In this document: positions 1 through 64,000 of the stretch, piece after piece
How the letters are laid out: each line of letters starts with the position of its first letter
Numbering within the stretch: position 1 is the stretch's first letter
Assembly (NCBI GenBank): GCA_965216325.1
Contig: OZ244160.1
Coordinates: 2,176,001 to 2,240,000, forward strand
Origin: Coraliomargarita sp.
GTDB lineage: Bacteria; Verrucomicrobiota; Verrucomicrobiia; Opitutales; Coraliomargaritaceae
Length of the DNA stretch: 64,000 bases
Direction: 5' to 3'
Made by a program: the position numbers and the translations under genes
The notes under the pieces: model-generated
Seen by the model: only the letters and a program-made list of their open reading frames with translations
Told to the model about the DNA's origin: nothing
Databases searched by the model: none

Positions 1-14
1 TTTGATCATCCAGA

Positions 15-488
15 CTAGGCTGTTTTAACTTTGAAAAGCGGTTGGCCGTATTCGATCGCATCGCCGTTTTCGACCAGAACTTCAGTGACTGTGCCGCTGA
101 TTTCGGCTTGGATCTCATTCATCACTTTCATGGCTTCGATGATGCAAACGATGGAGTCTGCGGTTACCTTGGTGCCGACGTCCGCGAATACTGGGCTTTC
201 AGGAGAGGGTGCACGGTAGAAGGTGCCAACCATTGGGGACTTGATGATGGAGATGCCCTTTTCTTCCACTGGAGCAGCCGGTGCGGCAGCGGCAGCAGGG
301 GCTGCGGCAGGAACTGGGGCAGCAGCTACGGGAGCGGCAGCAACAGGTGCAGCCTGAATGATTTGCGGCGCAACTTCTTCGCCCTTGCGGCTGAGGTGCA
401 GCTTGAAGCCCTCTTTCTCAAGGTCGAACTCGGTGAGCTCGGCGCGTTTCATCAGATCGATTACCTGCTTGATGTCTTTTAAGTCCAA
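15..488 (-). CDS. accB: Acetyl-CoA carboxylase biotin carboxyl carrier protein
   Basis: [14 protein letters not shown]-terminus (TTG start at 488 after AAAGGAAAC), Ala/Pro linker, SPMVGTFY and EAMKVMNEI biotinylation motif. Confidence 0.95.
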
Positions 489-776
489 AGTGTTTCCTTT
501 CTTCAGGTCTAGTTGGTTTAATAGAAGGTTAACGCGATTTCGCGTGGATAACTCAAACGGATTCCATTCAAGTTTTGTGACATCTAAGTGAAGCTTTTCT
601 CGGTGTGCAATGCCTTTTGTGTAAATCCTCAATGGCGCGTTTGGCACCGTCTGTATGCACGATTCAAGGCTGTTTGAGGCGGATGGAACCAGCATTGCCA
701 GCGCTTGACTCAAGTTCGCTCGGCTCTAGTGTTCGCCAATTCTTTGTCTTTCGTCGCGATTCTACCACTTTTTTCA

Positions 777-1511
777 ATGAGGCGCTTTTTGCTTATACTC
801 CTGACTGTCGGTTTGGTCCTGGTGCTCGGGGTGAAACTAACGTTTACGCTTTTCGTTCCCAAGGCGGAGCCCACTTTGGACCGGGCTTTGGCTGAGTTGT
901 TGCCTGTGGAAGTTGAAGGGTGGAAATCGCATGAGGTGCCGCTTTCCAGCAGTCCGAATGGTGAGGCGCGTGTGCTGGATATCCTCAGTTTGGATGATTA
1001 TTTTTCGCGTGAGTATGTGAGGGGAGATACGCGCGTCATGGTGTATGTGGCCTACTGGTATCCTGCGAGCGAGCCGTATAGCTCTGTGGCGGTGCACAAT
1101 CCGGACAGTTGTTGGGTGATTGCGGGGTGGAATATTAAGGAGCGTGAAAGTGATGTTCGACGGACTTTGGCAGGGTGTGAGCTCAAGCCGCATGAGTGGG
1201 GCATTTATACGCAGAATGGACAGGATACCCACGTGATGTTCTGGCACCTGTTGGGGGGGGAGCCGAATGAGCACATTGAGCAGATGGTGTGGACGCAGTC
1301 GGGTCTCGATAGTTTCAAGCGCCAGTATTATTTCATCTACAATATCTTTCAGATGGGCCTAGATCTTGGGCGCGATCAATTATTTGTGCGCCTCTCCTCG
1401 AACAAGTCTTTTGATGAACTGGAAGGAGATGTTCATTTTAAGCGCCTACTGGATGGCTTGCGTCCGCTTGGGATTGAACAGCCGAGTGCTTCGAGCGTGG
1501 TGGTTCAATAG
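777..1511 (+). CDS. Exosortase-associated EpsI-family protein
   Basis: N-terminal membrane anchor, L.LDDY..R.Y, VYVAYW, HNPDSCW..AGW motifs typical of EpsI/DUF3485. Confidence 0.7.
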   Translation: MRRFLLILLTVGLVLVLGVKLTFTLFVPKAEPTLDRALAELLPVEVEGWKSHEVPLSSSPNGEARVLDILSLDDYFSREYVRGDTRVMVYVAYWYPASEPYSSVAVHNPDSCWVIAGWNIKERESDVRRTLAGCELKPHEWGIYTQNGQDTHVMFWHLLGGEPNEHIEQMVWTQSGLDSFKRQYYFIYNIFQMGLDLGRDQLFVRLSSNKSFDELEGDVHFKRLLDGLRPLGIEQPSASSVVVQ

Positions 1512-1518
1512 CTGGGGC

Positions 1519-2154
1519 TTACTCAGGTTTCACGCCGATGTAGTTGGGCTTCGGGATGAGCTGCAGGCCTTCGTGCTTTATGGAGGCGGTGATATGGCAA
1601 CCCATGCCGATGCTGACGTGATTCGGGATCACGAGCGGCTCTGTGGGGCTGCCGTTGTTGAATAATGCGCCTGCACCGATAAAGACTTTTTGGCCGATTT
1701 CGACATGGCCGGATACGCAGGCTCGAGGGCCAATTTGGGAATAGTCACCTATGCTTGAGTCGTGTCCCAGGATGCTGTGGCTGTTGAGGATGCTGCCGTC
1801 GCCGAGTGTTGTGTCGGGTGCAATGTAGGCAAAGGCTCCGACGTAGCATCCGCGGCCAATGCGTGCACTGTCACTGATTTCGGCAGTCGGGGAGATGATG
1901 TTTACGAAATTCAGTGTGGCGTATTGCTCGAGGAAGCGTTGCCGGTGCGCGTTGTTGCCGATTGCTGCAAAGAAATCCCAATTTTCGTAGTTTGCCGGGT
2001 TGAACTCGGCTTCTTTGACTGCCGTATGGGCGTTGATTTCGCAACTGCCATTGGTGGTGACGATTTCGAATTCTTGATAGCCGATCGATTTGGCGATGTG
2101 GATAACGTCTTTTGCGTGGCCGGAGCCTCCGAATATGAGAAGTTTTTTGCCCAT
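1519..2154 (-). CDS. NeuD/PglD-family sugar O-acetyltransferase
   Basis: IFGGSGHAK N-terminus, AIGNN..R, hexapeptide repeats with LGHD. Confidence 0.85.
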   Translation of the reverse strand: MGKKLLIFGGSGHAKDVIHIAKSIGYQEFEIVTTNGSCEINAHTAVKEAEFNPANYENWDFFAAIGNNAHRQRFLEQYATLNFVNIISPTAEISDSARIGRGCYVGAFAYIAPDTTLGDGSILNSHSILGHDSSIGDYSQIGPRACVSGHVEIGQKVFIGAGALFNNGSPTEPLVIPNHVSIGMGCHITASIKHEGLQLIPKPNYIGVKPE

Positions 2155-2305
2155 GGTGTTAGCTGTTTGTATTAGGCTTTAGTTCCTGAATTATGCAAGC
2201 TGTGACTCTTGTCGTCAGGCTGATATCAATTTTAGAGATTGCAGCTAGTGGGCGCATGTTTAGTCCCGTGGCTGCTTTGCTTAATTATCCACTACTGACT
2301 CTACA

Positions 2306-4255
2306 ATGGCATCACTGATCGATAGGTCCGGAAATTTGGTCTATTTTGGCCAGTTGTCGTGGGCGAATCTTGTTGATTGGCTTATTACATTCACTCTGTC
2401 GGCTGTGTTGTTGGTGGCTGCGACCGTATTGGGAGGCGTGCGTCCTGAGGCACAGTCAGTCATATTGCCCGGCATCTGTTTATTGCTGGTTCTGCATGGA
2501 GTCTGGTATATGGTCTCCAAGGAGGCTTCCACACGTTTGAGCCAAGTGCCATTGGCTTGTGCGCCGCTATTGCTATGGATGGTGTTTCAGGTGAATCAGA
2601 GTCCATCTGCATGGCGTGGTGAGCAACAGCTCATCTATGTGTTGGAGGCGATTATCTTTTTTGCGGTTTTTGCAAATAACGCGCGCGCTCGTTTACAGGT
2701 GTGGACGGTCTTGTTTGCAGCATTGATCCCGCTTGGCTTAGGGGTGTTTAATGCGTTCTATCAGTTCTTTCAGAACCCGGGGCGAATCTCTGGGGCGTTG
2801 ACAGATTATACTGTGGAGTTGAGTCCTGAGTTGCTTGGGCGAGCTACCGGAACCTTTGCGGACCCGGAGTCATTTGTCGTTTTGTTGCTGCTACTGGGGC
2901 CTGGTGTTTTGTTTGCTGGGATCGTGCCGCGTTTTCCGATGATCATTCGAGTGATGTGTTGTTACATTGCGCTCATGGTCTTTCTTGCTCTGGTAATGGC
3001 GCAGGTGATTTGGGCGCTGCCTGTCCTGCTGGTGAATGCATTTGCTCTGGCTTGGCTCTCGACGCGTAAGCTTCAAAAGCGTATCAAGCGGGCGGTCTTG
3101 GGTGTGTTACTTGTGTTGGCGATTTCGTTTAGTTTGGGATACGCACATAATACGATACGCGATAGTGCGCTGTCGGCTCTTGAGAACGAAGGAGAGGGTG
3201 CACGGTTGGCCTTGTGGCGTGAGGCATCCCGCAGTGCGGCCGATAGTGGATACCTGGGGCTCGGCGCAGGTAGCTCTGAGTTGAGCTTGGAGCAGAGCGC
3301 ACGCTTGGTCATGGTGAAGACGGCGGCTTCGCCAATGAATGATTACCTGTTGGTTTTCTTGGAATTGGGTGTGCTTGGGCTGCTATTGTTGCTTTTTCCG
3401 ATTGGGCTTGTGCTGGTGCTTGCGATCCGGCGTTGGCGTGCCGAGCCCAAGCGCGCACGCTTGACGGGGCGCAAGGGGGCGATCATGCCGCCTCAGTGCT
3501 TCTTTATTTCAATCGCATTGCTCGGCTGTTTGGGCTCATTACTGTGCGTCTTGTTTGTCAGCGTGTTGGAAGTGCCTGCGCTATTACTGTATGTCGCGCT
3601 CTTCTGGGGCTTGCTGGCAAAGACCTGTTTCAATCGAAGGATTGAGCTGCCTCAGCGAGGACTTGTGCGACTTGGGTATTGTGTGTTGCTGCTGCTGCTG
3701 GCGCTTGGCTTCTATCGTTTCGGTTCAGTTCGCCTCAAAGCGCAGGCGCTCGAATTAGAGGCTCGGCAGCGACTTGATCACCTGATTGTGGGGCGGGTGC
3801 ATTTGTCGGGGAACAGCGAGTTGCTGGATGATGTGATTGTGCTGTTTGAGGAGGCGACGAATTTGCATCCTGAAAATGCCGATGCTTGGATTGGGTTGAG
3901 TGCGGCTTACAATCAACTGTTCTTCCGCAACCCATCAGCGTTTCGTGAGGTCGGTGAGCTAGCGAGTAATGCGGCCGACCAGGCAGTTCTGGTCGGGGAA
4001 CGTTATTGGCGGTCGTGGGCCCAGTTGGGAATCTCCCATGCATTGAGCGGTGACGTCGAGGGCGCGGAGAGTGCATTGACTCGCTCGCTAGAGTTGGCGC
4101 CTAATTCCAGTAACGCGCAATATTACTGGGCATCTTATCTGAGTCATCGTCCCGGTCGCATTGAGGAGGCAAAGCGTGCGGTTGATCGGGCAATTGAGAT
4201 TAATCCTGAGAATGCGGCTGCGATCCGTCTCCGTCAGAAATTACTGATCCTATGA
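2306..4255 (+). CDS. O-antigen ligase-family membrane protein with C-terminal TPRs
   Basis: Many TM helices, RATGTF.DP, R..LW, GLGAGS, NDYL..ELG..G motifs; TPR-like helices at C-terminus. Confidence 0.75.
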   Translation: MASLIDRSGNLVYFGQLSWANLVDWLITFTLSAVLLVAATVLGGVRPEAQSVILPGICLLLVLHGVWYMVSKEASTRLSQVPLACAPLLLWMVFQVNQSPSAWRGEQQLIYVLEAIIFFAVFANNARARLQVWTVLFAALIPLGLGVFNAFYQFFQNPGRISGALTDYTVELSPELLGRATGTFADPESFVVLLLLLGPGVLFAGIVPRFPMIIRVMCCYIALMVFLALVMAQVIWALPVLLVNAFALAWLSTRKLQKRIKRAVLGVLLVLAISFSLGYAHNTIRDSALSALENEGEGARLALWREASRSAADSGYLGLGAGSSELSLEQSARLVMVKTAASPMNDYLLVFLELGVLGLLLLLFPIGLVLVLAIRRWRAEPKRARLTGRKGAIMPPQCFFISIALLGCLGSLLCVLFVSVLEVPALLLYVALFWGLLAKTCFNRRIELPQRGLVRLGYCVLLLLLALGFYRFGSVRLKAQALELEARQRLDHLIVGRVHLSGNSELLDDVIVLFEEATNLHPENADAWIGLSAAYNQLFFRNPSAFREVGELASNAADQAVLVGERYWRSWAQLGISHALSGDVEGAESALTRSLELAPNSSNAQYYWASYLSHRPGRIEEAKRAVDRAIEINPENAAAIRLRQKLLIL

Positions 4256-5133
4256 GGCTACACCGAATCATCTACATTATGCTCGTTGTGTGCGGTGCTT
4301 GTCTGTCGGCGAGGGATACGTGGAACCATGGCGCATTTTTTATTCCGGAACTCTCGGATGATCTGGAGCTACGTGCGTTACGACAAGGTCAGGCCCTTCG
4401 GAATCTGGAATACGTGCCTGGCCTGATTCGTCTAGAAGGTGACAGTCGTGAAGATGTTTTTCTTTTTGGCTCAAATCGGATGGCTTGTTTTTATACGGCG
4501 CCCGGTCAGTTGACGGTTGAGCGGTTTGAGCAGTTGGGTGGGCGAACGGTTGGAGCTGAGCAAAAAAGTCGACTAATCCTCCATGTGACTGAAGGGGTTC
4601 TGACGGCAGACACGTCCTCCTTGTCTGAGGATTCACAGTGTATTGTCGAAACTCCTTTGGGCCGACTGAATGCCGGGGCGGGGCGTTGGACGTTGTCGGT
4701 AAGATATGATGCCAGGACTCGGATTTACAATTTCACCTTGGAGAGTATCGACCTGGAGCTGTTCTTTAAGACGCATTCGGGACAGCGTTTTGTTGTGCAA
4801 GCTGGCCAGATGCTCACGGGTGCTGGTGCCTCCACCTTGCCCGATTTGGAGGTCGCGGATCTGCTCAATAGCGCGCAAGAGCGTATACAGATTCTTGAGC
4901 GAATGACAGAGGAGTCGCTCCCTAATATGTCAACTGATCTGATTGACGCGCAATTGTTGCCGATCGCTGAGCGCGCGGTCGCCGGGCCCGATGCAGAGGT
5001 CATTATGGGGGATACATTTGATGGAGAGCTTGATCGGCCGATTGTGATTGAATATTCGCCGCGGCCACAGCCTGCGGTTCCTTTTCGTGGAGTGGTGCGT
5101 CCACCACGCGAATATGAAAAGGATATGTTTTAA
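4252..5133 (+). CDS. Secreted hypothetical protein, FecR-like beta domain
   Basis: Signal peptide; L.V.EG.L...VETPLG motif resembles FecR; ATGA overlap with upstream gene. Confidence 0.5.
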   Translation: MRLHRIIYIMLVVCGACLSARDTWNHGAFFIPELSDDLELRALRQGQALRNLEYVPGLIRLEGDSREDVFLFGSNRMACFYTAPGQLTVERFEQLGGRTVGAEQKSRLILHVTEGVLTADTSSLSEDSQCIVETPLGRLNAGAGRWTLSVRYDARTRIYNFTLESIDLELFFKTHSGQRFVVQAGQMLTGAGASTLPDLEVADLLNSAQERIQILERMTEESLPNMSTDLIDAQLLPIAERAVAGPDAEVIMGDTFDGELDRPIVIEYSPRPQPAVPFRGVVRPPREYEKDMF

Positions 5134-5212
5134 ATTCCCATTTCGGATGTCGGTGGTGCGGATCTAAGAGTCTTGGCATTTGGGGGATCATACTCCATAG
5201 ATCGGTAGTAAT

Positions 5213-7585
5213 GTGAGCCGATTGAAACATTCCCTAATCTATACCACTTTAATCCTTGCCTCGATCGGACTGTGGCAGTTTGCGCATGATCGTGGTTTGC
5301 TCGATGGCGTAGAGCAGGAGGCGCTGCGATGGCGCTACTTGGTTCGGGGGGAGTTACAGTCGTCTGCGCCGATTGTGTATGTCGATTTGGATGCGGGGGC
5401 AGTTGCGATGATTGGTGATAAACCATGGGACCGTAAGAACTTTGGACAGGCGGTTAGTGCGTTGATGTATCCAGGGCAGGCTAAAGTGGTTGGGCTCGAT
5501 ATTATCTTTTCCAGTATCGGAAGTGGTGGATTGCTGGATGTCGATCGCGCGCGTAGTGGCGATTTGTTTTTTGGCCAAGTTGTTGAGCGATATTCAGATC
5601 GTATTGTTCTCGCTGCTGCCTATACGGGGACTACATCTGAGCATGTTGCTTTACCTCTTCGGCGGACTGGCTATGTGGACCCGGAGACGGTTCCCTATCC
5701 CGAGTCACCGACTTTCCCGATTCTTAAATATGGCGTGGGTCGTGTCGGTTTGGCGAATGTCGATGAAGCCTTGAATCGAGGTTCCGTGCCACGTGTCGTT
5801 ACAACTGTTTTTGAATCTGCTGGTGAGTCGTATAGCCGAATCTTAATGGCAGGTTATCTACGTTATTTTGGGGGCATTTTGGATGGAGTCGCCGTGGTCG
5901 AATCTGCTGATGAATTGCAATTGATGGATGGTGATGGCTTTGCTCCAGTAAGCATTCCGAAGTATTCGAAGCATATGTTATTTTCCTTGGGGCTCGAGAT
6001 GTTTTTGGCGGCTCATCGCTTGGGCGAGGATGATGTCGATTGGGAATCGAATCGCTTGCTGATACGCAAGGATGGTCAGGTCTTTCGGGAGATTCCTTTG
6101 CTGGAGGGGCAGTCTACAGAGGTTAACTGGTTCCAGGCGTGGCGGTCTTCGATTGCGCCTGAGCATGTTTCGATGGCCGAGGTGCTTCGGCGTGCGAATC
6201 TTCTGGGCGATGCCGCGAAGCTTGGCGATGATGCTGCAATCGCGGAGCAGGAACGCTGGTTCTCGCGCTTTAAGGATAAGGTCGTGTTTCTTGGTCCAGT
6301 CGATGCGACGCTGAAGGACCTCGCTCCGACACCGTTTGATCGTGCGCCAGTTCCCAAAGTCGGCTTGCATGCTAACTTTTTTCGAACGATTCAAGATGAG
6401 GCATATATTCGCCGTATCGGCGGGCTGGAAGCGTTTGCGATCTGTGTTGCATTGACCTGTGTTGTTGCTGGGCTTGGTTTGTGGAGCGGGCGGGGCCGGC
6501 GGCTTACACGCGTTGGTTCGTTGTTTTTGCTGATTGGTTATGTTGTTTGGGTATTTTACGTCTTTAAGGCGGGACATGTGGTCTTGCCGTTGATTGCGCC
6601 CGTGGGTGCTGCCATTACCGCGTCACTGCTGACCGTCCTTACGAAGCTTGGCTCGGAAGAGTGGCAACGCCATCGGCTTAAGGCTTTGTTTGGAGCGTAT
6701 GTATCTCCAGAGTTGGTTAAGGAGATGTCGGATAAACAACGTGACCCTGAACTCGGTGGCACTTCCGCGAGAATCACTGCGTTGTTTTCGGATGTGGAAG
6801 GCTTTTCCGCGATTTCCGAGCTGTTGCCACCCGAGGATTTGGTTCTTCTGATGAACGAGTATCTGGGCGCGATGACTGAGGCTCTGCATACTCAGGGAGG
6901 AACCTTGGATAAGTATATCGGTGATGCGATCGTAACGATGTTTGGTATGCCTTTGCCGATTGAAGATCATGCTGCGAAAGCCTGCTTGGCGGCGGTGCGT
7001 ATGCAGGAGTGTCATGCAGACTTACGCAAACGTTGGGAGCAGGAAGGACGGTGGCCGGTTGCAGTTCAACGCATGCAAACGCGGATCGGTATTAACACCG
7101 GCGAGGCTGTAATTGGAAACATGGGCAGTAAGGTCCGCTTTAATTACACGATGATGGGAGACTCCGTGAACTTGGCTGCGCGTTGTGAAAGTGGCGCGAA
7201 AAGCTATGGCGTCTATACGATGGTGACGGGTGCGACGATGCAGGAGGCTTTGGCTGTGTTGCCTGACTTGCGCCACCGAAAGCTGGATCGTATTATCGTT
7301 AAGGGACGCAGTGAGCCAGTGGAAGTGTATGAACTTTGGGATCGAACGACGGATCCTCAGCAGACCGCAAACTGTAAAAAGCTCTACGAGGAAGGCTTCG
7401 CACTTTATGTTGACGGACAGTGGGAGGCTGCGCTTGAAAAGTTCGCATTGGCCGAAGCCTATGAGCCGAACAAGTCGCTGGCATTGACAACCCCGTCGGC
7501 CGTTCTGGCGAAACGTTGCCAACAGTTTATCGAAGATGGTGGCCCGGATAATTGGACGGGTTCCTACAAAATGTTGACGAAGTAG
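5213..7585 (+). CDS. CHASE2-domain class III adenylate/guanylate cyclase
   Basis: CHASE2 motifs (IVYVDLD, PWDR, VGLDIIF, KDKVVFLG), 3 TMs, cyclase motifs FSDVEGFS, DKYIGDA, GDSVNLAARCE. Confidence 0.92.
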   Translation: MSRLKHSLIYTTLILASIGLWQFAHDRGLLDGVEQEALRWRYLVRGELQSSAPIVYVDLDAGAVAMIGDKPWDRKNFGQAVSALMYPGQAKVVGLDIIFSSIGSGGLLDVDRARSGDLFFGQVVERYSDRIVLAAAYTGTTSEHVALPLRRTGYVDPETVPYPESPTFPILKYGVGRVGLANVDEALNRGSVPRVVTTVFESAGESYSRILMAGYLRYFGGILDGVAVVESADELQLMDGDGFAPVSIPKYSKHMLFSLGLEMFLAAHRLGEDDVDWESNRLLIRKDGQVFREIPLLEGQSTEVNWFQAWRSSIAPEHVSMAEVLRRANLLGDAAKLGDDAAIAEQERWFSRFKDKVVFLGPVDATLKDLAPTPFDRAPVPKVGLHANFFRTIQDEAYIRRIGGLEAFAICVALTCVVAGLGLWSGRGRRLTRVGSLFLLIGYVVWVFYVFKAGHVVLPLIAPVGAAITASLLTVLTKLGSEEWQRHRLKALFGAYVSPELVKEMSDKQRDPELGGTSARITALFSDVEGFSAISELLPPEDLVLLMNEYLGAMTEALHTQGGTLDKYIGDAIVTMFGMPLPIEDHAAKACLAAVRMQECHADLRKRWEQEGRWPVAVQRMQTRIGINTGEAVIGNMGSKVRFNYTMMGDSVNLAARCESGAKSYGVYTMVTGATMQEALAVLPDLRHRKLDRIIVKGRSEPVEVYELWDRTTDPQQTANCKKLYEEGFALYVDGQWEAALEKFALAEAYEPNKSLALTTPSAVLAKRCQQFIEDGGPDNWTGSYKMLTK

Positions 7586-7594
7586 TTGGCTAAA

Positions 7595-7912
7595 CTAGTA
7601 GCGTGGCATGTTGGAGTCGACGTCGAAGCTCCATGCGTGAATACCACCCGCCAGATTGATGGTATTTGTGAAGCCGCGAGCTTCCAGAAATTGGCAGACG
7701 TTCAAGCTGCGCATGCCGTGATGGCAAAAGATGATCAATTGCTTGTCGCGCGGGAGTGCCTCCACTCGGCTTGGGATCTCGCCCATCGGAATGTGTAGCG
7801 CGCCTTCGATTTTGCAGATTGCGAGTTCTTCGTCCTCGCGCACGTCGAGTAGCACGGTGGAGTCGTCGTTCAATAACTTTGCCGCATCGAGGGCACTGAT
7901 TTCCTTGTTCAT
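7595..7912 (-). CDS. Rhodanese-like sulfurtransferase
   Basis: LLDVRE, HIPMG, CHHGMRS active loop, NLAGGI.AW. Confidence 0.9.
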   Translation of the reverse strand: MNKEISALDAAKLLNDDSTVLLDVREDEELAICKIEGALHIPMGEIPSRVEALPRDKQLIIFCHHGMRSLNVCQFLEARGFTNTINLAGGIHAWSFDVDSNMPRY

Positions 7913-7942
7913 GGCTGACCTTTCATGCTTAGTGTTGGGCAT

Positions 7943-8692
7943 ATGTCAAAGACACCTTCCATTATTGTCCCGGCTCGCCTCGCTTCGACTCGTTTCCCGC
8001 GTAAGCTACTGCACGAAGTGCAGGGCAAGCCGATTATTGTGTGGACTGCAGAACGCATTTGCAGCGTTGCGCCGGAGTTTCCGCTCTATTTTGCGGTCGA
8101 TGATGATGCCTTGGTGAGCTGTCTCGAGGGGGCTGGCTTTAACGCTGTGCGCACTCGTACCGATCATCCCAGCGGCACGGATCGTCTTGCCGAGGCGAAT
8201 GCAGCCGTCGGCGCGCCGGCGGTGATTAATGTTCAAGGCGATGAGCCGCTGGTTACGGGAGAACAGATCCGTGCGCTGGCCGAAGGCCTGCAAGGCGAGG
8301 CTGCCATGTCGACACTCGCCATTCCCTTTGAGCGGCCTGAGGACTTTGCGAATCCGAATCAGGTTAAAGTCGTTCGTGATCGCGCAGGTTATGCGCTGTA
8401 TTTCTCTCGTTCGCCGATCCCGTTTGCGCGTGATGCGGCAGGGCAGGTTGATGCTGCATGGCTTGCGACCAACCCATGCTATCGCCACCTTGGCCTCTAT
8501 GCTTACGATGCCGAGTTCCTCAAAGCGTTCTCGTCGCTTGAGCCAGGCTTTCATGAGCAGATCGAGAAGCTCGAACAGCTTCGTGCGATGGAGCACGGCT
8601 ATCGCATTCACGTCGGGATCACGGACCAGCCGACGGTTGGAATCGACACAGCTGAGGACGTCGCAGAATTTGAGGCCGCACTGAACGGCTAG
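7943..8692 (+). CDS. kdsB: 3-deoxy-manno-octulosonate cytidylyltransferase
   Basis: [41 protein letters not shown]. Confidence 0.95.
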
Positions 8693-8733
8693 AGTAGCGT
8701 GCCGCTGAAGGCTGCACGCTACGTTTCAGTAGA

Positions 8734-9090
8734 TTACTGCTCAATCTCGGCCGCGATCACCGAAACTTCAACGAGTAGTTCGGGGCGTGCCATACGTGCT
8801 TCGACGCAAGCTCTAGCGGGTGCGTGCCCCTCGGGCACCCACGCGTCCCAGACCGCATTCATTGCCGCGAAGTCTTTCATGTCGCGCACATAAACGGTGG
8901 CGGAAAGCATGTGCTTGCGGTCGGAGCCAGCTTGGATCAACAGCGTGTCGACCTTATCCAGCATGGTCTGGGTTTGTTCTTCGATGCCCTTCGTGGCATC
9001 TGCGCAGACTTGGCCACACAGGTAGATCGTGCCGTTGTGCTTTACGATGCGACTCATGCGCTGTTTGATTTCTTGTCGTTCAATAGCCAT
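8734..9090 (-). CDS. RidA/YjgF-family protein (YoaB-like)
   Basis: [38 protein letters not shown]. Confidence 0.9.
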
Positions 9091-9190
9091 GGGCAGCCTT
9101 GTAGGTAGGTGCTCCGGTTTTGACCAGTCTCTTCTGCTTAGAGGTTGTGGAAGTGTTGACAAAACCGCCTTCGCAGAACCGTATTCCCCT

Positions 9191-10414
9191 ATGCAGACTG
9201 CACCAACAGAACTCGAAGTCGAACCGACCAGCTTGCCGGATGCCCGTGGGCACTTTGGCAAATACGGAGGTATGTATGTGCCTGAGACTTTGATGACGCC
9301 GCTTTTCGAACTCACCGAAGCCTATCATGAGGCGCGTAAGGACGCTGCGTTTGAGCAGGAACTCAATGAACAACTGCGTGAGTTCGCAGGCCGTCCGACG
9401 AATCTCTATTACGCGGAGCGCCTGACCAAGCATTGCGGTGGTGCAAAGATTTATCTCAAGCGCGAGGACTTGCTCCACACCGGTGCGCATAAGATCAACA
9501 ACGCGCTTGGCCAGGCTCTGCTCGCCAAGCGGATGGGCAAGCAACGTATCATCGCCGAAACGGGTGCGGGGCAGCACGGCATCGCGACGGCTGCGATGTG
9601 CGCGAAACTGGGCCTCGAGTGTGTCATTTACATGGGTGAGGAGGATATGCGGCGCCAAGCGCTGAATGTGTTCCGCATGCGCCTCTGTGGTGCCGAAGTC
9701 CGTGGTGTGACTGCCGGGCAGAAGACCCTGAAGGAGGCGGTCAACGAGGCGATGCGTGACTGGGTGACCAATGTTCGCAATACCCACTACATCATCGGGT
9801 CGGCTTTGGGCGCGCATCCCTTTCCCATGATGGTGCGCGACTTTCACCGTGTGATCGGTGAGGAGGCTCGCCGCCAGATCCTCGAGAAGGAAGGCCGCCT
9901 TCCGGATGAAGTGGCTGCCTGCGTTGGGGGGGGGTCCAATGCGATTGGCCTATTCTTTGCCTTTTTGAAGGACCTCGATGTTGCGTTGACAGGAGTTGAA
10001 GCCGGTGGCCGCGAAATCGTGCGTGGTGAGCATGCCGCTCGATTCGCGGGTGGTCGCCTTGGTGTCCTGCAGGGCGCGAAGACTTGGATTCTTCAGGATG
10101 ACGACGGTCAGATCGATCTGACGCACTCGGTATCTGCAGGTTTGGACTACGCCGCGGTCGGTCCCGAGCACGCCTATTACAAGGAAAAGGGCCGCATCGA
10201 CTTTGGTTACGCGACCGACGCGGAAGCCTTACAGGCATTCCAAGATCTCTGCTCAATTGAGGGCATCGTGCCGGCGCTCGAATCCTCTCACGGTATCGCT
10301 TACACCATGAAGCGCGCGCGTGAAATGAGCTCAGAGCAAATCATCATCGGCAATCTCAGTGGTCGCGGTGACAAAGACGTGCAGGAAGCGGCGCGCTTAC
10401 TCGGCGAACAATAA
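9191..10414 (+). CDS. trpB: Tryptophan synthase beta chain
   Basis: [52 protein letters not shown]. Confidence 0.97.
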
Positions 10415-10450
10415 TACACTTTCACATTCACCGTCACTCTCACTCAGCTT

Positions 10451-11014
10451 ATGCTGCTAGTTATCGATAACTACGACTCTTTCACCTACAATCTGGTCCA
10501 ATACTTCGGACAGCTTGGCGTGGAGCAACAGGTCTTCCGTAATGATGCGATTACGGTGGAGGAAGCGCTCGCACTGAACCCGGATCGTGTGATGATTTCG
10601 CCGGGGCCTTGCTCGCCAACTGAGGCCGGTGTGAGTTTGGCAATGATCGAAGCCTTTGCGGGCAAGAAACCGCTACTGGGTGTGTGCCTCGGACATCAGA
10701 GCATCGGGCAGCACTTTGGCGGTAAGGTGATCCGTGCGGAACGCCTCATGCATGGCAAGACCAGTCCGGTCACGCATCGCGACACGGATATCTTTACAGG
10801 TTTGCCAAATCCGATGGAGGCGACTCGGTACCATTCGTTAATTGTTGAGCGTTCAACACTTCCGGATTGCTTGGAGGTGACTGCAGAGACCGCCGAGGGT
10901 GAAATTATGGGGCTCGCGCACAAGGAGCTTCCGGTCTGGGGCGTGCAGTTTCACCCGGAATCGATCGCAACTGAGGAGGGCATGAAGATGCTTGAAAATT
11001 TTCTCAAACTGTAG
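10451..11014 (+). CDS. trpG: Anthranilate/aminodeoxychorismate synthase glutamine amidotransferase component
   Basis: [33 protein letters not shown]; follows trpB. Confidence 0.9.
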
Positions 11015-11043
11015 CCGTTATCTAGTTATTTGTGCCGGGTCGG

Positions 11044-11088
11044 GCACTAAATATAGTGGTTGCATGTGTATTGCCCTATATCTTAGGG
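11044..11088. promoter_or_regulatory. Putative NrdR box(es) upstream of nrdR
   Basis: GCACTAAATATAGTGG (11044-11059) fits the NrdR-box palindrome; weaker second site GCCCTATATCTTAGGG (11073-11088). Confidence 0.55.
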
Positions 11089-11152
11089 TTGATTGCTTGA
11101 GTCGCTGGAGGACCTCTAACTTCTAGCTTCTGAATTCTGACTTCTAAAGAAC

Positions 11153-11617
11153 ATGCGTTGTCCAAAATGCACATCCGCCAATACCAAGGTGCTCGATACT
11201 CGCACCAGCAAAAACGAAACGTCAATTCGTCGGCGTCGCGAGTGCTTGGAATGCGGCTACCGTTTTACGACTATCGAGGAAGTGCTGCGTGCTGACCTTC
11301 AGGTGGTCAAGCGTGACGGCCGTCGTGAAGATTTCGACCGTGCGAAGATGTTGGGTGGTTTGAAGAAAGCTGTGCAGAAGCGTCCAATCGACGTCATGCA
11401 GATCGAGATGTTGGTCGCCGATGCGCTGTCTGCCTTGGAAAAGGAATACGATCACGAGATTCCTGCTAAAGCGGTTGGCGAGCAAATCATGACGCGCTTA
11501 AAGCACCTCGATAAGATTGCGTATGTGCGCTACGCATCTGTTTATAAAGACTTCCGCGACCTTGACGAGCTCGCAGAGGAAATTGATGCGCTCAAAGATC
11601 CGGGCACTCAGTCGTAG
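11153..11617 (+). CDS. nrdR: Transcriptional repressor NrdR
   Basis: MRCPKC..., IRRRREC..C..RFTT.E, ATP cone [15 protein letters not shown]. Confidence 0.96.
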
Positions 11618-11656
11618 GGGCGTTGCTTGCGGCGCCCGAGTTAGGATCAGTAAGCA

Positions 11657-12136
11657 ATGCCAAGTCAGCGTAAGCCATTAGAGCAATTGCGAATTCTCAG
11701 TGAATTGCTTGCGCGCACCCAAGGTGCGGATCCAGAGGGGGCCATTCATGCGCAACAGATTCTGGATTATTTCAGTGAGGAAGCTCCCGACGAGATGCAG
11801 CGACTCTCTATCGAAAGCTGTGCGAGTAAGTTGGCGCAGATGCACCTTGGACCGGAGGACATTCGTGAGGTTGCCTTTGCGCATTGGCACGTGCCGGAGT
11901 CAATCGGCGCAAGCCCATTGTGGATTCGGCAGGCAATTGTTACCGAAATGAAGCAATTGGCCGGTCGTCGCCGCGCCTTGTTGTTGGTGAGTGGCGTGCG
12001 TGAGAGTATTTGTCCTGAGGGCGGCTATTGGACGAAGGCGCGCGAAGCTCAGTATCGTCGTGTCCGCGATTGGATTGACGAACTCGTCTGTGCGTGGGCG
12101 AGTCGTGGTTCGCAGCTGCAAGTGATTGTGCTCTAG
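11657..12136 (+). CDS. Hypothetical protein
   Basis: 159-aa ORF with backbone-like codon usage filling the gap between nrdR and rnpB. Confidence 0.6.
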   Translation: MPSQRKPLEQLRILSELLARTQGADPEGAIHAQQILDYFSEEAPDEMQRLSIESCASKLAQMHLGPEDIREVAFAHWHVPESIGASPLWIRQAIVTEMKQLAGRRRALLLVSGVRESICPEGGYWTKAREAQYRRVRDWIDELVCAWASRGSQLQVIVL

Positions 12137-12215
12137 TTGGGCGGCGTTGGACTTCTGCACGTCAGGCAATAATTCCCGCCTTGTCTTCTGCGAGCGGATC
12201 GCGCAGCCTGCAAAA

Positions 12216-12609
<394 letters not shown>

Positions 12610-12807
12610 ACTTTTTGGCATTGTAGGGGCGTGCCTCGGCGAGCCCGCTGTCGGTGTCGCTTGATTCTGGTGTGAGCTTAGTACATCTCATAAACTGAGT
12701 GCAGGCAAGTAAAGCCCCTGCGTTTCTGGCACGAATTCCAGTTGCATCGAAGGGATGGGAGCGTTTACTGGCGCCTTTAACACTAACTTAACGAACTTCA
12801 ACACACT

Positions 12808-13986
12808 ATGATCGTAAAACCCCGCATTCGAGGATTTGTTTGTATTACCGCTCACCCAACTGGCTGTGAGGCCAAAGTTCGTCAGGAGATCGAAGTTGCG
12901 AAGGCGGCAAAAAAAGAGGGCGGGCCGAAGAAGGTCCTCGTGATCGGTGCGTCGACTGGGTATGGATTGTCGACGCGTATCGCAGCGGCCTTTGGTCATG
13001 ATGCAGCGACTTTTGGTGTGTTTTTCGAGCGCCCTTCGATGAAGGGGAAGCCTGCAAGTGCTGGCTGGTATAACTCTGTCGCATTTGAAAAGGCTGCGCA
13101 TGAGGCGGGCCTCTATGCGAAGAGTATTAATGGTGATGCCTTCTCGAATGAGATCAAGGAGCAGACCATCGCTCAGATTAAGGAAGACCTTGGCCAAGTT
13201 GACTTGGTTGTTTACAGTCTGGCATCGCCACGACGCACAGACCCAACAACCGGTGAGACTTACAAGTCCTGCCTCAAGCCAACAGGGGATACCTTTACGA
13301 ATCGTTCGCTCGACACAGATAAGGCCGAGGTGAATGAAGTGACGATCGAGCCAGCTGCGGGCGATGACATTGCCCATACGATTAAGGTCATGGGTGGTGA
13401 AGACTGGGAGCTCTGGATGAAGGCACTTTCCGAAGCAGGTGTGCTTGCTCCGGGTGCAAAGTCGGTCGCTTATTCTTACATCGGGCCGGAAGTTACTTGG
13501 CCCGTTTACACCAACGGCACCATCGGTGCGGCGAAGAAGGACGTGGAGCGCGCCGCAGCAGCGATCACCGAAGCCTACGATTGCGAGGCCTATGTTTCTG
13601 TGAATAAGGCTGTGGTGACTCAAGCGAGTTCGGCGATTCCAGTCGTGCCACTGTATATCTCCATTTTGTTCAAGCTCATGAAGGCGAAGGGCACACACGA
13701 AGATTGCATCGAGCAATCGGTTCGTTTGCTTAACGAGCGTCTCTATGGTGGCGACCTTCAACTGGATGACGCGGGCCGCATTCGTATCGACGACTGGGAA
13801 ATGCAAGACGACATCCAAGCTGCGGTTGAGGAGATCTGGCCAAAGATCACGACTGAGACCTTGCGTGAGTTATCCGATTTTGACGGTTATCAGGAGAATT
13901 TCCTGAATCTCTTTGGTTTTGGCCTCGAAGGTGTCGATTACGATGCTGAGGTGGAGGTGGATCTTCCGCTTCCGAGCGAAGCTTAG
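12808..13986 (+). CDS. fabV: Trans-2-enoyl-CoA/ACP reductase FabV
   Basis: GFVCITAHPTGC, GASTGYGL, NGDAFS, YSLASPRR, VMGGEDW, KAVVTQASSAIP. Confidence 0.95.
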   Translation: MIVKPRIRGFVCITAHPTGCEAKVRQEIEVAKAAKKEGGPKKVLVIGASTGYGLSTRIAAAFGHDAATFGVFFERPSMKGKPASAGWYNSVAFEKAAHEAGLYAKSINGDAFSNEIKEQTIAQIKEDLGQVDLVVYSLASPRRTDPTTGETYKSCLKPTGDTFTNRSLDTDKAEVNEVTIEPAAGDDIAHTIKVMGGEDWELWMKALSEAGVLAPGAKSVAYSYIGPEVTWPVYTNGTIGAAKKDVERAAAAITEAYDCEAYVSVNKAVVTQASSAIPVVPLYISILFKLMKAKGTHEDCIEQSVRLLNERLYGGDLQLDDAGRIRIDDWEMQDDIQAAVEEIWPKITTETLRELSDFDGYQENFLNLFGFGLEGVDYDAEVEVDLPLPSEA

Positions 13987-14070
13987 AATATTGGAGGGCA
14001 ATGCTCCGTCATTGCCGCGATTAGTTTGACTCTCATGGCAACGGCGGAGCGTTGCCCTCCATTGCTTCCC

Positions 14071-14754
14071 ATGTCTCGAAAAATCCTTCCTCTTTTTCTT
14101 GTTCTTTACGCACTTTTCTTTGCCGCTTGCGGCTCCAATGAAGAGGCGCACACGGCTGTACAGCCTGAAGCTCCGGCACCTGTACTTGGAGAGGCTGTGT
14201 CGACTCCTCGATCTGCGGCGGAGGTGCCTGCTGGCGTGGAGCAAGTGGTGGATGTGCGTGTCGTGTTGCACACTTCAAAGGGGCCTATTGAGGGGACTTT
14301 ATATGCGACCAAAGTTCCGGTTACGGCAGCCAACTTTCTGAACCTCGCTCAGCGCGGATACTATGATGGCCTGACGTTTCACCGTGTGATCAAGGATTTC
14401 ATGATTCAAGGTGGTGATCCGAATGGTACGGGCACCGGTGGCCCCGGGTATCAGTTTGAGGACGAGATCCGTCGCACGCTTCGCCACAATGGTCCGGGTG
14501 TTTTCTCGATGGCGAATTCCGGTCCGGGCACAAACGGTAGTCAGTTCTTCATCACGCATGTGGCGACACCTTGGTTGGATAACCGCCACACCGTTTTCGG
14601 TAAAGTGACCAAGGGGCAGCGTGTGGTGAATGCCATTCGTCAGGGCGACACGATCGAGCGTATTGAGATTTTGGATGCAACAGATGCGCTGTTTGAAGCG
14701 CAAGCGAGTCGTATTGGTGCGTGGAATGCGCGTTTGGCGCAGTTGGGCTATTAA
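14071..14754 (+). CDS. Cyclophilin-type peptidyl-prolyl isomerase, probable lipoprotein
   Basis: Lipobox [41 protein letters not shown]. Confidence 0.93.
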
Positions 14755-14823
14755 AATAGAGTTGCCCGTGTCAGCCGAGCGGCTTTGATTCGAATAAACC
14801 GAACCTGCCGCACCATTGCCTGA

Positions 14824-16323
<1,500 letters not shown>

Positions 16324-16385
16324 TCCTTTATGTAAGACGTTGCCAGCAGGGCGTTCGCCTGTCTAAAACAGTTACTCTTACTACC

Positions 16386-17906
16386 ATGTCGAACGAACCC
16401 ATTCCTACCATCGATCTCGATGAACTGCTTGCACTTTCGCCTGATGCAGTGGTGGCGCACGACATGGAGTCGCGGGTGCTGTTCTGGAATCAAGCTGCCG
16501 AAAAATTGTATGGCTGGGCTGCGGATGAAATTCGTGGGCGCCCGGTTGAGCGTGTTTTCTATCTTGATAGTGCGGCTCATGAAGAGGCAATGCAGCAGCT
16601 CCGTGATCAAGGCTCATGGGACGGTGATCTCCGTCAAATTGACCGTGAGGGGGATGAGCACCTTGTGCGCTCTCGACAGAAGATGGTGCGCGATGCCGAC
16701 GGTAAGCCACGCTACGTGCTTACTTTCAATACGGATGTTACCGAGTTGAAAAAGCAGGAGGATGCTGAAGAGCGTGCCCACCATGTGCGTTCCTCCAGTA
16801 TCCTTGCGGGTGGTATTGCGCATGAACTGAATAATGCGCTCGCGCCGATTATGCTCTCGTCGGCGATGCTCAAGCGCTCAATCGAAGACCCGAAGTCGCA
16901 AAACATGGTTGAGATGATCGAGAAATGTGCGAACAAGGGAGCTGAGCTGATTTCGGACTTGCTCGCCTTTGAGCTCGGGCGTGGGGGTGGGGCGGATGTG
17001 ATTCGTCGCACACAGGTTGAGCGTGCAATTAAGCGAGCTTGTGATGAGCTACTGACGGATGCCATTACGCTCAAACTCGAGGTGGTGGAAGATCTTTGGG
17101 AGTGTCGTGGCGAGCCGACCGAATTGGCTAAGGTGTATCGTGCGGTGATTGAAAATGCGTGCGAGGCGATGCCGGACGGTGGCGTGCTGCAGATTCAGGT
17201 TGGCAATCGACTGTTCGACGAAAATTTCGAAAATTTAGCGCCTGAAGCAAAGGCGGGCGCCTACGTCTCGTTCGTCTTTACCGATACCGGTTTTGGTATT
17301 GAGAACAGTATTCTCAATCGTGTGGCAGAGCCATTCTTCACGACGAAAGAGCCCAAGCAAGGGCATGGCTTTGGGCTTTCGAGTACTCAGGCTATCGTAA
17401 AGGGGCACAAGGGCTTTATGGTTTTCGAGAGTGAGCATGGGCAGGGCACGACATTGAGTATTTTCATCCCTGCTGATATTTCTGTGGAAAAGGTGAAGGG
17501 CTCGTCTCCGCCGTTTCCAGTGACTAAAGAAGGTAATGGTAAATTGGTCTTGGTCGCTGATGACGAGTTCTTCATTCGAGAGACGATCAAGAAGACATTG
17601 GAGGAGCGTGGATACGATGTGATCACAGCTCAGGACGGCACCGAAGCGCTGGCAATTTTTGCGAGTCGCATCGGCGAGATTGATTTGGTGGTTACCAACG
17701 TGGAGATGCCGTTCATGGATGGCCCTGCGCTTTGTCGCGCGCTCAAGAAGCTCAAGCCTAATGCCCGTGTGCTCGTTTCCAGTGGTCACAAGCAGCAGGA
17801 AAAGGTGCAGGAAATTAAATCATCCGGTGTGCGGCATTTCTTGGCGAAGCCATATACGGCCGATAACCTGGCAGATCGTGTGCACGCGATATTGTCGGAG
17901 GATTAG
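16386..17906 (+). CDS. PAS-HisKA-HATPase-REC hybrid sensor histidine kinase
   Basis: PAS (FWNQAAEKLYGW), AGGIAHELNN, ENACEAM, DTGFGI, PFFTTK, REC (VADDE..KPY); the REC phosphoacceptor position appears to be N (VVTNVEMP). Confidence 0.9.
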   Translation: MSNEPIPTIDLDELLALSPDAVVAHDMESRVLFWNQAAEKLYGWAADEIRGRPVERVFYLDSAAHEEAMQQLRDQGSWDGDLRQIDREGDEHLVRSRQKMVRDADGKPRYVLTFNTDVTELKKQEDAEERAHHVRSSSILAGGIAHELNNALAPIMLSSAMLKRSIEDPKSQNMVEMIEKCANKGAELISDLLAFELGRGGGADVIRRTQVERAIKRACDELLTDAITLKLEVVEDLWECRGEPTELAKVYRAVIENACEAMPDGGVLQIQVGNRLFDENFENLAPEAKAGAYVSFVFTDTGFGIENSILNRVAEPFFTTKEPKQGHGFGLSSTQAIVKGHKGFMVFESEHGQGTTLSIFIPADISVEKVKGSSPPFPVTKEGNGKLVLVADDEFFIRETIKKTLEERGYDVITAQDGTEALAIFASRIGEIDLVVTNVEMPFMDGPALCRALKKLKPNARVLVSSGHKQQEKVQEIKSSGVRHFLAKPYTADNLADRVHAILSED

Positions 17907-17931
17907 ATGGAAGCTGTTCGGCGCTGATTGG

Positions 17932-18186
17932 ATGGGTTGGCACGTCTACATGATCCGCTGTGCGGATCGCACATTGTATACGGGAATCGCGAAGGATGTG
18001 CAGCGCCGCTTGCGGGAGCATCGGGCCGCGGGGCCTAAGTCGGCTAAATACTTACGTGGGCGCGGGCCGTTGGAGTTGGTCTATCAGCGATCGGTCAGCA
18101 CGCATTCGGATGCGCTCAGAGAGGAGCGTCGAATCAAACGGCTAACGAAGGCACAAAAAGAGCGCCTCCTGTTGGAAGGCGCTTAA
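17932..18186 (+). CDS. GIY-YIG nuclease family protein (UPF0213)
   Basis: WHVYMIRCAD.TLYTGI..D..RRL.EH, AKYLRGRGP, ALREE..IK. Confidence 0.88.
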   Translation: MGWHVYMIRCADRTLYTGIAKDVQRRLREHRAAGPKSAKYLRGRGPLELVYQRSVSTHSDALREERRIKRLTKAQKERLLLEGA

Positions 18187-18189
18187 TTG

Positions 18190-18219
18190 AATAATGGTGG
18201 AGGTGGCGGGAGTCGAACC
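18190..18219 (-). repeat. att site: copy of tmRNA 3' end (distal end of island A)
   Basis: AATAATGGTGGAGGTGGCGGGAGTCGAACC identical to 41577-41606. Confidence 0.95.
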
Positions 18220-18390
18220 TTCGATCTGCGTGCTATAAGGCGTTTGTTGGTAGTGGTTTGAGTTTTTGAAGAGGCCTCGTGGTCACCTATAGGGACACCT
18301 GATTTTGGCGCGGTTGGGCACTTCTTGTCGTGGATTTGTTAGTTTTCTGAGGTGCTGACATTGTGACTTTTTATCAAATACTTCGCTGAT

Positions 18391-19239
18391 CTATTGTGCA
18401 GACTCTCCCAGAAGTGCATTAGAGATATCGACCATGTCCTGTCGTATCATGGTTCGACGGACTTGGATCTCTTTGCTCTCTGCTCGGGAAGGTTCGCCCA
18501 GCACGAAGTGTGCGGCACGCATCGCTACGGCGGAATTGTCGTCCTTGAAGTCATTGCGCAATGTATCCAGCGCATCTGGGCATGCGGGATTCTTCAGACG
18601 AATTTCTTCGGCAAATGCTGCAATCGCTGCCTCTGGCCCTTGGTCGTAGTGCTTAACCGTGTAAAGAATGTCAAAGGCGTCTTTGGGCTGCTGGCGGTAT
18701 TTGAAGGCGCGTAGCTTTAGCGCCAAATAGGGGCCCACTTCACAGACTCTGGCGGTGAGGCTTTGATTCGCCCCGTATAGGTCGGTCCCTTTCAAAGAAA
18801 TACTGCGCGCTGTTTCAAGGGCACGTTTGACTCCAGGCATCACGTTGGCCTTCACGTCGTCGACCATACGTGCGCCTTGTGTTGCTGTGCCATCTTCGAC
18901 AAGAAAGTCGATATACATGGTAAAGCCGCTGATTTCTTTCATGTAGCGTGCTTCGTTGTGTGCAGTTGCTTTAAAGCCTTGCCCTTGTAATTCGGAGGAG
19001 AGTGTTCCGTATTGGCCTGCGGATGCGCCGAGTGCGATCCCGAGGTCAACGTCGAGTGTAGCCGGGCGTGGAAGTTCGCCATCTCCTTCTGGGTGTTGGC
19101 AGATGCATATTGGCACCAAGCCGCCCAGAAGCACCAAATCATCGTGGTATCGGCGAAGAGTTGGCCAAATCGTTAAGAATGCAGGGAGCGATTGTGATGT
19201 CGCACGTGGATCGTATGCGCTGTAAGTGTCGTATTTCAT
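18391..19239 (-). CDS. AbiEii/DUF1814-like nucleotidyltransferase (type IV TA toxin)
   Basis: LVLLGGLVP, RPATLDVDL, LALKLRAF..R..PKDAFDI motifs; ATGA-coupled to upstream gene. Confidence 0.72.
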   Translation of the reverse strand: MKYDTYSAYDPRATSQSLPAFLTIWPTLRRYHDDLVLLGGLVPICICQHPEGDGELPRPATLDVDLGIALGASAGQYGTLSSELQGQGFKATAHNEARYMKEISGFTMYIDFLVEDGTATQGARMVDDVKANVMPGVKRALETARSISLKGTDLYGANQSLTARVCEVGPYLALKLRAFKYRQQPKDAFDILYTVKHYDQGPEAAIAAFAEEIRLKNPACPDALDTLRNDFKDDNSAVAMRAAHFVLGEPSRAESKEIQVRRTMIRQDMVDISNALLGESAQ

Positions 19240-20294
19240 GAACGGCAAAACCCTTCCCATTCTCGAAGCGCTTGGGCTGCGTCGGGGCCTCTGAGCCCTG
19301 TGTTTTGTAGATCGATGTAAATTTGAGCGTCCGATGCTAAGTTTAAATTTTCCGTGGGATGTTTTTCTAGAAATACACCCTCATCTTTAGGGACATGGAG
19401 CCAGACCTTGCCGCCTTCTTCGACTGGGCGTAGCCCTAATGACTTAAGTTCTTCAGAACTTGGTAATCTTTGCACATAAGCTGAGCATACTGCTGGTTCC
19501 GTGTAGGGGTGCCGTTCAAAGGCGGCAATCCATTGTGTGAAAGCAAGCGGCACATTCTCACTCTCAGACCATTCCTGCAGTGTGTCGGCGACCTTGGATA
19601 AATTGCCAATGGGCCCAGCGTAGTAATTAGTGCTACAGCGTTCTTGGAATTTATCCTCGGTGCTCCACGCATCAAGCAAACCATCGAAATCACTGATGCG
19701 ATATTCTCGTGCGCTTAGTTTCTCTAAATAGGACTGTGTGACTAGGTGCTGGACGAGTCGTGATACCATGCCTGAGCTGGCATGTGTGCGTTTAAGTAGT
19801 TCTGCCTGTGTCCAAACTTGATCCCTGTTGGTTAGGAGTGAACGCACGATCCGGCCACTTTTTCCGGTGAAAATGTTGCGTGGCTCTAGATGATGACTGA
19901 ACGTCCTCCCTGGGAGTGCGTGTCTGTCTACGAGTAATTCCTTGGCTCTGAGCCATGCCCGTCCATTTAGGTCGATACAGGAGAGTTGCTTCGCTTTACA
20001 AAACTGTAGGACTCGTTTGGTGAGGTTCGGGGCAACTAGCAGTGTTGCTATGGCATGCTGTCTTGTCGCTATGCGTTCTAATTCTGGGATGCTCGGCTTC
20101 AGTTTGAACTCCACTTGGTATTCAAGCCTTCTGCCATCTAGGAGCAATTGCACGCAACCATCGTCATGATCGTTCGCGTCTTGAAAATAGGTCCATTTGA
20201 GGTCTGGATCGGCGATGAGTAGCTCGCGAAAATGGTAAAGAAGCTCTTGTTCACTTCGAATATTTGAGTTCTTACTGGATTTTGCAATTTTCAA
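19236..20294 (-). CDS. AbiEi-like type IV TA antitoxin / wHTH regulator
   Basis: LLVAP.L, IDLNGRA.L, HTH (TQAELL...ASSGMVSR), LLDAW, Q.Y.DL...G.RG..AA C-terminus. Confidence 0.72.
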   Translation of the reverse strand: MKIAKSSKNSNIRSEQELLYHFRELLIADPDLKWTYFQDANDHDDGCVQLLLDGRRLEYQVEFKLKPSIPELERIATRQHAIATLLVAPNLTKRVLQFCKAKQLSCIDLNGRAWLRAKELLVDRHALPGRTFSHHLEPRNIFTGKSGRIVRSLLTNRDQVWTQAELLKRTHASSGMVSRLVQHLVTQSYLEKLSAREYRISDFDGLLDAWSTEDKFQERCSTNYYAGPIGNLSKVADTLQEWSESENVPLAFTQWIAAFERHPYTEPAVCSAYVQRLPSSEELKSLGLRPVEEGGKVWLHVPKDEGVFLEKHPTENLNLASDAQIYIDLQNTGLRGPDAAQALREWEGFCRS

Positions 20295-20427
20295 TATGCT
20301 GTGAATGTTGCTGATCTTAGTAAGAGGGTCAATCGCTTTATCGATACTTCAGTAGTCTCAGGATGGAATCCATCGAGGGGATGCGGATCGGGTGGCTTAC
20401 GAAGAACTTGCAGACTTGGGACAAGCT

Positions 20428-21210
20428 CTATGTAATAGAAGGCCAGCTGTTTTTGGGTATATTTCCAAATTCTAGACGTGAACCGTGCTCGGAAAAGCAA
20501 TTTGAATGGTCAAAGATGTCTTTTGCTGCGGATTCTACTTTATCAGGTGATTTACTTCTGACTCTGCCTGGGAATCCAAGGTAATTTTCAATATTTTTCA
20601 TTCTGAGAGTGTCGAGGTATTCTAGTCTTCCAAAATGCAAATCAAACAGTTCTAGAAGTATTTTCTTGGGGCACCGTGTGTCAGAAACAAGTATAAGCAA
20701 GCTTTCGATCTCAAGTCGATGTATCAATTGTGCGAGATTTAGAGATAGCAGGCCTCGTAGAGTTAGTGGTAAGATGATGGCATCGTAGTCTTCGTTGAGG
20801 ACTTTTTCAAACACCTCAAAATCACTCATTTGATTGACGTCGAAGTAATCTGCACTGATTCCCTCCGCTCTACTTAGCTTTCGGTGAGATATTCTGAAAG
20901 TTGCGTCGCCTAATAATAAAATATTCATTTTAGATATCCACGGAATATCTTCGGTTGTGGCTTCAGCCTGTAAGCGTGGAGCACGATTCATGTCCACAAG
21001 GCCGATCGTCGTTTTTCCCTCTGATAGTTCAGTCAAGTAAAGCAAGCTGCTGGCTTCGAGTGCTTTGATTCGCTCCCAAGGAACTGCAATTTGTAGATTC
21101 CCCGATCTGTGCGATGCTGAGTTGCGAATCGTTACTTTTCGAAGCGTTTCGTCCTTTAGTAAATAGCTGATGTTCCCCTTATTATTTACACTGAAGCTTG
21201 GGTGGCGCCG
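20428..21210 (-). pseudogene. 5'-truncated ORF with receiver-like alpha/beta fold segment
   Basis: Frame stays open upstream of 21045 to the integrase breakpoint (~21210) with no ATG start; MNILLLGD...YDAIIL...LILVS pattern. Confidence 0.5.
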
Positions 21211-22189
21211 GGTAATCGTCCAGGGGATACTTCTTGAGCCACTGGATCAGATTGGGCTGCATCTTGATCGTGCGCTTCTCGTTCACCTTCGAGGCCTCGG
21301 GCTCGATCAGGATGACTTCGGTATCAAAGCGGAAATCCTTCGCCTTCAGCTTTTTGATTTCGCCATCCTTCCAGTCTGGGCGGATGCCAGCGAACAAGGT
21401 CAACGCGTAGTAGGGGACCATGCAGCCGGGCTTGCCCCAATAGCTGCCGTCCTTATTTTGTGGGCCTTGGTAAGTTTCGAGCCACTTCATGAAGTCGGCG
21501 GTCTCCTGGGCGCTGAGCGTGTCGGCGGTGCCGCGCGCTTGCTTCACTCGGAACTTGGGCACCTCGAGGATGATGTCTGACGCCACATACTTCTTGGAAA
21601 GGCAGAATTTGAAAAAGGTGCTTATGTAGCCGCGTCGATTGTTCCAGGTCTTTAGCGAAGGCACCGCCTTGGAACGGCCGAGCGGAGCGTCCAGATACTC
21701 CCGAATTTCATCTGGACGGATCTCTCCCACGATGCGGTCGGCGAAGTAGCCCTTGAGCTTCTTCATTTCGATGCCGATCGCGCGAACCTGTCGGCTGGAG
21801 ATCAGACCGCGCTCAAAGTCCTTTGTGCGGTCCTCGGTATATTCGTCGACAGCCGCCTCGACGGTCATGGTCTCGGCAGCTTCCTTGTAGTGCTCGAGGA
21901 AATATTTGACCGCGAAGGTGAGTGACTTCGTCGATTTCGAATTTTTCAGGAGACCGGTCGCCGCGATTGCGTCACGGTTCTGATCATGGGTGAGGGTGGT
22001 CCAGACGGTCTGACCTTCGGACTCGCCATTGAGGTGCTCGATTTCGAGCTTCTGACGATACGTAACCGCATCCGCGCGCGTCTTGAAATTTTTGCGGATG
22101 GACTCGCCATCCAGTGTCCCCGAAACGCGAAAAACCTTCGCGCCCGAGGGGTTGGAAAATGGGGTGATTTTAAATCGGTGTTTGGACAT
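21182..22189 (-). pseudogene. Truncated tyrosine integrase
   Basis: Closely matches the 40240-41523 integrase up to KKYPLDDYP, then diverges; lacks HxxR and the catalytic Tyr. Confidence 0.9.
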
Positions 22190-22255
22190 GGCTTTTAATT
22201 ATTTGCAGATTCAAATCTGCAAATTTAGGCCATGCCCGCATAAACACTAGGCTAA

Positions 22256-22282
22256 AATGGTGGAGGTGGCGGGAGTCGAACC
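22256..22282 (-). repeat. att site: copy of tmRNA 3' end (junction of islands A and B)
   Basis: AATGGTGGAGGTGGCGGGAGTCGAACC. Confidence 0.95.
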
Positions 22283-22469
22283 TTGCTCTTGTTTGAGTTA
22301 AGTTGCAGTTGATCAGTTGGTTGTGGTCCTTGTGTGAGCGTGTGGACACCTATATGGACACTCGATTCTGGCGGTGATTGTCGCTGGCTGACGTCTATTG
22401 GTTAGGGGGCGTATCGGGAAATTCCCTTTGAACGAGTTGAATGGTCTTGTGGCTTAACCAGCTTCGCCA

Positions 22470-22780
22470 GTAAAGGCCTGTCAAGGTGTGTGGCAGCGGC
22501 GCAACTCCTTGAGTTGTTCCTTCAGAATATAGACCTGAGCTAAGGGCTGATTGGTAACGATGAGTTCTTTTAGGCGAGGGCTAATGTTAGGCGGTGTCTG
22601 TATCTCGCCGCTTCACAGCACAATGAAGTTATCAGGGAATACACTTATGGCATTATCAATGGGGGGCAAGCCCTTCAAGTGGGCGATTGTGGCGGCAATG
22701 AGAAAACTGCTCCTTCACTCTCACTACTTAATCAAAAAAAAAAAAAGAGTATGAAGCACTTGCGTGAGACACAGTTGCTT
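22470..22780 (+). pseudogene. IS110-family transposase C-terminal relic
   Basis: Frameshifted RANVRRCLYLAA..HN.VI..Y and GKPFKWAIVAAMRKLL segments, followed by GACACAGTTGCT. Confidence 0.65.
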
Positions 22781-22904
22781 TTTTTGGGGGGCGGGAGTTA
22801 CGAATCCAGTTTATGGCTATTGTGTCAATGAATCGGATTATAAGTTTTTTTCATTGTCGTCAGAAGCGTTTGCCCATGTAACGGTTTGATGCTGTAGGCA
22901 TGCG

Positions 22905-25475
22905 ATGCTTGCCGTGTGCACTAAACAAATGTCAGATTTTTCTTCTATGTTCAAAATTTCCGTTCCAAGATTAATCACCGTCGGTTTTCTTTTCCCTTCA
23001 TTCCTTAGCAGTTTGGGCGCGCAGGCACTGCTTATTGATGGAGGGACTGCCTCTGATGGCGCTAGTCTTTACAAGGATTTTGAAGTCGAAATTCCTGTAT
23101 CTGCTAATCCACTGAGTGTTGCTTCTGTGTCTGCGGATTTTAATGCCACGGATGGCAATGAAGGACTTTCTTCTGAGGAGATCAGGACTCGATTCATTGA
23201 ATGGGGTGATTCAGGAAAAAAAGCTGCATACATATTTTTGGTGGATGTCAGTGATGTTGAGGATACCTCTGAGCTCAGAACTGGCACCAAAACTGTTGAG
23301 GTTGGGATTTTTAAAAGCGATAAGGAGGTCGAGGTTCAAGAACAGCACATTGTTCCTGTTGATCGTGACGACATTGTTAGGGAATATGCGCGAATGCTTT
23401 CTGGGGCAGTCAGAACTTACAAGGATCCTGAATTTGCTTTGTATACCTACAGCGATTCTTTGGATAGGGATGTGAAGTTGGGTCAGTCACCAATCGATTT
23501 CAATGACGTGGCTAGGGGCTTGTTGAGTCCAAACACCGAAAGCAACTCAGAGAAAGCAGTTCTCTATCAAGCAATTTATGAGAGTCTGCAAGATCTAGCT
23601 GACCACAGTGCTGACCGAAAAGCACTCATAGTCATGGGGAGCGGCAGGACAGACGATGAGGCTGCTTTTGATGAACGTAAAGTCGTCGACCTGGCTGTTG
23701 CGTCGGGCATATCAATTTATAGTCTGGGCGGAAGCAGCGGAGAGCAGAATCGTGTATTCTTGAACTTTTTGAAGAATCTATCCGGTGGAACGAATGGGCT
23801 TTATCAAGAGGTGTCTAGTGATGGTGTCCAGAATATGGATTCCGATTTTATTCAGACCATTTTTGATAATATTGAAAATGGGGGCGAACTGCGAGTAACA
23901 CTACCAGCGAAACTTCAAGGTCGCGGTGATATCGAGATCGAGTTAACGCTTAGCGATGAAAGCGTTGTTCAAGTTTCTAGGCCTATAGAGCTAGTGGAAG
24001 CGACTGACTTTGCTTCCGCAGTGAACTATTCAGTTTTACTAGATGAGCAAAATGAAGCTAGCCAGACCTCTGAGCTGGAATCCAAAAATTTATCTACTTT
24101 CCCTGTCAGAATTGATCCGGATTCGAGAACATATGTCTTAGATTTATCGTTTAATAGGGCCGTTGATTTGGTCGATGTTAGCTTGGATGAATCCAGTAAT
24201 GTTGATTTCAAGTATACGCCATTTGAATCAAGTCGTGCCGATTCTGCATACGTCTATCTCTTAGATACGAGCGATACGGCTGACGAAGAAGACAAAGGCT
24301 TACACCTTGCTGTTTTCAAGTCAGTCCTCTTGCGGTTAATTGAGCAATCTAATGAGAAGCAACTTGCTGGAGTTGGAACCCTCGGGGATTCATTGAATAT
24401 GCTCTTGGCGCTCGATAAATATAACAAATCTGAGCTTACCAATAAGGTTCTCTCAATGGAGGAAGGAAGCTCGTCATATGGCGTCTCATCGAACTTCTAC
24501 GACGGTGCCTATCATGCAATTGATCAACTAGCTGAAGCTGACAATGAGACCCGCAAGATTCTAGTGGTCTTTTCAACAGGCCGAACCGAAGTAGGTAGTG
24601 GAAAGTATAGCATTCAAGCTTTATCTGACTATGCTAAAGAGGCAGGAGTGATTGTCCGAATTGTCGGGTTGAACGTAAAAAATCCGGATGCGTTACTCAA
24701 GTTTGAGCCCTTCAGCGCTAATGGCACTTTCGATGCAGTTACATTTGAAGAAGATGAGAACGTAGCCCTTCTGCCCTCATCCTTCTTTGAAAACTTCTAT
24801 GGCATCTTTGAAAATGGAGGACAGATTGAATTTAATCTTCCCCCAAGTAAGCGTATGACTGAGCAAGTTAATATGGTATTGACCTTCTCGGATGATGTTT
24901 CCTTTGAGTTCTCTTACCTAGTTGACCTTGGGGAGACTACACAAATTCAAAGTTCTGATAATTCTGATGATGTGGATTCTTTAGAAGATGGCAGCGAGAA
25001 GTCATTTCCTCTTATTGTGATACTGGTTGGTGCCGCAGTAGTCTGCTCTGTTATTATTGTTGTTGTAATTATTGCTCGTCGAAAGACACGGAATGTTGAG
25101 GTAACTGATCGATTGGTTGTAACATCTAATGATGAAGTCTCAGATTTACCACCTCCGCCTGATTTGAGTGGTTTTGATGGCGGTTCTATTTTTGGCTGGA
25201 TAGAAATGGTTGATTCTACGGGCCGTAAGCATCCGATCAATTTGCCTGCTTTTCGGATTGGTAGGAATGAGTCGAATGATTTAGTATTCCAAAATGACTC
25301 TGTATCGGGGTTTCATGCGGAAATTGTGGCGTCTCGTGATGGTAGTATCTCAATATCTGACTTAGATTCATCTAATAAAGTTTACGTCAATGGTCTGAAA
25401 GTCGACGTCGCAACTTTGAAAGACGGTGACCTCGTTGACTTAGGCGAAGTTAAGTTCCGATTTATCTCCAAGTAA
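22905..25475 (+). CDS. Two VWA-like ectodomains + TM + cytoplasmic FHA domain
   Basis: Signal peptide; duplicated AY.FL.D.SD...RKAL.V..GR units; TM (LIVILVGAAVV...); FHA IGR..ND...DSVSGFHA..DLDSSN. Confidence 0.8.
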   Translation: MLAVCTKQMSDFSSMFKISVPRLITVGFLFPSFLSSLGAQALLIDGGTASDGASLYKDFEVEIPVSANPLSVASVSADFNATDGNEGLSSEEIRTRFIEWGDSGKKAAYIFLVDVSDVEDTSELRTGTKTVEVGIFKSDKEVEVQEQHIVPVDRDDIVREYARMLSGAVRTYKDPEFALYTYSDSLDRDVKLGQSPIDFNDVARGLLSPNTESNSEKAVLYQAIYESLQDLADHSADRKALIVMGSGRTDDEAAFDERKVVDLAVASGISIYSLGGSSGEQNRVFLNFLKNLSGGTNGLYQEVSSDGVQNMDSDFIQTIFDNIENGGELRVTLPAKLQGRGDIEIELTLSDESVVQVSRPIELVEATDFASAVNYSVLLDEQNEASQTSELESKNLSTFPVRIDPDSRTYVLDLSFNRAVDLVDVSLDESSNVDFKYTPFESSRADSAYVYLLDTSDTADEEDKGLHLAVFKSVLLRLIEQSNEKQLAGVGTLGDSLNMLLALDKYNKSELTNKVLSMEEGSSSYGVSSNFYDGAYHAIDQLAEADNETRKILVVFSTGRTEVGSGKYSIQALSDYAKEAGVIVRIVGLNVKNPDALLKFEPFSANGTFDAVTFEEDENVALLPSSFFENFYGIFENGGQIEFNLPPSKRMTEQVNMVLTFSDDVSFEFSYLVDLGETTQIQSSDNSDDVDSLEDGSEKSFPLIVILVGAAVVCSVIIVVVIIARRKTRNVEVTDRLVVTSNDEVSDLPPPPDLSGFDGGSIFGWIEMVDSTGRKHPINLPAFRIGRNESNDLVFQNDSVSGFHAEIVASRDGSISISDLDSSNKVYVNGLKVDVATLKDGDLVDLGEVKFRFISK

Positions 25476-25502
25476 GACCTGCTTCAATACGCTGAATATA
25501 AC

Positions 25503-25778
25503 ATGAAAATTTACACAATAGGGCGCTCGTCGGATGCAGACATTTGCTTGGGGCAGTTAAGTGAGGGAGGATCCGTTAGTGATTTTCATGCAGATTTGGT
25601 GCTTTCCGCGGAAGTAAATGATGTATTGCTAGTTGATCGAAATAGCAGCAACGGCACCTATGTTTGGTGCGATAACAATTGGGAGAGAGTTTCTCAGCTG
25701 AAGGTTGCTCGGGATTCAACCGTTTCCTTTGGCAAATGCAGAATTAAACTCAGCGAACTTATATCGAAAACCAATTAA
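25503..25778 (+). CDS. Stand-alone FHA domain protein
   Basis: IGRSSDADI, VSDFHA, DRNSSNGTYV. Confidence 0.85.
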   Translation: MKIYTIGRSSDADICLGQLSEGGSVSDFHADLVLSAEVNDVLLVDRNSSNGTYVWCDNNWERVSQLKVARDSTVSFGKCRIKLSELISKTN

Positions 25779-25799
25779 GAGTAAATAGGAGATAGCAAA

Positions 25800-26384
25800 A
25801 TGACTGATGACGGGAAGACACGTATTATAAAGCGAGGCGATCAAGGACCTCCTCCCTTTGGGGGCGGTGTTCCAACGCGGGCCGGAGGGACTACGAAGGT
25901 TGATTCTCCGTCGGGTGCACCAGCACCTACCAGAAAAGTTGAATCGCCGCATTCTGTGCCAGCTAAGGCAGCTGATTCTAATAAAACAAAATTAGTTCGT
26001 CCACGGTCGGCTAATGATGCATCTGATGAGCAAGAGTGGAATCCAGTCGTAGGTTGGGTTGTGGTTGTTGACGGGCCTGGGAAGGGTAATAGTTTAAACG
26101 TCGGTATAGGGTATAATCACCTAGGTAGAGGTGATAATCACAGAATAAATTTAAACTTTGGCGATGAGTCTATTTCTCGCGAAGCCCAGGCCACGATTAC
26201 TTTTGATCAGCAGAGTGGGAAATTCTTTGTGATGCCATCTGGTCAGGGCGTGAATATGGTCTACCATAATAGCAATCCGCTTCTACAGTATCAGGAATTA
26301 GAGAAGGACGACGAGATTAAGGTAGGGGCGACAATATTGCGTTTCTGCCCATTTTGTTCTGCTGATTTCAAATGGGATGCCTAA
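25800..26384 (+). CDS. FHA domain protein with disordered Thr-rich N-terminus
   Basis: PVVGWVVVVDGPGKG, LGRG, DESISR, LRFCPFC..F.W. Confidence 0.85.
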   Translation: MTDDGKTRIIKRGDQGPPPFGGGVPTRAGGTTKVDSPSGAPAPTRKVESPHSVPAKAADSNKTKLVRPRSANDASDEQEWNPVVGWVVVVDGPGKGNSLNVGIGYNHLGRGDNHRINLNFGDESISREAQATITFDQQSGKFFVMPSGQGVNMVYHNSNPLLQYQELEKDDEIKVGATILRFCPFCSADFKWDA

Positions 26385-27134
26385 ATGATTCCTGAGTGGA
26401 ATTTTGCTGGTAGGCAAATTTTAGGCTGTCGAGAGGCCCAAGAAGATGCTTATGCATTTATGGGGTTGGGCAGCTCCAAAGCTTCAGAATTTGACCCTCT
26501 TTTTTTTGTCCTCGCAGATGGTATGGGTGGTTACACTGCTGGCGATGTCGCTAGTGGCTTAGCGACTGAAGAATTTTGCAAGCAAGCGTCTATCTCTAAA
26601 AAGGATTGGCGTCGTCTGTTTGAAGAAGGTTTGGCGGCTGCAAATGAGAAAATTGAGGCCTTGAATAAAAATGTTGGTGAGTCCGGTTGCACTGTGGTTT
26701 CTTCCATAGTTCATGGAGGTAAGCTTTTTTGGGTAAGTGTAGGTGATTCTGCGCTTTATTTATTTCGAGGGGGTGAGCTGATCCGGCTAAACCAAGATCA
26801 TTCACTGCGCTCGGAATGCATGCAAAGACTAGAAAAAGGCGAAATTTCAGCAGAAGAGGCGCAACATAATAGTAGCCTACTGTGCTCTGCGATTACGGGC
26901 GACGAGATTGAGCAAGTCGATTTGAATGTCGATGGACGAAATCTTCATGCTGGGGATATTATAATTGCAGCTACTGATGGCCTTGAGACGATCAATCATA
27001 ATGAAATCGAAAGGAAGCTTGGGAGAATAAGGCATCTTTCTGCATCTTCGATTGCGAGCGCGCTGCTCAACTCGGTAGAAAACGAGCGAAAAGATCAGCA
27101 AGATAACACCACGATCTTGTGCATTAAGCTATGA
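26385..27134 (+). CDS. PP2C/PPM Ser/Thr phosphatase
   Basis: G.RE.QEDA, LADGMGG, VGDS, DHS, ATDGL, QDNTT. Confidence 0.92.
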   Translation: MIPEWNFAGRQILGCREAQEDAYAFMGLGSSKASEFDPLFFVLADGMGGYTAGDVASGLATEEFCKQASISKKDWRRLFEEGLAAANEKIEALNKNVGESGCTVVSSIVHGGKLFWVSVGDSALYLFRGGELIRLNQDHSLRSECMQRLEKGEISAEEAQHNSSLLCSAITGDEIEQVDLNVDGRNLHAGDIIIAATDGLETINHNEIERKLGRIRHLSASSIASALLNSVENERKDQQDNTTILCIKL

Positions 27135-27175
27135 GCTGGTTTTCATGATACACAGCGATATATAGGTTTGGTTAA

Positions 27176-27910
27176 GTGGAGATATACACAAGTCAGCATC
27201 TAGGTGATCGGGAAGAGCAACAAGATCGTGTTTTCTGCGAAAGTGACTCGCGAGGCACTATTTTGTTGGTTGCTGATGGTGTCGGCGGAATGTCATTTGG
27301 CGAGCAAGCAGCTCAGGCCGTATCTGATACTGCTTTCAAGTTCTGGCAGGATTGGGAGCCAAACCAAGTTGATGCGTTACAGCTTTTGCAGAGTATCGCC
27401 GAAGCTTCTCATCTGGCTATCCAATCTTTAGGCAGCGCCCCGAAGTCAAACGCTCGATCAACTTTAGTTTGCGCGGCCATTGTGGATAGCCGCTGTGCTT
27501 GGCTTTCATGTGGCGATTCGCGACTCTACCATCTTAATGGTCAGGGTTCACTATGGAGGACTGTTGACCATTCCGTGGTTCAACTATTGGTCGACCGTGG
27601 GGTTGTTGCTGAGGAGGATATGGGGACTCATCCAGATCAAGGAAAGCTATATCAATCACTAGGTGGAGATGCAGATCCCGAACCTGATTCTGGTTGGCTA
27701 GATTTGAAGCAGAATGATACTGTCATACTGTCCAGCGATGGCTTTTGGGAACATATTTCGAAAAATGATATTCAATGTATGGCAAGTATGCCACATTCCT
27801 CTCTGGCTAGCCGGGTGGATAAGTTGGTCGAGGACTGCTACAATGGAGCTAATGGCTCTAGTGACAACATCAGCTTAGTCGTGGCTCGGCAGTCTGATAT
27901 CCGTCCGTAA
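27176..27910 (+). CDS. Second PP2C/PPM Ser/Thr phosphatase
   Basis: GDREEQQDR, VADGVGG, GDSRLY, DHS, SDGFWE, DNIS. Confidence 0.92.
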   Translation: MEIYTSQHLGDREEQQDRVFCESDSRGTILLVADGVGGMSFGEQAAQAVSDTAFKFWQDWEPNQVDALQLLQSIAEASHLAIQSLGSAPKSNARSTLVCAAIVDSRCAWLSCGDSRLYHLNGQGSLWRTVDHSVVQLLVDRGVVAEEDMGTHPDQGKLYQSLGGDADPEPDSGWLDLKQNDTVILSSDGFWEHISKNDIQCMASMPHSSLASRVDKLVEDCYNGANGSSDNISLVVARQSDIRP

Positions 27911-28037
27911 ACTCTTTTCGGCATCAGTGTAGAGTAGCTACTGGATGCGGTTAGTATTTATTCTGTTTTTGTCTTTATTTACCCCTGTAATTTTGTCTGT
28001 TTGAGGGTGATATCGCACACTAAATTCTAAACCGAAA

Positions 28038-29567
28038 ATGATCATGGATAGACGCCCAATTTTTCTTTATACGCGGATGACTGCTATCCTGTTGGGCACT
28101 CTGCTGCTGCCGACGTTTCTTCATGCAAAGATGGATCCGGATACACAGGCTGAAGTCGGAAACAGCGTTTTCCGAATTTTAAAATATTCGCAAGTCTACA
28201 GAACGGACATATCCAAGTTCCTTAAAACAGAAAACATTAATGACATAAAGGTGGCATCACATCCTTTCACTGCTAGTGTTGGAATGGGCACTGGGTTTGC
28301 AGTTGCAAAAAGCGATGACGGCAAGGGTGTGTTTATCATGACTAATCATCATGTTATTGACCATGATCCAATCGTTCCGGTGAAACGGGGCGATGATATG
28401 GAAGTGCTGTTTTACAAAAAACGATTTATGAGCCAGTATGCAGATTACTTCCTGGTGGTTCGCCTGAGCCCAGAAGGAAGGGGAATCGAGGTTTATGCTG
28501 GAGAAGTTATCCAAAGCAGTGAGAGATATGATTTTGCACTAATTTATATCGAAGAAGCTGATGTCTCAATTCTTCCATTTACTGATAAAGAGCTGATTGC
28601 TGGGGACTCGGTAACTGCAATCGGTTACCCTGGTATCGCAATGAATCGTAACAAGACTTTTGATTTCATAGACAAGTATGTTGCTAGAGTCGGTAAGGAC
28701 TTTGATGAAAGTGGTATACTGCCTCACAGAGTCGACCTCGTATCTGCTGTTGGTGATGAGATAAACGATTTTACGCCGAATTTTCAGTTTGGTGATGTTG
28801 AGAAGATTGGACTTTATTCCCCAAGCGCGGACTCAGAGTCTATGAAGGCGGTCTTCCACAGCGCTGGTATCGATAAGGGGAATTCTGGCGGGCCCATATT
28901 AAACAACTTTGGTGAAGTTGTTGCTCAAAGCACATGGGGTAAGTCTACTAGTTCTGGTGGGGATCAAAAGGTTTCTCAGCATGTTGAGGTCATTACGTCT
29001 TGGTTAGATAAATACTCGATATCCTATTCCGTGGGACGCTCAGTAGGGAGCTCTACAGTTCTTTATGTTGTGATTGGCTTTGTAGTCGTTTTGTGCGTAT
29101 TTGCCGCCGGATTTTTTGGGATCACACTGTTCAAAGTGAAGTCCGAAAATAGCTTACAAGGTTCTAATGCGGGGCCCAACAACAAGAGAGCGGCTGTAGG
29201 CAAAAATCCAGCGAAGACAAACCGAGTTAGGGGCGGCACATTACGCTTGATTTTGAAGGATAGGCATAGTGGCAGTGCAGTTAAGCAAATCGATGTAGAT
29301 CGAGCGAAATTTGATGGTAAGGGGCGCTATCTTGTTTTAGGGCGGGATTCAGCATTCTCCGATGTCGAAATTGCGAATAGTTCACTGTCTCGACAACACA
29401 TAGGTATCGTTTGGAGCCGCGATGGTGAAATACTTATTGAAGATCGTAATTCAACCAATGGAACAAAAGTTCGTGGTAAGTCTTTGGCGCCCTTTGAGGC
29501 TATTCCGCTGCCAGATCTTGTTGAATTTCAAATCGGTGAACTATTGGGGACTGCCCAAGTTATTTAG
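28038..29567 (+). CDS. Trypsin-like serine protease + TM + FHA domain
   Basis: Signal peptide; GTGF, TNHHV (His), DFALI (Asp), GNSGGP (Ser); TM; FHA LGRD..SLSRQH..DRNSTNGT. Confidence 0.88.
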   Translation: MIMDRRPIFLYTRMTAILLGTLLLPTFLHAKMDPDTQAEVGNSVFRILKYSQVYRTDISKFLKTENINDIKVASHPFTASVGMGTGFAVAKSDDGKGVFIMTNHHVIDHDPIVPVKRGDDMEVLFYKKRFMSQYADYFLVVRLSPEGRGIEVYAGEVIQSSERYDFALIYIEEADVSILPFTDKELIAGDSVTAIGYPGIAMNRNKTFDFIDKYVARVGKDFDESGILPHRVDLVSAVGDEINDFTPNFQFGDVEKIGLYSPSADSESMKAVFHSAGIDKGNSGGPILNNFGEVVAQSTWGKSTSSGGDQKVSQHVEVITSWLDKYSISYSVGRSVGSSTVLYVVIGFVVVLCVFAAGFFGITLFKVKSENSLQGSNAGPNNKRAAVGKNPAKTNRVRGGTLRLILKDRHSGSAVKQIDVDRAKFDGKGRYLVLGRDSAFSDVEIANSSLSRQHIGIVWSRDGEILIEDRNSTNGTKVRGKSLAPFEAIPLPDLVEFQIGELLGTAQVI

Positions 29568-29575
29568 GCTGATCG

Positions 29576-31516
29576 ATGGAAGATTCAGAAGGCATATACG
29601 GGTTCGCTCTCCCGAATGGGACAGTCATAGACAAATACAGAATAACTAAGGTTCTTGGACAGGGAGGCTTCGGTATTACATACCTTGCTATTGATGAATC
29701 TTTGGGAAAGCGGGTCGCAATCAAAGAGTGTTTCCCATCAGATGTTAGTTCACGTCCTGATGGAGTCACAGTGGCTCCACTCTCAGAAAAAAAGAAGAGT
29801 GACTTTGATTGGGCACTAAAGCGTTTTGTAGAAGAGGCACAGATACTCGCCAAGTTCGAGCATCCTAATATTGTGTCGGTAACAGATGTATTCCACTCGT
29901 CAGGCACAGCTTATATGGCGACAGCCTTCATAAACGGCATGAGTTTTGATGCGTGGCTTGCTGAATCTGGGGGGCGAGTCCCAGAACAATTACTCATTCA
30001 AGTATTTGTTCGGATTCTAAGTGGCTTGAAGCTGGTTCACTCGGAAGAGGTCCTTCACCGCGATATTAAGCCAGAGAACATATACATTGATACGCATGGA
30101 CAGCCCGTGTTGCTAGATTTCGGAAGTGCTCGACAGGCAGTTACAAATAAAAGCATGCCTGTCACATCAGTAGTTAGTCCTGGATACGCCCCCTTTGAAC
30201 AGTATTTTGAAGACGGAAATCAAGGGCCTTGGACTGATCTATATGCTTTAGGTGCAGTTATGTATCATGCTGTTACTGGAACTGCTCCACCAGAAGCAAC
30301 TCGACGTGAGAGAAATGACTCTTACCAGCCTTGTGCAGAAACTCATGCGGGAAGTTATTCTCGGGAATTTTTAGAGACCGTGGATTCCTTGTTGAGCCAG
30401 CAGGAAAAGGGGCGTCCGCAGTCTGTGGACGAACTTTATCAGTCTTGGTCAGGTTCAGCATTTTGGTCTCCTTACATTGGCGGTGTGACGATTGTTAACC
30501 CTGTTGTGTCCGAAAGCTCTCGGGGCACTTCTGTTGACGACAGCCGAAATGAACGCGACCCCGTTGCTATAAAGCGCTTCTTGATTCCCTTTATCGTGTT
30601 AGTGTCACTTATTTTAGTTTCGCTGTTAGCATGGTTCATGTTTGCCTCGGACGAAGGCCAAAATCCCGAAATACATACGGCTGATAGTCCGCGTAACGAT
30701 GTGCGAAGTGTTCCGACCGAAGTTAATACTAGATCATCACCATCCGAAGTGTCGGCACCTCGAGATGCTGTTGAGGAAGGATCAGTCGCCGAGAGAAACC
30801 CCATTCGGGAGATTTTTGCGGACGGTAATATCTCGGCATTTGAATTTACCCAATATCGTAGAGAGATTTTCGAGTTGGCTGATGGTGGAGACGTTCCTGC
30901 CATGCGAGCGATTTACAAGCATTTGGAAGCTTACGAGCCTGAGGTTGCCCTGAAATATGCAGAAATGGCGGCTGAGGCAGGAGATTCTGAGATGGCACTG
31001 CTTGCGGGGCAGAGACATGCCAAATCTAATCGTAATTACTCTAGGGCACTTTCCTTGTGGAAACTAATCAACGAAAACTCAGAGTATTATTCTGAGGCCG
31101 CTACTTTAATAGGTGAGTGCTATTTTAAAGGTCTTGGCGTGCGGAAAAATTCAAGTGCTGCGGTAGAATTCTTTGAAAAAGCAAGTAAAGGAGGCAGTGC
31201 TGAAGCATTCGTAAACCTTGGCATTATTTACTACAAGGGGGACGGGGTTCGGGGTGATTACGCGAAGGCTTATAATAGTTTTAGGGAGGCTGAAGATCTC
31301 GGCGCTGCAAGCGCATTGTTCAATCTAGGCGTGCTTTACATGAATGGACATGGTGTTGCTCAAAATATCAGGACTGGCGCTGATTATTTCCGTAGAGGAG
31401 CTATACAAGGCAATCAGGCCGCCATAAATGCTTACGCAAAATGTCTTGCTAACGGTCATGGAGTCCCTCAGAACATCCAAGAGTCTGAAAGATGGCTCCA
31501 AAAGCTAACCAATTAA
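29576..31516 (+). CDS. Hanks-type Ser/Thr kinase + TM + Sel1 repeats
   Basis: GQGGFG, VAIKE, HRDIKPEN, DFG, YAPFE, DLYALG; TM; Sel1 repeats (LG..Y..G.GV..D). Confidence 0.93.
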   Translation: MEDSEGIYGFALPNGTVIDKYRITKVLGQGGFGITYLAIDESLGKRVAIKECFPSDVSSRPDGVTVAPLSEKKKSDFDWALKRFVEEAQILAKFEHPNIVSVTDVFHSSGTAYMATAFINGMSFDAWLAESGGRVPEQLLIQVFVRILSGLKLVHSEEVLHRDIKPENIYIDTHGQPVLLDFGSARQAVTNKSMPVTSVVSPGYAPFEQYFEDGNQGPWTDLYALGAVMYHAVTGTAPPEATRRERNDSYQPCAETHAGSYSREFLETVDSLLSQQEKGRPQSVDELYQSWSGSAFWSPYIGGVTIVNPVVSESSRGTSVDDSRNERDPVAIKRFLIPFIVLVSLILVSLLAWFMFASDEGQNPEIHTADSPRNDVRSVPTEVNTRSSPSEVSAPRDAVEEGSVAERNPIREIFADGNISAFEFTQYRREIFELADGGDVPAMRAIYKHLEAYEPEVALKYAEMAAEAGDSEMALLAGQRHAKSNRNYSRALSLWKLINENSEYYSEAATLIGECYFKGLGVRKNSSAAVEFFEKASKGGSAEAFVNLGIIYYKGDGVRGDYAKAYNSFREAEDLGAASALFNLGVLYMNGHGVAQNIRTGADYFRRGAIQGNQAAINAYAKCLANGHGVPQNIQESERWLQKLTN

Positions 31517-31571
31517 TGGCCTAATTCTACAATCTCAAAACTACTAATTACTAGCCTTGCAATCCTGCAAA

Positions 31572-32126
31572 ATGAAAGCATCAAAAAACTCAATCGTCCC
31601 GATTTTTATAACTGGTTCTCTACTCGCATCGATGACTTTACAGACTGGTTGTAATACAACCGAGGCAGGTGGCACCGCAGGAGGGGCGGCTATTGGTGGG
31701 TTGTTGGGCCAGGCTATTGGTGGAGACACTGAGAGTACGGTGATAGGTGCCGCTATTGGAGGTTTGATTGGTAATGTTGCTGCACGATATTACGTTGCCA
31801 ATCAAGAGCAAAAGCAAGTGGCCGAAGCAAATGCTAGAGCTGCGGTTTTGCAATATCAACAAGAGCAGGAGGAGCTGAAGCTAGAAGCTGAAGCTGACCC
31901 TAGCGTGGAATACGTTGAGCAAGAGCTGCCACGATATATTGCTGTTGAAACAGCTGCACCTGAAGATGCTCAGCTAGCTGAAGGGGCAAAGCAGCAAGTG
32001 ATGCTTTGGGATGTTCAGTCTCAAACATTGGTAGGAGAAAAGGTTTATAATCTGAGCGACACTCCCGCATCTGGCGAGACACTTGATTTTGGTGATTTGC
32101 AAGATGCAATGTTTCTCGATTCCTAG
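31572..32126 (+). CDS. Glycine-zipper lipoprotein
   Basis: Lipobox LQTGC followed by GAAIGGLLG..IG...GAAIGGLIG. Confidence 0.75.
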   Translation: MKASKNSIVPIFITGSLLASMTLQTGCNTTEAGGTAGGAAIGGLLGQAIGGDTESTVIGAAIGGLIGNVAARYYVANQEQKQVAEANARAAVLQYQQEQEELKLEAEADPSVEYVEQELPRYIAVETAAPEDAQLAEGAKQQVMLWDVQSQTLVGEKVYNLSDTPASGETLDFGDLQDAMFLDS

Positions 32127-32148
32127 CTAAGCTCTTAGCTTATCGCCT

Positions 32149-32817
32149 TTAGATCGATAAAGTATCTGGGGCAGGTGCTGTATGCTCCGACGGTGAAAGA
32201 CTTTCTAGCTCCTGAGTTAGCCATACTTTCTCAAGGCCTCCCATGTTGGCCATATGTTCTGCGAATTCTTCCTCGATAGTAAGAGGTCTATCATTGCTGG
32301 AATCTGCATGTGCTCGTTTTGATCCATCAATTTCAGCTTCGGTTGTTCCCATTGCTTTGTAAATAAGTCTTCTGTCTCGGACTGATAGGTCTTTGAGGTA
32401 GGCTTGCAGTTCTTCTTCAACAGGCTTCTGAGCATGGTTTGTTTGAGTGTCTTGCCTGCTGTTTTCTATGATATTGCACATCACTGAGATTTGTCGGCTT
32501 GCACTTATAATATCGTTGAGATTCTGGGGTAGGCTCTCGCTGCTTTCATACAAAGCGCCAAATTGCTCACTTAAATTTTCTCGAATTTCGTTCGTTATAT
32601 TTGGATATGTAGACTCAAAGTTGGAGGCCGTCATAAGGCAAACAGTGTTCCCTTGGTTATCTTCTCCATGAATGAGAATTGCTTCATCACTGTCTGGTGC
32701 ATGATTTTGATCGATGCTTATTTGGCTAACCAGATCATTCTCGAATGCCATCGAGATGGGTAAAACCTCTCGTGAAGTGTATGCTTTACTGGGCGGATTA
32801 GTAGAATATTGTGCCAT
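32149..32817 (-). CDS. Hypothetical protein
   Basis: 222-aa ORF preceded by ATAGGATA; no recognisable motif. Confidence 0.55.
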   Translation of the reverse strand: MAQYSTNPPSKAYTSREVLPISMAFENDLVSQISIDQNHAPDSDEAILIHGEDNQGNTVCLMTASNFESTYPNITNEIRENLSEQFGALYESSESLPQNLNDIISASRQISVMCNIIENSRQDTQTNHAQKPVEEELQAYLKDLSVRDRRLIYKAMGTTEAEIDGSKRAHADSSNDRPLTIEEEFAEHMANMGGLEKVWLTQELESLSPSEHTAPAPDTLSI

Positions 32818-32931
32818 TGATTTTTATCCTATTTTTTAGTTTTCTTGTTAACAGGATATCAGTGAGTGGTTAAGATTCTCTTAAATCCACTGGCCGTTTC
32901 TGATTTGCTGGAGTTGTAACGGTAGAGTCTT

Positions 32932-33507
32932 ATGGGAGATAAGGCGCTAAGCCGTTTAGCGGGAGGCTTGGATGCGTCGCAGCGTGTGCTATTGGGGCAA
33001 CTGGATGAGCTTCAGGGCGGCTTAGCTGAGTATCGGCTGAAGTTGAATGAGACTTTGAGTGATGCTCACGTGCCTGCTCAGGAATTACAGCTGACTCTTT
33101 CTGCGATTACTGAAAAGATGCAGCGATTTGAGGAAGGATTCTCAAAGTTTTCGCCAGAGCGCATCGGTCAGGGAGTGGATGCCTTGCAGCGTCATACTGA
33201 TCTATTGTTAGGGCGCTCCGAGCAGCAGTTGCGCTTGATGGAGCTTGGTAATGGGGCGCAAGTGCAGGTTGCTGAGAGCACGTGTGCTTTGGACGAGCAA
33301 ATCGAACGCCTGTCGTTAACGCTATCGCGCTTGAATGAGGGGATAGAGAAATCATTTCATCAGCATGCAGAAGCGCGTAATCAGCAGGATGAGAAAATGC
33401 ATGCGATCCTCGACCGGCTTGATCGCTGGACTGAACGAATAAGTCAGGAGGAAGTTCGTAAGCGCTCATGGTGGTGCTTCGGGAGCCCGAATGGGGATGC
33501 GGCATAA
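32932..33507 (+). CDS. Coiled-coil protein (possibly a C-terminal remnant)
   Basis: Heptad-rich helical sequence ending in RSWW. Confidence 0.5.
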   Translation: MGDKALSRLAGGLDASQRVLLGQLDELQGGLAEYRLKLNETLSDAHVPAQELQLTLSAITEKMQRFEEGFSKFSPERIGQGVDALQRHTDLLLGRSEQQLRLMELGNGAQVQVAESTCALDEQIERLSLTLSRLNEGIEKSFHQHAEARNQQDEKMHAILDRLDRWTERISQEEVRKRSWWCFGSPNGDAA

Positions 33508-34247
33508 TTCACGGGAGGCCTATCATTATGAAATGTGGAAATTCGAGTATGCCGTCGATTGTCATGATGTCTCTGGGAGAGATGGGATGGTTGCTGATGG
33601 TCCTTGTTATGGTCGCTCATCATATCAGCTATCAGAAGGCGGCTGTATTGTTTGGTCGTTCTGGAAGCATGGCCCTGAGGGAAATTAAGGGGAGACCTGT
33701 CAGTGAGTGGCCGCGTGATTGGAGCAAGTGGCGCCTGGCGCAGCGCGAGATACGACTTTGGCTGGCGCACCTTCCAATCGAAGAGATCGCGTTGCTCGAC
33801 TTTAACAATGAGGTGTCCGCCTTCCCGAATTCAAGTGGACGTCCTTCTCGTTTGCTTAGAATCCGGGACGACAATCAGGAGATCATTGCTGACCACTATG
33901 GCGCGCTGCTGGATCGATTTGATCGCACTGAGGATATTGAAGGGGCCACCAATACCCGAGCGGCATTGGAAGCGGCGAGGGGATACGAGAATCTCTCTTT
34001 GATCATCCTCTTTACGGACGGTAAATCAATCCACGCTTGGCTTCCTGTGCCTGTTTCGACGTTCGAGAGCTGGCGAAAGGTAACTGATCGGTTGTTGCAC
34101 CCGAAGGGGGGCTTTTTTGGCGTCTTAGGGGCTGATCATGTTGGGCGAGTCCCGTCACAAGGTTTTCGTCTGCCTGGCCACGTCCGTGCCGACACAGGTA
34201 GGTTGCAGCGTCTGCTATATTTTAATCCCGAAAATGTTCGCGGTTAG
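33468..34247 (+). pseudogene. Degenerate TM + VWA-domain gene
   Basis: Hydrophobic helix, then GRSGSM (eroded DxSxS), GATNT..ALEAA, IILFTDG; sequence after TDG looks unrelated. Confidence 0.5.
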
Positions 34248-34469
34248 TCTGATTCTGTAATGTGTAGGGCTATACGTAAGCTGGGTCTTTATTTTTGGGT
34301 GATCGAGGGCATCATTGATGCTCACGACCTAGCTTCTAATTGCTGTAGTTGCAGTTTGCCGCAGCATGATGACTTCTAGCACCTTGTTGCTCTCCCCCTC
34401 ACCCCCTCGCGCGGATTTTGTTGTTTTTAATAGAGCTGAAATTTCGTGACTTCCTACGGTTCAGCATGC

Positions 34470-35018
34470 CTACTTCTTGATCATTCGAACACGAAAAAAC
34501 TTCGCTGCTCCATCCGCATCATAGTCCCCAGGGATCACTCGAACCCATGTCTCAAGATCCGTGCTGGCTTCCATAAATACCTCAAAAGTGGCATTGGGAT
34601 CGTCGTCAGGAACCATGATCGAGCCCTCGGGCGAGTCAGCTCTAGTGACTTTGAAGAGTGCGATGAATTTTGTGGGGTATACAGTGGAATCGTAATGCTT
34701 CTGATTGGTCAGGCAAATAGTAGAGGGGCCTATGAATTTAGAGTGTGCAAGATGGGGGGAGGATTCGGATGGTGCTGGTGCTAAGTGATTGATAAGTGTA
34801 GCACCATTGTAAGTTATCTGGAGACCACATTCTGAGTTAGTGCCGCTATAAGATAATAATTCCGCGAAATCGCCCTCTGCTAGTGTAATTGTTGCAGAGT
34901 TTTCTACGACGCCAGATGCTTGGTCTCCCTTCAGGAGCAATTGTATATGCTCTGCCTTCAGAAAGGATGGGAGTAGGAGTGCCGTTAGTAATACGATTAG
35001 AATTTTTCGCTGTTTCAT
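34470..35018 (-). CDS. Secreted protein with verrucomicrobial-type C-terminal motif
   Basis: Signal peptide; ends VFMEASTDLETW...AKFFRVRMIKK. Confidence 0.7.
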   Translation of the reverse strand: MKQRKILIVLLTALLLPSFLKAEHIQLLLKGDQASGVVENSATITLAEGDFAELLSYSGTNSECGLQITYNGATLINHLAPAPSESSPHLAHSKFIGPSTICLTNQKHYDSTVYPTKFIALFKVTRADSPEGSIMVPDDDPNATFEVFMEASTDLETWVRVIPGDYDADGAAKFFRVRMIKK

Positions 35019-35824
35019 AACGGAGTAAGGTAAGGAAAGTAATTGTGGGGTAAAGGCTCTTTGTGCTTATGGTGTGAACCTACTGGCTGGTATAACAAAA
35101 GTTTATGTTGGACTCGGGTCCTCCTGACTCTCTCGGGGCGCGAGTTCCCCCATGCCCCCCCCCCCCATGTCTAGAAATGCAAAAAGGTTACCGAGTCCTT
35201 CACGGTTCGCTGGAACAGCTGGCCCTGCGGCCCACCTGCTCACATTGAATCGAGCTTCGTAGGGCTCGATTCAATGTCGCGAACCTCAAGAACTCGCGAC
35301 CGATTCTCAACAGGCTGCCGCCCGTAAGGTCTTGGCTGGCATTGATCCGAAGACGCTGCCGCGTTGCGACACCGACTTCTACGCTTCGGGCGTATTGGGC
35401 CGCCTGAGTGCGGCTTTTCGCCCCGTTGTTTCGTTGGTCGCCCCCATGGGCTCCCGTTGAAACAACCGCGCTCCTGCGCCGCTGAGTCACCTCGCTTCGC
35501 TCGCAGCAATCCGAGCCTAGCGTTCCGCAGCGACAGGGCAGGGGATCATCGGTCCGGGACCCGAAGCCTCGCGCACAATGTTGGATTATGCCGAATGGAG
35601 CTGCGAGCACTCGCTCACGGCTGCGCCTTATTGCGACATAATCAGACATTGTGCGCTACGTTTCCCCGTCCCTCTGCTCCCGCGCCCTGTCACAGCTCCA
35701 CGCCCCCGTTGCGGCGGCCTAGCCCCGCCGCTTCTTGTTCGAGAGCTCGTTCGCGTTAGCAAAGTATCCGTGTTAAAAAAAAAAGACTATTGCGTTTCAG
35801 ATAGTAGTGAATATCTATTTTTAA

Positions 35825-36844
35825 ATGAGCGATTTAATCGTGAGGATCCTGCGTTTCGGTGCTTTAGTTTTAGTCCTACATCAGCTCCCACTGTTGGGAC
35901 GTTCAGCTGATGTTTCAACTCAGCTGATACAAACGTATAAGTATGTTCTCACTCAGGATGCACTGTTAGATGCATTCGTAGATAAGCATTCCGACTTGGC
36001 TTTGCGGAGCCGTGCTGCTCAAGCGCGCTTTCACCAATCATCGCTAGGTCGAGGATATCTGGGTGTTCTTGAGGCTCTTGATGATCTGTGTGGAGGTAGG
36101 TCTGATGAATATATGGCTCCGATGAAGCAGCGTTTAGAGGAGCAGATTCAAAAAACGAACTTTTCACTCTCGTATGCAGAAGCGTTGGTTGAGCAGGTCT
36201 ATCAGCTTGATATTTCAAGCGTGGATCAATTTGCGGTTACCATACCGGCTGAAGAGGTCTTAGCTACCCTTTTGCTATATAGTCCCGATTATAAATCTAA
36301 TACATTAAAAGAGTATCTAGATGGTTGGGCCCATTCATACTCATCAAAGGGGAATCTTAAGGCGAAGGGGGCGAAATTTCAGATTCTATTTCCTGCAAGT
36401 TGGAAGGTCGAGGTGAACACGGATACTCCTAATGTTGTCTGTGTAGCAACTAATGAGTTTGGTGAAGGTTTTGTTAGTTGCAATATTTTGGTATTTGACG
36501 TCGGTAGCGGCGTGTCCGAGGCGAAAATGAGGGAGATGTTTGATGAAAAAGTCCTATGGGATACCGCTCAATCACTGGGTCGAGCTGTCGAGGCGAAATC
36601 AATTACCATGGTGGGCAGACCGGCTGGACTAATTGTCGTCGATGCAAAGCAGCAGATTATTGATGAGACTGTATCTATTAGAATGTCTCGCTTTGCTGTG
36701 GTTCTTGGTGATCAATTCATTGCTTTAGATTTTATGGAATCTTCTGTTTCAGGAGTCGATACCTACTCTGATCAGGAGCACTCTGACAACCACGAGCTAT
36801 TTAAACTTATTGCTGGTAGCTTAGTGAGTTTAAAGGATTTCTAG
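35825..36844 (+). CDS. Hypothetical exported protein
   Basis: Signal-like N-terminus; FQILFPASW suggests a PsbP-like C-terminal fold (weak). Confidence 0.6.
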   Translation: MSDLIVRILRFGALVLVLHQLPLLGRSADVSTQLIQTYKYVLTQDALLDAFVDKHSDLALRSRAAQARFHQSSLGRGYLGVLEALDDLCGGRSDEYMAPMKQRLEEQIQKTNFSLSYAEALVEQVYQLDISSVDQFAVTIPAEEVLATLLLYSPDYKSNTLKEYLDGWAHSYSSKGNLKAKGAKFQILFPASWKVEVNTDTPNVVCVATNEFGEGFVSCNILVFDVGSGVSEAKMREMFDEKVLWDTAQSLGRAVEAKSITMVGRPAGLIVVDAKQQIIDETVSIRMSRFAVVLGDQFIALDFMESSVSGVDTYSDQEHSDNHELFKLIAGSLVSLKDF

Positions 36845-36847
36845 GTT

Positions 36848-37339
36848 GTGGATATGGAGGATAAGGAAATCAGGTATTTAGTCAGGCTTAAAGAAAGCAG
36901 TGTGGTGCTTGGAGAGCGTTTTACAAAGGATGAAGTTGATAGTATTCGTGCCGCAACAAATGGCGCCATTGACGTAGAGCCATGCTCTTCTTCGGTTTGT
37001 GCGGTCGCTTCCGATGTGGACGGGTGGGATGTTGATTCTGAGTGTTCTGAAGATGATGTTACTTTGGCGGAGAGTATTGGGCAAATATTTGGAGAGAAAG
37101 AAAAACCTCTCGACGATGGCAAGCTCTCTAGTCGGGGTTGTGTGGATACTCCGCGAAATGCTAAACCTATAAAGATTGTTATAGCTCTAGTTTTCGGTAT
37201 CCCCTTGCTTTTTGTATTTAAGCTGGTCTTCGAGGAAGTATTGTTTCCGGCTCTTGCAGAACTAATCTGGGTTGGCGTTCCAGTCGTCTGTTTTACCTTT
37301 GCGGTTTTTTACGCATTTGACTGGATCAATAAGCGCTAA
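36848..37339 (+). CDS. Hypothetical membrane protein
   Basis: Acidic N-terminus, two C-terminal TMs; abuts upstream gene. Confidence 0.5.
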   Translation: MDMEDKEIRYLVRLKESSVVLGERFTKDEVDSIRAATNGAIDVEPCSSSVCAVASDVDGWDVDSECSEDDVTLAESIGQIFGEKEKPLDDGKLSSRGCVDTPRNAKPIKIVIALVFGIPLLFVFKLVFEEVLFPALAELIWVGVPVVCFTFAVFYAFDWINKR

Positions 37340-37402
37340 TTATGCGGCATTTTCTTGTTGTTGTCGTTGGCCCGCGATGTTGCTCGATCTAGTGCTGCCG
37401 TT

Positions 37403-37975
37403 CTATTTTGCATTCCAGTCGATTTTGGGTGCATCAGTATTGTCAATTAAGTTTGCTAATCGATCGCCTGAGATTTCGTTCAGCCTATTGTCTGGCGCAC
37501 CCCACTTGAAACCAGCTTCGATTTCGACTGCTTCCTTAGCTTCTTGGGCGGTTCGATACCGACACGAGCCGCCGTATTCTACGTTGTCCACGAAGTAAAT
37601 GCCGCTGTAGCATCTTAGCTCAAAAGTAGAAGTGCTTGAGTAGCTGGTCAGATACTCGATTTCATGGCTGTCGATGTAATCTCCTTCATTCGCCATTAGC
37701 TCCAGAAGGTCGTCGACAAGGTATTGCATGGATTCGCATTCCAGTGGGTTCTCTTTAGTCAGCTCCGCTCGAACTTGTTCGACACTTCCCATCCTTTTGT
37801 TTGCGAGCTTTTCAAATTTCTCATCGTTGAGAAGTAACTCAATGCACTCTTCTTCGTGTAATGCTCTGGGTGCTTCTTTCGGCATTGTCACAGTGTTTCC
37901 ATTCAGGATGGTTGGGCAATCAATATCTTTGTCATAGACTATGACACAAAAACTGCTCGACTCATCTATCCGCAT
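37403..37975 (-). CDS. Hypothetical protein
   Basis: Acidic 190-aa ORF; start taken at MRIDESS. Confidence 0.5.
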   Translation of the reverse strand: MRIDESSSFCVIVYDKDIDCPTILNGNTVTMPKEAPRALHEEECIELLLNDEKFEKLANKRMGSVEQVRAELTKENPLECESMQYLVDDLLELMANEGDYIDSHEIEYLTSYSSTSTFELRCYSGIYFVDNVEYGGSCRYRTAQEAKEAVEIEAGFKWGAPDNRLNEISGDRLANLIDNTDAPKIDWNAK

Positions 37976-38185
37976 CGTTTTGCATGCCGATAGTTCTTTT
38001 TTTAACTCCTTGTCGTAAAACGAATCACTAGATGTGTCCCCCCAACGGGATAACGCCAACCGGGCTTCGAGAGTCGCCACGGTGGTCCAGAGATTCGCTC
38101 GTCTGACAAACCTGAATCCAAGCACTCTCCCGCACGTAGATCGTTCCCCGCGGGGTCGATCTTTTTTTGTGCCCGGGAGGAGTGC

Positions 38186-38446
38186 GTGAACCAAGTAACA
38201 CGCACACAAATGACCATAAAGAAAAACCAACACGCTTCGGTGCGGATCTGGGCACAAAACCCAGACCATCACCTGTATAATAATAACGGAACCTGGTGGA
38301 TACACTACACCGCGTATCCAACCGCCAGCACAAGCAAGCGGATCCGCCGTTCGCTGGCCACACGCGACATTCTAGTTGCTAGGGAACGACGCGACGCTTT
38401 TCTCGCCCAGCTTTTCTTTGAGCAAGCAAAGGGGGTGGCTGCATGA
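38186..38446 (+). CDS. Small basic protein resembling integrase arm-binding/DUF6538-like domain
   Basis: NPDHHLYNNNGTWWIHYT...KRIRRSLATRD..VARERRD; alternative ATG at 38210; ends KGVAA as in phage early genes. Confidence 0.65.
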   Translation: MNQVTRTQMTIKKNQHASVRIWAQNPDHHLYNNNGTWWIHYTAYPTASTSKRIRRSLATRDILVARERRDAFLAQLFFEQAKGVAA

Positions 38447-39120
38447 GCAAGGATATCTACCACTTCGAGACTGCTGAATCTCCGGAGGCAGGGCATAGCC
38501 TAAAAGAAAAGGTGACAGCAGTTTATAAACTGGCGGGCTTTATTGAGCGACGTTTTCGCAATGCGCCCAATGGCTCAAAGGAGCCCTATTGGGCCTATGT
38601 CGAGCGCGGAGGTAAAGAAACGGGTATTGAAAGCCATGAGTCTTCGGAGGCCCTTGAATCATTACTCTCCGGTGAATTTCCGGAAAAATCTGAAGTGAAC
38701 AGGATCGGATCCACTCAGCGTCTCTTCATCGGATTGCATCGTCCGAATGGAAGCTCCGTAGATCGAGAAGCGGTTCTCAAGATTCTTGCCAGTAAACTGC
38801 AGGCATTTACCGTATCGGATGTTCTTGGTTATTATCAGGGTGCGCCGGAGCCCACTCTAGTCATAGAGGTTGCCCAAAATGGACCTGCGAACTTGGAGTG
38901 TCTGGCCCGTGATATCGCTGACGCCTTTGATCAAGACGCAGTGGGATTAGAAAAAGACGGTGTCTATTCCCGTGTGTTCGGTGAGAGGTCGCGGAAGCAT
39001 GTAAAATTGGTGGCCGAGGATAGAAATAAACTAAATCAGTTTACTCAAGCACTGAACCAAGGCGAAGAGTTCGACGAACTCGATGCTGAGTTACAAGCAT
39101 GGTGGTTGAGCCGTTATTGA
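38443..39120 (+). CDS. Protein with DUF3574-like C-terminal domain
   Basis: RLFIGL.RPNG..V...FTV.D..G.YQG..EPTLVIEV...IA.AFDQDAV; ATGA-coupled. Confidence 0.55.
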   Translation: MSKDIYHFETAESPEAGHSLKEKVTAVYKLAGFIERRFRNAPNGSKEPYWAYVERGGKETGIESHESSEALESLLSGEFPEKSEVNRIGSTQRLFIGLHRPNGSSVDREAVLKILASKLQAFTVSDVLGYYQGAPEPTLVIEVAQNGPANLECLARDIADAFDQDAVGLEKDGVYSRVFGERSRKHVKLVAEDRNKLNQFTQALNQGEEFDELDAELQAWWLSRY

Positions 39121-39129
39121 GGAGGGGAA

Positions 39130-39630
39130 ATGGATAGCAGATACCAAGGTTTAAATAGCTACGAAATCGGGTCTAAAATAACCATAGAGTTCGAGCAGGA
39201 ATATCCGAATCCGCCTGACTCGCTCCCACCTGAAGACGTTGAAAGACTTAATCTCAGGCACTGTGTAACTACTGATAAGTTTTGGCGTATGTTCTCTGGT
39301 AGTAGTTCGGATATTCTGTCGTATGAGAACGGGATCGTTGAGATTGAAATTACGACTTCCAGTAAAGTCATAAGGGCAGAGGGGAAGCCTAAGTGGACCT
39401 TACACAATCAAATCAAGTCTTGGGGACAAGAGCGCCTGCTTTCAAAGGCGAGTGGCTATGTTGCGCACATTATGCTCAGAGAGAAGGCTCTAGGATTCGC
39501 TTTTTCGCAAAGCGAATTAAAGGATCTGGGGCTCCAACAGATCATTGATGAAATTAAAGAACCTGATCCCGATATCAAGGTGCTTCAATGGCAGGGCTTA
39601 TTTGACGAGTTGCCAGGTGGAGCGCGATAA
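39130..39630 (+). CDS. Hypothetical protein
   Basis: Strong GGAGG RBS, operon position. Confidence 0.6.
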   Translation: MDSRYQGLNSYEIGSKITIEFEQEYPNPPDSLPPEDVERLNLRHCVTTDKFWRMFSGSSSDILSYENGIVEIEITTSSKVIRAEGKPKWTLHNQIKSWGQERLLSKASGYVAHIMLREKALGFAFSQSELKDLGLQQIIDEIKEPDPDIKVLQWQGLFDELPGGAR

Positions 39631-39643
39631 CTATTAATGTGGG

Positions 39644-40027
39644 ATGATGAATCCTGTTTGCAGTAATTTACTTTACCTTGGATCGGCAAATGAAAACCTA
39701 TTCGTTATGAGGGAATTTAACTATCATGTTTGGTTTAAGACACGTAGTAAAGATGAAGTGAGCCGACTTCACCTTGAGCAGTCAAACCGGTTAGAGAAAA
39801 GAAAATCTAAAATCCTCGTCTCGTCATGTCTCTGCATTGGGCTGGTCGTTATTTGCACTATTCTTATGGAGCAAAGTAATGGTCAGCTTGCCGGTGTATT
39901 TGGTGTGCTAACAATCGCTGCATATTTTGCAGGTTATTTCTACTGTAAGACACTGTGGGATATTGAGAGGAATCGTGCTGAGTATTTTGAGGCTTTGCGT
40001 GGGTTCGAGGATGGCGAGCAAATCTAA
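39644..40027 (+). CDS. Hypothetical 2-TM membrane protein
   Basis: Two hydrophobic helices. Confidence 0.55.
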   Translation: MMNPVCSNLLYLGSANENLFVMREFNYHVWFKTRSKDEVSRLHLEQSNRLEKRKSKILVSSCLCIGLVVICTILMEQSNGQLAGVFGVLTIAAYFAGYFYCKTLWDIERNRAEYFEALRGFEDGEQI

Positions 40028-40037
40028 GTTTCAGGAA

Positions 40038-40253
40038 CTATATGCTGTATTCTGAAAGCCGGTTTTCTACGTATAGATCTAGATCTTTGCGCCGCAATAT
40101 TATGCGACCGCCTAGCTTGGCGAAGCGTATGTTACGCTCTGCGATTTGGTTCCTGAGAAATCGCTCTGAGATTGTTAAGTAGGCTGCAGCTTCAGTTACA
40201 TTCATGTAGACTGGCGGCAGGGCCCGTAATTCAGAGGGGTTATTCGTTTTCAT
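40038..40253 (-). CDS. Excisionase / HTH_17 DNA-binding protein
   Basis: YMNVTEAAAYL.ISERFLR..I....IRFAKLGGRIILRRKDLD; overlaps the integrase stop. Confidence 0.88.
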   Translation of the reverse strand: MKTNNPSELRALPPVYMNVTEAAAYLTISERFLRNQIAERNIRFAKLGGRIILRRKDLDLYVENRLSEYSI

Positions 40254-41523
40254 CAGACGTTTCGAGGATGATATAGCGCCCGTCCTTCTTTTCCATTGCT
40301 GGCAATTTCTCGCTTTCAGGCACAATTCCCCAGAAGGTGTCCGCCTCTTCGACGCTCTTGAGGTCGAGGTAGTGTTTGCGGATAACCGCTTCGGAGTTGC
40401 CAGCCTGCAGCGCGGCATCTCCGACGGAGCGGAAGGCGCCTACTGTCATCGAAATGAATGTGTGACGCATCACGTCATGTGTCAGCTTTCGTTGCTCGCG
40501 AACATCGGCCCACATGTCGCGGAAGCGACGTGGCGGGATGATCGGATATTCGTCGAGTGGATACTTTTTGAGCCATTCGATTAGATTAGGCTGCATTTTG
40601 ATCGTGCGCTTCTCGTTCACCTTCGAGGCCTCGGGCTCAATGAGGATCACTTCGGTATCGAAGCGGAAATCCTTCGCCTTGAGCTTTTTAATTTCGCCAT
40701 CTTTCCAGTCCGGGCGGATGCCGGCAAACAATGTTAGCGCGTAGTAGGGAACCATGCAGCCGGGCTTGCCCCAATAAGTGCCGTCCTTGTTTTGTGGGCC
40801 TTGGTAAGTTTCGAGCCACTTCATGAAGTCGGCAGTCTCTTGGGCGCTGAGCGTGTCGGCGGTGCCGCGCGCTTGTTTCACTCGGAACTTGGGCACCTCG
40901 AGGATGATATCCGAGGCCACATACTTCTTAGAGAGGCAGAATTTGAAGAAGGTGCTCAAGTAACCTCTGCGATTGTTCCAAGTCTTGAGTGAAGGCACAG
41001 CCTTCGATCGACCGAGTGGAGAATCCAGATAGGTTTTGATTTCGTCGGCCTGAATTTCGCCAACGATGCGCTCTGTGAAGTAGCCTTTGAGCTTCTTCAT
41101 CTCAATCCGGATCGCACGTTCCTGTCGGCTGGAGATCAGCCCGCGCTCACATTCCTTCGATTTCTCGTTGATGTATTCGGTGACCGCCGCGTCGACGGTC
41201 ATCGTCTCGGCTGCCTCTTTGTAGTGCTCAAGGAAATATCTCACCGCAAAGGTGAGCGACTTCGAGAGCCCGGAATTTTTGAGGAGCGCCGTGGCCGCAA
41301 TCGCGTCACGGTTCTGATCATGGGTGAGGGTGGTCCAGACGGTCTGACCTTCGGACTCGCCATTGAGGTGCTCAATTTCGAGGCCTTGACGTTCGGACAC
41401 CGCCTCGGCACGTGTCGCGAAATTTTTGCGGATACGCTTACCATTAAGCGTGCCCGAAAGCCGCCAGACTTCCTGGCCGCTTGGGTTGGTGAACTTGGAG
41501 AGTTTGAATCGATGATTTGCCAT
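40240..41523 (-). CDS. Tyrosine integrase (intact)
   Basis: GIRP (Arg), EASKV (Lys), HDVMRHT (HxxR), AGNS, KHYL (Tyr); adjacent to att in tmRNA. Confidence 0.92.
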   Translation of the reverse strand: MANHRFKLSKFTNPSGQEVWRLSGTLNGKRIRKNFATRAEAVSERQGLEIEHLNGESEGQTVWTTLTHDQNRDAIAATALLKNSGLSKSLTFAVRYFLEHYKEAAETMTVDAAVTEYINEKSKECERGLISSRQERAIRIEMKKLKGYFTERIVGEIQADEIKTYLDSPLGRSKAVPSLKTWNNRRGYLSTFFKFCLSKKYVASDIILEVPKFRVKQARGTADTLSAQETADFMKWLETYQGPQNKDGTYWGKPGCMVPYYALTLFAGIRPDWKDGEIKKLKAKDFRFDTEVILIEPEASKVNEKRTIKMQPNLIEWLKKYPLDEYPIIPPRRFRDMWADVREQRKLTHDVMRHTFISMTVGAFRSVGDAALQAGNSEAVIRKHYLDLKSVEEADTFWGIVPESEKLPAMEKKDGRYIILETSDENE

Positions 41524-41574
41524 GCTGTATTTGAGATTTGCCAATTAGTATTGGCAAATCGTGGCAAATGTCGA

Positions 41575-41928
<354 letters not shown>

Positions 41929-42085
41929 GTTGGAAATTCTGAAATGCTGAAAGGTGAAACCTGATAGCGCCGATTTCGCGGAATGCCGGAAAGAACTCGT
42001 TTTGTCATTACAGAGGTTCTTTCAAAGAGCGTCGTCTACTCTCTGACTTGAGGCTCTCGGCTGCAAGCAAATCTTATGGGTGTTT

Positions 42086-42544
42086 TTAGCCCCAGTCCTC
42101 CATGCGGAAGAGGTAGATGAGGCCTGTGCCGCTCACTGCGACGCGTATCTTGCCATCGCTGATGTTGCCGTCGTCAATCATTTGGTCTAGCTGCACGGCT
42201 TGCTCTGCAGTGAACTTTAAGTTGTAGACGTAAATATAGGTGTAGCGGCTGGAGTTGATGTAAAACCAGCTGTAGTTGCCGTTGAGCCAAGCTTTGGGGA
42301 GGTATTCGGCAACTAGCTCTGGCACACGTGAGTAAGTCATCGTGTTGGGGTAGGCGCCGCTTTCTGTGCTGTAGAATTCAACAGCTTCCCCGAATTTCTT
42401 GAGGTCGTTTGCGGTGACGGTCGCTTTGGCTCTATCTGTTGCGTAGCGTATGCTCGGCATGCTCATGAGTGCGAGAATGCCGATTACGCCAACGACGACC
42501 ATTATCTCGAGGATGGTAAAGCCGGACTGGGTCTTGGACTTCAT
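42086..42544 (-). CDS. Type IV pilin / pseudopilin-like protein
   Basis: SG|FTILEIMVVVGVIGILA prepilin cleavage motif. Confidence 0.88.
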   Translation of the reverse strand: MKSKTQSGFTILEIMVVVGVIGILALMSMPSIRYATDRAKATVTANDLKKFGEAVEFYSTESGAYPNTMTYSRVPELVAEYLPKAWLNGNYSWFYINSSRYTYIYVYNLKFTAEQAVQLDQMIDDGNISDGKIRVAVSGTGLIYLFRMEDWG

Positions 42545-42669
42545 GATTTTTTAGGGTTTACGGCCCATTTCCTGTGGAATGCTCTCAGACCAATGTAAGG
42601 AAGTCAATAGAGTGTATTATGCGAAGGGACTTGCTGATTTGCAAGGATTTTACATTTGAAGTGGTTTGG

Positions 42670-43629
42670 CTAGAGGTTGAATAGATGCTCAAAGTAGGCT
42701 CGTTTGGCTTTCGGGTCGTAGATGGCGATCGATTTGTTCGGGCCTTTGGCGATGAGCCCATCGCTGATTTTTGCGCTGATCTCGTTCTGCCATTCTTGAA
42801 ATGCTTCGAATGGGATGTCTCCGTCCGGGGTGATGGGCTGTCCGCCTTTACCTTCGCTGGTAGGAATGTAGGCTTTGTAGCGACTGACGATTTCCTGATT
42901 CATCATGCGGCGTATGGTCATATCATTGTTTTCGGCCCAAATTTTAAAGTTCTCTGCACTGATGTCGAATTCGTAGACCTGCACTTGCTTGGATTTGTAG
43001 TAGGAGATGTTGCTGGCGCTCTTCGGCAGCCAGTTCACTCGCTTGACGTTTTCGGCGTAGTCAGGAGCGCTGCTCATGAAGAAAAAGACTGCGAGCGGTA
43101 GTGCGATGAAACATGCAATTAGGCCATATAGAGCGCGAACGTCGCGACGTGTCTTTGGTTTGAAGGATTCGAGCGCGTCTTCGTAGAAGCGGAGTGTGAT
43201 GTTTGCTCGGGTCTTTGTCTTGCCTTCGCGGGCAATGAGTTCTTCGTAGGAACTGAGGCGCCAGCGTTTTTGTAGCTTGTTGTAGTGCTCCAGTGCCTCT
43301 TTTTCGAGGGCCTGTTCGGCTGCGTGGGTGGTGTCGATGCGAAGGACGCTGATGTAGCCTTCGTGGGTTACGGAGGTCCAGCCAGAGCTTTCGTTGCGGA
43401 AGTAGCCGCCGAGTTGGAAGCTGTCCATATTCCAGCGGCGATGGCCTGCGTAGATGACTTTGGTATCATCGTCGAAGGGGCCATTGTAAAAGTCCAAGCG
43501 GACTTGGTTGTCCTTGAGCCCAGCGTCTTTTTGGTAAGTCTTTTGCTTATCTTTGCTGGTAAATGCGCCTAAAGCATGTAGTGAGCCGTCGGAGTCGACT
43601 CGCACTAGGATATGCAGATAGGGTAGCAT
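42670..43629 (-). CDS. Hypothetical single-TM protein
   Basis: 319-aa ORF with GGAGG-free leader and central TM helix. Confidence 0.6.
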   Translation of the reverse strand: MLPYLHILVRVDSDGSLHALGAFTSKDKQKTYQKDAGLKDNQVRLDFYNGPFDDDTKVIYAGHRRWNMDSFQLGGYFRNESSGWTSVTHEGYISVLRIDTTHAAEQALEKEALEHYNKLQKRWRLSSYEELIAREGKTKTRANITLRFYEDALESFKPKTRRDVRALYGLIACFIALPLAVFFFMSSAPDYAENVKRVNWLPKSASNISYYKSKQVQVYEFDISAENFKIWAENNDMTIRRMMNQEIVSRYKAYIPTSEGKGGQPITPDGDIPFEAFQEWQNEISAKISDGLIAKGPNKSIAIYDPKAKRAYFEHLFNL

Positions 43630-43929
43630 TGGAGGTTATTTAGGCGGTTTAGCGATCGGGGGAAGTTGCTAATAGTGATGTTTTTTCTGAGATGTTGACG
43701 TCAGAGTCAACACTGGAGGGGTGTATCGAATCTGCGGATACTCCAGGACTCAATCGTTTTATTGGTTAAATATGTATCCCTCGCTTTGATAGAAGTGTTG
43801 AAGATGGGCTGGATCGTAACAGCGTTTGTTGCTTGAGGGGTATTGTTACTCTTTCAGTGGTATGGTAAGACTGTCCGTTGAGCTCAGGGCTATAACCTTT
43901 GCTGGTCTTGAGGGATTTGTGTTGAACCC

Positions 43930-43964
43930 AAAAAAAGCCCGACCTCTATTCGGAGGGGCCGGGC
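43930..43964 (-). terminator. Intrinsic terminator after mdh
   Basis: GCCCG..CGGGC stem followed by T7 on the minus strand. Confidence 0.7.
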
Positions 43965-43990
43965 GGTGGGTTTGAGCTAGTTTGCGTTGC

Positions 43991-44974
<984 letters not shown>

Positions 44975-45085
44975 AATCTTATACTCGATTTAGGTTTTAG
45001 GTGAATACGGAAGAGTTAAGAGCGCTCGCCCATGAAAGCAAATCTAATATTGCCTTGAGTTTTAATTAGATCCGCTAACTGGTTG

Positions 45086-46138
45086 CTAGCTGAACAGTGG
45101 AGCCAATTCGGTGTGTGCCTGCTTGATGATCTGCTCGGTGGTCTCCCAGTCGATACAGCCATCGGTGATGGAGACGCCATACTTGAGGTCTTCAACGGGT
45201 TGTGGGAAGCTTTGGTTGCCTGCATTGATGTTGCCTTCGATCATGGCGCCGATGACGCTCTTGTCGGTGAGGCTTTGACGGACCAGTTCTTGGAAAACTG
45301 CAGGCTGGCGCGCGGGGTCTTTGGAGCTGTTGGCGTGGCTGCAGTCGATCATGATGGCCGGAGTGAGGCCTGCGGACGCGAGTTTTTCACGCGCTTCAGC
45401 AACGTCATCGGCGCCGTAGTTCGGGCCCTTGGAGCCACCGCGGAGCACGATGTGGCAGTTTGGATTGCCGCTTGTGGTGATTGCGTTGGCTTGGCCCTGG
45501 TTGTCGATGCCGAGGAAGGTTTGTTCTTGGCTGGCAGCCTTGATCGCGTTGATCGCGACGCCAAGGCCGCCATCGGTGCCATTTTTAAAGCCGAGCGGCA
45601 TGGAGAGGCCGGAGGCCATTTGTCGGTGGGTCTGGCTCTCGGTGGTGCGGGCGCCAATTGCGGACCAGCATACCAAGTCGGCAATGTATTGCGGTGTAAT
45701 GGGGTCGAGGAGCTCGGTCGCGGTTGGCACGCCGAGGTCAATGACTTCCTTGAGAAAGCTGCGTGCGATACGCAAACCGGCTGGGATGTCGCTGGTGCCG
45801 TCGAGCTTTGGATCCATGATTAGCCCCTTCCAGCCTACTGTGGTACGTGGCTTTTCGAAGTAAACGCGCATTACCAAAAGCATGCGGTCTTTAACCTCTT
45901 CGGCGAGCTTCGCGATTTTTTGGGCGTATTCGCGTCCAGCTTCGAGATCATGGATGGAGCATGGGCCGACTACAACCAGCAGGCGACGGTCGTCACCAAA
46001 AATGATCTTGTTGATCGCTTCGCGGCTTTCGGCGACAAATTTTTGGGCGGCTTCTGTTTTTTGAATCTCCTCGCAGAGCGCAATTGGAGAGGGAAGCAGC
46101 GTCTTGGATGTAATATTGATATCGGTGACAGTTTTCAC
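45086..46138 (-). CDS. DAHP synthase, class I-alpha (AroF/G/H)
   Basis: GPCSIHD, RVYFEKPRTTVGWKG, AIGARTTESQTHR, FKNGTDG, IDCSHANS, SITDGC. Confidence 0.95.
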   Translation of the reverse strand: MKTVTDINITSKTLLPSPIALCEEIQKTEAAQKFVAESREAINKIIFGDDRRLLVVVGPCSIHDLEAGREYAQKIAKLAEEVKDRMLLVMRVYFEKPRTTVGWKGLIMDPKLDGTSDIPAGLRIARSFLKEVIDLGVPTATELLDPITPQYIADLVCWSAIGARTTESQTHRQMASGLSMPLGFKNGTDGGLGVAINAIKAASQEQTFLGIDNQGQANAITTSGNPNCHIVLRGGSKGPNYGADDVAEAREKLASAGLTPAIMIDCSHANSSKDPARQPAVFQELVRQSLTDKSVIGAMIEGNINAGNQSFPQPVEDLKYGVSITDGCIDWETTEQIIKQAHTELAPLFS

Positions 46139-46204
46139 AGTGCGCGATCTGTAAGGCACAGATAGTGAGGGAACAAGGCAGAAGTTTGCTCTTCTTTGGG
46201 GGTG

Positions 46205-46288
46205 AGTGGTCAAATTTGACCACTTGTCATGCCAGAGTCATATTTTTCATAAAATCTCGGGATATTTCAAATTGGCATGGTGGGTGCT
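46205..46288 (+). promoter_or_regulatory. Perfect 20-bp palindrome and sigma54-type promoter upstream of amtB
   Basis: AGTGGTCAAATTTGACCACT (46205-46224); TTGGCATGGTGGGTGCT with GG-N10-GC (46272-46288). Confidence 0.65.
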
Positions 46289-46383
46289 TGGGTGGACCCA
46301 GATTCGTATTTAGTCGAATCACCAATCGAGCCGCAAGGCTCAGGACTCAACAACACATATATAAAAACCTAACACAACTAATC

Positions 46384-47826
46384 ATGAAGATTAAACAATA
46401 TCTACTCGCGCTGCTGCTAGGCTGTGTCGCTCTATTTAGTGCGTCGCCTGCAGTTGCAGAAGAAGAGGTCGATGAAGCGGCTGTTGCTGCTGCGATTGAA
46501 CTGTCGCTTGCGCCTGCGAAGGCTGCAGCTGCAGCTGGTGACGGTAACGCTGCCGATTATATCGCAATGGTCGAAGAGCAAGGTTTGGGTGCATACGCAT
46601 TCGACTTCTTTACGATCTCGATGCTCTGGACAGTGATCGCTGCTGCTTTGGTGTTCGTTATGCACCTTGGTTTCGCAACGCTTGAGGCTGGTCTGACGCA
46701 GTCCAAGAACACTGTTAACATTCTGTTCAAGAATGTATTCATTATCTGCATCGGTCTGCTTACATACGCTGCGGTTGGTTTTAACACTCACTACCCATGT
46801 GGCTCTTGGATCATCGAGAACGTGCTCGCTCTTAATGGACCACTTGGTGCTGGCAATGTGGACGACACTTGGGGCTACGGTGGCCTTAGCTTGGCAATGA
46901 CCGGCTATGGTGACTTCATCTTCCAGGCGATGTTCGCTGCAACTGCGGCTACGATCGTTTCCGGTGCGGTTGCTGAGCGTGTTAAGCTTACAAGCTTCAT
47001 GATTTTCGCTACGCTTCTTGTAGCATTTGCTTACCCAATGGTTGGTGCATGGCACTGGGGTGAAGGCTGGTTGAACCAAATGGAAAACCCATTCTACGAC
47101 TTCGCTGGTTCGACTGTGGTTCACGCGTTCGGTGGTTTTGCCGCTCTCGCTTGTGTGATCGTTCTCGGTCCACGTGCTGGCAAGTATGTTGACGGTCGCA
47201 TCAAGCCGATCCTCGGCCACAGCATGCCGCTTGCAACTATCGGTGTATTCCTCCTTTTCCTCGGTTGGTTCGGTTTCAATGGTGGTTCCGTTCTTTCCGC
47301 GAACCCAGCTGGTGTTGGTCTTGTATTTGTAACAACTGCTCTCGCGGCAGCTGCTGGTGGTCTTGCTTCCATTATCGTATCCTGGAGTTTCCTCAAGAAG
47401 CCTGACCTCTCCATGGCATTGAATGGTATTCTTGCCGGTCTGGTTGGTATCACAGCTGGTGCTGACGCAATGGGCCCATGGGCTTCTGTGATCGTCGGTG
47501 CAATCGCCGGTGCGATCGTTGTTTTCTCCATCATCTTCTTCGACAAGATCAAGATCGACGATCCAGTCGGTGCGATCTCTGTTCACGGTGTATGTGGTAT
47601 CTGGGGCACACTTGCAGTCGCGTTCTTCGGCGGTGCTAGCTTTATGTCTCAGCTTATCGGTGTGGTTGCTGTTTCTCTTGCAGCTTTCATCTTCTCCATC
47701 GTCGTATTCGGCCTGCTCAAGGTTGTCATGGGTGTGCGTGTCTCTCCTGAGGAAGAAGCTGAAGGCCTCGATATCGGTGAGCACGGTCAAGAAGCATATC
47801 CTGACTTCGCTGGTAGCGCTCGCTAA
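46384..47826 (+). CDS. amtB: Ammonium transporter
   Basis: FQAMFAAT, SGAVAER, DFAGSTVVH, GWFGFNGGS, IDDPVGAISVHG, GLD..EHG. Confidence 0.95.
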   Translation: MKIKQYLLALLLGCVALFSASPAVAEEEVDEAAVAAAIELSLAPAKAAAAAGDGNAADYIAMVEEQGLGAYAFDFFTISMLWTVIAAALVFVMHLGFATLEAGLTQSKNTVNILFKNVFIICIGLLTYAAVGFNTHYPCGSWIIENVLALNGPLGAGNVDDTWGYGGLSLAMTGYGDFIFQAMFAATAATIVSGAVAERVKLTSFMIFATLLVAFAYPMVGAWHWGEGWLNQMENPFYDFAGSTVVHAFGGFAALACVIVLGPRAGKYVDGRIKPILGHSMPLATIGVFLLFLGWFGFNGGSVLSANPAGVGLVFVTTALAAAAGGLASIIVSWSFLKKPDLSMALNGILAGLVGITAGADAMGPWASVIVGAIAGAIVVFSIIFFDKIKIDDPVGAISVHGVCGIWGTLAVAFFGGASFMSQLIGVVAVSLAAFIFSIVVFGLLKVVMGVRVSPEEEAEGLDIGEHGQEAYPDFAGSAR

Positions 47827-47858
47827 TCCGCCAAGCCAATTAACCATCAACCATCTAA

Positions 47859-48209
<351 letters not shown>

Positions 48210-48248
48210 GCTTCTCGGACTCAAACATTACTCTCTTCTGAGTCCACT

Positions 48249-48282
48249 GCGGTCATCCCTTCGGGGGTGGCCGCTTCTTTTT
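48249..48282 (+). terminator. Intrinsic terminator after amtB-PII
   Basis: GCGGTCATCCC-TTCG-GGGGTGGCCGC followed by TTCTTTTT. Confidence 0.8.
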
Positions 48283-48447
48283 GCAGGCCATCTTGCTCCT
48301 ACTCAAAATGGCGGAGGGGATTACGATTAAGAGTAGGATTATGATTAAGATGTGAGTGCAGGCGCATCTGCGCTACACCTTGAATTGTTTACCTGAATTT
48401 TTTTCAAAAAGGTGGAACTCTTCTTGGGGAGTGCTGACTACCATAGC

Positions 48448-48548
48448 ATCAACCGTGGGTTGAATCATTTTTTCATATGAGTTAGTTAGGGTAACTAAGG
48501 TTAGCAGTGAGCCTCGTCTTCAATAGGAGTCGGGGCTCTTTGTTTTTT
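48448..48548 (+). ncRNA. Candidate sRNA copy 1 (ECF-sigma promoter)
   Basis: GGAACT-N16-GACTA promoter, 5' hairpin TCAACC/GGTTGA, terminator GAGCCTCG..CGGGGCTC-TTTGTTTTTT. Confidence 0.65.
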
Positions 48549-48663
48549 GTGAGCTCGCTTGATGGTTGGCGGTCAATGCATAGCGCTTGTGGGCTGGATG
48601 TATGTCCTTCGAGTTTGTGTAGAATTTTTGGAACTCTTTTGCTGGGGCGCTGACTACCGTCGT

Positions 48664-48764
48664 ATCAACCGTGGGTTGAATCATTTTTTCATATGAGTTA
48701 GTTAGGGTAACTAAGGTTAGCAGTGAGCCCCGTCTTCAATAGGAGTCGGGGCTCTTTGTTTTTT
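48664..48764 (+). ncRNA. Candidate sRNA copy 2 (ECF-sigma promoter)
   Basis: Same architecture as copy 1; spacer diverged while -35/-10 and transcribed part are conserved. Confidence 0.65.
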
Positions 48765-48827
48765 ATGAGCTCGCTTGATGGTTGGCGGTCAATGCATAGC
48801 GCTTGTGGGCTGGATGTTGGGCTTCTA

Positions 48828-48908
48828 TGTGAATAAACGCGCTCCTCGATTTGAGAAACGCGTTATTGGGGTGGACCGGGGGATAGCCGATCCGAGGACT
48901 AAGAAGTT
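48828..48908 (-). ncRNA. Candidate sRNA 3 (ECF-sigma promoter, convergent)
   Basis: GGAACC-N16-GTCTA at 48942-48916, C-rich middle, terminal hairpin AACGCGTTTCTC/GAGGAGCGCGTT-TATT. Confidence 0.5.
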
Positions 48909-49210
48909 GCTAATGTAGACCATTAGCTGAGGCTAAGGTTCCATATTCGAATACGAAAATGCCCTCGAGGGGCGGGGCGATTAAGGGGCTTGAAGCTGTA
49001 TTAAAGCTATATGTTTGGTGTCATTAGGTTGGCGGGCAGGTTCCTGTCGATCTGTGGACTGCCGATGCCTGAGTTGAGTTTAATGTCGACGGGGCTGAGT
49101 TCGATGTGTGGCTCATTGGCCGCCAGTTCGGATGTCTCTATTGGCTCGTCGACGACTGCTTCTGGGCTAAAGGAAAATTCAATTACCACGGGTGCTTTGG
49201 AGAGTGTGCT

Positions 49211-49879
49211 CTATAGGCGCTTGAGGTATTTTTTATCGTTCTTGTCGATGAAGAGCACGCGCTTGTCTTGGATGATATAAACTTTAAGTCCAAGGCTGTA
49301 GTTGACGGTGTCACCCACGCTGTAGGCGTCGTCGTTGAGCAGGACTTTACTTTCGGTGCCTGAGAGGCGCACGCCGGAGATGCTGACCTTGCTGAGCCAG
49401 TCGATGATTTTTGGGTCGGGCTGGGCGGCGGCTTTGCGTGCAGCTTCCTCTTCGGCTGCTTTCTTGGCGGCGGCTGCGGCGAGTTCGGCTTCTCGTTGGC
49501 GTGCCGCTTCTGCCTCTGCCGCTTCACGTGCGCGCTGGAGTTCAGCGAGCACCTTGGGCGATTCTGCGGGGGTGAGTGGTGCGCTGATGGTTGCTGCGGG
49601 TTCTGCGGGTGCGCTCTCTTGTGGCTTGGCTTGCGCGGTGTTGATTGCTGGTGCCGGTTCGGCAATGGGCTCTTCCTTGAGTAGCATGACCGCAAGGACG
49701 GCGATCAGTCCGAGCATGACGGCGAAAGCCGCGACGAGTCCAAGTGTCAGTCCCATGTTCGGGCCTCGCTTAGGGCTGGGCGGTGTTGAAATGGTGTTGC
49801 TGCCGGAAAGCGATGGTGATGAGGGCGCACTGCTGCGGTCGCGTTGGGCCTTTTTGAGGGCTTGGTTGATCAGGCTCAT
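49211..49879 (-). CDS. GspB/ExeB-like protein
   Basis: [15 protein letters not shown]-terminus, TM, C-terminal VLLND..Y.VGD; downstream of exeA. Confidence 0.75.
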
Positions 49880-49998
49880 ACTGGGAGTGAGAGTAAAAGT
49901 GGTCGTGAGGGTGGTTCAGGGTGTTGGCTGTTGGTGGAGTAGCAGTCTCGCCTGAGCCTTCTCTGTTGCTGTGAACACAGGCGGGGCGCCTGTGCTAC

Positions 49999-50823
<825 letters not shown>

Positions 50824-50900
50824 GGTGAGACGGAATCTTCTGAGCTTATTGGGAGATTACCCTTTTCAAGTGTGTGGAAATGGCTTCTTTATCGGTGCGA

Positions 50901-51206
50901 ATGCCGAAGGATTCTGCACAGAAAAAAGAGCGCGTGCTCCTGCTGATGATGCTGGGGGTGTTGATTGTGTTGGTAGTGTTTTTTAGCAGTCTCATTTTGC
51001 AGACGCATCGTGAATACAAGCACTTTAAGGAACGAGAAGCTAGGATTGAGGCTAAGCTCACTCAAGCCCGAAAAGAGTTCGAACAGAAAGAGGCTTATTT
51101 GGCGAGTATGTTGGAAGATCCTGAGTTTCTCGAGCGTGTGGCTCGCGAGCGGCTTGGATACTCACGTCCGGATGAAATGCTTTTTCGCTTCGAGGACGAA
51201 CCCTGA
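50901..51206 (+). CDS. Septum formation initiator (FtsB/DivIC family)
   Basis: TM, coiled coil, DPEFLERVARERLGY.RPDE. Confidence 0.85.
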   Translation: MPKDSAQKKERVLLLMMLGVLIVLVVFFSSLILQTHREYKHFKEREARIEAKLTQARKEFEQKEAYLASMLEDPEFLERVARERLGYSRPDEMLFRFEDEP

Positions 51207-51315
51207 TTTACTTGTGGGGTGTTTGCCTCGGTGAGCTTTAACTAGGATTTTACGTGCTCCAGTGTTCGGGGTTTGCATTTTCTGTGTCTGAGGCTAGGCA
51301 AGTGGGCTCCTAGTT

Positions 51316-52746
51316 ATGAAGACAACTGTAGAATCCCTGATCTCGACTTTTGAACAGGCCGGCCAAGGCCAGGTATTTCGCTACTTTGCTGAACTTGGCG
51401 AGGACGCGAAGGCGAAGCTAATTGCTCAGGCGGAGACGATTGATCTGGTAGAGATCAATGCCCTCGTGGATGAGCATATCAAAGGCGAGCGCCATAGTGG
51501 TGTAAATTTGGATGGTTTGGAGCCTGCTCCGTTCGTGCCGTTGCCGGGAAATGGTGGTGATGCAGGGCAGTGGGCTGCGGCAACTGAGGCTGGCGAAGAG
51601 GCGATTCGTGCGGGCCGAGTGGCTGCTTTCTGTGTGGCTGGTGGTCAAGGCACGCGCCTCGGCTATGATGGACCAAAGGGCACCTACCCGGTGACGCCGC
51701 TGACGCAGAAGACGCTCTTCCAAGTGTTTGCTGAGAAGATTGGGCGCAGTAGTGCACGCTATGGCACAACGATTCACTGGTTCATTTTGACTAGTGAGAT
51801 TAACAACGCTGCGACCGTCGCGGCGTTCGAGGAGAATGACTATTTTGGCCTGCCAAAGGATAGCGTGCATTTTATCGTGCAGGGTTTGATTGCTGCGGTC
51901 GACAAGGAGGGTAAGATTCTGCTTTCGGACAAGGATTTGGTCGCGCGCACCCCGGACGGTCACGGCGGTTCGCTGCGTGCGCTGGTGCGCAGCGGTGCGA
52001 TTGCAAAGATGGAAGCGCTCGGCGTGGATTGTGTGAGCTATTTTCAGGTGGATAACCCGCTCATCCGTATCATTGATCCGGCCTTTATCGGCTTCCACGT
52101 TCAAGGAGAGTCCGAGCTGTCTTCAAAGATGATTCCAAAGGCGTATCCGTTGGAGAAGGTGGGCCACTTCTGTGCGCAGAATGGGAGCAATGTGGTTGTC
52201 GAATACAGCGACATGCCGAATGAAATGCAGGAAGAGACCAACGAGGATGGCAGCTTGCGCTTCATTGCGGGGAGCGTTGCGATTCATGTGTTCGACCGTG
52301 ACTTTATTGCGCGTGCGGGTGGTGACTCTGCGGATGTGCAGCTTCCATTCCATCGCGCGGATAAGAAGATTCCGTTTGTCGATGCAGATGGTTCGGTGGT
52401 GACGCCTGATGCCGCGAATGGTGTGAAGTTTGAGATGTTTGTCTTCGATGCGCTGCCTCTGGCAAAGAATCCAGTCATCATCGAGTCGGCGCGTGAAGAC
52501 GACTTTAGCCCAGTAAAGAATGCCGAGGGCGTTGACTCGCCGAAGTCCTGCGCGGACGACCAGCTGCGCATGTTTGCACGTTGGCTCAAGGCTGCGGGCG
52601 AAACGCTTGAGACGGACGCGTCGGGCCTCCCTGCAATCCGGTTTGAGATTAGCCATACGTTTGCGGCTGACGAAGCCGATTTCGTGGCTCAATGGAGTGC
52701 GCTTGGCACAAAGCCTGCAATCGCTGAAGGTCTCATTATTGAATAA
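51316..52746 (+). CDS. UDPGP-family (UAP1-like) UDP-N-acetylhexosamine pyrophosphorylase
   Basis: AGGQGTRLG..GPKG, PDGHGG, VDNPL, EKVG, VEYS, KFEMFVFD, FSPVKNA. Confidence 0.88.
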   Translation: MKTTVESLISTFEQAGQGQVFRYFAELGEDAKAKLIAQAETIDLVEINALVDEHIKGERHSGVNLDGLEPAPFVPLPGNGGDAGQWAAATEAGEEAIRAGRVAAFCVAGGQGTRLGYDGPKGTYPVTPLTQKTLFQVFAEKIGRSSARYGTTIHWFILTSEINNAATVAAFEENDYFGLPKDSVHFIVQGLIAAVDKEGKILLSDKDLVARTPDGHGGSLRALVRSGAIAKMEALGVDCVSYFQVDNPLIRIIDPAFIGFHVQGESELSSKMIPKAYPLEKVGHFCAQNGSNVVVEYSDMPNEMQEETNEDGSLRFIAGSVAIHVFDRDFIARAGGDSADVQLPFHRADKKIPFVDADGSVVTPDAANGVKFEMFVFDALPLAKNPVIIESAREDDFSPVKNAEGVDSPKSCADDQLRMFARWLKAAGETLETDASGLPAIRFEISHTFAADEADFVAQWSALGTKPAIAEGLIIE

Positions 52747-52773
52747 TTACCGTTTAACTCTAATCTAGGAACT

Positions 52774-54741
52774 ATGAGCATAATCGCACAAATCGAAGCC
52801 GCTGAAAAAGACGGCACTCTTCTCGAAAGCACGGTTGCCAACCTGAAGGTTTGGGCCAACGCCGATTTCCTGCCCGAGTGGGCGGGGCAAAGTATCGCTG
52901 AGCTTGTTGAGCAAGGTGCTTGGGAAGAGCTCAATGATCGCTTCTATCAGAATCTGGCCTTTGGCACGGGTGGTATGCGTGGCCGCACGATCGGTCGTGT
53001 TTCCAGCTCGGTTGAGTCCGGTGATTTGGACGCGCAAAATGGCTCTCCCGCGCATGCAGCGGTCGGCACTAATGTGTTGAACGACTTTAACATCGTTCGC
53101 GCGACGATTGGACTCTTTCGCTATGTGAAGGCTTACCTCGAGGCGGAAGGGCGACATGATTTGCCGCGTTTCGTGATTGCGCACGATGTGCGTCACTTCT
53201 CGCGTCACTTCTGTGAGTTGGCTGCTTCCACATGGACGCAGCTTGGTGGTCAGGCGCTGATTTTTGAAGGTCCGCGTTCGACTCCTCAGTTGAGCTTTGC
53301 GGTGCGTCAAGCTAAGGCAACTTGTGGGGCGGTGATTACTGCCAGCCATAATCCGCCGCACGACAACGGTTTCAAGGTCTACTTTGAAGATGGTGCCCAG
53401 GTCGTTTCACCGCACGCAGAGACGATCGTTGCTGAAGTGAACAAGGTCGCGCTTGAAGAGTTGCCCGCCTATTTGGATATCAAGCTCGATGGTGTGGTGA
53501 CACTGGGCTCGGAAGCGGATGAGGACTATCTGAGTCTGCTTGATGAGATGGTGCTCGATCGTGAGGTGATGGAAGAGCAAAAGGCGAAGGTGGTCTTTAC
53601 GCCAATCCATGGAACTGGTGCAATCAGCAGTATTCCAGCGCTGAAGAAGCTTGGTCTCGATGTGATCGAAGTGGAGGAGCAGATGGTAATCGATTCCCGT
53701 TTTCCAACGGTGAAGTCACCAAATCCGGAAAACGCAGAGGCGCTCGCAATGGGGATCGCCAAGGCTAATGAAACCGGTGCTGATGTGGTCATTGCTACCG
53801 ACCCGGATGCCGACCGCATGGGGGTTGCTGTGCGCAATGCCGATGGCGAGATGGTGCTGCTTACCGGAAATCAGATTGGTACTCTGTTGGCCGAATACCG
53901 TATCTCCACGTTGAAGGATGCAGATATTCTTCCGGAGGAAGGGAGCGAGAATGCCTGCCTCATTAAGACTTTCGTGACCAGCCCGATGCAGGAGGCAGTT
54001 GCGGATTGGCATGGTATCAAGACCATCAATACGCTGACAGGCTTCAAGTGGATTGGCGAGAAGTTGGCCGACTATCAAGCTCAGATGGAGGAAGCGCTTT
54101 TCGAGAAGGAAGGGATGGCGCTCGATTACGATGCAACCGACGTTTGGACGCGTGCCGACCTGTTGCTCGATTACTCCACTTACTTCGTCTTTGGCGGAGA
54201 GGAAAGCTATGGTTATCTGGCGAGCGATGCGGTTCGCGACAAGGATGCCAATGCCGCGGTTGTGATGTTCTGCGAGCTTGCTGCCTATCTGAAGTCGCAG
54301 GATATGACCTTTCCTGAGATGCTGGATTCCCTGTATTTGCAGCATGGATACTACGAGGAAAAGAACATCAATATTTACTACGAAGGCGCTGCGGGTAGCC
54401 AGAAGATCAAAAATATCCTGAGCTCCTATCGCGAGGATGCGCCTAAGGCCTTCGGCGATGTAACCGTGACGGGCTTTACTGATTTCGGTAAGGACGAGAT
54501 TATCGATGCCGACGGTAAGAAGATTCCGCCACAGGACTTTTACTTCCTCGAGTTGAGCAATGGTTACAGCTTTGCGGTTCGCGGTTCTGGCACGGAGCCA
54601 AAGATTAAGTTCTATGTGTTTGGCCGCAGTGACGTGACTGAGCCTGAAGAACTCGCTGCAGTTAAGGCTGCTGGTGGCGAGGTGATGGAGTCGATGCTTG
54701 CTGCGATCGAAGCCGATGCGCGTCAACGTGCGGAAGGCTAG
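52774..54741 (+). CDS. Phosphoglucomutase/phosphomannomutase
   Basis: FGTGGMRG, TASHNP, DPDADR, GEESYGY, RGSGTEPKIKFY. Confidence 0.93.
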   Translation: MSIIAQIEAAEKDGTLLESTVANLKVWANADFLPEWAGQSIAELVEQGAWEELNDRFYQNLAFGTGGMRGRTIGRVSSSVESGDLDAQNGSPAHAAVGTNVLNDFNIVRATIGLFRYVKAYLEAEGRHDLPRFVIAHDVRHFSRHFCELAASTWTQLGGQALIFEGPRSTPQLSFAVRQAKATCGAVITASHNPPHDNGFKVYFEDGAQVVSPHAETIVAEVNKVALEELPAYLDIKLDGVVTLGSEADEDYLSLLDEMVLDREVMEEQKAKVVFTPIHGTGAISSIPALKKLGLDVIEVEEQMVIDSRFPTVKSPNPENAEALAMGIAKANETGADVVIATDPDADRMGVAVRNADGEMVLLTGNQIGTLLAEYRISTLKDADILPEEGSENACLIKTFVTSPMQEAVADWHGIKTINTLTGFKWIGEKLADYQAQMEEALFEKEGMALDYDATDVWTRADLLLDYSTYFVFGGEESYGYLASDAVRDKDANAAVVMFCELAAYLKSQDMTFPEMLDSLYLQHGYYEEKNINIYYEGAAGSQKIKNILSSYREDAPKAFGDVTVTGFTDFGKDEIIDADGKKIPPQDFYFLELSNGYSFAVRGSGTEPKIKFYVFGRSDVTEPEELAAVKAAGGEVMESMLAAIEADARQRAEG

Positions 54742-54763
54742 AGTGGCTTATTATTGATCGAGG

Positions 54764-54795
54764 AAAAAGGCACCCCCGCGTGGGGTGCCTTTTTT
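54764..54795. terminator. Bidirectional intrinsic terminator
   Basis: AAAAAGGCACCCC-CGCGT-GGGGTGCCTTTTTT. Confidence 0.85.
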
Positions 54796-54858
54796 GTCGA
54801 TTGTTCTCGTCTGAGTGTTGAGTGGGTGCGTCCGTTTTTAAGTTAAGTGTATATAACG

Positions 54859-55012
54859 GGTAGGGCAGTCTCGCCGAGGCTGCCGTTCGCTAGGGTTACG
54901 TGAACTGAAATGCGCTCATATATGGTGGGTTGTTGCTGTTGAACTATCCACGTTATCTGGTGGGGTGTTTCCTTCTTCTGGCGAACGGTCGTCTCGGCGA
55001 GACGACCCTACC
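54859..55012. repeat. Inverted pair of GTAG-type REP palindromes
   Basis: GGTAGGGCAGTCTCGCCGAGGCTGCCGTTCGC and inverted GGTAGGGTCGTCTCGCCGAGACGACCGTTCGC. Confidence 0.8.
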
Positions 55013-55115
55013 ATCAGGAAGCCTCGGCTTTGTCGGAGTGGCGCCGCATTGGTTCCTGTGCTCGAATCCGTCCAGTTTTGATCGCCTCGGGGCAGGGAAT
55101 GTGGGGCCCTAGCTT

Positions 55116-56075
55116 CTATCCGAGCTTGGCGGCGACAATATCGCGCACCTTGAGCATGTCTTGTCCAAAGACTCGAATGCCTTGGGCGAGTTTTTCAGTG
55201 GCCATGGCGTCTTCGTTGAGGAGCCAACGGAAAGATTTTTCGGAGACGTCGAGTGGCTCAATGTCCGCAGACTTTGCGGCAGCTGCGCTGAGCTTTTGTT
55301 CGACTTCACCATCCATGTTTTGCAACTCCTCGAGGAGGGCAGGGCTAATGGTGAGCAGGTCGCAGCCGGCAAGTTCGAGGATTTCGCCAATGTTGCGGAA
55401 GCTGGCACCCATGACTTCGGTTTTGTGGCCGAATTTTTTGTAGTAGGTATAGATTTCCTGAACGCTGAGCACGCCGGGGTCGTTCTCGGCGGTATACTCG
55501 ACCTCGGTGTTGGCCTTGTACCAGTCGAGGATTCTGCCTACAAAGGGTGAGATCAGCTGCGCGCCGGCTTCGGCGCAGGCCACCGCTTGTGCGAGGCAGA
55601 AGAGTAGGGTCATGTTGCAGCGGATGCCTTCCTTTTGGAGGATCTCGGCGGCGCGAATGCCTTCCCATGTGGAGGCGATTTTGATCAGAATGCGCTCGCG
55701 CGGGGTGCCCTTCGCCTCGTAGAGGGCGATGAGCTCGCGCGCCTTGGTGATGGTTGCCTCGGTGTCGAAGGACAGTCGGGCGTCGACTTCTGTGGAGACT
55801 CGGCCGGGTACGATCTCGAGGATCTTTTGACCGAAGCCGACGAGCATGTGGTCGATGACGAGGTCGATGCGTGCTTCGCCGTTGACGCTTGAATTGGCGG
55901 TTTCAGCGATTGCTGCGTCGAGCACGGGCAGGTAGGCTTCTTGTTGAAGGGCCTTGAGGATGAGCGAAGGGTTGGTTGTCGCATCCTGTGGCGTGTAGGC
56001 CGCCAGTGTTTCAAAGTCGCCGGTATCGGCGACTACGGTTGTCATGGATTTTAGGGACTCGAGTGTATTTGGCAT
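55116..56075 (-). CDS. tal: Transaldolase
   Basis: [54 protein letters not shown]. Confidence 0.96.
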
Positions 56076-56161
56076 TTTCGTATGACTGCCTTTAAACTGA
56101 TGAGGTTCAAGGTTCTAAAACGACTGTTACCTGAATGTAATTAATTCCACTTTGTTAAACT

Positions 56162-56250
56162 GGTAGCGCAGGCGCGTCTCGCGCCGCACCAAGACCTAAA
56201 ATATGCACTATCAAACTGTCGATGCGCACCGAGGACGGTGCTGCGCTACC
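56162..56250. repeat. Inverted pair of GGTAGCGCAG REP-like palindromes
   Basis: 56162-56187 and inverted 56224-56250. Confidence 0.6.
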
Positions 56251-56277
56251 CCAAAAACTGAGTTTAACAAAGTAGAA

Positions 56278-56673
56278 TTAATCCTTTGGATCAGTTTCGT
56301 GCTTGGAGAACAGTAGGCAGCCCCAGCCAATGAGTAAGCAGAGCCCGCCGAGTGGGGTGATCGGCCCGAGCCACGGGGCCTCCACGAGGCTGAGCCCATA
56401 GAGCGACCCGGAGAATAGGCAGATTCCGACTACGAAGAAATTTCCCGTGAAAATGTAGGGGCGCTGCTTGCGGCGCCCGCTCTTGCCTAGGCCAAATACG
56501 AGAATGAGAGCTAAGGCGTGCCACATTTGATAGCGGACCGCGGTTTCCCAGGTTGCGACATGCCCTCGCTCAGTTAACAGGTTTTTGAGGCCATGTGCGC
56601 CAAAGGCTCCGAGCGAAACGGCGAGCAGTGCGAAGAGAATGCCGAGGCGGAGATGGAGCGTTGGGTTCTTCAT
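56278..56673 (-). CDS. DUF423/YgdD membrane protein
   Basis: LGAFGAHGL, TAVRYQMWHAL, LFSGSLY, ITPLGG. Confidence 0.9.
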   Translation of the reverse strand: MKNPTLHLRLGILFALLAVSLGAFGAHGLKNLLTERGHVATWETAVRYQMWHALALILVFGLGKSGRRKQRPYIFTGNFFVVGICLFSGSLYGLSLVEAPWLGPITPLGGLCLLIGWGCLLFSKHETDPKD

Positions 56674-56792
56674 TGGCAGTAGGTTAGGTTATTGTCGTAT
56701 TGCACGGCTGTTTTATGCGATTTGCGGGCCGCTGGCTGATGTAAAAATAACTTGCATTAAGCTCAGTTAGGCACATGTATGGACGTGAATAT

Positions 56793-57377
56793 ATGCGAAT
56801 CAAGACCCTTCTAACTGGTGCCCTTGCAGTAACTGCGGGCGTATTCTCCATATCCTCACTCTCTGCTGAAACGGATGCAGAGGTAGTTGCTCTGCTCAAG
56901 AAGATGGAGCAGCGAATTGCTGAATTGGAGGCAAAGGAAGCATCTGAAGCGCAATCTGGCGACGATGCCATGGCTAAGCGTATTGCAGAGTTGGAAGCGC
57001 GCCTAGCGGAACAGGAGCAGGAAACCAAGGAGGTCAAGGTGCTGGCATCCAGTGGCGCTGGCTCTGAAAACGGCATTCTTGGTAATGCCGCGACTTTTGA
57101 TATCTTGGCAAATAGCGCATGGCGCAATCTCCGCTGGACTGAGGAAGATCAGTGGGTTGACATCAAAAAGGGGATCTCTCAGGAGCGCGTAGTTGAGTTG
57201 CTCGGTGCACCGCCGCGCACGGTTAAGTCGCTTAAGCCTCGTGTTGATGAGGTTTATTACTACGAGACGAGTATCCGCGACCACGCGAATTCGTTGAAAG
57301 GCAAAATTTCTTTCAAAAAAGGCAAGGTTATTGCTTTTACGAAACCTGACTTTAGTGCGCTTAAGAGTGGTCAGTAA
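56793..57377 (+). CDS. Exported coiled-coil protein with SmpA/BamE-like C-terminus
   Basis: Signal peptide, repeated RIAELEA, IKKGISQERVVELLGAP. Confidence 0.6.
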   Translation: MRIKTLLTGALAVTAGVFSISSLSAETDAEVVALLKKMEQRIAELEAKEASEAQSGDDAMAKRIAELEARLAEQEQETKEVKVLASSGAGSENGILGNAATFDILANSAWRNLRWTEEDQWVDIKKGISQERVVELLGAPPRTVKSLKPRVDEVYYYETSIRDHANSLKGKISFKKGKVIAFTKPDFSALKSGQ

Positions 57378-57431
57378 TGATCATTTTTTTGGTAGCTAAA
57401 AAACAAACAAAACAAAATAACAACACATACT

Positions 57432-58526
57432 ATGAAAAACAAAATCGCACTCGCATCCGCTTTCGTAGCGGCTTCCGGTCTCGCGACAGCGGAAATCGTC
57501 ATCAACGATTTCCTCTCTTTCGAAGGCTTCATCGATATGTCCTACAGCCACACTGACGTTGACAGTGACAACGTTGCTGTTGCTTCCGGTTCTGATAACA
57601 GCTTCGACATCGATCAGGTTGAAATCGACTGGTTGTTCGATTTCGACACAGTAACTGCTCAAATCGACCTCGCATACGAAGGTTCCGATGGTGATCAGGA
57701 AACTGCTGTTGAGCAGGCATTCGCTACTTACCACTTCGACAACGGTGGTGCGATCACAGCTGGTCGTTTCGCTTCCATGCTTGGTTTTGAAGCATTCGAG
57801 CCAACTGGTCTTTACCAGTTCTCCTTCGCTTACGACTACAGCATCCTTCCTGGTTATGCTCAAGGTGTGAAGTTCACCCACGAAAGCGACAACACTTTCT
57901 TCGGTATCTCCCTTCTTGATAGCTACACTGAGCGTTCCGACGATGATCCTTACAATGGTCGTCTTGGTGGCTCTGATGATTCCGACTGGGCTGTTGAAAT
58001 TGCGGGTGCCTACTACATGGACAATGGTCTGTCCTTCTTCCTGGGTGGTTACTATGAAGATACTGAAGGTCCATCTGTTGACGGTTCTGTTTACGCGATC
58101 AATGGTTATGTAACTTACGAAACAGGTGCATGGATTTTCGCAGCTGAGCTCAACTACGGTGACTCTGAAGTTGGCGCATACGGTCTTTCTGCTGAAGAAG
58201 GCACTCTGTATGATGGGTTCTCCATCTTCAGTGACGACGAAGAAGCGCTCTCTGGTTTGCTCATGGCTAACTACGCTTACAGCGACCAAGGCTCCATCAC
58301 TGCTCGTTTCAGCTATGAAGAACGCACTCTTGACGACACTGCTTTCGGTGACGCAGACGCAGAGCAATACAAGCTGACGCTTGCACACGGCTGGGCATTC
58401 ACAGACAACCTCTCCCTCGTAACTGAAATCAGCTATGTTGATGGTGAAGTTGACCTTGACGGTGGTCTTGAGGACGAAGACTTCGATAGCCTTACTGGTG
58501 CAATCGAAGTTATCTTCGCATTCTAA
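57432..58526 (+). CDS. Outer-membrane beta-barrel porin, paralog 1
   Basis: Signal peptide, amphipathic strands, VEQAF, AGRF.S.LGFE, C-terminal Phe. Confidence 0.8.
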   Translation: MKNKIALASAFVAASGLATAEIVINDFLSFEGFIDMSYSHTDVDSDNVAVASGSDNSFDIDQVEIDWLFDFDTVTAQIDLAYEGSDGDQETAVEQAFATYHFDNGGAITAGRFASMLGFEAFEPTGLYQFSFAYDYSILPGYAQGVKFTHESDNTFFGISLLDSYTERSDDDPYNGRLGGSDDSDWAVEIAGAYYMDNGLSFFLGGYYEDTEGPSVDGSVYAINGYVTYETGAWIFAAELNYGDSEVGAYGLSAEEGTLYDGFSIFSDDEEALSGLLMANYAYSDQGSITARFSYEERTLDDTAFGDADAEQYKLTLAHGWAFTDNLSLVTEISYVDGEVDLDGGLEDEDFDSLTGAIEVIFAF

Positions 58527-58552
58527 TCTGATTCGGATCTAGAATTCTCTTT

Positions 58553-58586
58553 GACGTCCTTCGGCTTCGGCTGGAGGGCGTTTTTT
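58553..58586 (+). terminator. Intrinsic terminator after porin 1
   Basis: ACGTCCTTCGGC-TTCG-GCTGGAGGGCGT followed by T-run. Confidence 0.8.
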
Positions 58587-58716
58587 GTGTGTAAACAAGC
58601 GTTCACTTGCCTGTTGTATAAAAAGCTTCACATTTTAACGTAATTTGGTCACTTTTGATCGTGGAAATAGGCGCTTGTACTTATTTTCGACAAACAAAAA
58701 CAAATACAGCTACACT

Positions 58717-59808
58717 ATGAAAAACAAAATCGCACTAGCATCCGCTTTTGTAGCGGCTTCCGGCCTCGCGACTGCGGAAATCGTAATCAACGATTTCCTC
58801 TCTTTCGAAGGCTTCATCGATATGTCTTACAGCCACACTGATGTAGATTCTGATATCAGCATCCTTGACGGTTCTGACAACAGCTTCGACATCGACCAGG
58901 TTGAAATCGACTGGTTGTTCGACTTCGACACAGTAACTGCACAGATCGACCTTGCATACGAAGGTTCTGATGGTGACCAAGAAACTGCTGTTGAGCAGGC
59001 ATTCGCAACTTACCACTTCGACAATGGTGGCGCGATCACAGCTGGTCGTTTCGCTTCCATGCTCGGTTTTGAAGCTTTCGAGCCAACTGGTCTCTACCAG
59101 TTCTCCTTTGCTTACGACATGAGCATCCTTCCAGGCTATGCACAAGGTGTGAAGTTCACTCACGAGTCTGACAACACATTCTTCGGTCTCTCTCTTCTCG
59201 ACAGCTATGTTGAGCGTGATCTGGACGATCCTTACAATGGTCGTCTTGGTGGTTCTGATGACTCCAGCTATGCATTTGAAATTGCTGGTGCATACTACAT
59301 GGACAATGGCCTTGGCTTCTTCCTTGGCGGTTACTACGAAGACATCGATGGTGACGGAGTAACTTCTGCTGATGGTGACAACTATGCAATCAATGCATAC
59401 GTGACCTTCGAAACTGGTGCTTGGATCTTCGCAGCTGAGCTTAACTACGGTGAAACCGAAGCAAACGCTTATGGTGTCGACTACGGTGTTGATCCTGTCT
59501 TCGGTAACTTGGAAATCGTTGGCACTGACGACGAGGCTGTGTCTGGTCTTCTTATGGCTAACTACGCATATAGCGACAAGGGATCTATCACAGGTCGTAT
59601 CAGCTATGAGTCCTTCGATTATGACAATGCGTTCGACGACGAAATCGAGCAAATCAAGTTCACTATCGCGCACGGCTACGCGTTCACAGACAACCTCTCT
59701 TTGGTAACTGAAATCAGCTACTCTGAGGCAACTGTTGAGAACAACCTCGGCCTTGACGAAGACATCGACACCCTTCTCGGTGCTGTTGAGCTTATCTTCG
59801 CATTCTAA
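58717..59808 (+). CDS. Outer-membrane beta-barrel porin, paralog 2
   Basis: N-terminal half nearly identical to paralog 1; C-terminal IFAF. Confidence 0.8.
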   Translation: MKNKIALASAFVAASGLATAEIVINDFLSFEGFIDMSYSHTDVDSDISILDGSDNSFDIDQVEIDWLFDFDTVTAQIDLAYEGSDGDQETAVEQAFATYHFDNGGAITAGRFASMLGFEAFEPTGLYQFSFAYDMSILPGYAQGVKFTHESDNTFFGLSLLDSYVERDLDDPYNGRLGGSDDSSYAFEIAGAYYMDNGLGFFLGGYYEDIDGDGVTSADGDNYAINAYVTFETGAWIFAAELNYGETEANAYGVDYGVDPVFGNLEIVGTDDEAVSGLLMANYAYSDKGSITGRISYESFDYDNAFDDEIEQIKFTIAHGYAFTDNLSLVTEISYSEATVENNLGLDEDIDTLLGAVELIFAF

Positions 59809-59834
59809 TCTGATTCAGATTTAGAATTTTCTTT

Positions 59835-59865
59835 AAAGCCCCCCGGTTCGCCGGGGGGCTTTTTT
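59835..59865 (+). terminator. Intrinsic terminator after porin 2 (intron target)
   Basis: AAAGCCCCCCGG-TTCG-CCGGGGGGCTTTTTT. Confidence 0.9.
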
Positions 59866-59867
59866 GT

Positions 59868-61781
59868 GTGCGCCCGGCAGGGCGCACTTACTCGACAGTG
59901 ATTATTAATGGAAATTGATGAAAGTCTGTTACTCGCCCGGCAAGGGGAAGAGTTAGCCGAAGGGCAACTGCGGCATCGCGAGGTGTTCGTGGGAAGGAAG
60001 CCTATGGCAAAGCACTGGCCTGACGAACAGGAATCGCATAAGAGGCGTTTGCGTTGGATGAGGAGGCACAGAACTTCAAAGTCCGAAACTTGCCCGGAAA
60101 GCGCAGGCGTATATGCGGCAGGCATAAGTGTGACGGTAAGTGCGCATTACCCGGGGAGGTCTCTGAACATGCTACTGGCTACCAGTGTCGCGAGGCACTG
60201 GGATGTGTTTAGAGAAGTCAGCCGAGATCATAGTAGCCTGCACAGGTCGCGGGCGAAGGATCGAACCGAAGAACGACAACAAGGACTGAGACCATGAGCG
60301 AGAGCAGGGAAGCAGAAGCTGGCGGCACCACCCGTCAGACCCGCGTGGAAGGAACCGGACGGCATCTGGGGCGAGTCCATGCGGGCGCATCAAGCGCGCC
60401 ATCGGCCTTGGAGAACCGAGTTGCTCACCAATACGACCTGATTCGACAGGTGACCGAGCGCGGCAATATCAAAGCCGCGTGGAAGAAAGTGCGCCGCAAC
60501 GGCGGCAGAGCGGGCATCGACGAGCGCGACATGGAAGCCAGCCTGGCGTATCTAAATGCGCACTGGGAGCAGATCGAATCGCAGTTGCTGACCGGGAGGT
60601 ATCGTCCCCCGGCAGTGCTGCGTCTGGAGATCAAAAAGCCGGGCGGGGGCACCCGCAAGCTGGGCGTTCCCACGATCGTTGACCGTGTGCTGCAACAAGC
60701 GGCCTTGCAGATACTCAGCCCGATCTTCGACCCCCTGTTCAGCGAACACAGCTACGGGTTCCGCCCCGGACGCAGCGCAGGACAAGCGGTCGAACAGGCG
60801 CAAAAGTATCAGCACGAAGGCAAGAACTGGGTCGTGGACATGGACTTGAAGGCCTTCTTCGACGAAGTGAACCACGACCTGCTGATGGCGCGGGTGCGCC
60901 GTCATGTGAAAGACAAAGCCATGCTCAAACTGATCCGCTCCTGGCTTAAAGCTGGAGTGATGATCGGCGGGCTGGTTCAACCCATGGAGAAAGGCACGCC
61001 TCAGGGTGGGCCGCTCTCTCCACTGCTGTCCAACATCATGTTGGACGATCTGGATAAGGAACTGGAGAAGCGCGGCCATAGCTTCTGCCGCTACGCGGAC
61101 GACTGTAACATTTACGTCGCCACGCAGCGCAGCGGCGAGCGTGTGCTCGCTTCGATCACGAACTATTTGGAGACCAAACTGAAGCTGAAGGTCAACCACC
61201 TCAAAAGCGCGGTGGATCGTCCGAGCCGCCGGATCTTCCTCGGCTACAGCTTCACTGGGGGCAAGCATAGCCGCATTCGCGTGCCCAAACAGACGACTCA
61301 AAAGATGAAGTCCAAGCTGCGGAAACTCTGCCGCAAAGGGCGCGGGCGCAACCTGCGCCGCTTCATCGCTGAGACGCTCAATCCAGTGCTACGCGGCTGG
61401 ACGAACTACTTCCGCCTGAGTCAGACGAAAACCTTCGCCGGGGAACTGGACGAATGGTTGCGACATCGCTTGCGGTGCATCCTCTGGCGACAGTGGAAAC
61501 GTCCCCACACCCGCTACAGGAAGCTGGTGCAGCTTGGGCTCAGCCCCGAATGTGCCCGCAAAAGCAGCTACAACGGACGCGGGGCGTGGTTTAACAGCGG
61601 AGCCTCTCACATGAACCAAGCCCTCCCACGCAAAGCCTTCACGCAAATGAAGCTCCTATCTGTCTATGATTTGCTCGAATTGATGAGAGCCGAAATCCTT
61701 CTTCGGAACCGCCGTGATACGTGAACCGTACGTCCGGTGGTGTGAGAGCTTGGAGCGGGCAACCGCTCCCGGCTACTCGAT
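59868..61781 (+). mobile_element. Group IIC intron
   Basis: 5' GTGCGCCCGGCAGGGCGCA; domain V AACCGCCGTG..CGTCCGGTGGTGTGAGAG; domain VI ending CTACTCGAT; immediately after a terminator. Confidence 0.92.
60294..61724 (+). CDS. ltrA: Group II intron reverse transcriptase/maturase (no endonuclease domain)
   Basis: RKLGVPT..DR, SYGFRPGRS, DLKAFFD, GTPQGGPLSP, RYADD, FLGY, LNP.LRGW.NYF. Confidence 0.95.
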   Translation: MSESREAEAGGTTRQTRVEGTGRHLGRVHAGASSAPSALENRVAHQYDLIRQVTERGNIKAAWKKVRRNGGRAGIDERDMEASLAYLNAHWEQIESQLLTGRYRPPAVLRLEIKKPGGGTRKLGVPTIVDRVLQQAALQILSPIFDPLFSEHSYGFRPGRSAGQAVEQAQKYQHEGKNWVVDMDLKAFFDEVNHDLLMARVRRHVKDKAMLKLIRSWLKAGVMIGGLVQPMEKGTPQGGPLSPLLSNIMLDDLDKELEKRGHSFCRYADDCNIYVATQRSGERVLASITNYLETKLKLKVNHLKSAVDRPSRRIFLGYSFTGGKHSRIRVPKQTTQKMKSKLRKLCRKGRGRNLRRFIAETLNPVLRGWTNYFRLSQTKTFAGELDEWLRHRLRCILWRQWKRPHTRYRKLVQLGLSPECARKSSYNGRGAWFNSGASHMNQALPRKAFTQMKLLSVYDLLELMRAEILLRNRRDT

Positions 61782-61848
61782 GTCCGGAAGTCGACAGCAC
61801 GGGCATTGGCGTCTATCCGTTGTGAGGTATCTTAAATTACTCTTTATT

Positions 61849-62634
61849 ATGAAGGCTCAAAAATTTTCTGCTGGTGAATTGATTGTTCGTGAGGGTGATG
61901 CTGCCGAGTCGGCATTCTATTTAGCCTCTGGGGTTGTGGAGGTGTTTGTGGGCGCTTCGGATGGCGAGAAGTTTGTGGCGGAACAGTTTGCTGGGGATTT
62001 TTTTGGGGAAATGGGAATGATTTTGGAGCAACCGCGTATGGCATCGGTTCGTGCGAAGACCGATGTCGAGGTTGAGGAATATGATATCGAAAGCTTTGAG
62101 GAGGATGTAATCAATAATGCCGACCGTAGGAATGTGTATCTGCCGAATCTGTTTGAGCGTATTCGGGTGATTTCGAGCCTCTTGCGAAATGCGATTGATG
62201 GCGAGGTCGGCTCGACCGTGTGTCGCCTTGAGGCGGACGGTGGTGAGGTTCCTGTGCCTGTATCGGAGGAGGTTCTCCCCCTTAGGCTTCGGAGTGTCGA
62301 GCCGCTCGATGGCGCATCTGCATGCCTGGATCTAACTATTAAGCGCTTCCCGTTTAATATCGGACGCAGCTCGCGGAGTAAGGTTTTGGTTGAGAATGAT
62401 TACTATCTGGATGATAAGCGTCCGCATCAGGTGTCGCGTGGGCACTGTGTCATTGAGAGGCGTGGAGCTTCCTATGTGGTTCGAGATCGTTATAGTTCCT
62501 GTGGCACGATTTTGAACGGTGAGCGCTTGGGCAGGGAGGGGGCTGCCTTTGTGGGAGTCCTCAAGGCTGGTCAGAATCAGCTTATTTTGGGGGACGAGGG
62601 GAGCTCATTTAAATTCGAGCTCATCCTTGGGTAG
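61849..62634 (+). CDS. Cyclic-nucleotide-binding + FHA domain protein
   Basis: EGD, GDFFGEMG...PRMASV; FHA IGR..ND..VSRGH..S.CGTILNG. Confidence 0.85.
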   Translation: MKAQKFSAGELIVREGDAAESAFYLASGVVEVFVGASDGEKFVAEQFAGDFFGEMGMILEQPRMASVRAKTDVEVEEYDIESFEEDVINNADRRNVYLPNLFERIRVISSLLRNAIDGEVGSTVCRLEADGGEVPVPVSEEVLPLRLRSVEPLDGASACLDLTIKRFPFNIGRSSRSKVLVENDYYLDDKRPHQVSRGHCVIERRGASYVVRDRYSSCGTILNGERLGREGAAFVGVLKAGQNQLILGDEGSSFKFELILG

Positions 62635-62651
62635 TCGCTGTTGAGGGCAAT

Positions 62652-64000
62652 TTAACTCTGCTGATCTATGATCTGCGGTGTCTGGGCATTTTCGCGGAGT
62701 AGGGCGCTGAGCTCGAGTAGTAAGCTCTCTCTGTCCGGGGTGAAAATGAAGCGGTCGCTTCCGAGCTTTCTGTAGGCTTCTACGAGTAAGTCGGTTTGTG
62801 GGCGGCGCATTTGTAGGAATCGAGTGAGTAGTCGGTTCAGGTTTTCCGTGTTGCCGAGTTCGAGTTCGATGCGGATGAGTTCCGATAGAATTTTCTGGTT
62901 GCTTGGTGCCAGTTGGTAGGCGGTGAGTAGGATTTTACGGGCTTGAGGGGCGCGATCGATGTTTGTGAAGCGGCGAGCGACTGCGAGGTAGGTCTGTGCT
63001 GGGGTGCCGACTTCATCGACAAAGTCTTGTAGGTAAATCTCGCCCTCATCCGGCCTGTTGATTCCGTAGGATGCTACGGCTCTTAGGCTTTGGAAGATTG
63101 CGCGTCGCTTGGTCAGCCACTCGGGGTTTTCTTTGATTAGTTCCTCGGCGAAGCTAAGGGCGCCGCTGTAGTCTTTTGAGACGAGGTGGGCTTCGATGAG
63201 TAGGAGTGCGAAGCTGTCGATATCGAATTCGTTCTCCAAGGCTTCTTCGTAGGTCCGACGGGCCAGTTCGATGTTGCCAGTGTCGGCCCCAAAGTTTGCG
63301 AGGGCTTGTAGTGCGCCTTCATCATCGCGAAACTGCTTGAGCATGTTCTTTGTTTCGCGGTTTTCTCGTTCAGTGTCGCCGGTTTTGTTGTAAATATACA
63401 GGAGTTCGATGCGTGGTGCGGAGCTCAGGGGGGCGGCAACATTCCTTAAAATGGCGTATTGCCGTGCTTGCTCGAGATTGCCGAGTTCGCGGTTGTAGCG
63501 GCTGAGTTGCATCAGTAGTGCTTCGGATCCGGGGAACTTGTTCAGGGATTGCTCCATTTTGGTGATGGCCGCCACCTGATTGCCTCGGTCCCAGCTGATT
63601 TGAGCGGATAGGAGCACTCCCTCGCTAGTGTCGGTCATGTGGTATGCCAGGATGTAGTCGTCTGCGAGATCGTAGTTGCCTCTGAGGTAGTTTGCATTTG
63701 CAGCGCCAAAGGCTAGCAGGCGGTTGCGGTCGCTTAGTTCGGGCTCTGCGGGTAGGTATTGGTCGGCAAGCGCTTGGATTTCGCTGTCCATTTGGTGGCG
63801 CAAGAGCAGTTGGAGGGTTTGTTTTAGGTAGCGAGTGTCTTCGACGCCTCCGTAGTCTAGTCCGCCGAGGAGCATTTCGGCGGCTCGGTCTGGCCGTTTG
63901 AGGGCTAATTCAAACAATGATGCAACGATTAAGCGGCCTTCGAGATTGCTGGGTGCGCGGGCGACCCCCAAGCGGATGAGTCTGAGTCCGTCACGAACTT
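62652..64000 (-). CDS. TPR-like helical repeat protein (5' end outside window)
   Basis: Long helical ORF open to the window edge. Confidence 0.65.
   Translation of the reverse strand, partial: VRDGLRLIRLGVARAPSNLEGRLIVASLFELALKRPDRAAEMLLGGLDYGGVEDTRYLKQTLQLLLRHQMDSEIQALADQYLPAEPELSDRNRLLAFGAANANYLRGNYDLADDYILAYHMTDTSEGVLLSAQISWDRGNQVAAITKMEQSLNKFPGSEALLMQLSRYNRELGNLEQARQYAILRNVAAPLSSAPRIELLYIYNKTGDTERENRETKNMLKQFRDDEGALQALANFGADTGNIELARRTYEEALENEFDIDSFALLLIEAHLVSKDYSGALSFAEELIKENPEWLTKRRAIFQSLRAVASYGINRPDEGEIYLQDFVDEVGTPAQTYLAVARRFTNIDRAPQARKILLTAYQLAPSNQKILSELIRIELELGNTENLNRLLTRFLQMRRPQTDLLVEAYRKLGSDRFIFTPDRESLLLELSALLRENAQTPQIIDQQS

Follow-up and report, generated by a model that had tools for sequence, protein, structure and literature searches.

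A family of putative small RNA genes with ECF-type promoters in Coraliomargaritaceae and its tandem duplication downstream of amtB-glnK in a Coraliomargarita genome

The intergenic region downstream of amtB-glnK in Coraliomargarita sp. (GCA_965216325.1) contains a tandem pair of predicted small RNA (sRNA) genes, and comparison with related genomes indicates that this pair is a local, recent event within a family-wide element, a circumstance missed in an earlier note on the same DNA. The DNA analysed (the window) comprises 64,000 nt of contig OZ244160.1 (2,176,001-2,240,000). Judged from sequence comparison, the genes represent a real, hitherto undescribed multicopy family of sRNA genes with ECF-type promoters, and we are highly confident of the family, the promoter, the terminator and the stand-alone position, all of which emerge from the comparison. 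In the overall reading proposed here, to which we give an even chance, the RNA is an ECF-driven trans-acting regulator repressing mRNAs of exported proteins that start with Met-Lys codons. The two paralogous genes would each yield a trans-acting sRNA of ~100 nt, transcribed by a conserved, autoregulated ECF sigma factor (gene at 2063954), probably when the envelope or protein folding in the periplasm is under stress. An exposed U-tract-CAU and a G/U-rich stretch, which together form the putative reverse complement of a start region lacking a Shine-Dalgarno (SD) sequence (A/C-rich leader, AUG, AAA), would most likely pair over Met-Lys start codons and lower the translation of mRNAs that appear enriched for exported proteins. 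In an RpoE-like response, the sRNA would serve as the repressive, non-coding arm, with the seed logic of FopS and GibS; a single RRM protein may replace Hfq, and the tandem pair would double the dosage.

Both copies lie between glnK (47871-48209) and a convergent gene (49211-49879). The upstream genes amtB-glnK were identified by Pfam, and an intrinsic terminator (48249-48274, plus strand) separates their operon from the sRNA genes. The earlier note had described two copies with a 216-bp period in an ORF-free gap whose promoter boxes are conserved amid diverged sequence, and these observations hold. The duplication is real, with 189-nt copies at 48413-48601 and 48629-48817 that are 94% identical at a spacing of 216, and no ORF with a coding signal is present, a minus-strand ORF of 54 codons being dropped by the gene model. 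The copies differ at 9 of 23 positions in the promoter spacer (6/16) and the 7 nt following the -10 box (3/7), versus none in the -35 (0/6) and -10 (0/5) boxes. Only 2 of the 154 nt after the promoter differ, both within the predicted RNA (48448-48550, 2/103), and the stem change at 48514/48730 keeps pairing as had been stated (U-G versus C-G). The 51 nt beyond the terminator (48551-48601 and 48767-48817, where the duplicated unit ends) are the same in both copies (0/51), so that a recent duplication, or gene conversion, accounts for the near-identity and not selection on the RNA alone; the intact promoter boxes beside a drifting spacer are a better sign that both promoters are being kept. This post-terminator DNA is not shared by the two congeners compared (G001 and G002). 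One contig of DNA run X4 spans the junction between the copies, with a depth of 87 on the shared part versus 48-56, support that is not independent because X4 is possibly the source sample. RNA runs X1-X3 are mixed-community contigs with the amtB/glnK genes of other organisms; they do not cover 48392-49800 and speak neither for nor against expression. Congener G002 has a single copy after amtB-glnK, and thus the tandem is peculiar to the host genome among the genomes examined; in genus g16 the element adjoins an orthologue of the DivIC gene of the window (50901), suggesting that the site may be old. Directly downstream of the pair, the minus strand carries genes for an ExeA-like ATPase (49999-50823) and its partner (49211-49879); the ATPase is close to an XrtA/PEP-CTERM-associated family (293 bits versus a cut-off of 324), and the partner has no Pfam match.

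The predicted sRNAs of copies 1 (48448-48548; ~100 nt; 81 bits with covariance model R1) and 2 (48664-48764; 84 bits) are encoded on the plus strand, with the +1 of both placed from promoter spacing only. Each begins with a 5' hairpin (48449-48463 and 48665-48679; 6 bp and -5.8 kcal/mol in copy 1) directly before a U-tract. There follow U6-CAU, a candidate start-codon seed complementary to AUG-AAA-AAA (48468-48476 and 48684-48692; predicted unpaired 0.79 in copy 1), a family-conserved G/U-rich core with GUUAG repeats and AGGUUAG at its end (48479-48504 and 48695-48720), and an intrinsic terminator hairpin with a U-tail (48509-48548 and 48725-48764), recognized by fold and covariation. Fold z-scores are -4.5 and -5.1 for the two copies, mostly driven by the terminator, and none of 200 shuffles was as stable. 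In the family, the terminator shows two-sided changes at 9 of 11 pairs with 97% paired (0/500 shuffles; slid controls, 46-60%). The conserved part of 38 aligned copies is the core, GAGUUAGUUAGGGU..AGGUUAG, which has no consensus pairing in the family alignment and of which only about half is unpaired when sequences are folded singly. For the 5' hairpin, covariation is not supported, the hairpins of window-type and type-B copies being out of register.

BLAST identified relatives in 12 of 61 genomes, and a covariance model built from 17 copies without the promoter found copies in 64 of the 85 genomes of the host family, representing 14 of 18 genera. GGAAC is present upstream of 38 of 39 copies, and the remaining copy is mis-anchored and has GGAAC when read otherwise; the counting script preferred GGAAC anchors, the covariance model itself being promoter-free. 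The expected conservation of promoter plus core in relatives was thus found, and the RNA still matches no named family, as Rfam scans gave nothing at cut-off. Outside the host family, model R1 gave only weak, mostly terminator-driven matches among 151 genomes of the order (9 genomes, E 3e-4 to 8e-3), model R2 gave none in 136 genomes of other families, and a pattern applied to 401 genomes of the phylum stayed near the reversed control, so the family is not convincingly present there. No description of the family was found in Rfam or the openly accessible literature, and searches of that literature brought up no characterized sRNA of this lineage; the accessible portions of bioRxiv 10.1101/2023.12.22.572801 and of the review PMC13750123 make no mention of Verrucomicrobia.

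The copies were classified into subtypes. Most type A copies have xseA on one side and a DUF3568 lipoprotein region on the other, and the third copy of the host genome (G000:C1:2256712-2256796) lies upstream of the same genes as this type A site. Among 20 weaker matches fetched, 12 are type B, 2 others have GGAAC and 6 are promoterless (mostly after a gene end). Type B, found in three copies in G198, combines a GGAACT-N16-GACTA-like promoter, a 5' hairpin and U-tract-CAUAUG; the window copies agree with it in promoter, hairpin position and seed and with type A in the 3' half. U4-6-CAUA is present in all 16 window-type and type-B copies (two clades) and is predicted to be unpaired at 0.53-0.99. 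In the 38-copy, mostly type-A alignment, TTTCAT occurs in 11 copies and TTTCAG in 13, and the anti-AUG seed is therefore not family-wide.

That each copy is a stand-alone sRNA gene, as originally proposed, receives comparative support from its own promoter, its covarying terminator, the insulation provided by the glnK terminator and the convergent downstream gene. That the element is a leader or attenuator acting in cis, or just a duplicated spacer without function, is very improbable: at the ancestral site the element does stand upstream of same-strand genes in most genera, the 5' hairpin and U-tract score as a weak terminator, and the identity beyond the terminator reflects recent duplication, but the gene opposite the window copies is convergent, as it is at two other loci, copies have moved among at least four neighbourhoods taking promoter and terminator along, and the boxes are intact while the spacer drifts. 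A match to a known repeat or mobile-element end had been named as a possible refutation. There are three strong copies per genome, which does not fit a dispersed repeat, the duplicated unit has no inverted repeat, and none of 13 pattern matches in viral contigs has GGAAC upstream; these results speak against an origin of this kind.

The promoter of copy 1 (48414-48440, plus strand) consists of a -35 box, GGAACT (48414-48419), and a -10 box, (T)GACTA (48436-48440); that of copy 2 (48630-48656, plus strand) has intact boxes and a diverged spacer and ranks 6th among 4706 GGAAC sites. The family promoter is GGAAC-N16-(T/G)G(T/A)C. Eight sigma-70 matches over cut-off were identified in the host genome, six of them ECF-sized. 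One of the ECF genes (G000:C1:2063954-2064556) is preceded by GGAAC-N16-(C/T)G(A/T)TC in all 29 readable orthologues (30 fetched), 45-57 nt upstream of the gene. The ECF-type promoter of the earlier note is thus not only conserved in relatives but also found before the orthologues of an ECF gene. This ECF was found in 74 of the 85 family genomes and co-occurs with the RNA (61/74 with the ECF versus 3/11 without it; p 0.0004), an association that is overstated as six of the eight double absences come from one genus. That genus, g17, has neither the ECF (0/6) nor the RNA (0/6), and G022 is also without both. A second RpoE-like ECF shows the opposite pattern, being present in g17 and not found in g6 (0/6), where both the RNA and the 2063954 ECF are present; it was rejected as a GGAAC-autoregulated sigma factor, the motif occurring in 1 of 30 orthologues. 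These comparisons suggest that the 2063954 ECF is probably the sigma factor that reads the sRNA promoters. The gene behind it (G000:C1:2064553-2065245) has no Pfam or NCBIfam match and encodes a candidate anti-sigma factor; its atlas neighbours are unnamed, and one cluster among them has zf-HC2 on 13% of its members.

GGAAC is also found upstream of an FkpA-like PPIase gene in 15 of 30 orthologues, one match being spurious and about seven starts mis-picked, and these promoters carry a GAC-type -10 box as the window copies do. In E. coli, sigmaE recognizes the -35 sequence GGAACTT, autoregulates and includes FkpA in its core regulon, according to the available text of PMC1312014. The promoter shared by the ECF and FkpA-like genes, together with the joint absence of ECF and RNA in one lineage, indirectly supports an envelope-stress reading. 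A genome-wide promoter scan yielded 32 genes versus 13-62 for permuted boxes, i.e. no enrichment. The originally proposed link to envelope stress is backed indirectly by the FkpA-like promoter and not by the genome-wide scan; we lean towards envelope stress as the trigger. It is unlikely that the same RNA answers instead to an oxidative, heat or starvation ECF, or that a different sigma factor serves the GAC-type -10 box. All ECFs of the host genome score below the curated cut-offs of named families (138 versus 236 bits for RpoE in the case of the 2063954 sigma). Candidate promoter sites also precede a YceI gene (Pfam) and, judged by sequence features, suf and ftsH-like genes. The -10 box is GAC in window and type-B copies and GATC or GTTC at most ECF autoregulatory sites. 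Against such a trigger, the FkpA-like promoters have the same GAC box, and the g6 copies have TGACTC, yet the second RpoE-like ECF is not found in g6. Elsewhere in the host genome, an 18-nt near-palindrome upstream of G000:C1:658790 is kept in G007 and is a likely transcription-factor operator.

An envelope-stress sRNA of this kind would most likely be wired like MicA, RybB and FoxI. With the enterobacterial MicA, RybB and MicL and with FoxI of Fusobacterium (described with the sigmaE-dependent sRNAs of E. coli in the accessible text of PMC9546586), the RNA shares an ECF/RpoE-type promoter, a short stand-alone form, several siblings per regulon and the repression of envelope proteins, the last being proposed here. 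The class trait of a conserved ECF promoter common to the RNA and the autoregulated ECF gene is present. Differences from these sRNAs are that Rfam scans gave no sequence match, that no Hfq match was found here, that the seed is an anti-start-codon sequence in an SD-poor host and that the targets are candidates only.

Target prediction used a self-trained gene model (2491 genes), with gene starts and signal peptides assigned by simple in-house scripts. Leaders in the host genome are G-poor and carry no SD signal, and SD scarcity is reported in Verrucomicrobia, mainly Verrucomicrobiales, in the accessible parts of PMC10783764 and PMC10798248. ATGAAAA is more frequent than any other start and also has the largest share of signal-peptide genes, a signal peptide being predicted in 54 of 101 versus 16% genome-wide. 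The reverse complement of the RNA is start-like, lying at the 99.6th percentile of random ATG contexts and the 88th of real starts. Twelve of the 20 genes with at least 10 in-register Watson-Crick pairs are signal-peptide genes, an enrichment that is automatic for any U-tract-CAU. Strong-helix start regions did not exceed those of shuffled sRNAs (237 versus 213 +/- 40), the top 100 duplex matches contained 18 signal-peptide genes versus 16 expected and 0 OMP-like genes, and the shift towards signal-peptide genes is small (-0.45 kcal/mol versus 0.09 +/- 0.26 in 40 shuffles). An accessibility-aware ranking, made without a shuffled control, placed 20 signal-peptide genes in the top 100, OMP-like genes at a median rank of 884 of 2456 (non-signal-peptide genes, 1273) and two neighbouring porin genes only at about rank 650 of 2456. 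A conserved-target test with 1166 orthologue pairs between G000 and G007, the latter having type A only (no U-CAU) and few accessory surface genes, gave 5 shared top targets, no more than by chance (5.0 +/- 2.1). Weighing these results, start-codon pairing and repression may be true or not with about equal probability. Two BBP2 porin genes in tandem in the window (57432-58526 and 58717-59808) have identical N-termini and very A/C-rich leaders; their starts can form 9 in-register pairs with the seed and are mid-rank in energy models.

The G/U core might instead pair with a narrow set of targets, the main one in the genus being the leader of coxB (caa3 oxidase subunit II, Pfam; G000:C1:1184004), which would link the response to respiration; we consider this improbable. 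The coxB site (-20 to -7) can form 14 contiguous pairs with the invariant core and is the best of 2456 start regions, and its duplex energy is in the top percentile in all three g1 genomes. However, the percentiles scatter from 11 to 99 across 13 genomes outside the genus, the three congeners are not independent, and one extreme match among 2456 is expected sometimes by chance.

The core resembles both FopS and the antisense of start codons, a likeness overlooked in the earlier note. FopS sRNAs are paralogous sRNAs of Bacteroidaceae (RF04319) that repress SusC-like mRNAs near the start codon, and the RRM protein RbpB binds FopS, GibS and BTnc231 (PMC11697453, available text); of the latter two, GibS pairs with its targets across the start codon, and BTnc231 has been validated by Northern blot (PMC7366714, available text). 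The window RNA and FopS are both multicopy and have a single-stranded 5' part followed by a terminator (in the window RNA by fold and covariation), U-tract-CAU followed by UUAG and AAGGUU appears to be common to them, with 28 of 37 positions aligning, and both occur in SD-poor lineages with no Hfq match and a small RRM protein. In the host genome, no match to Hfq or ProQ and one RRM protein gene were found. In contrast to FopS, which has a housekeeping sigma-ABfr promoter and 12-15 copies, the window RNA has a GGAAC ECF-type promoter, 1-4 copies, a 5' hairpin and ~30 extra nt; it belongs to another phylum, and its targets and RRM binding are candidates only. With GibS and BTnc231 it shares a long unstructured 5' seed, and with BTnc231, the best Rfam match of the first scan, also U-tract-CAUA, UUAG and AAGGUUAG in the same order, although it is shorter, has an ECF promoter and scores 15.3 bits versus a threshold of 80.4 for BTnc231 (RF04180).

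The RF04319 model scored 14.7 bits end to end on copy 2 versus a gathering threshold of 56, reached at best 22.8 bits in the host genome and exceeded the cut-off nowhere in 41 family genomes. At E<=5, it matches just two places in the host genome, the third copy and one promoterless sibling that follows a PEP-CTERM gene; in the 41 genomes, 4 of 30 weak matches are at family loci and 3 at PEP-CTERM 3' elements. A search of the host genome with a profile HMM of 24 FopS cores recovered no copy of the family. The B. thetaiotaomicron FopS core, compared with the whole host genome, ranked the two window copies first by one point. For window-type and type-B copies, 0-6 of 1000 shuffles were as good under four scoring schemes (p about 0.001-0.006, uncorrected for the 4227 families scanned), and 35-75 of 1000 without the 5' tract. 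Model R1 gave seven weak matches in three Bacteroidales genomes, two of which are FopS at E about 1.5. The remainder include GUUAG-repeat stretches of a non-FopS kind (L195, L196 and L197 in G235-G237), two of them before clear terminators. In an all-genome pattern scan, the matches listed (80 of 126 loci) were all of FopS sequence type, which is not independent support because the pattern was designed to include FopS. On score and promoter, the RNA is not a FopS member; its way of reading mRNAs would most likely be FopS/GibS-like. Within the FopS profile, 15 nt match the antisense strand at the start of a porin gene of the window (57427-57441). Both phyla thus offer like start regions, and convergence accounts for the likeness as well as common descent does.

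RNAs such as CsrB act by titrating an RNA-binding protein. A similar role for the window RNA is conceivable but fairly unlikely: its GUUAG words would act as a decoy, as in CsrB or FopS-RbpB, and the protein bound would most simply be the single RRM protein of the genome. Family-wide, it is the GUUAG-repeat core that is conserved most and not the anti-AUG tract, the target tests are null, RbpB binds all three Bacteroides sRNAs named above (PMC11697453, available text), and sense-strand GUUAG clusters lie behind some genes, e.g. an outer-membrane-like gene whose cluster is kept in G001. On the other side, GTTAG is no more frequent than expected ahead of 301 terminators (7 versus 7.0), for which reason enrichment in 3' ends was rejected, G007 does not retain the motif of the rpsD-rpoA spacer, the words are contiguous and not shown in hairpin loops, and pairing accounts better for the invariant U-tract-CAU found in the window subtype. 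The GUUAG-rich stretches before terminators are at G000:C1:2020522-2020604 (L024, behind the outer-membrane-like gene), 2694558-2694646 (L023, behind an Hsp20-like pair) and 865447-865531 (L022, behind another ORF), of which L024 and L022 are kept in G001; the core-like motif of the rpsD-rpoA spacer (G000:C1:2595202-2595230) is on the sense strand.

If the reading as an ECF-driven repressor of Met-Lys starts is true, the 'ECF sigma plus repressive sRNA' design would extend, without Hfq, to a further phylum, the group would gain a defined ECF promoter together with its sigma factor, and target choice by sRNAs without SD sequences would become testable, with an AUG-AAA-A seed picking exported proteins through the codons of their signal peptides. 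From the resemblance to FopS arises a clean question of convergence versus transfer. More speculatively, and on the doubtful side of even, Bacteroidota and Verrucomicrobiota, both without SD initiation, may use the same anti-start-codon riboregulator, evolved independently or shared by transfer, which would read AUG-AAA-A with an A/C-rich leader and address exported proteins via their signal-peptide Lys codons; in the present lineage it would be wired as the ECF-dependent, Hfq-free repressive arm of the envelope response, and the 3' ends of PEP-CTERM surface-protein genes would harbour siblings lacking a promoter.

Such promoterless siblings, consisting of U-tract-CAUA, AGGGUUA, AGGGUAA and a terminator, were identified at five loci: G000:C1:466512-466580 (L445), L441 and L464 in G206, L482 in G215 and L475 in G209. 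They lie directly behind PEP-CTERM genes in four of the five, L475 having little upstream sequence. A run of 12 nt in the 5' part is complementary to the start of the PEP-CTERM gene that follows (467195), and the sibling is possibly a 3'-end-derived sRNA. At gene ends genome-wide, the sequence immediately upstream of terminator hairpins is strongly enriched in the words TTTCA, TTCAA and TCAAA (z 9-12; 301 gene ends). Intergenic regions of G000, e.g. at 611719, 851562, 2721543 and 2864502, contain a short dispersed repeat made up of AGTTAGAA units, in many cases where neighbouring genes lie close together.

Follow-up and report, generated by a model that had tools for sequence, protein, structure and literature searches.

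What is the element that lies between the amtB-glnB operon and the convergent gene pair downstream of it, and does it act on the translation starts of other genes? We addressed this question in a window of 64,000 nt (G000:C1:2176001-2240000) taken from the single-contig, 3.06-Mb genome of a Coraliomargarita species. A sequence-only reading of this DNA had proposed a small RNA (sRNA) whose seed is the reverse complement of the organism's translation-start regions, and which could silence a broad set of mRNAs for outer-membrane proteins in the manner of MicA/RybB. The letters quoted for this RNA, ATCATTTTTTCATATGAGTTAGTTAGGGTAAC, are indeed present at 48464-48495.

Anatomy and distribution of a duplicated sRNA-like gene

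The site belongs to a tandem direct repeat family (D1) of ~100-nt sRNA-like genes, with two units (48413-48601 and 48629-48817) that are spaced 216 nt apart and are 94% identical. The sequence-only reading had overlooked this tandem duplication, and the site that it flagged is copy 1 of the two. Upstream of the copies lie amtB (46384-47826) and glnB, which encodes P-II (47871-48209), followed by the operon terminator at 48249-48274, which separates the amtB-glnB operon from the sRNA genes. The features of the locus are as follows.

48249-48274, + strand: intrinsic terminator of the amtB-glnB (P-II) operon, an 11-bp stem and then a T-run; glnB ends at 48209
48413-48601, + strand: tandem repeat unit 1, the D1 reference copy, made up of promoter, sRNA copy 1 and a 52-nt tail
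48414-48418, + strand: GGAAC, the ECF-type -35 box of copy 1, invariant in the family and the same in both copies
48434-48439, + strand: CTGACT, the -10-like element of copy 1; the fixed family spacing is GGAAC-N18/19-(T/A)C(T/C)
48449-48463, + strand: predicted 5' hairpin UCAACC-GUG-GGUUGA of copy 1, 6 bp, also in the genus orthologs G001a and G002a
48464-48480, + strand: genus-specific segment AUCAUUUUUUCAUAUGA, the anti-start part of the sequence-only reading, within which UUUUUUCAU is predicted to be unpaired with a probability of at least 0.95
48481-48504, + strand: family-conserved core GUUAGUUAGGGUAACUAAGGUUAG, the putative seed, near-invariant in 35 members aligned by covariance model (CM)
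48509-48548, + strand: intrinsic terminator of copy 1, with a GC-rich stem (48509-48538) and a U-run (48539-48548; UUUGUUUUUU)
48629-48817, + strand: tandem repeat unit 2, CM score 87.4 bits
48630-48634 and 48650-48655, + strand: -35 box and -10-like element of unit 2
48665-48679, 48680-48696, 48697-48720 and 48725-48764, + strand: hairpin, anti-start segment, core and terminator of the unit 2 RNA

In each copy, GGAAC and CTGACT are separated by a 15-nt spacer, and transcription would probably start at ~48443-48447 in copy 1 and at ~48659-48663 in copy 2. The two copies differ at 11 positions, none of which lies within 48448-48513, in GGAAC or in CTGACTACC; six fall in the promoter spacer, three near the probable start site, one in the terminator (a G-U pair that becomes G-C) and one past the U-run. 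That the boxes and the RNA are kept while the spacer diverges is the pattern expected of a two-box promoter driving a constrained RNA. A small-ORF reading of the copy was rejected: the + strand offers only ATG-AGT-TAG. The minus-strand ORFs, of 31 and 54 aa, lie in the variable 5' part. The tandem duplication is specific to this genome, with G001 and G002 being single-copy at the equivalent locus, and a third, diverged paralog is found 32 kb away on the minus strand (G000:C1:2256711-2256812).

Of 36 genomes of the same GTDB family that were searched by blastn, 12 contain relatives of the element. A CM derived from 19 distinct members recovered it in 70 of the 101 family genomes scanned, across 15 of 20 genera; 144 genomes from elsewhere in the order yielded only three weak matches (~29 bits). 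When prokaryotic genomes, one for each species, were scanned with an exact pattern, 16 matches came up, and the titles of all 16 name Coraliomargarita, Coraliomargaritaceae, Puniceicoccaceae, Opitutales/Opitutia or Verrucomicrobiota. Across the 35 CM-aligned members, which represent about 15 genera, the 24-nt G/U-rich core GUUAGUUAGGGUWANUWAGGUUAG is near-invariant, and the block tgaGUUAGUUAGGGUuAa-U-wAGGUUAG is almost without variation. By cmscan against Rfam, including MicA (RF00078) and RybB (RF00111), we found 0 matches on either strand of 46000-51000, even with E allowed up to 10, and nothing relevant at the paralog loci. In full-text literature searches we came across neither this RNA nor any account of regulatory RNAs in Verrucomicrobiota. 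We consider it very likely that this sRNA gene family of marine Verrucomicrobia is real, conserved and so far undescribed. Judging by their sequences, its members appear to possess the attributes of a generic trans-encoded base-pairing sRNA, namely a promoter of their own, an intrinsic terminator and a conserved seed that is unstructured in the consensus fold.

The RNA libraries that we searched bear little on this. One of them (X1) yielded a single 181-nt contig in which the 3' half of copy 1 is bridged to the 5' part of copy 2 by a different spacer of 20 letters in place of 51, possibly representing DNA or read-through, and it also gave one contig on a dispersed repeat; nothing matching was found in runs X6-X8. 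These four RNA runs are evidence neither for nor against transcription. An absence of function, by which the copies would be a recent duplication of inert intergenic DNA with its motifs present by chance, would be in keeping with the outcome of these runs, but the conservation of the element in 15 genera with an invariant core, an invariant -35 box and a covarying terminator makes it extremely improbable.

The surroundings of the element raise the question of whether it is instead the leader of a neighboring gene. In most genera, and at the third paralog of this genome, it is located 45-130 nt upstream of a co-oriented gene for a conserved ~310-410-aa protein with the N-terminus MSD..KPPKLKLxR and without a Pfam family, which is followed by a DUF3568 lipoprotein gene. 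This arrangement would suit a cis-acting leader or attenuator, that is, the 5' part of a downstream operon transcript in which the terminator sets the level of read-through. However, the partner is not fixed, since other members lie upstream of a gene for a 482-aa MKW.. protein or of an FtsB-like gene, and copies 1 and 2 have no co-oriented gene downstream at all, the genes on their 3' side, for a membrane protein of 222 aa and an AAA_22 ATPase, being convergent. The terminator is moreover strong, the consensus fold showed no alternative anti-terminator, and a tandem duplication of a leader is hard to rationalize. The variety of at least three gene contexts, the strong terminator and the tandem duplication together favor an independent sRNA gene over a leader, and we regard the leader as very unlikely.

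An ECF-type promoter shared with a sigma factor gene

Since the -35 box is among the most constant parts of the element, we compared the promoter region across the family. GGAAC was found in 19 of 19 aligned members and in 35 of 35 CM matches, where it sits 56-78 nt 5' of the core and is always preceded by A/T-rich sequence. The -10 element of the family, (T/A)C(T/C) at N18/19 after GGAAC, is often embedded in GTGTTC or CGTTCT. A conserved GGAAC -35 box with a short -10 element at fixed spacing marks this as an ECF-type promoter. Two other promoter classes were considered for the locus. A sigma-54 reading of TGGAAC..TTGC, made by eye, was discarded, as copy 1 lacks the GC, the GG and GC of copy 2 are one base too close together and relatives have not kept the motif; a sigma-70 scan of 48100-49100 gave 0 promoter-like sites.

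ECF sigma factors are autoregulated and recognize GGAAC-type -35 boxes. Eight proteins with Sigma70_r4_2 are encoded in the genome, and the gene of one ECF sigma factor among them (G000:C1:2063954-2064553) carries GGAAC-AAATCTAAGGTTTCAA-CGATCT 49 nt upstream of its own start. The same arrangement (GGAAC(AAATCTAAG...CGATCT), or GGAAC...CG(A/T)TCT) was found 44-57 nt upstream of the start in 28 of 30 orthologs of this sigma factor, whose protein is 74-95% identical across the family when one 34% match is set aside. The ECF superfamily model gives the protein 106 bits, well over its cut-off of 42.9 bits, and among named models SigW and RpoE match best, both with scores under their equivalog cut-offs. 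It is overlapped by a following ORF of 230 aa (G000:C1:2064553-2065245) without a family match, which is plausibly a putative anti-sigma factor. For the genera g17 and g20, the sRNA model and the sigma query alike gave no match. We infer that the sRNA is transcribed by this sigma factor; the promoter motif itself and its match to the promoter of the sigma gene are established, as are the architecture and the conservation of the element. A scan of AT-rich intergenic DNA for GGAAC gave 108 sites, with noise too high to define a regulon; one site, at G000:C1:1735635 (minus strand), has GGAAC-N15-CTGACT in common with the sRNA promoter.

Folding and predicted pairing at translation starts

The RNAs of the three paralogs have fold z-scores of -4.4, -4.8 and -4.6 relative to dinucleotide shuffles. 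In the consensus fold only the terminator is structured (12 pairs, eight of them with compensatory changes) and the core is unpaired. The minimum-free-energy structure of copy 1 contains a 7-bp A-U-rich hairpin inside the core, UUAGUUA/UAACUAA (48482-48488 / 48492-48498), and a second small helix of 4 bp, UCAU/AUGA. Of the single-stranded core that the sequence-only reading had described, the part UUUUUUCAU is thus borne out by the predictions (unpaired probability of at least 0.95 in copy 1, and open in copy 2 also), but the arms of the core, at 0.07-0.29 in copy 1, are not.

The open segment is also less widely conserved than the core next to it. Most family members have UUUUU-CAGUGA at the anti-start position, which forms the loop and the 3' arm of the 5' hairpin, with CAUUGA, CAAUGA and CCAGUG as variants of CAGUGA. 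The pairing partner of this stretch is a UCACUG-type arm further upstream, and a reading of the CM alignment of 35 members shows the two arms varying in concert (CACUGG/CCAGUG, UUGAU/AUCAA). Averaged over the family, the probability of being unpaired is 0.66-0.83 in the U-run and 0.18-0.39 in the next six bases. UUUUCAUAUGA is kept only by the genus-level orthologs G001a and G002a, and the UUUUUUCAUAUG segment is, as far as the aligned members tell, conserved within the genus only. In copies 1 and 2 the old hairpin has decayed to the 4-bp UCAU/AUGA helix and a new hairpin is found upstream, which leaves UUUUUUCAU predicted to be open.

To compare the RNA with translation starts, we used 2235 genes called by a simple home-made codon-usage and PWM procedure, with starts that are approximate, and duplex energies from RNAduplex, which ignores target accessibility. 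The leaders of the genome are SD-poor and G-poor (G 0.12-0.20 at -30 to -1), with SD-like 4-mers in 192 of 2235 leaders versus 270 of 2235 CDS control windows, and to this extent the description of the leaders as SD-less is confirmed. The letters of the proposed targets are likewise correct: the porin genes 57432 (Pfam BBP2 porin) and 58717 read ..ACT-ATG-AAA-AAC and give nine contiguous pairs with UUUUUCAUA, P-II (47871) reads GAT-ATG-AAA and gives eight pairs, and the amtB and pilin leaders are as quoted.

The core itself, claimed to be antisense to leaders, matched the -40 to -1 windows of the 2235 genes no better than composition-matched shuffles did: 92 versus 97.8 +/- 14.2 for 7-mers, 21 versus 25.9 +/- 6.4 for 8-mers and 6 versus 6.8 +/- 3.0 for 9-mers. 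The corresponding numbers in CDS windows are 19, 3 and 2, and the ~5-fold excess of leaders is an effect of base composition, because the complement of the core is G-free and the leaders are G-poor. In duplex energy the core alone reached -13.41 in translation-initiation windows versus -13.88 in CDS windows. For the 46-nt region as a whole, the mean over leaders (-40 to +20) was -16.11 kcal/mol, against -15.74 for CDS windows and -15.09 +/- 0.68 for 15 shuffled sRNAs, and 40 genes lay at or below -25 kcal/mol versus 20.5 +/- 9.9 for the shuffles. One of the 15 shuffles was as good in each of these two measures, and the shift is modest.

The anti-start part fared differently from the core. A match of at least 9 nt at the start was found in 47 of 2235 genes versus 17.4 +/- 8.2 for shuffles, one of 500 of which was as good; this excess arises because CAU plus the U-run meets ATG-AAA-AA, and 43 genes start with ATGAAAAA. 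Signal-peptide- or TM-like (SP/TM-like) N-termini, assigned by a crude rule, occur in 24 of these 47 genes versus 409 of all 2235 (18.3%; Fisher p = 2.7e-7). The enrichment of exported proteins that had been anticipated is therefore present in the matched set, but it holds for MK(K/N) starts in general, 112 of 249 ATGAAA starts being SP-like.

These results bear directly on the model in which many signal-peptide mRNAs of the MKK/MKN type, both porins included, are silenced under envelope stress by an accessible UUUUUUCAUAU that pairs with their (U)AUG-AAA-AA. In keeping with it are the predicted openness of UUUUUUCAU in both copies, the excess of start matches, the share of SP/TM-like genes among them, a slightly lower duplex energy of SP-like genes (-16.48 versus -16.03, p = 0.023) and an ECF promoter that parallels the sigma-E-dependent MicA/RybB. 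The helices in question consist of A-U pairs only, however, with energies of -5.5 kcal/mol for the 9 bp of the porins, -4.8 for the 8 bp of P-II and -7.5 for the full 11 bp, in a genome (99.98% complete, 24 kb left out) where no profile match to Hfq (PF17209), ProQ or CsrA (PF02599) was found. Among 2235 genes ranked by RNAduplex, the porins came 1839 and 2020, P-II 1132, amtB 1326 and the pilin gene 913, and SP-like genes account for only 12 of the 50 best predicted targets. With windows of -150 to +100, shuffled sRNAs were as good in 12 of 60 and 53 of 60 cases for the porins and in 17 of 60 for P-II. Given the porin ranks and the shuffled sRNAs that pair equally well, predicted pairing with the porins is no better than the shuffled controls, which for these two genes is the outcome that the sequence-only reading had itself named as refuting its proposal. 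A pairing with amtB of -29.2 kcal/mol at +28 to +90 (0 of 60 shuffles as good) was given no weight, as it requires a 17-nt internal loop. The segment is moreover confined to the genus, with CAGUGA, CAUUGA or CAAUGA held in a hairpin elsewhere. Broad anti-start-codon silencing of porins and exported-protein genes is weakly supported at best and distinctly unlikely as the role of this RNA. General silencing of porins at their start codons is not a role that we assign to this RNA, and the modeled duplexes do not point to repression of outer-membrane protein mRNAs at the start.

One gene stands apart from this distribution. With the full region, with the core of copies 1 and 2 and with the core of paralog 3, the top predicted target among the 2235 genes was the same, a gene with a GTG start at G000:C1:1184004, which by Pfam (COX2 and Cytochrom_C) encodes cytochrome c oxidase subunit II / cytochrome c (ctaC). 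Its predicted duplex reaches -36.4 kcal/mol over -27 to +8 of the leader (CGCUGACUUACCCUGACUAACCAAACUGUGAAGAAG), while the minima of 15 shuffled sRNAs average -29.7 +/- 2.0. Relative to shuffled leaders, the z-scores of ctaC within the genus are -4.2 to -5.2 in the present genome (G000), -3.7 to -5.7 in G002 and -2.2 to -3.0 in G001. In G015 a z-score of -2.5 was obtained at a different position, and in eight other-genus genomes the values, +0.8 to -1.4, are not significant (+0.8 to -0.4 in G010, G007, G026, G064 and G028; -0.84 in G062; about -1.3 in G014 and G063). The conservation of the ctaC pairing within the genus may simply reflect low divergence, the ctaC proteins being 95% identical. 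The duplex predictions make ctaC a good candidate target within the genus, but as it is not significant outside the genus, it leaves the family-wide invariance of the core unexplained.

Neither the ctaC leaders across genera nor near-perfect complements in 41 genomes gave a family-wide target for the invariant core. Sites complementary to the core with at most two mismatches numbered 113 in the 41 family genomes, including the antisense strands of the sRNAs, versus 335 for a reversed-pattern control. What genome-wide searches for exact or G-U-tolerant complements brought up was mostly not leaders but GUUAG-rich 3' UTR elements, matched on their antisense strands. Could the core then be bound by a protein? 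As a decoy, the invariant GUUAGUUAGGGUU...AGGUUAG would bind an RNA-binding protein and titrate it away from mRNAs with the same motif. A stretch of 24 near-invariant nucleotides without a family-wide complementary target is compatible with this, as are the two similar AGG(G)UUA units in the core, the occurrence of GUUAGUUAGGGUUGACCUCAGGUUAA, which nearly repeats the core in the same sense, in the DNA between rpsD and rpoA, and the GUUAG-rich repeat elements that precede terminators after hsp20 and other genes. However, the rpsD-rpoA motif was seen in the own genus only, GTTAGTTAG is not over-represented genome-wide (13 found versus 18.6 expected), the RNA lacks GGA-in-loop repeats, and no candidate protein is at hand, with the CsrA, Hfq and ProQ models having matched nothing. 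We consider a protein-binding role unlikely.

A proposed circuit and its relation to known sRNAs

The above analyses give, in our estimate, an even chance that the site is a family-specific, ECF-dependent gene for a selective, trans-acting base-pairing sRNA, present in two tandem copies and a third paralog. According to this scheme, the SigW/RpoE-type ECF sigma factor (G000:C1:2063954-2064553), co-encoded with its putative anti-sigma factor, would be freed under envelope or membrane stress and would transcribe the ~100-nt RNA from the GGAAC-N18/19-(T/A)C(T/C) promoter. The RNA would comprise the 5' hairpin, the ~24-nt G/U-rich conserved core and the intrinsic terminator. The core, whose complement is G-free, may pair with the C/A-rich, SD-less leaders of a few mRNAs, and a duplex just upstream of and over the start codon would block initiation. 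In the genus, the core together with its U-run/CAU extension would form a near-continuous duplex with ctaC over -27 to +8, including the GUG start. The predicted duplexes belong to the established part of this account; transcription, sigma dependence, the stress signal and repression are what we infer.

MicA, RybB and MicL are sigma-E-dependent sRNAs of Enterobacteria, and the comparison with them gains unexpected support from the ECF (sigma-E-like) promoter that the family shares with the SigW/RpoE-like sigma gene. Like them, the present RNA is short, with its own ECF-type promoter (GGAAC -35 box), an intrinsic terminator and a 5'-proximal conserved unpaired region; the sigma gene carries the same promoter type, and a lowering of envelope or membrane protein synthesis through pairing at translation starts is plausible. 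Unlike them, the family has no homology in sequence or structure (0 Rfam matches, E up to 10), is limited to one family of Verrucomicrobiota, and occurs in a genome where no Hfq was found and where targets have no SD; the porins are not predicted targets, and the best candidate, ctaC, is an inner-membrane respiratory protein. The likeness to MicA/RybB that had been proposed thus extends to the circuit logic of an ECF sigma factor plus sRNA, but not to membership of the group or to the predicted targets.

Other known systems share some of these features. PrrF1/PrrF2, AbcR1/2 and OmrA/B also comprise adjacent near-identical copies, each with a promoter and terminator, with a diverged paralog elsewhere and identical seeds in the siblings; they differ in their regulators (Fur, etc.), in their unrelated sequences and in Hfq dependence. 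The sRNAs of Bacteroides thetaiotaomicron and other SD-poor Bacteroidota are alike in being base-pairing regulators of mostly SD-less mRNAs without Hfq, but they belong to another phylum and show no homology, and we know of no ECF promoter for them. In contrast to protein sponges of the CsrB/RsmZ type, the sequence has no repeated GGA loops and PF02599 is unmatched in the genome; in contrast to a cis-regulatory leader or attenuator, the element has at least three downstream contexts, and copies 1 and 2 face a convergent gene.

A more far-reaching version of the base-pairing account, speculative and unlikely to hold in full, is that of an Hfq-independent, ECF-driven envelope-stress sRNA family native to Verrucomicrobiota, in which a G/U-rich seed fits G-free, SD-less leaders and a genus-evolved UUUUUUCAU extension clamps ctaC over -27 to +8 and confers a graded, weak affinity for MK(K/N) starts, so that a circuit like that of sigma-E and MicA-RybB would have been reinvented. 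Should the family bind a protein instead, the invariant 24-mer would be a ready bait. If the base-pairing reading is true, this would be a rare tractable entry point, as a conserved sRNA with a recognizable ECF promoter can be paired with a conserved sigma/anti-sigma locus. In a host with SD-less mRNAs and without detectable Hfq, ProQ or CsrA, it would also allow a test of antisense block at SD-less starts, and it would show whether the strategy of an ECF sigma factor plus an sRNA that lowers membrane-protein load arose independently outside Proteobacteria.

Core-like elements elsewhere in the genome

Two segments outside the window resemble the sRNA family, the first of them its conserved 24-nt core (G000:C1 is the source genome's contig; L handles denote loci):

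G000:C1:2595206-2595234 (L160:907-935), plus strand, near-copy of the core in the rpsD-rpoA intergenic region, flanking genes assigned by Pfam
G000:C1:2694546-2694647 (L095:347-448), plus strand, element 3' of an Hsp20 gene, weak match to the sRNA covariance model

Between rpsD (S4) and rpoA lies GTTAGTTAGGGTTGACCTCAGGTTAA, which runs in the same sense as the sRNA core and shares 13 identical bases plus AGGTTA with it; the equivalent complement word, TCAACCCTAACTAAC, was also found in two genomes of the same genus (G001 and G002). Downstream of the Hsp20 gene, a long hairpin is followed by GUGAGUUAGUUAGGUUAGUUAGCUAGUUAGGGUUGAAGG and then by a terminator-like stem. This element scored a weak 29.5 bits with the covariance model, no GGAAC box was seen at it, and it could be either a diverged fourth sRNA paralog or a 3'-UTR element. 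For ctaC, the lead candidate target, the GTG start (GTG-AAG-...) is apparently conserved in most of the family genomes examined (orthologs L035-L062).

Short-period repeats

Window 48300-48350, with further occurrences at L095:460-545 and at numerous other sites of the genome, dispersed hexamer-periodic repeat of GATTAA/GATTAC/GAGTAA units
G000:C1:2020533 onward (L097:284-380), plus strand, GUUAG/UUAG repeat between stop codon and terminator hairpin
G000:C1:1799080, minus strand, the same arrangement
G000:C1:2123235, plus strand, the same arrangement

The hexamer repeat in the window, whose units often form inverted pairs, lies downstream of the glnB terminator and ahead of sRNA copy 1, and one RNA-library contig matched it. 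A genome-wide count of its pattern, GATTANGATTANGA, gave 130 occurrences, where base composition predicts 0.24. At three further genes, GUUAG/UUAG repeats stand immediately after the stop codon, with UAG falling in successive frames through the 4-nt period; one encoded protein ends in ..YEF and another is DUF11/DUF4842.

Promoter-like and terminator-like signals

G000:C1:1735635 (not in the window), GGAAC-N15-CTGACT on the minus strand, followed 40 nt downstream by a 188-aa ORF
Window 48449-48463 and 48665-48679, 5' hairpin with AUCAUUUUUU after it, terminator-like

The first site, identical in boxes and spacing to sRNA copies 1 and 2, is a possible further member of their ECF regulon; the ORF downstream begins MKQQHPTSLQ... 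In a terminator scan of the two copies, the 5' hairpin with the AUCAUUUUUU after it was flagged as terminator-like, and therefore a part of the sRNA transcripts could end upstream of the core.
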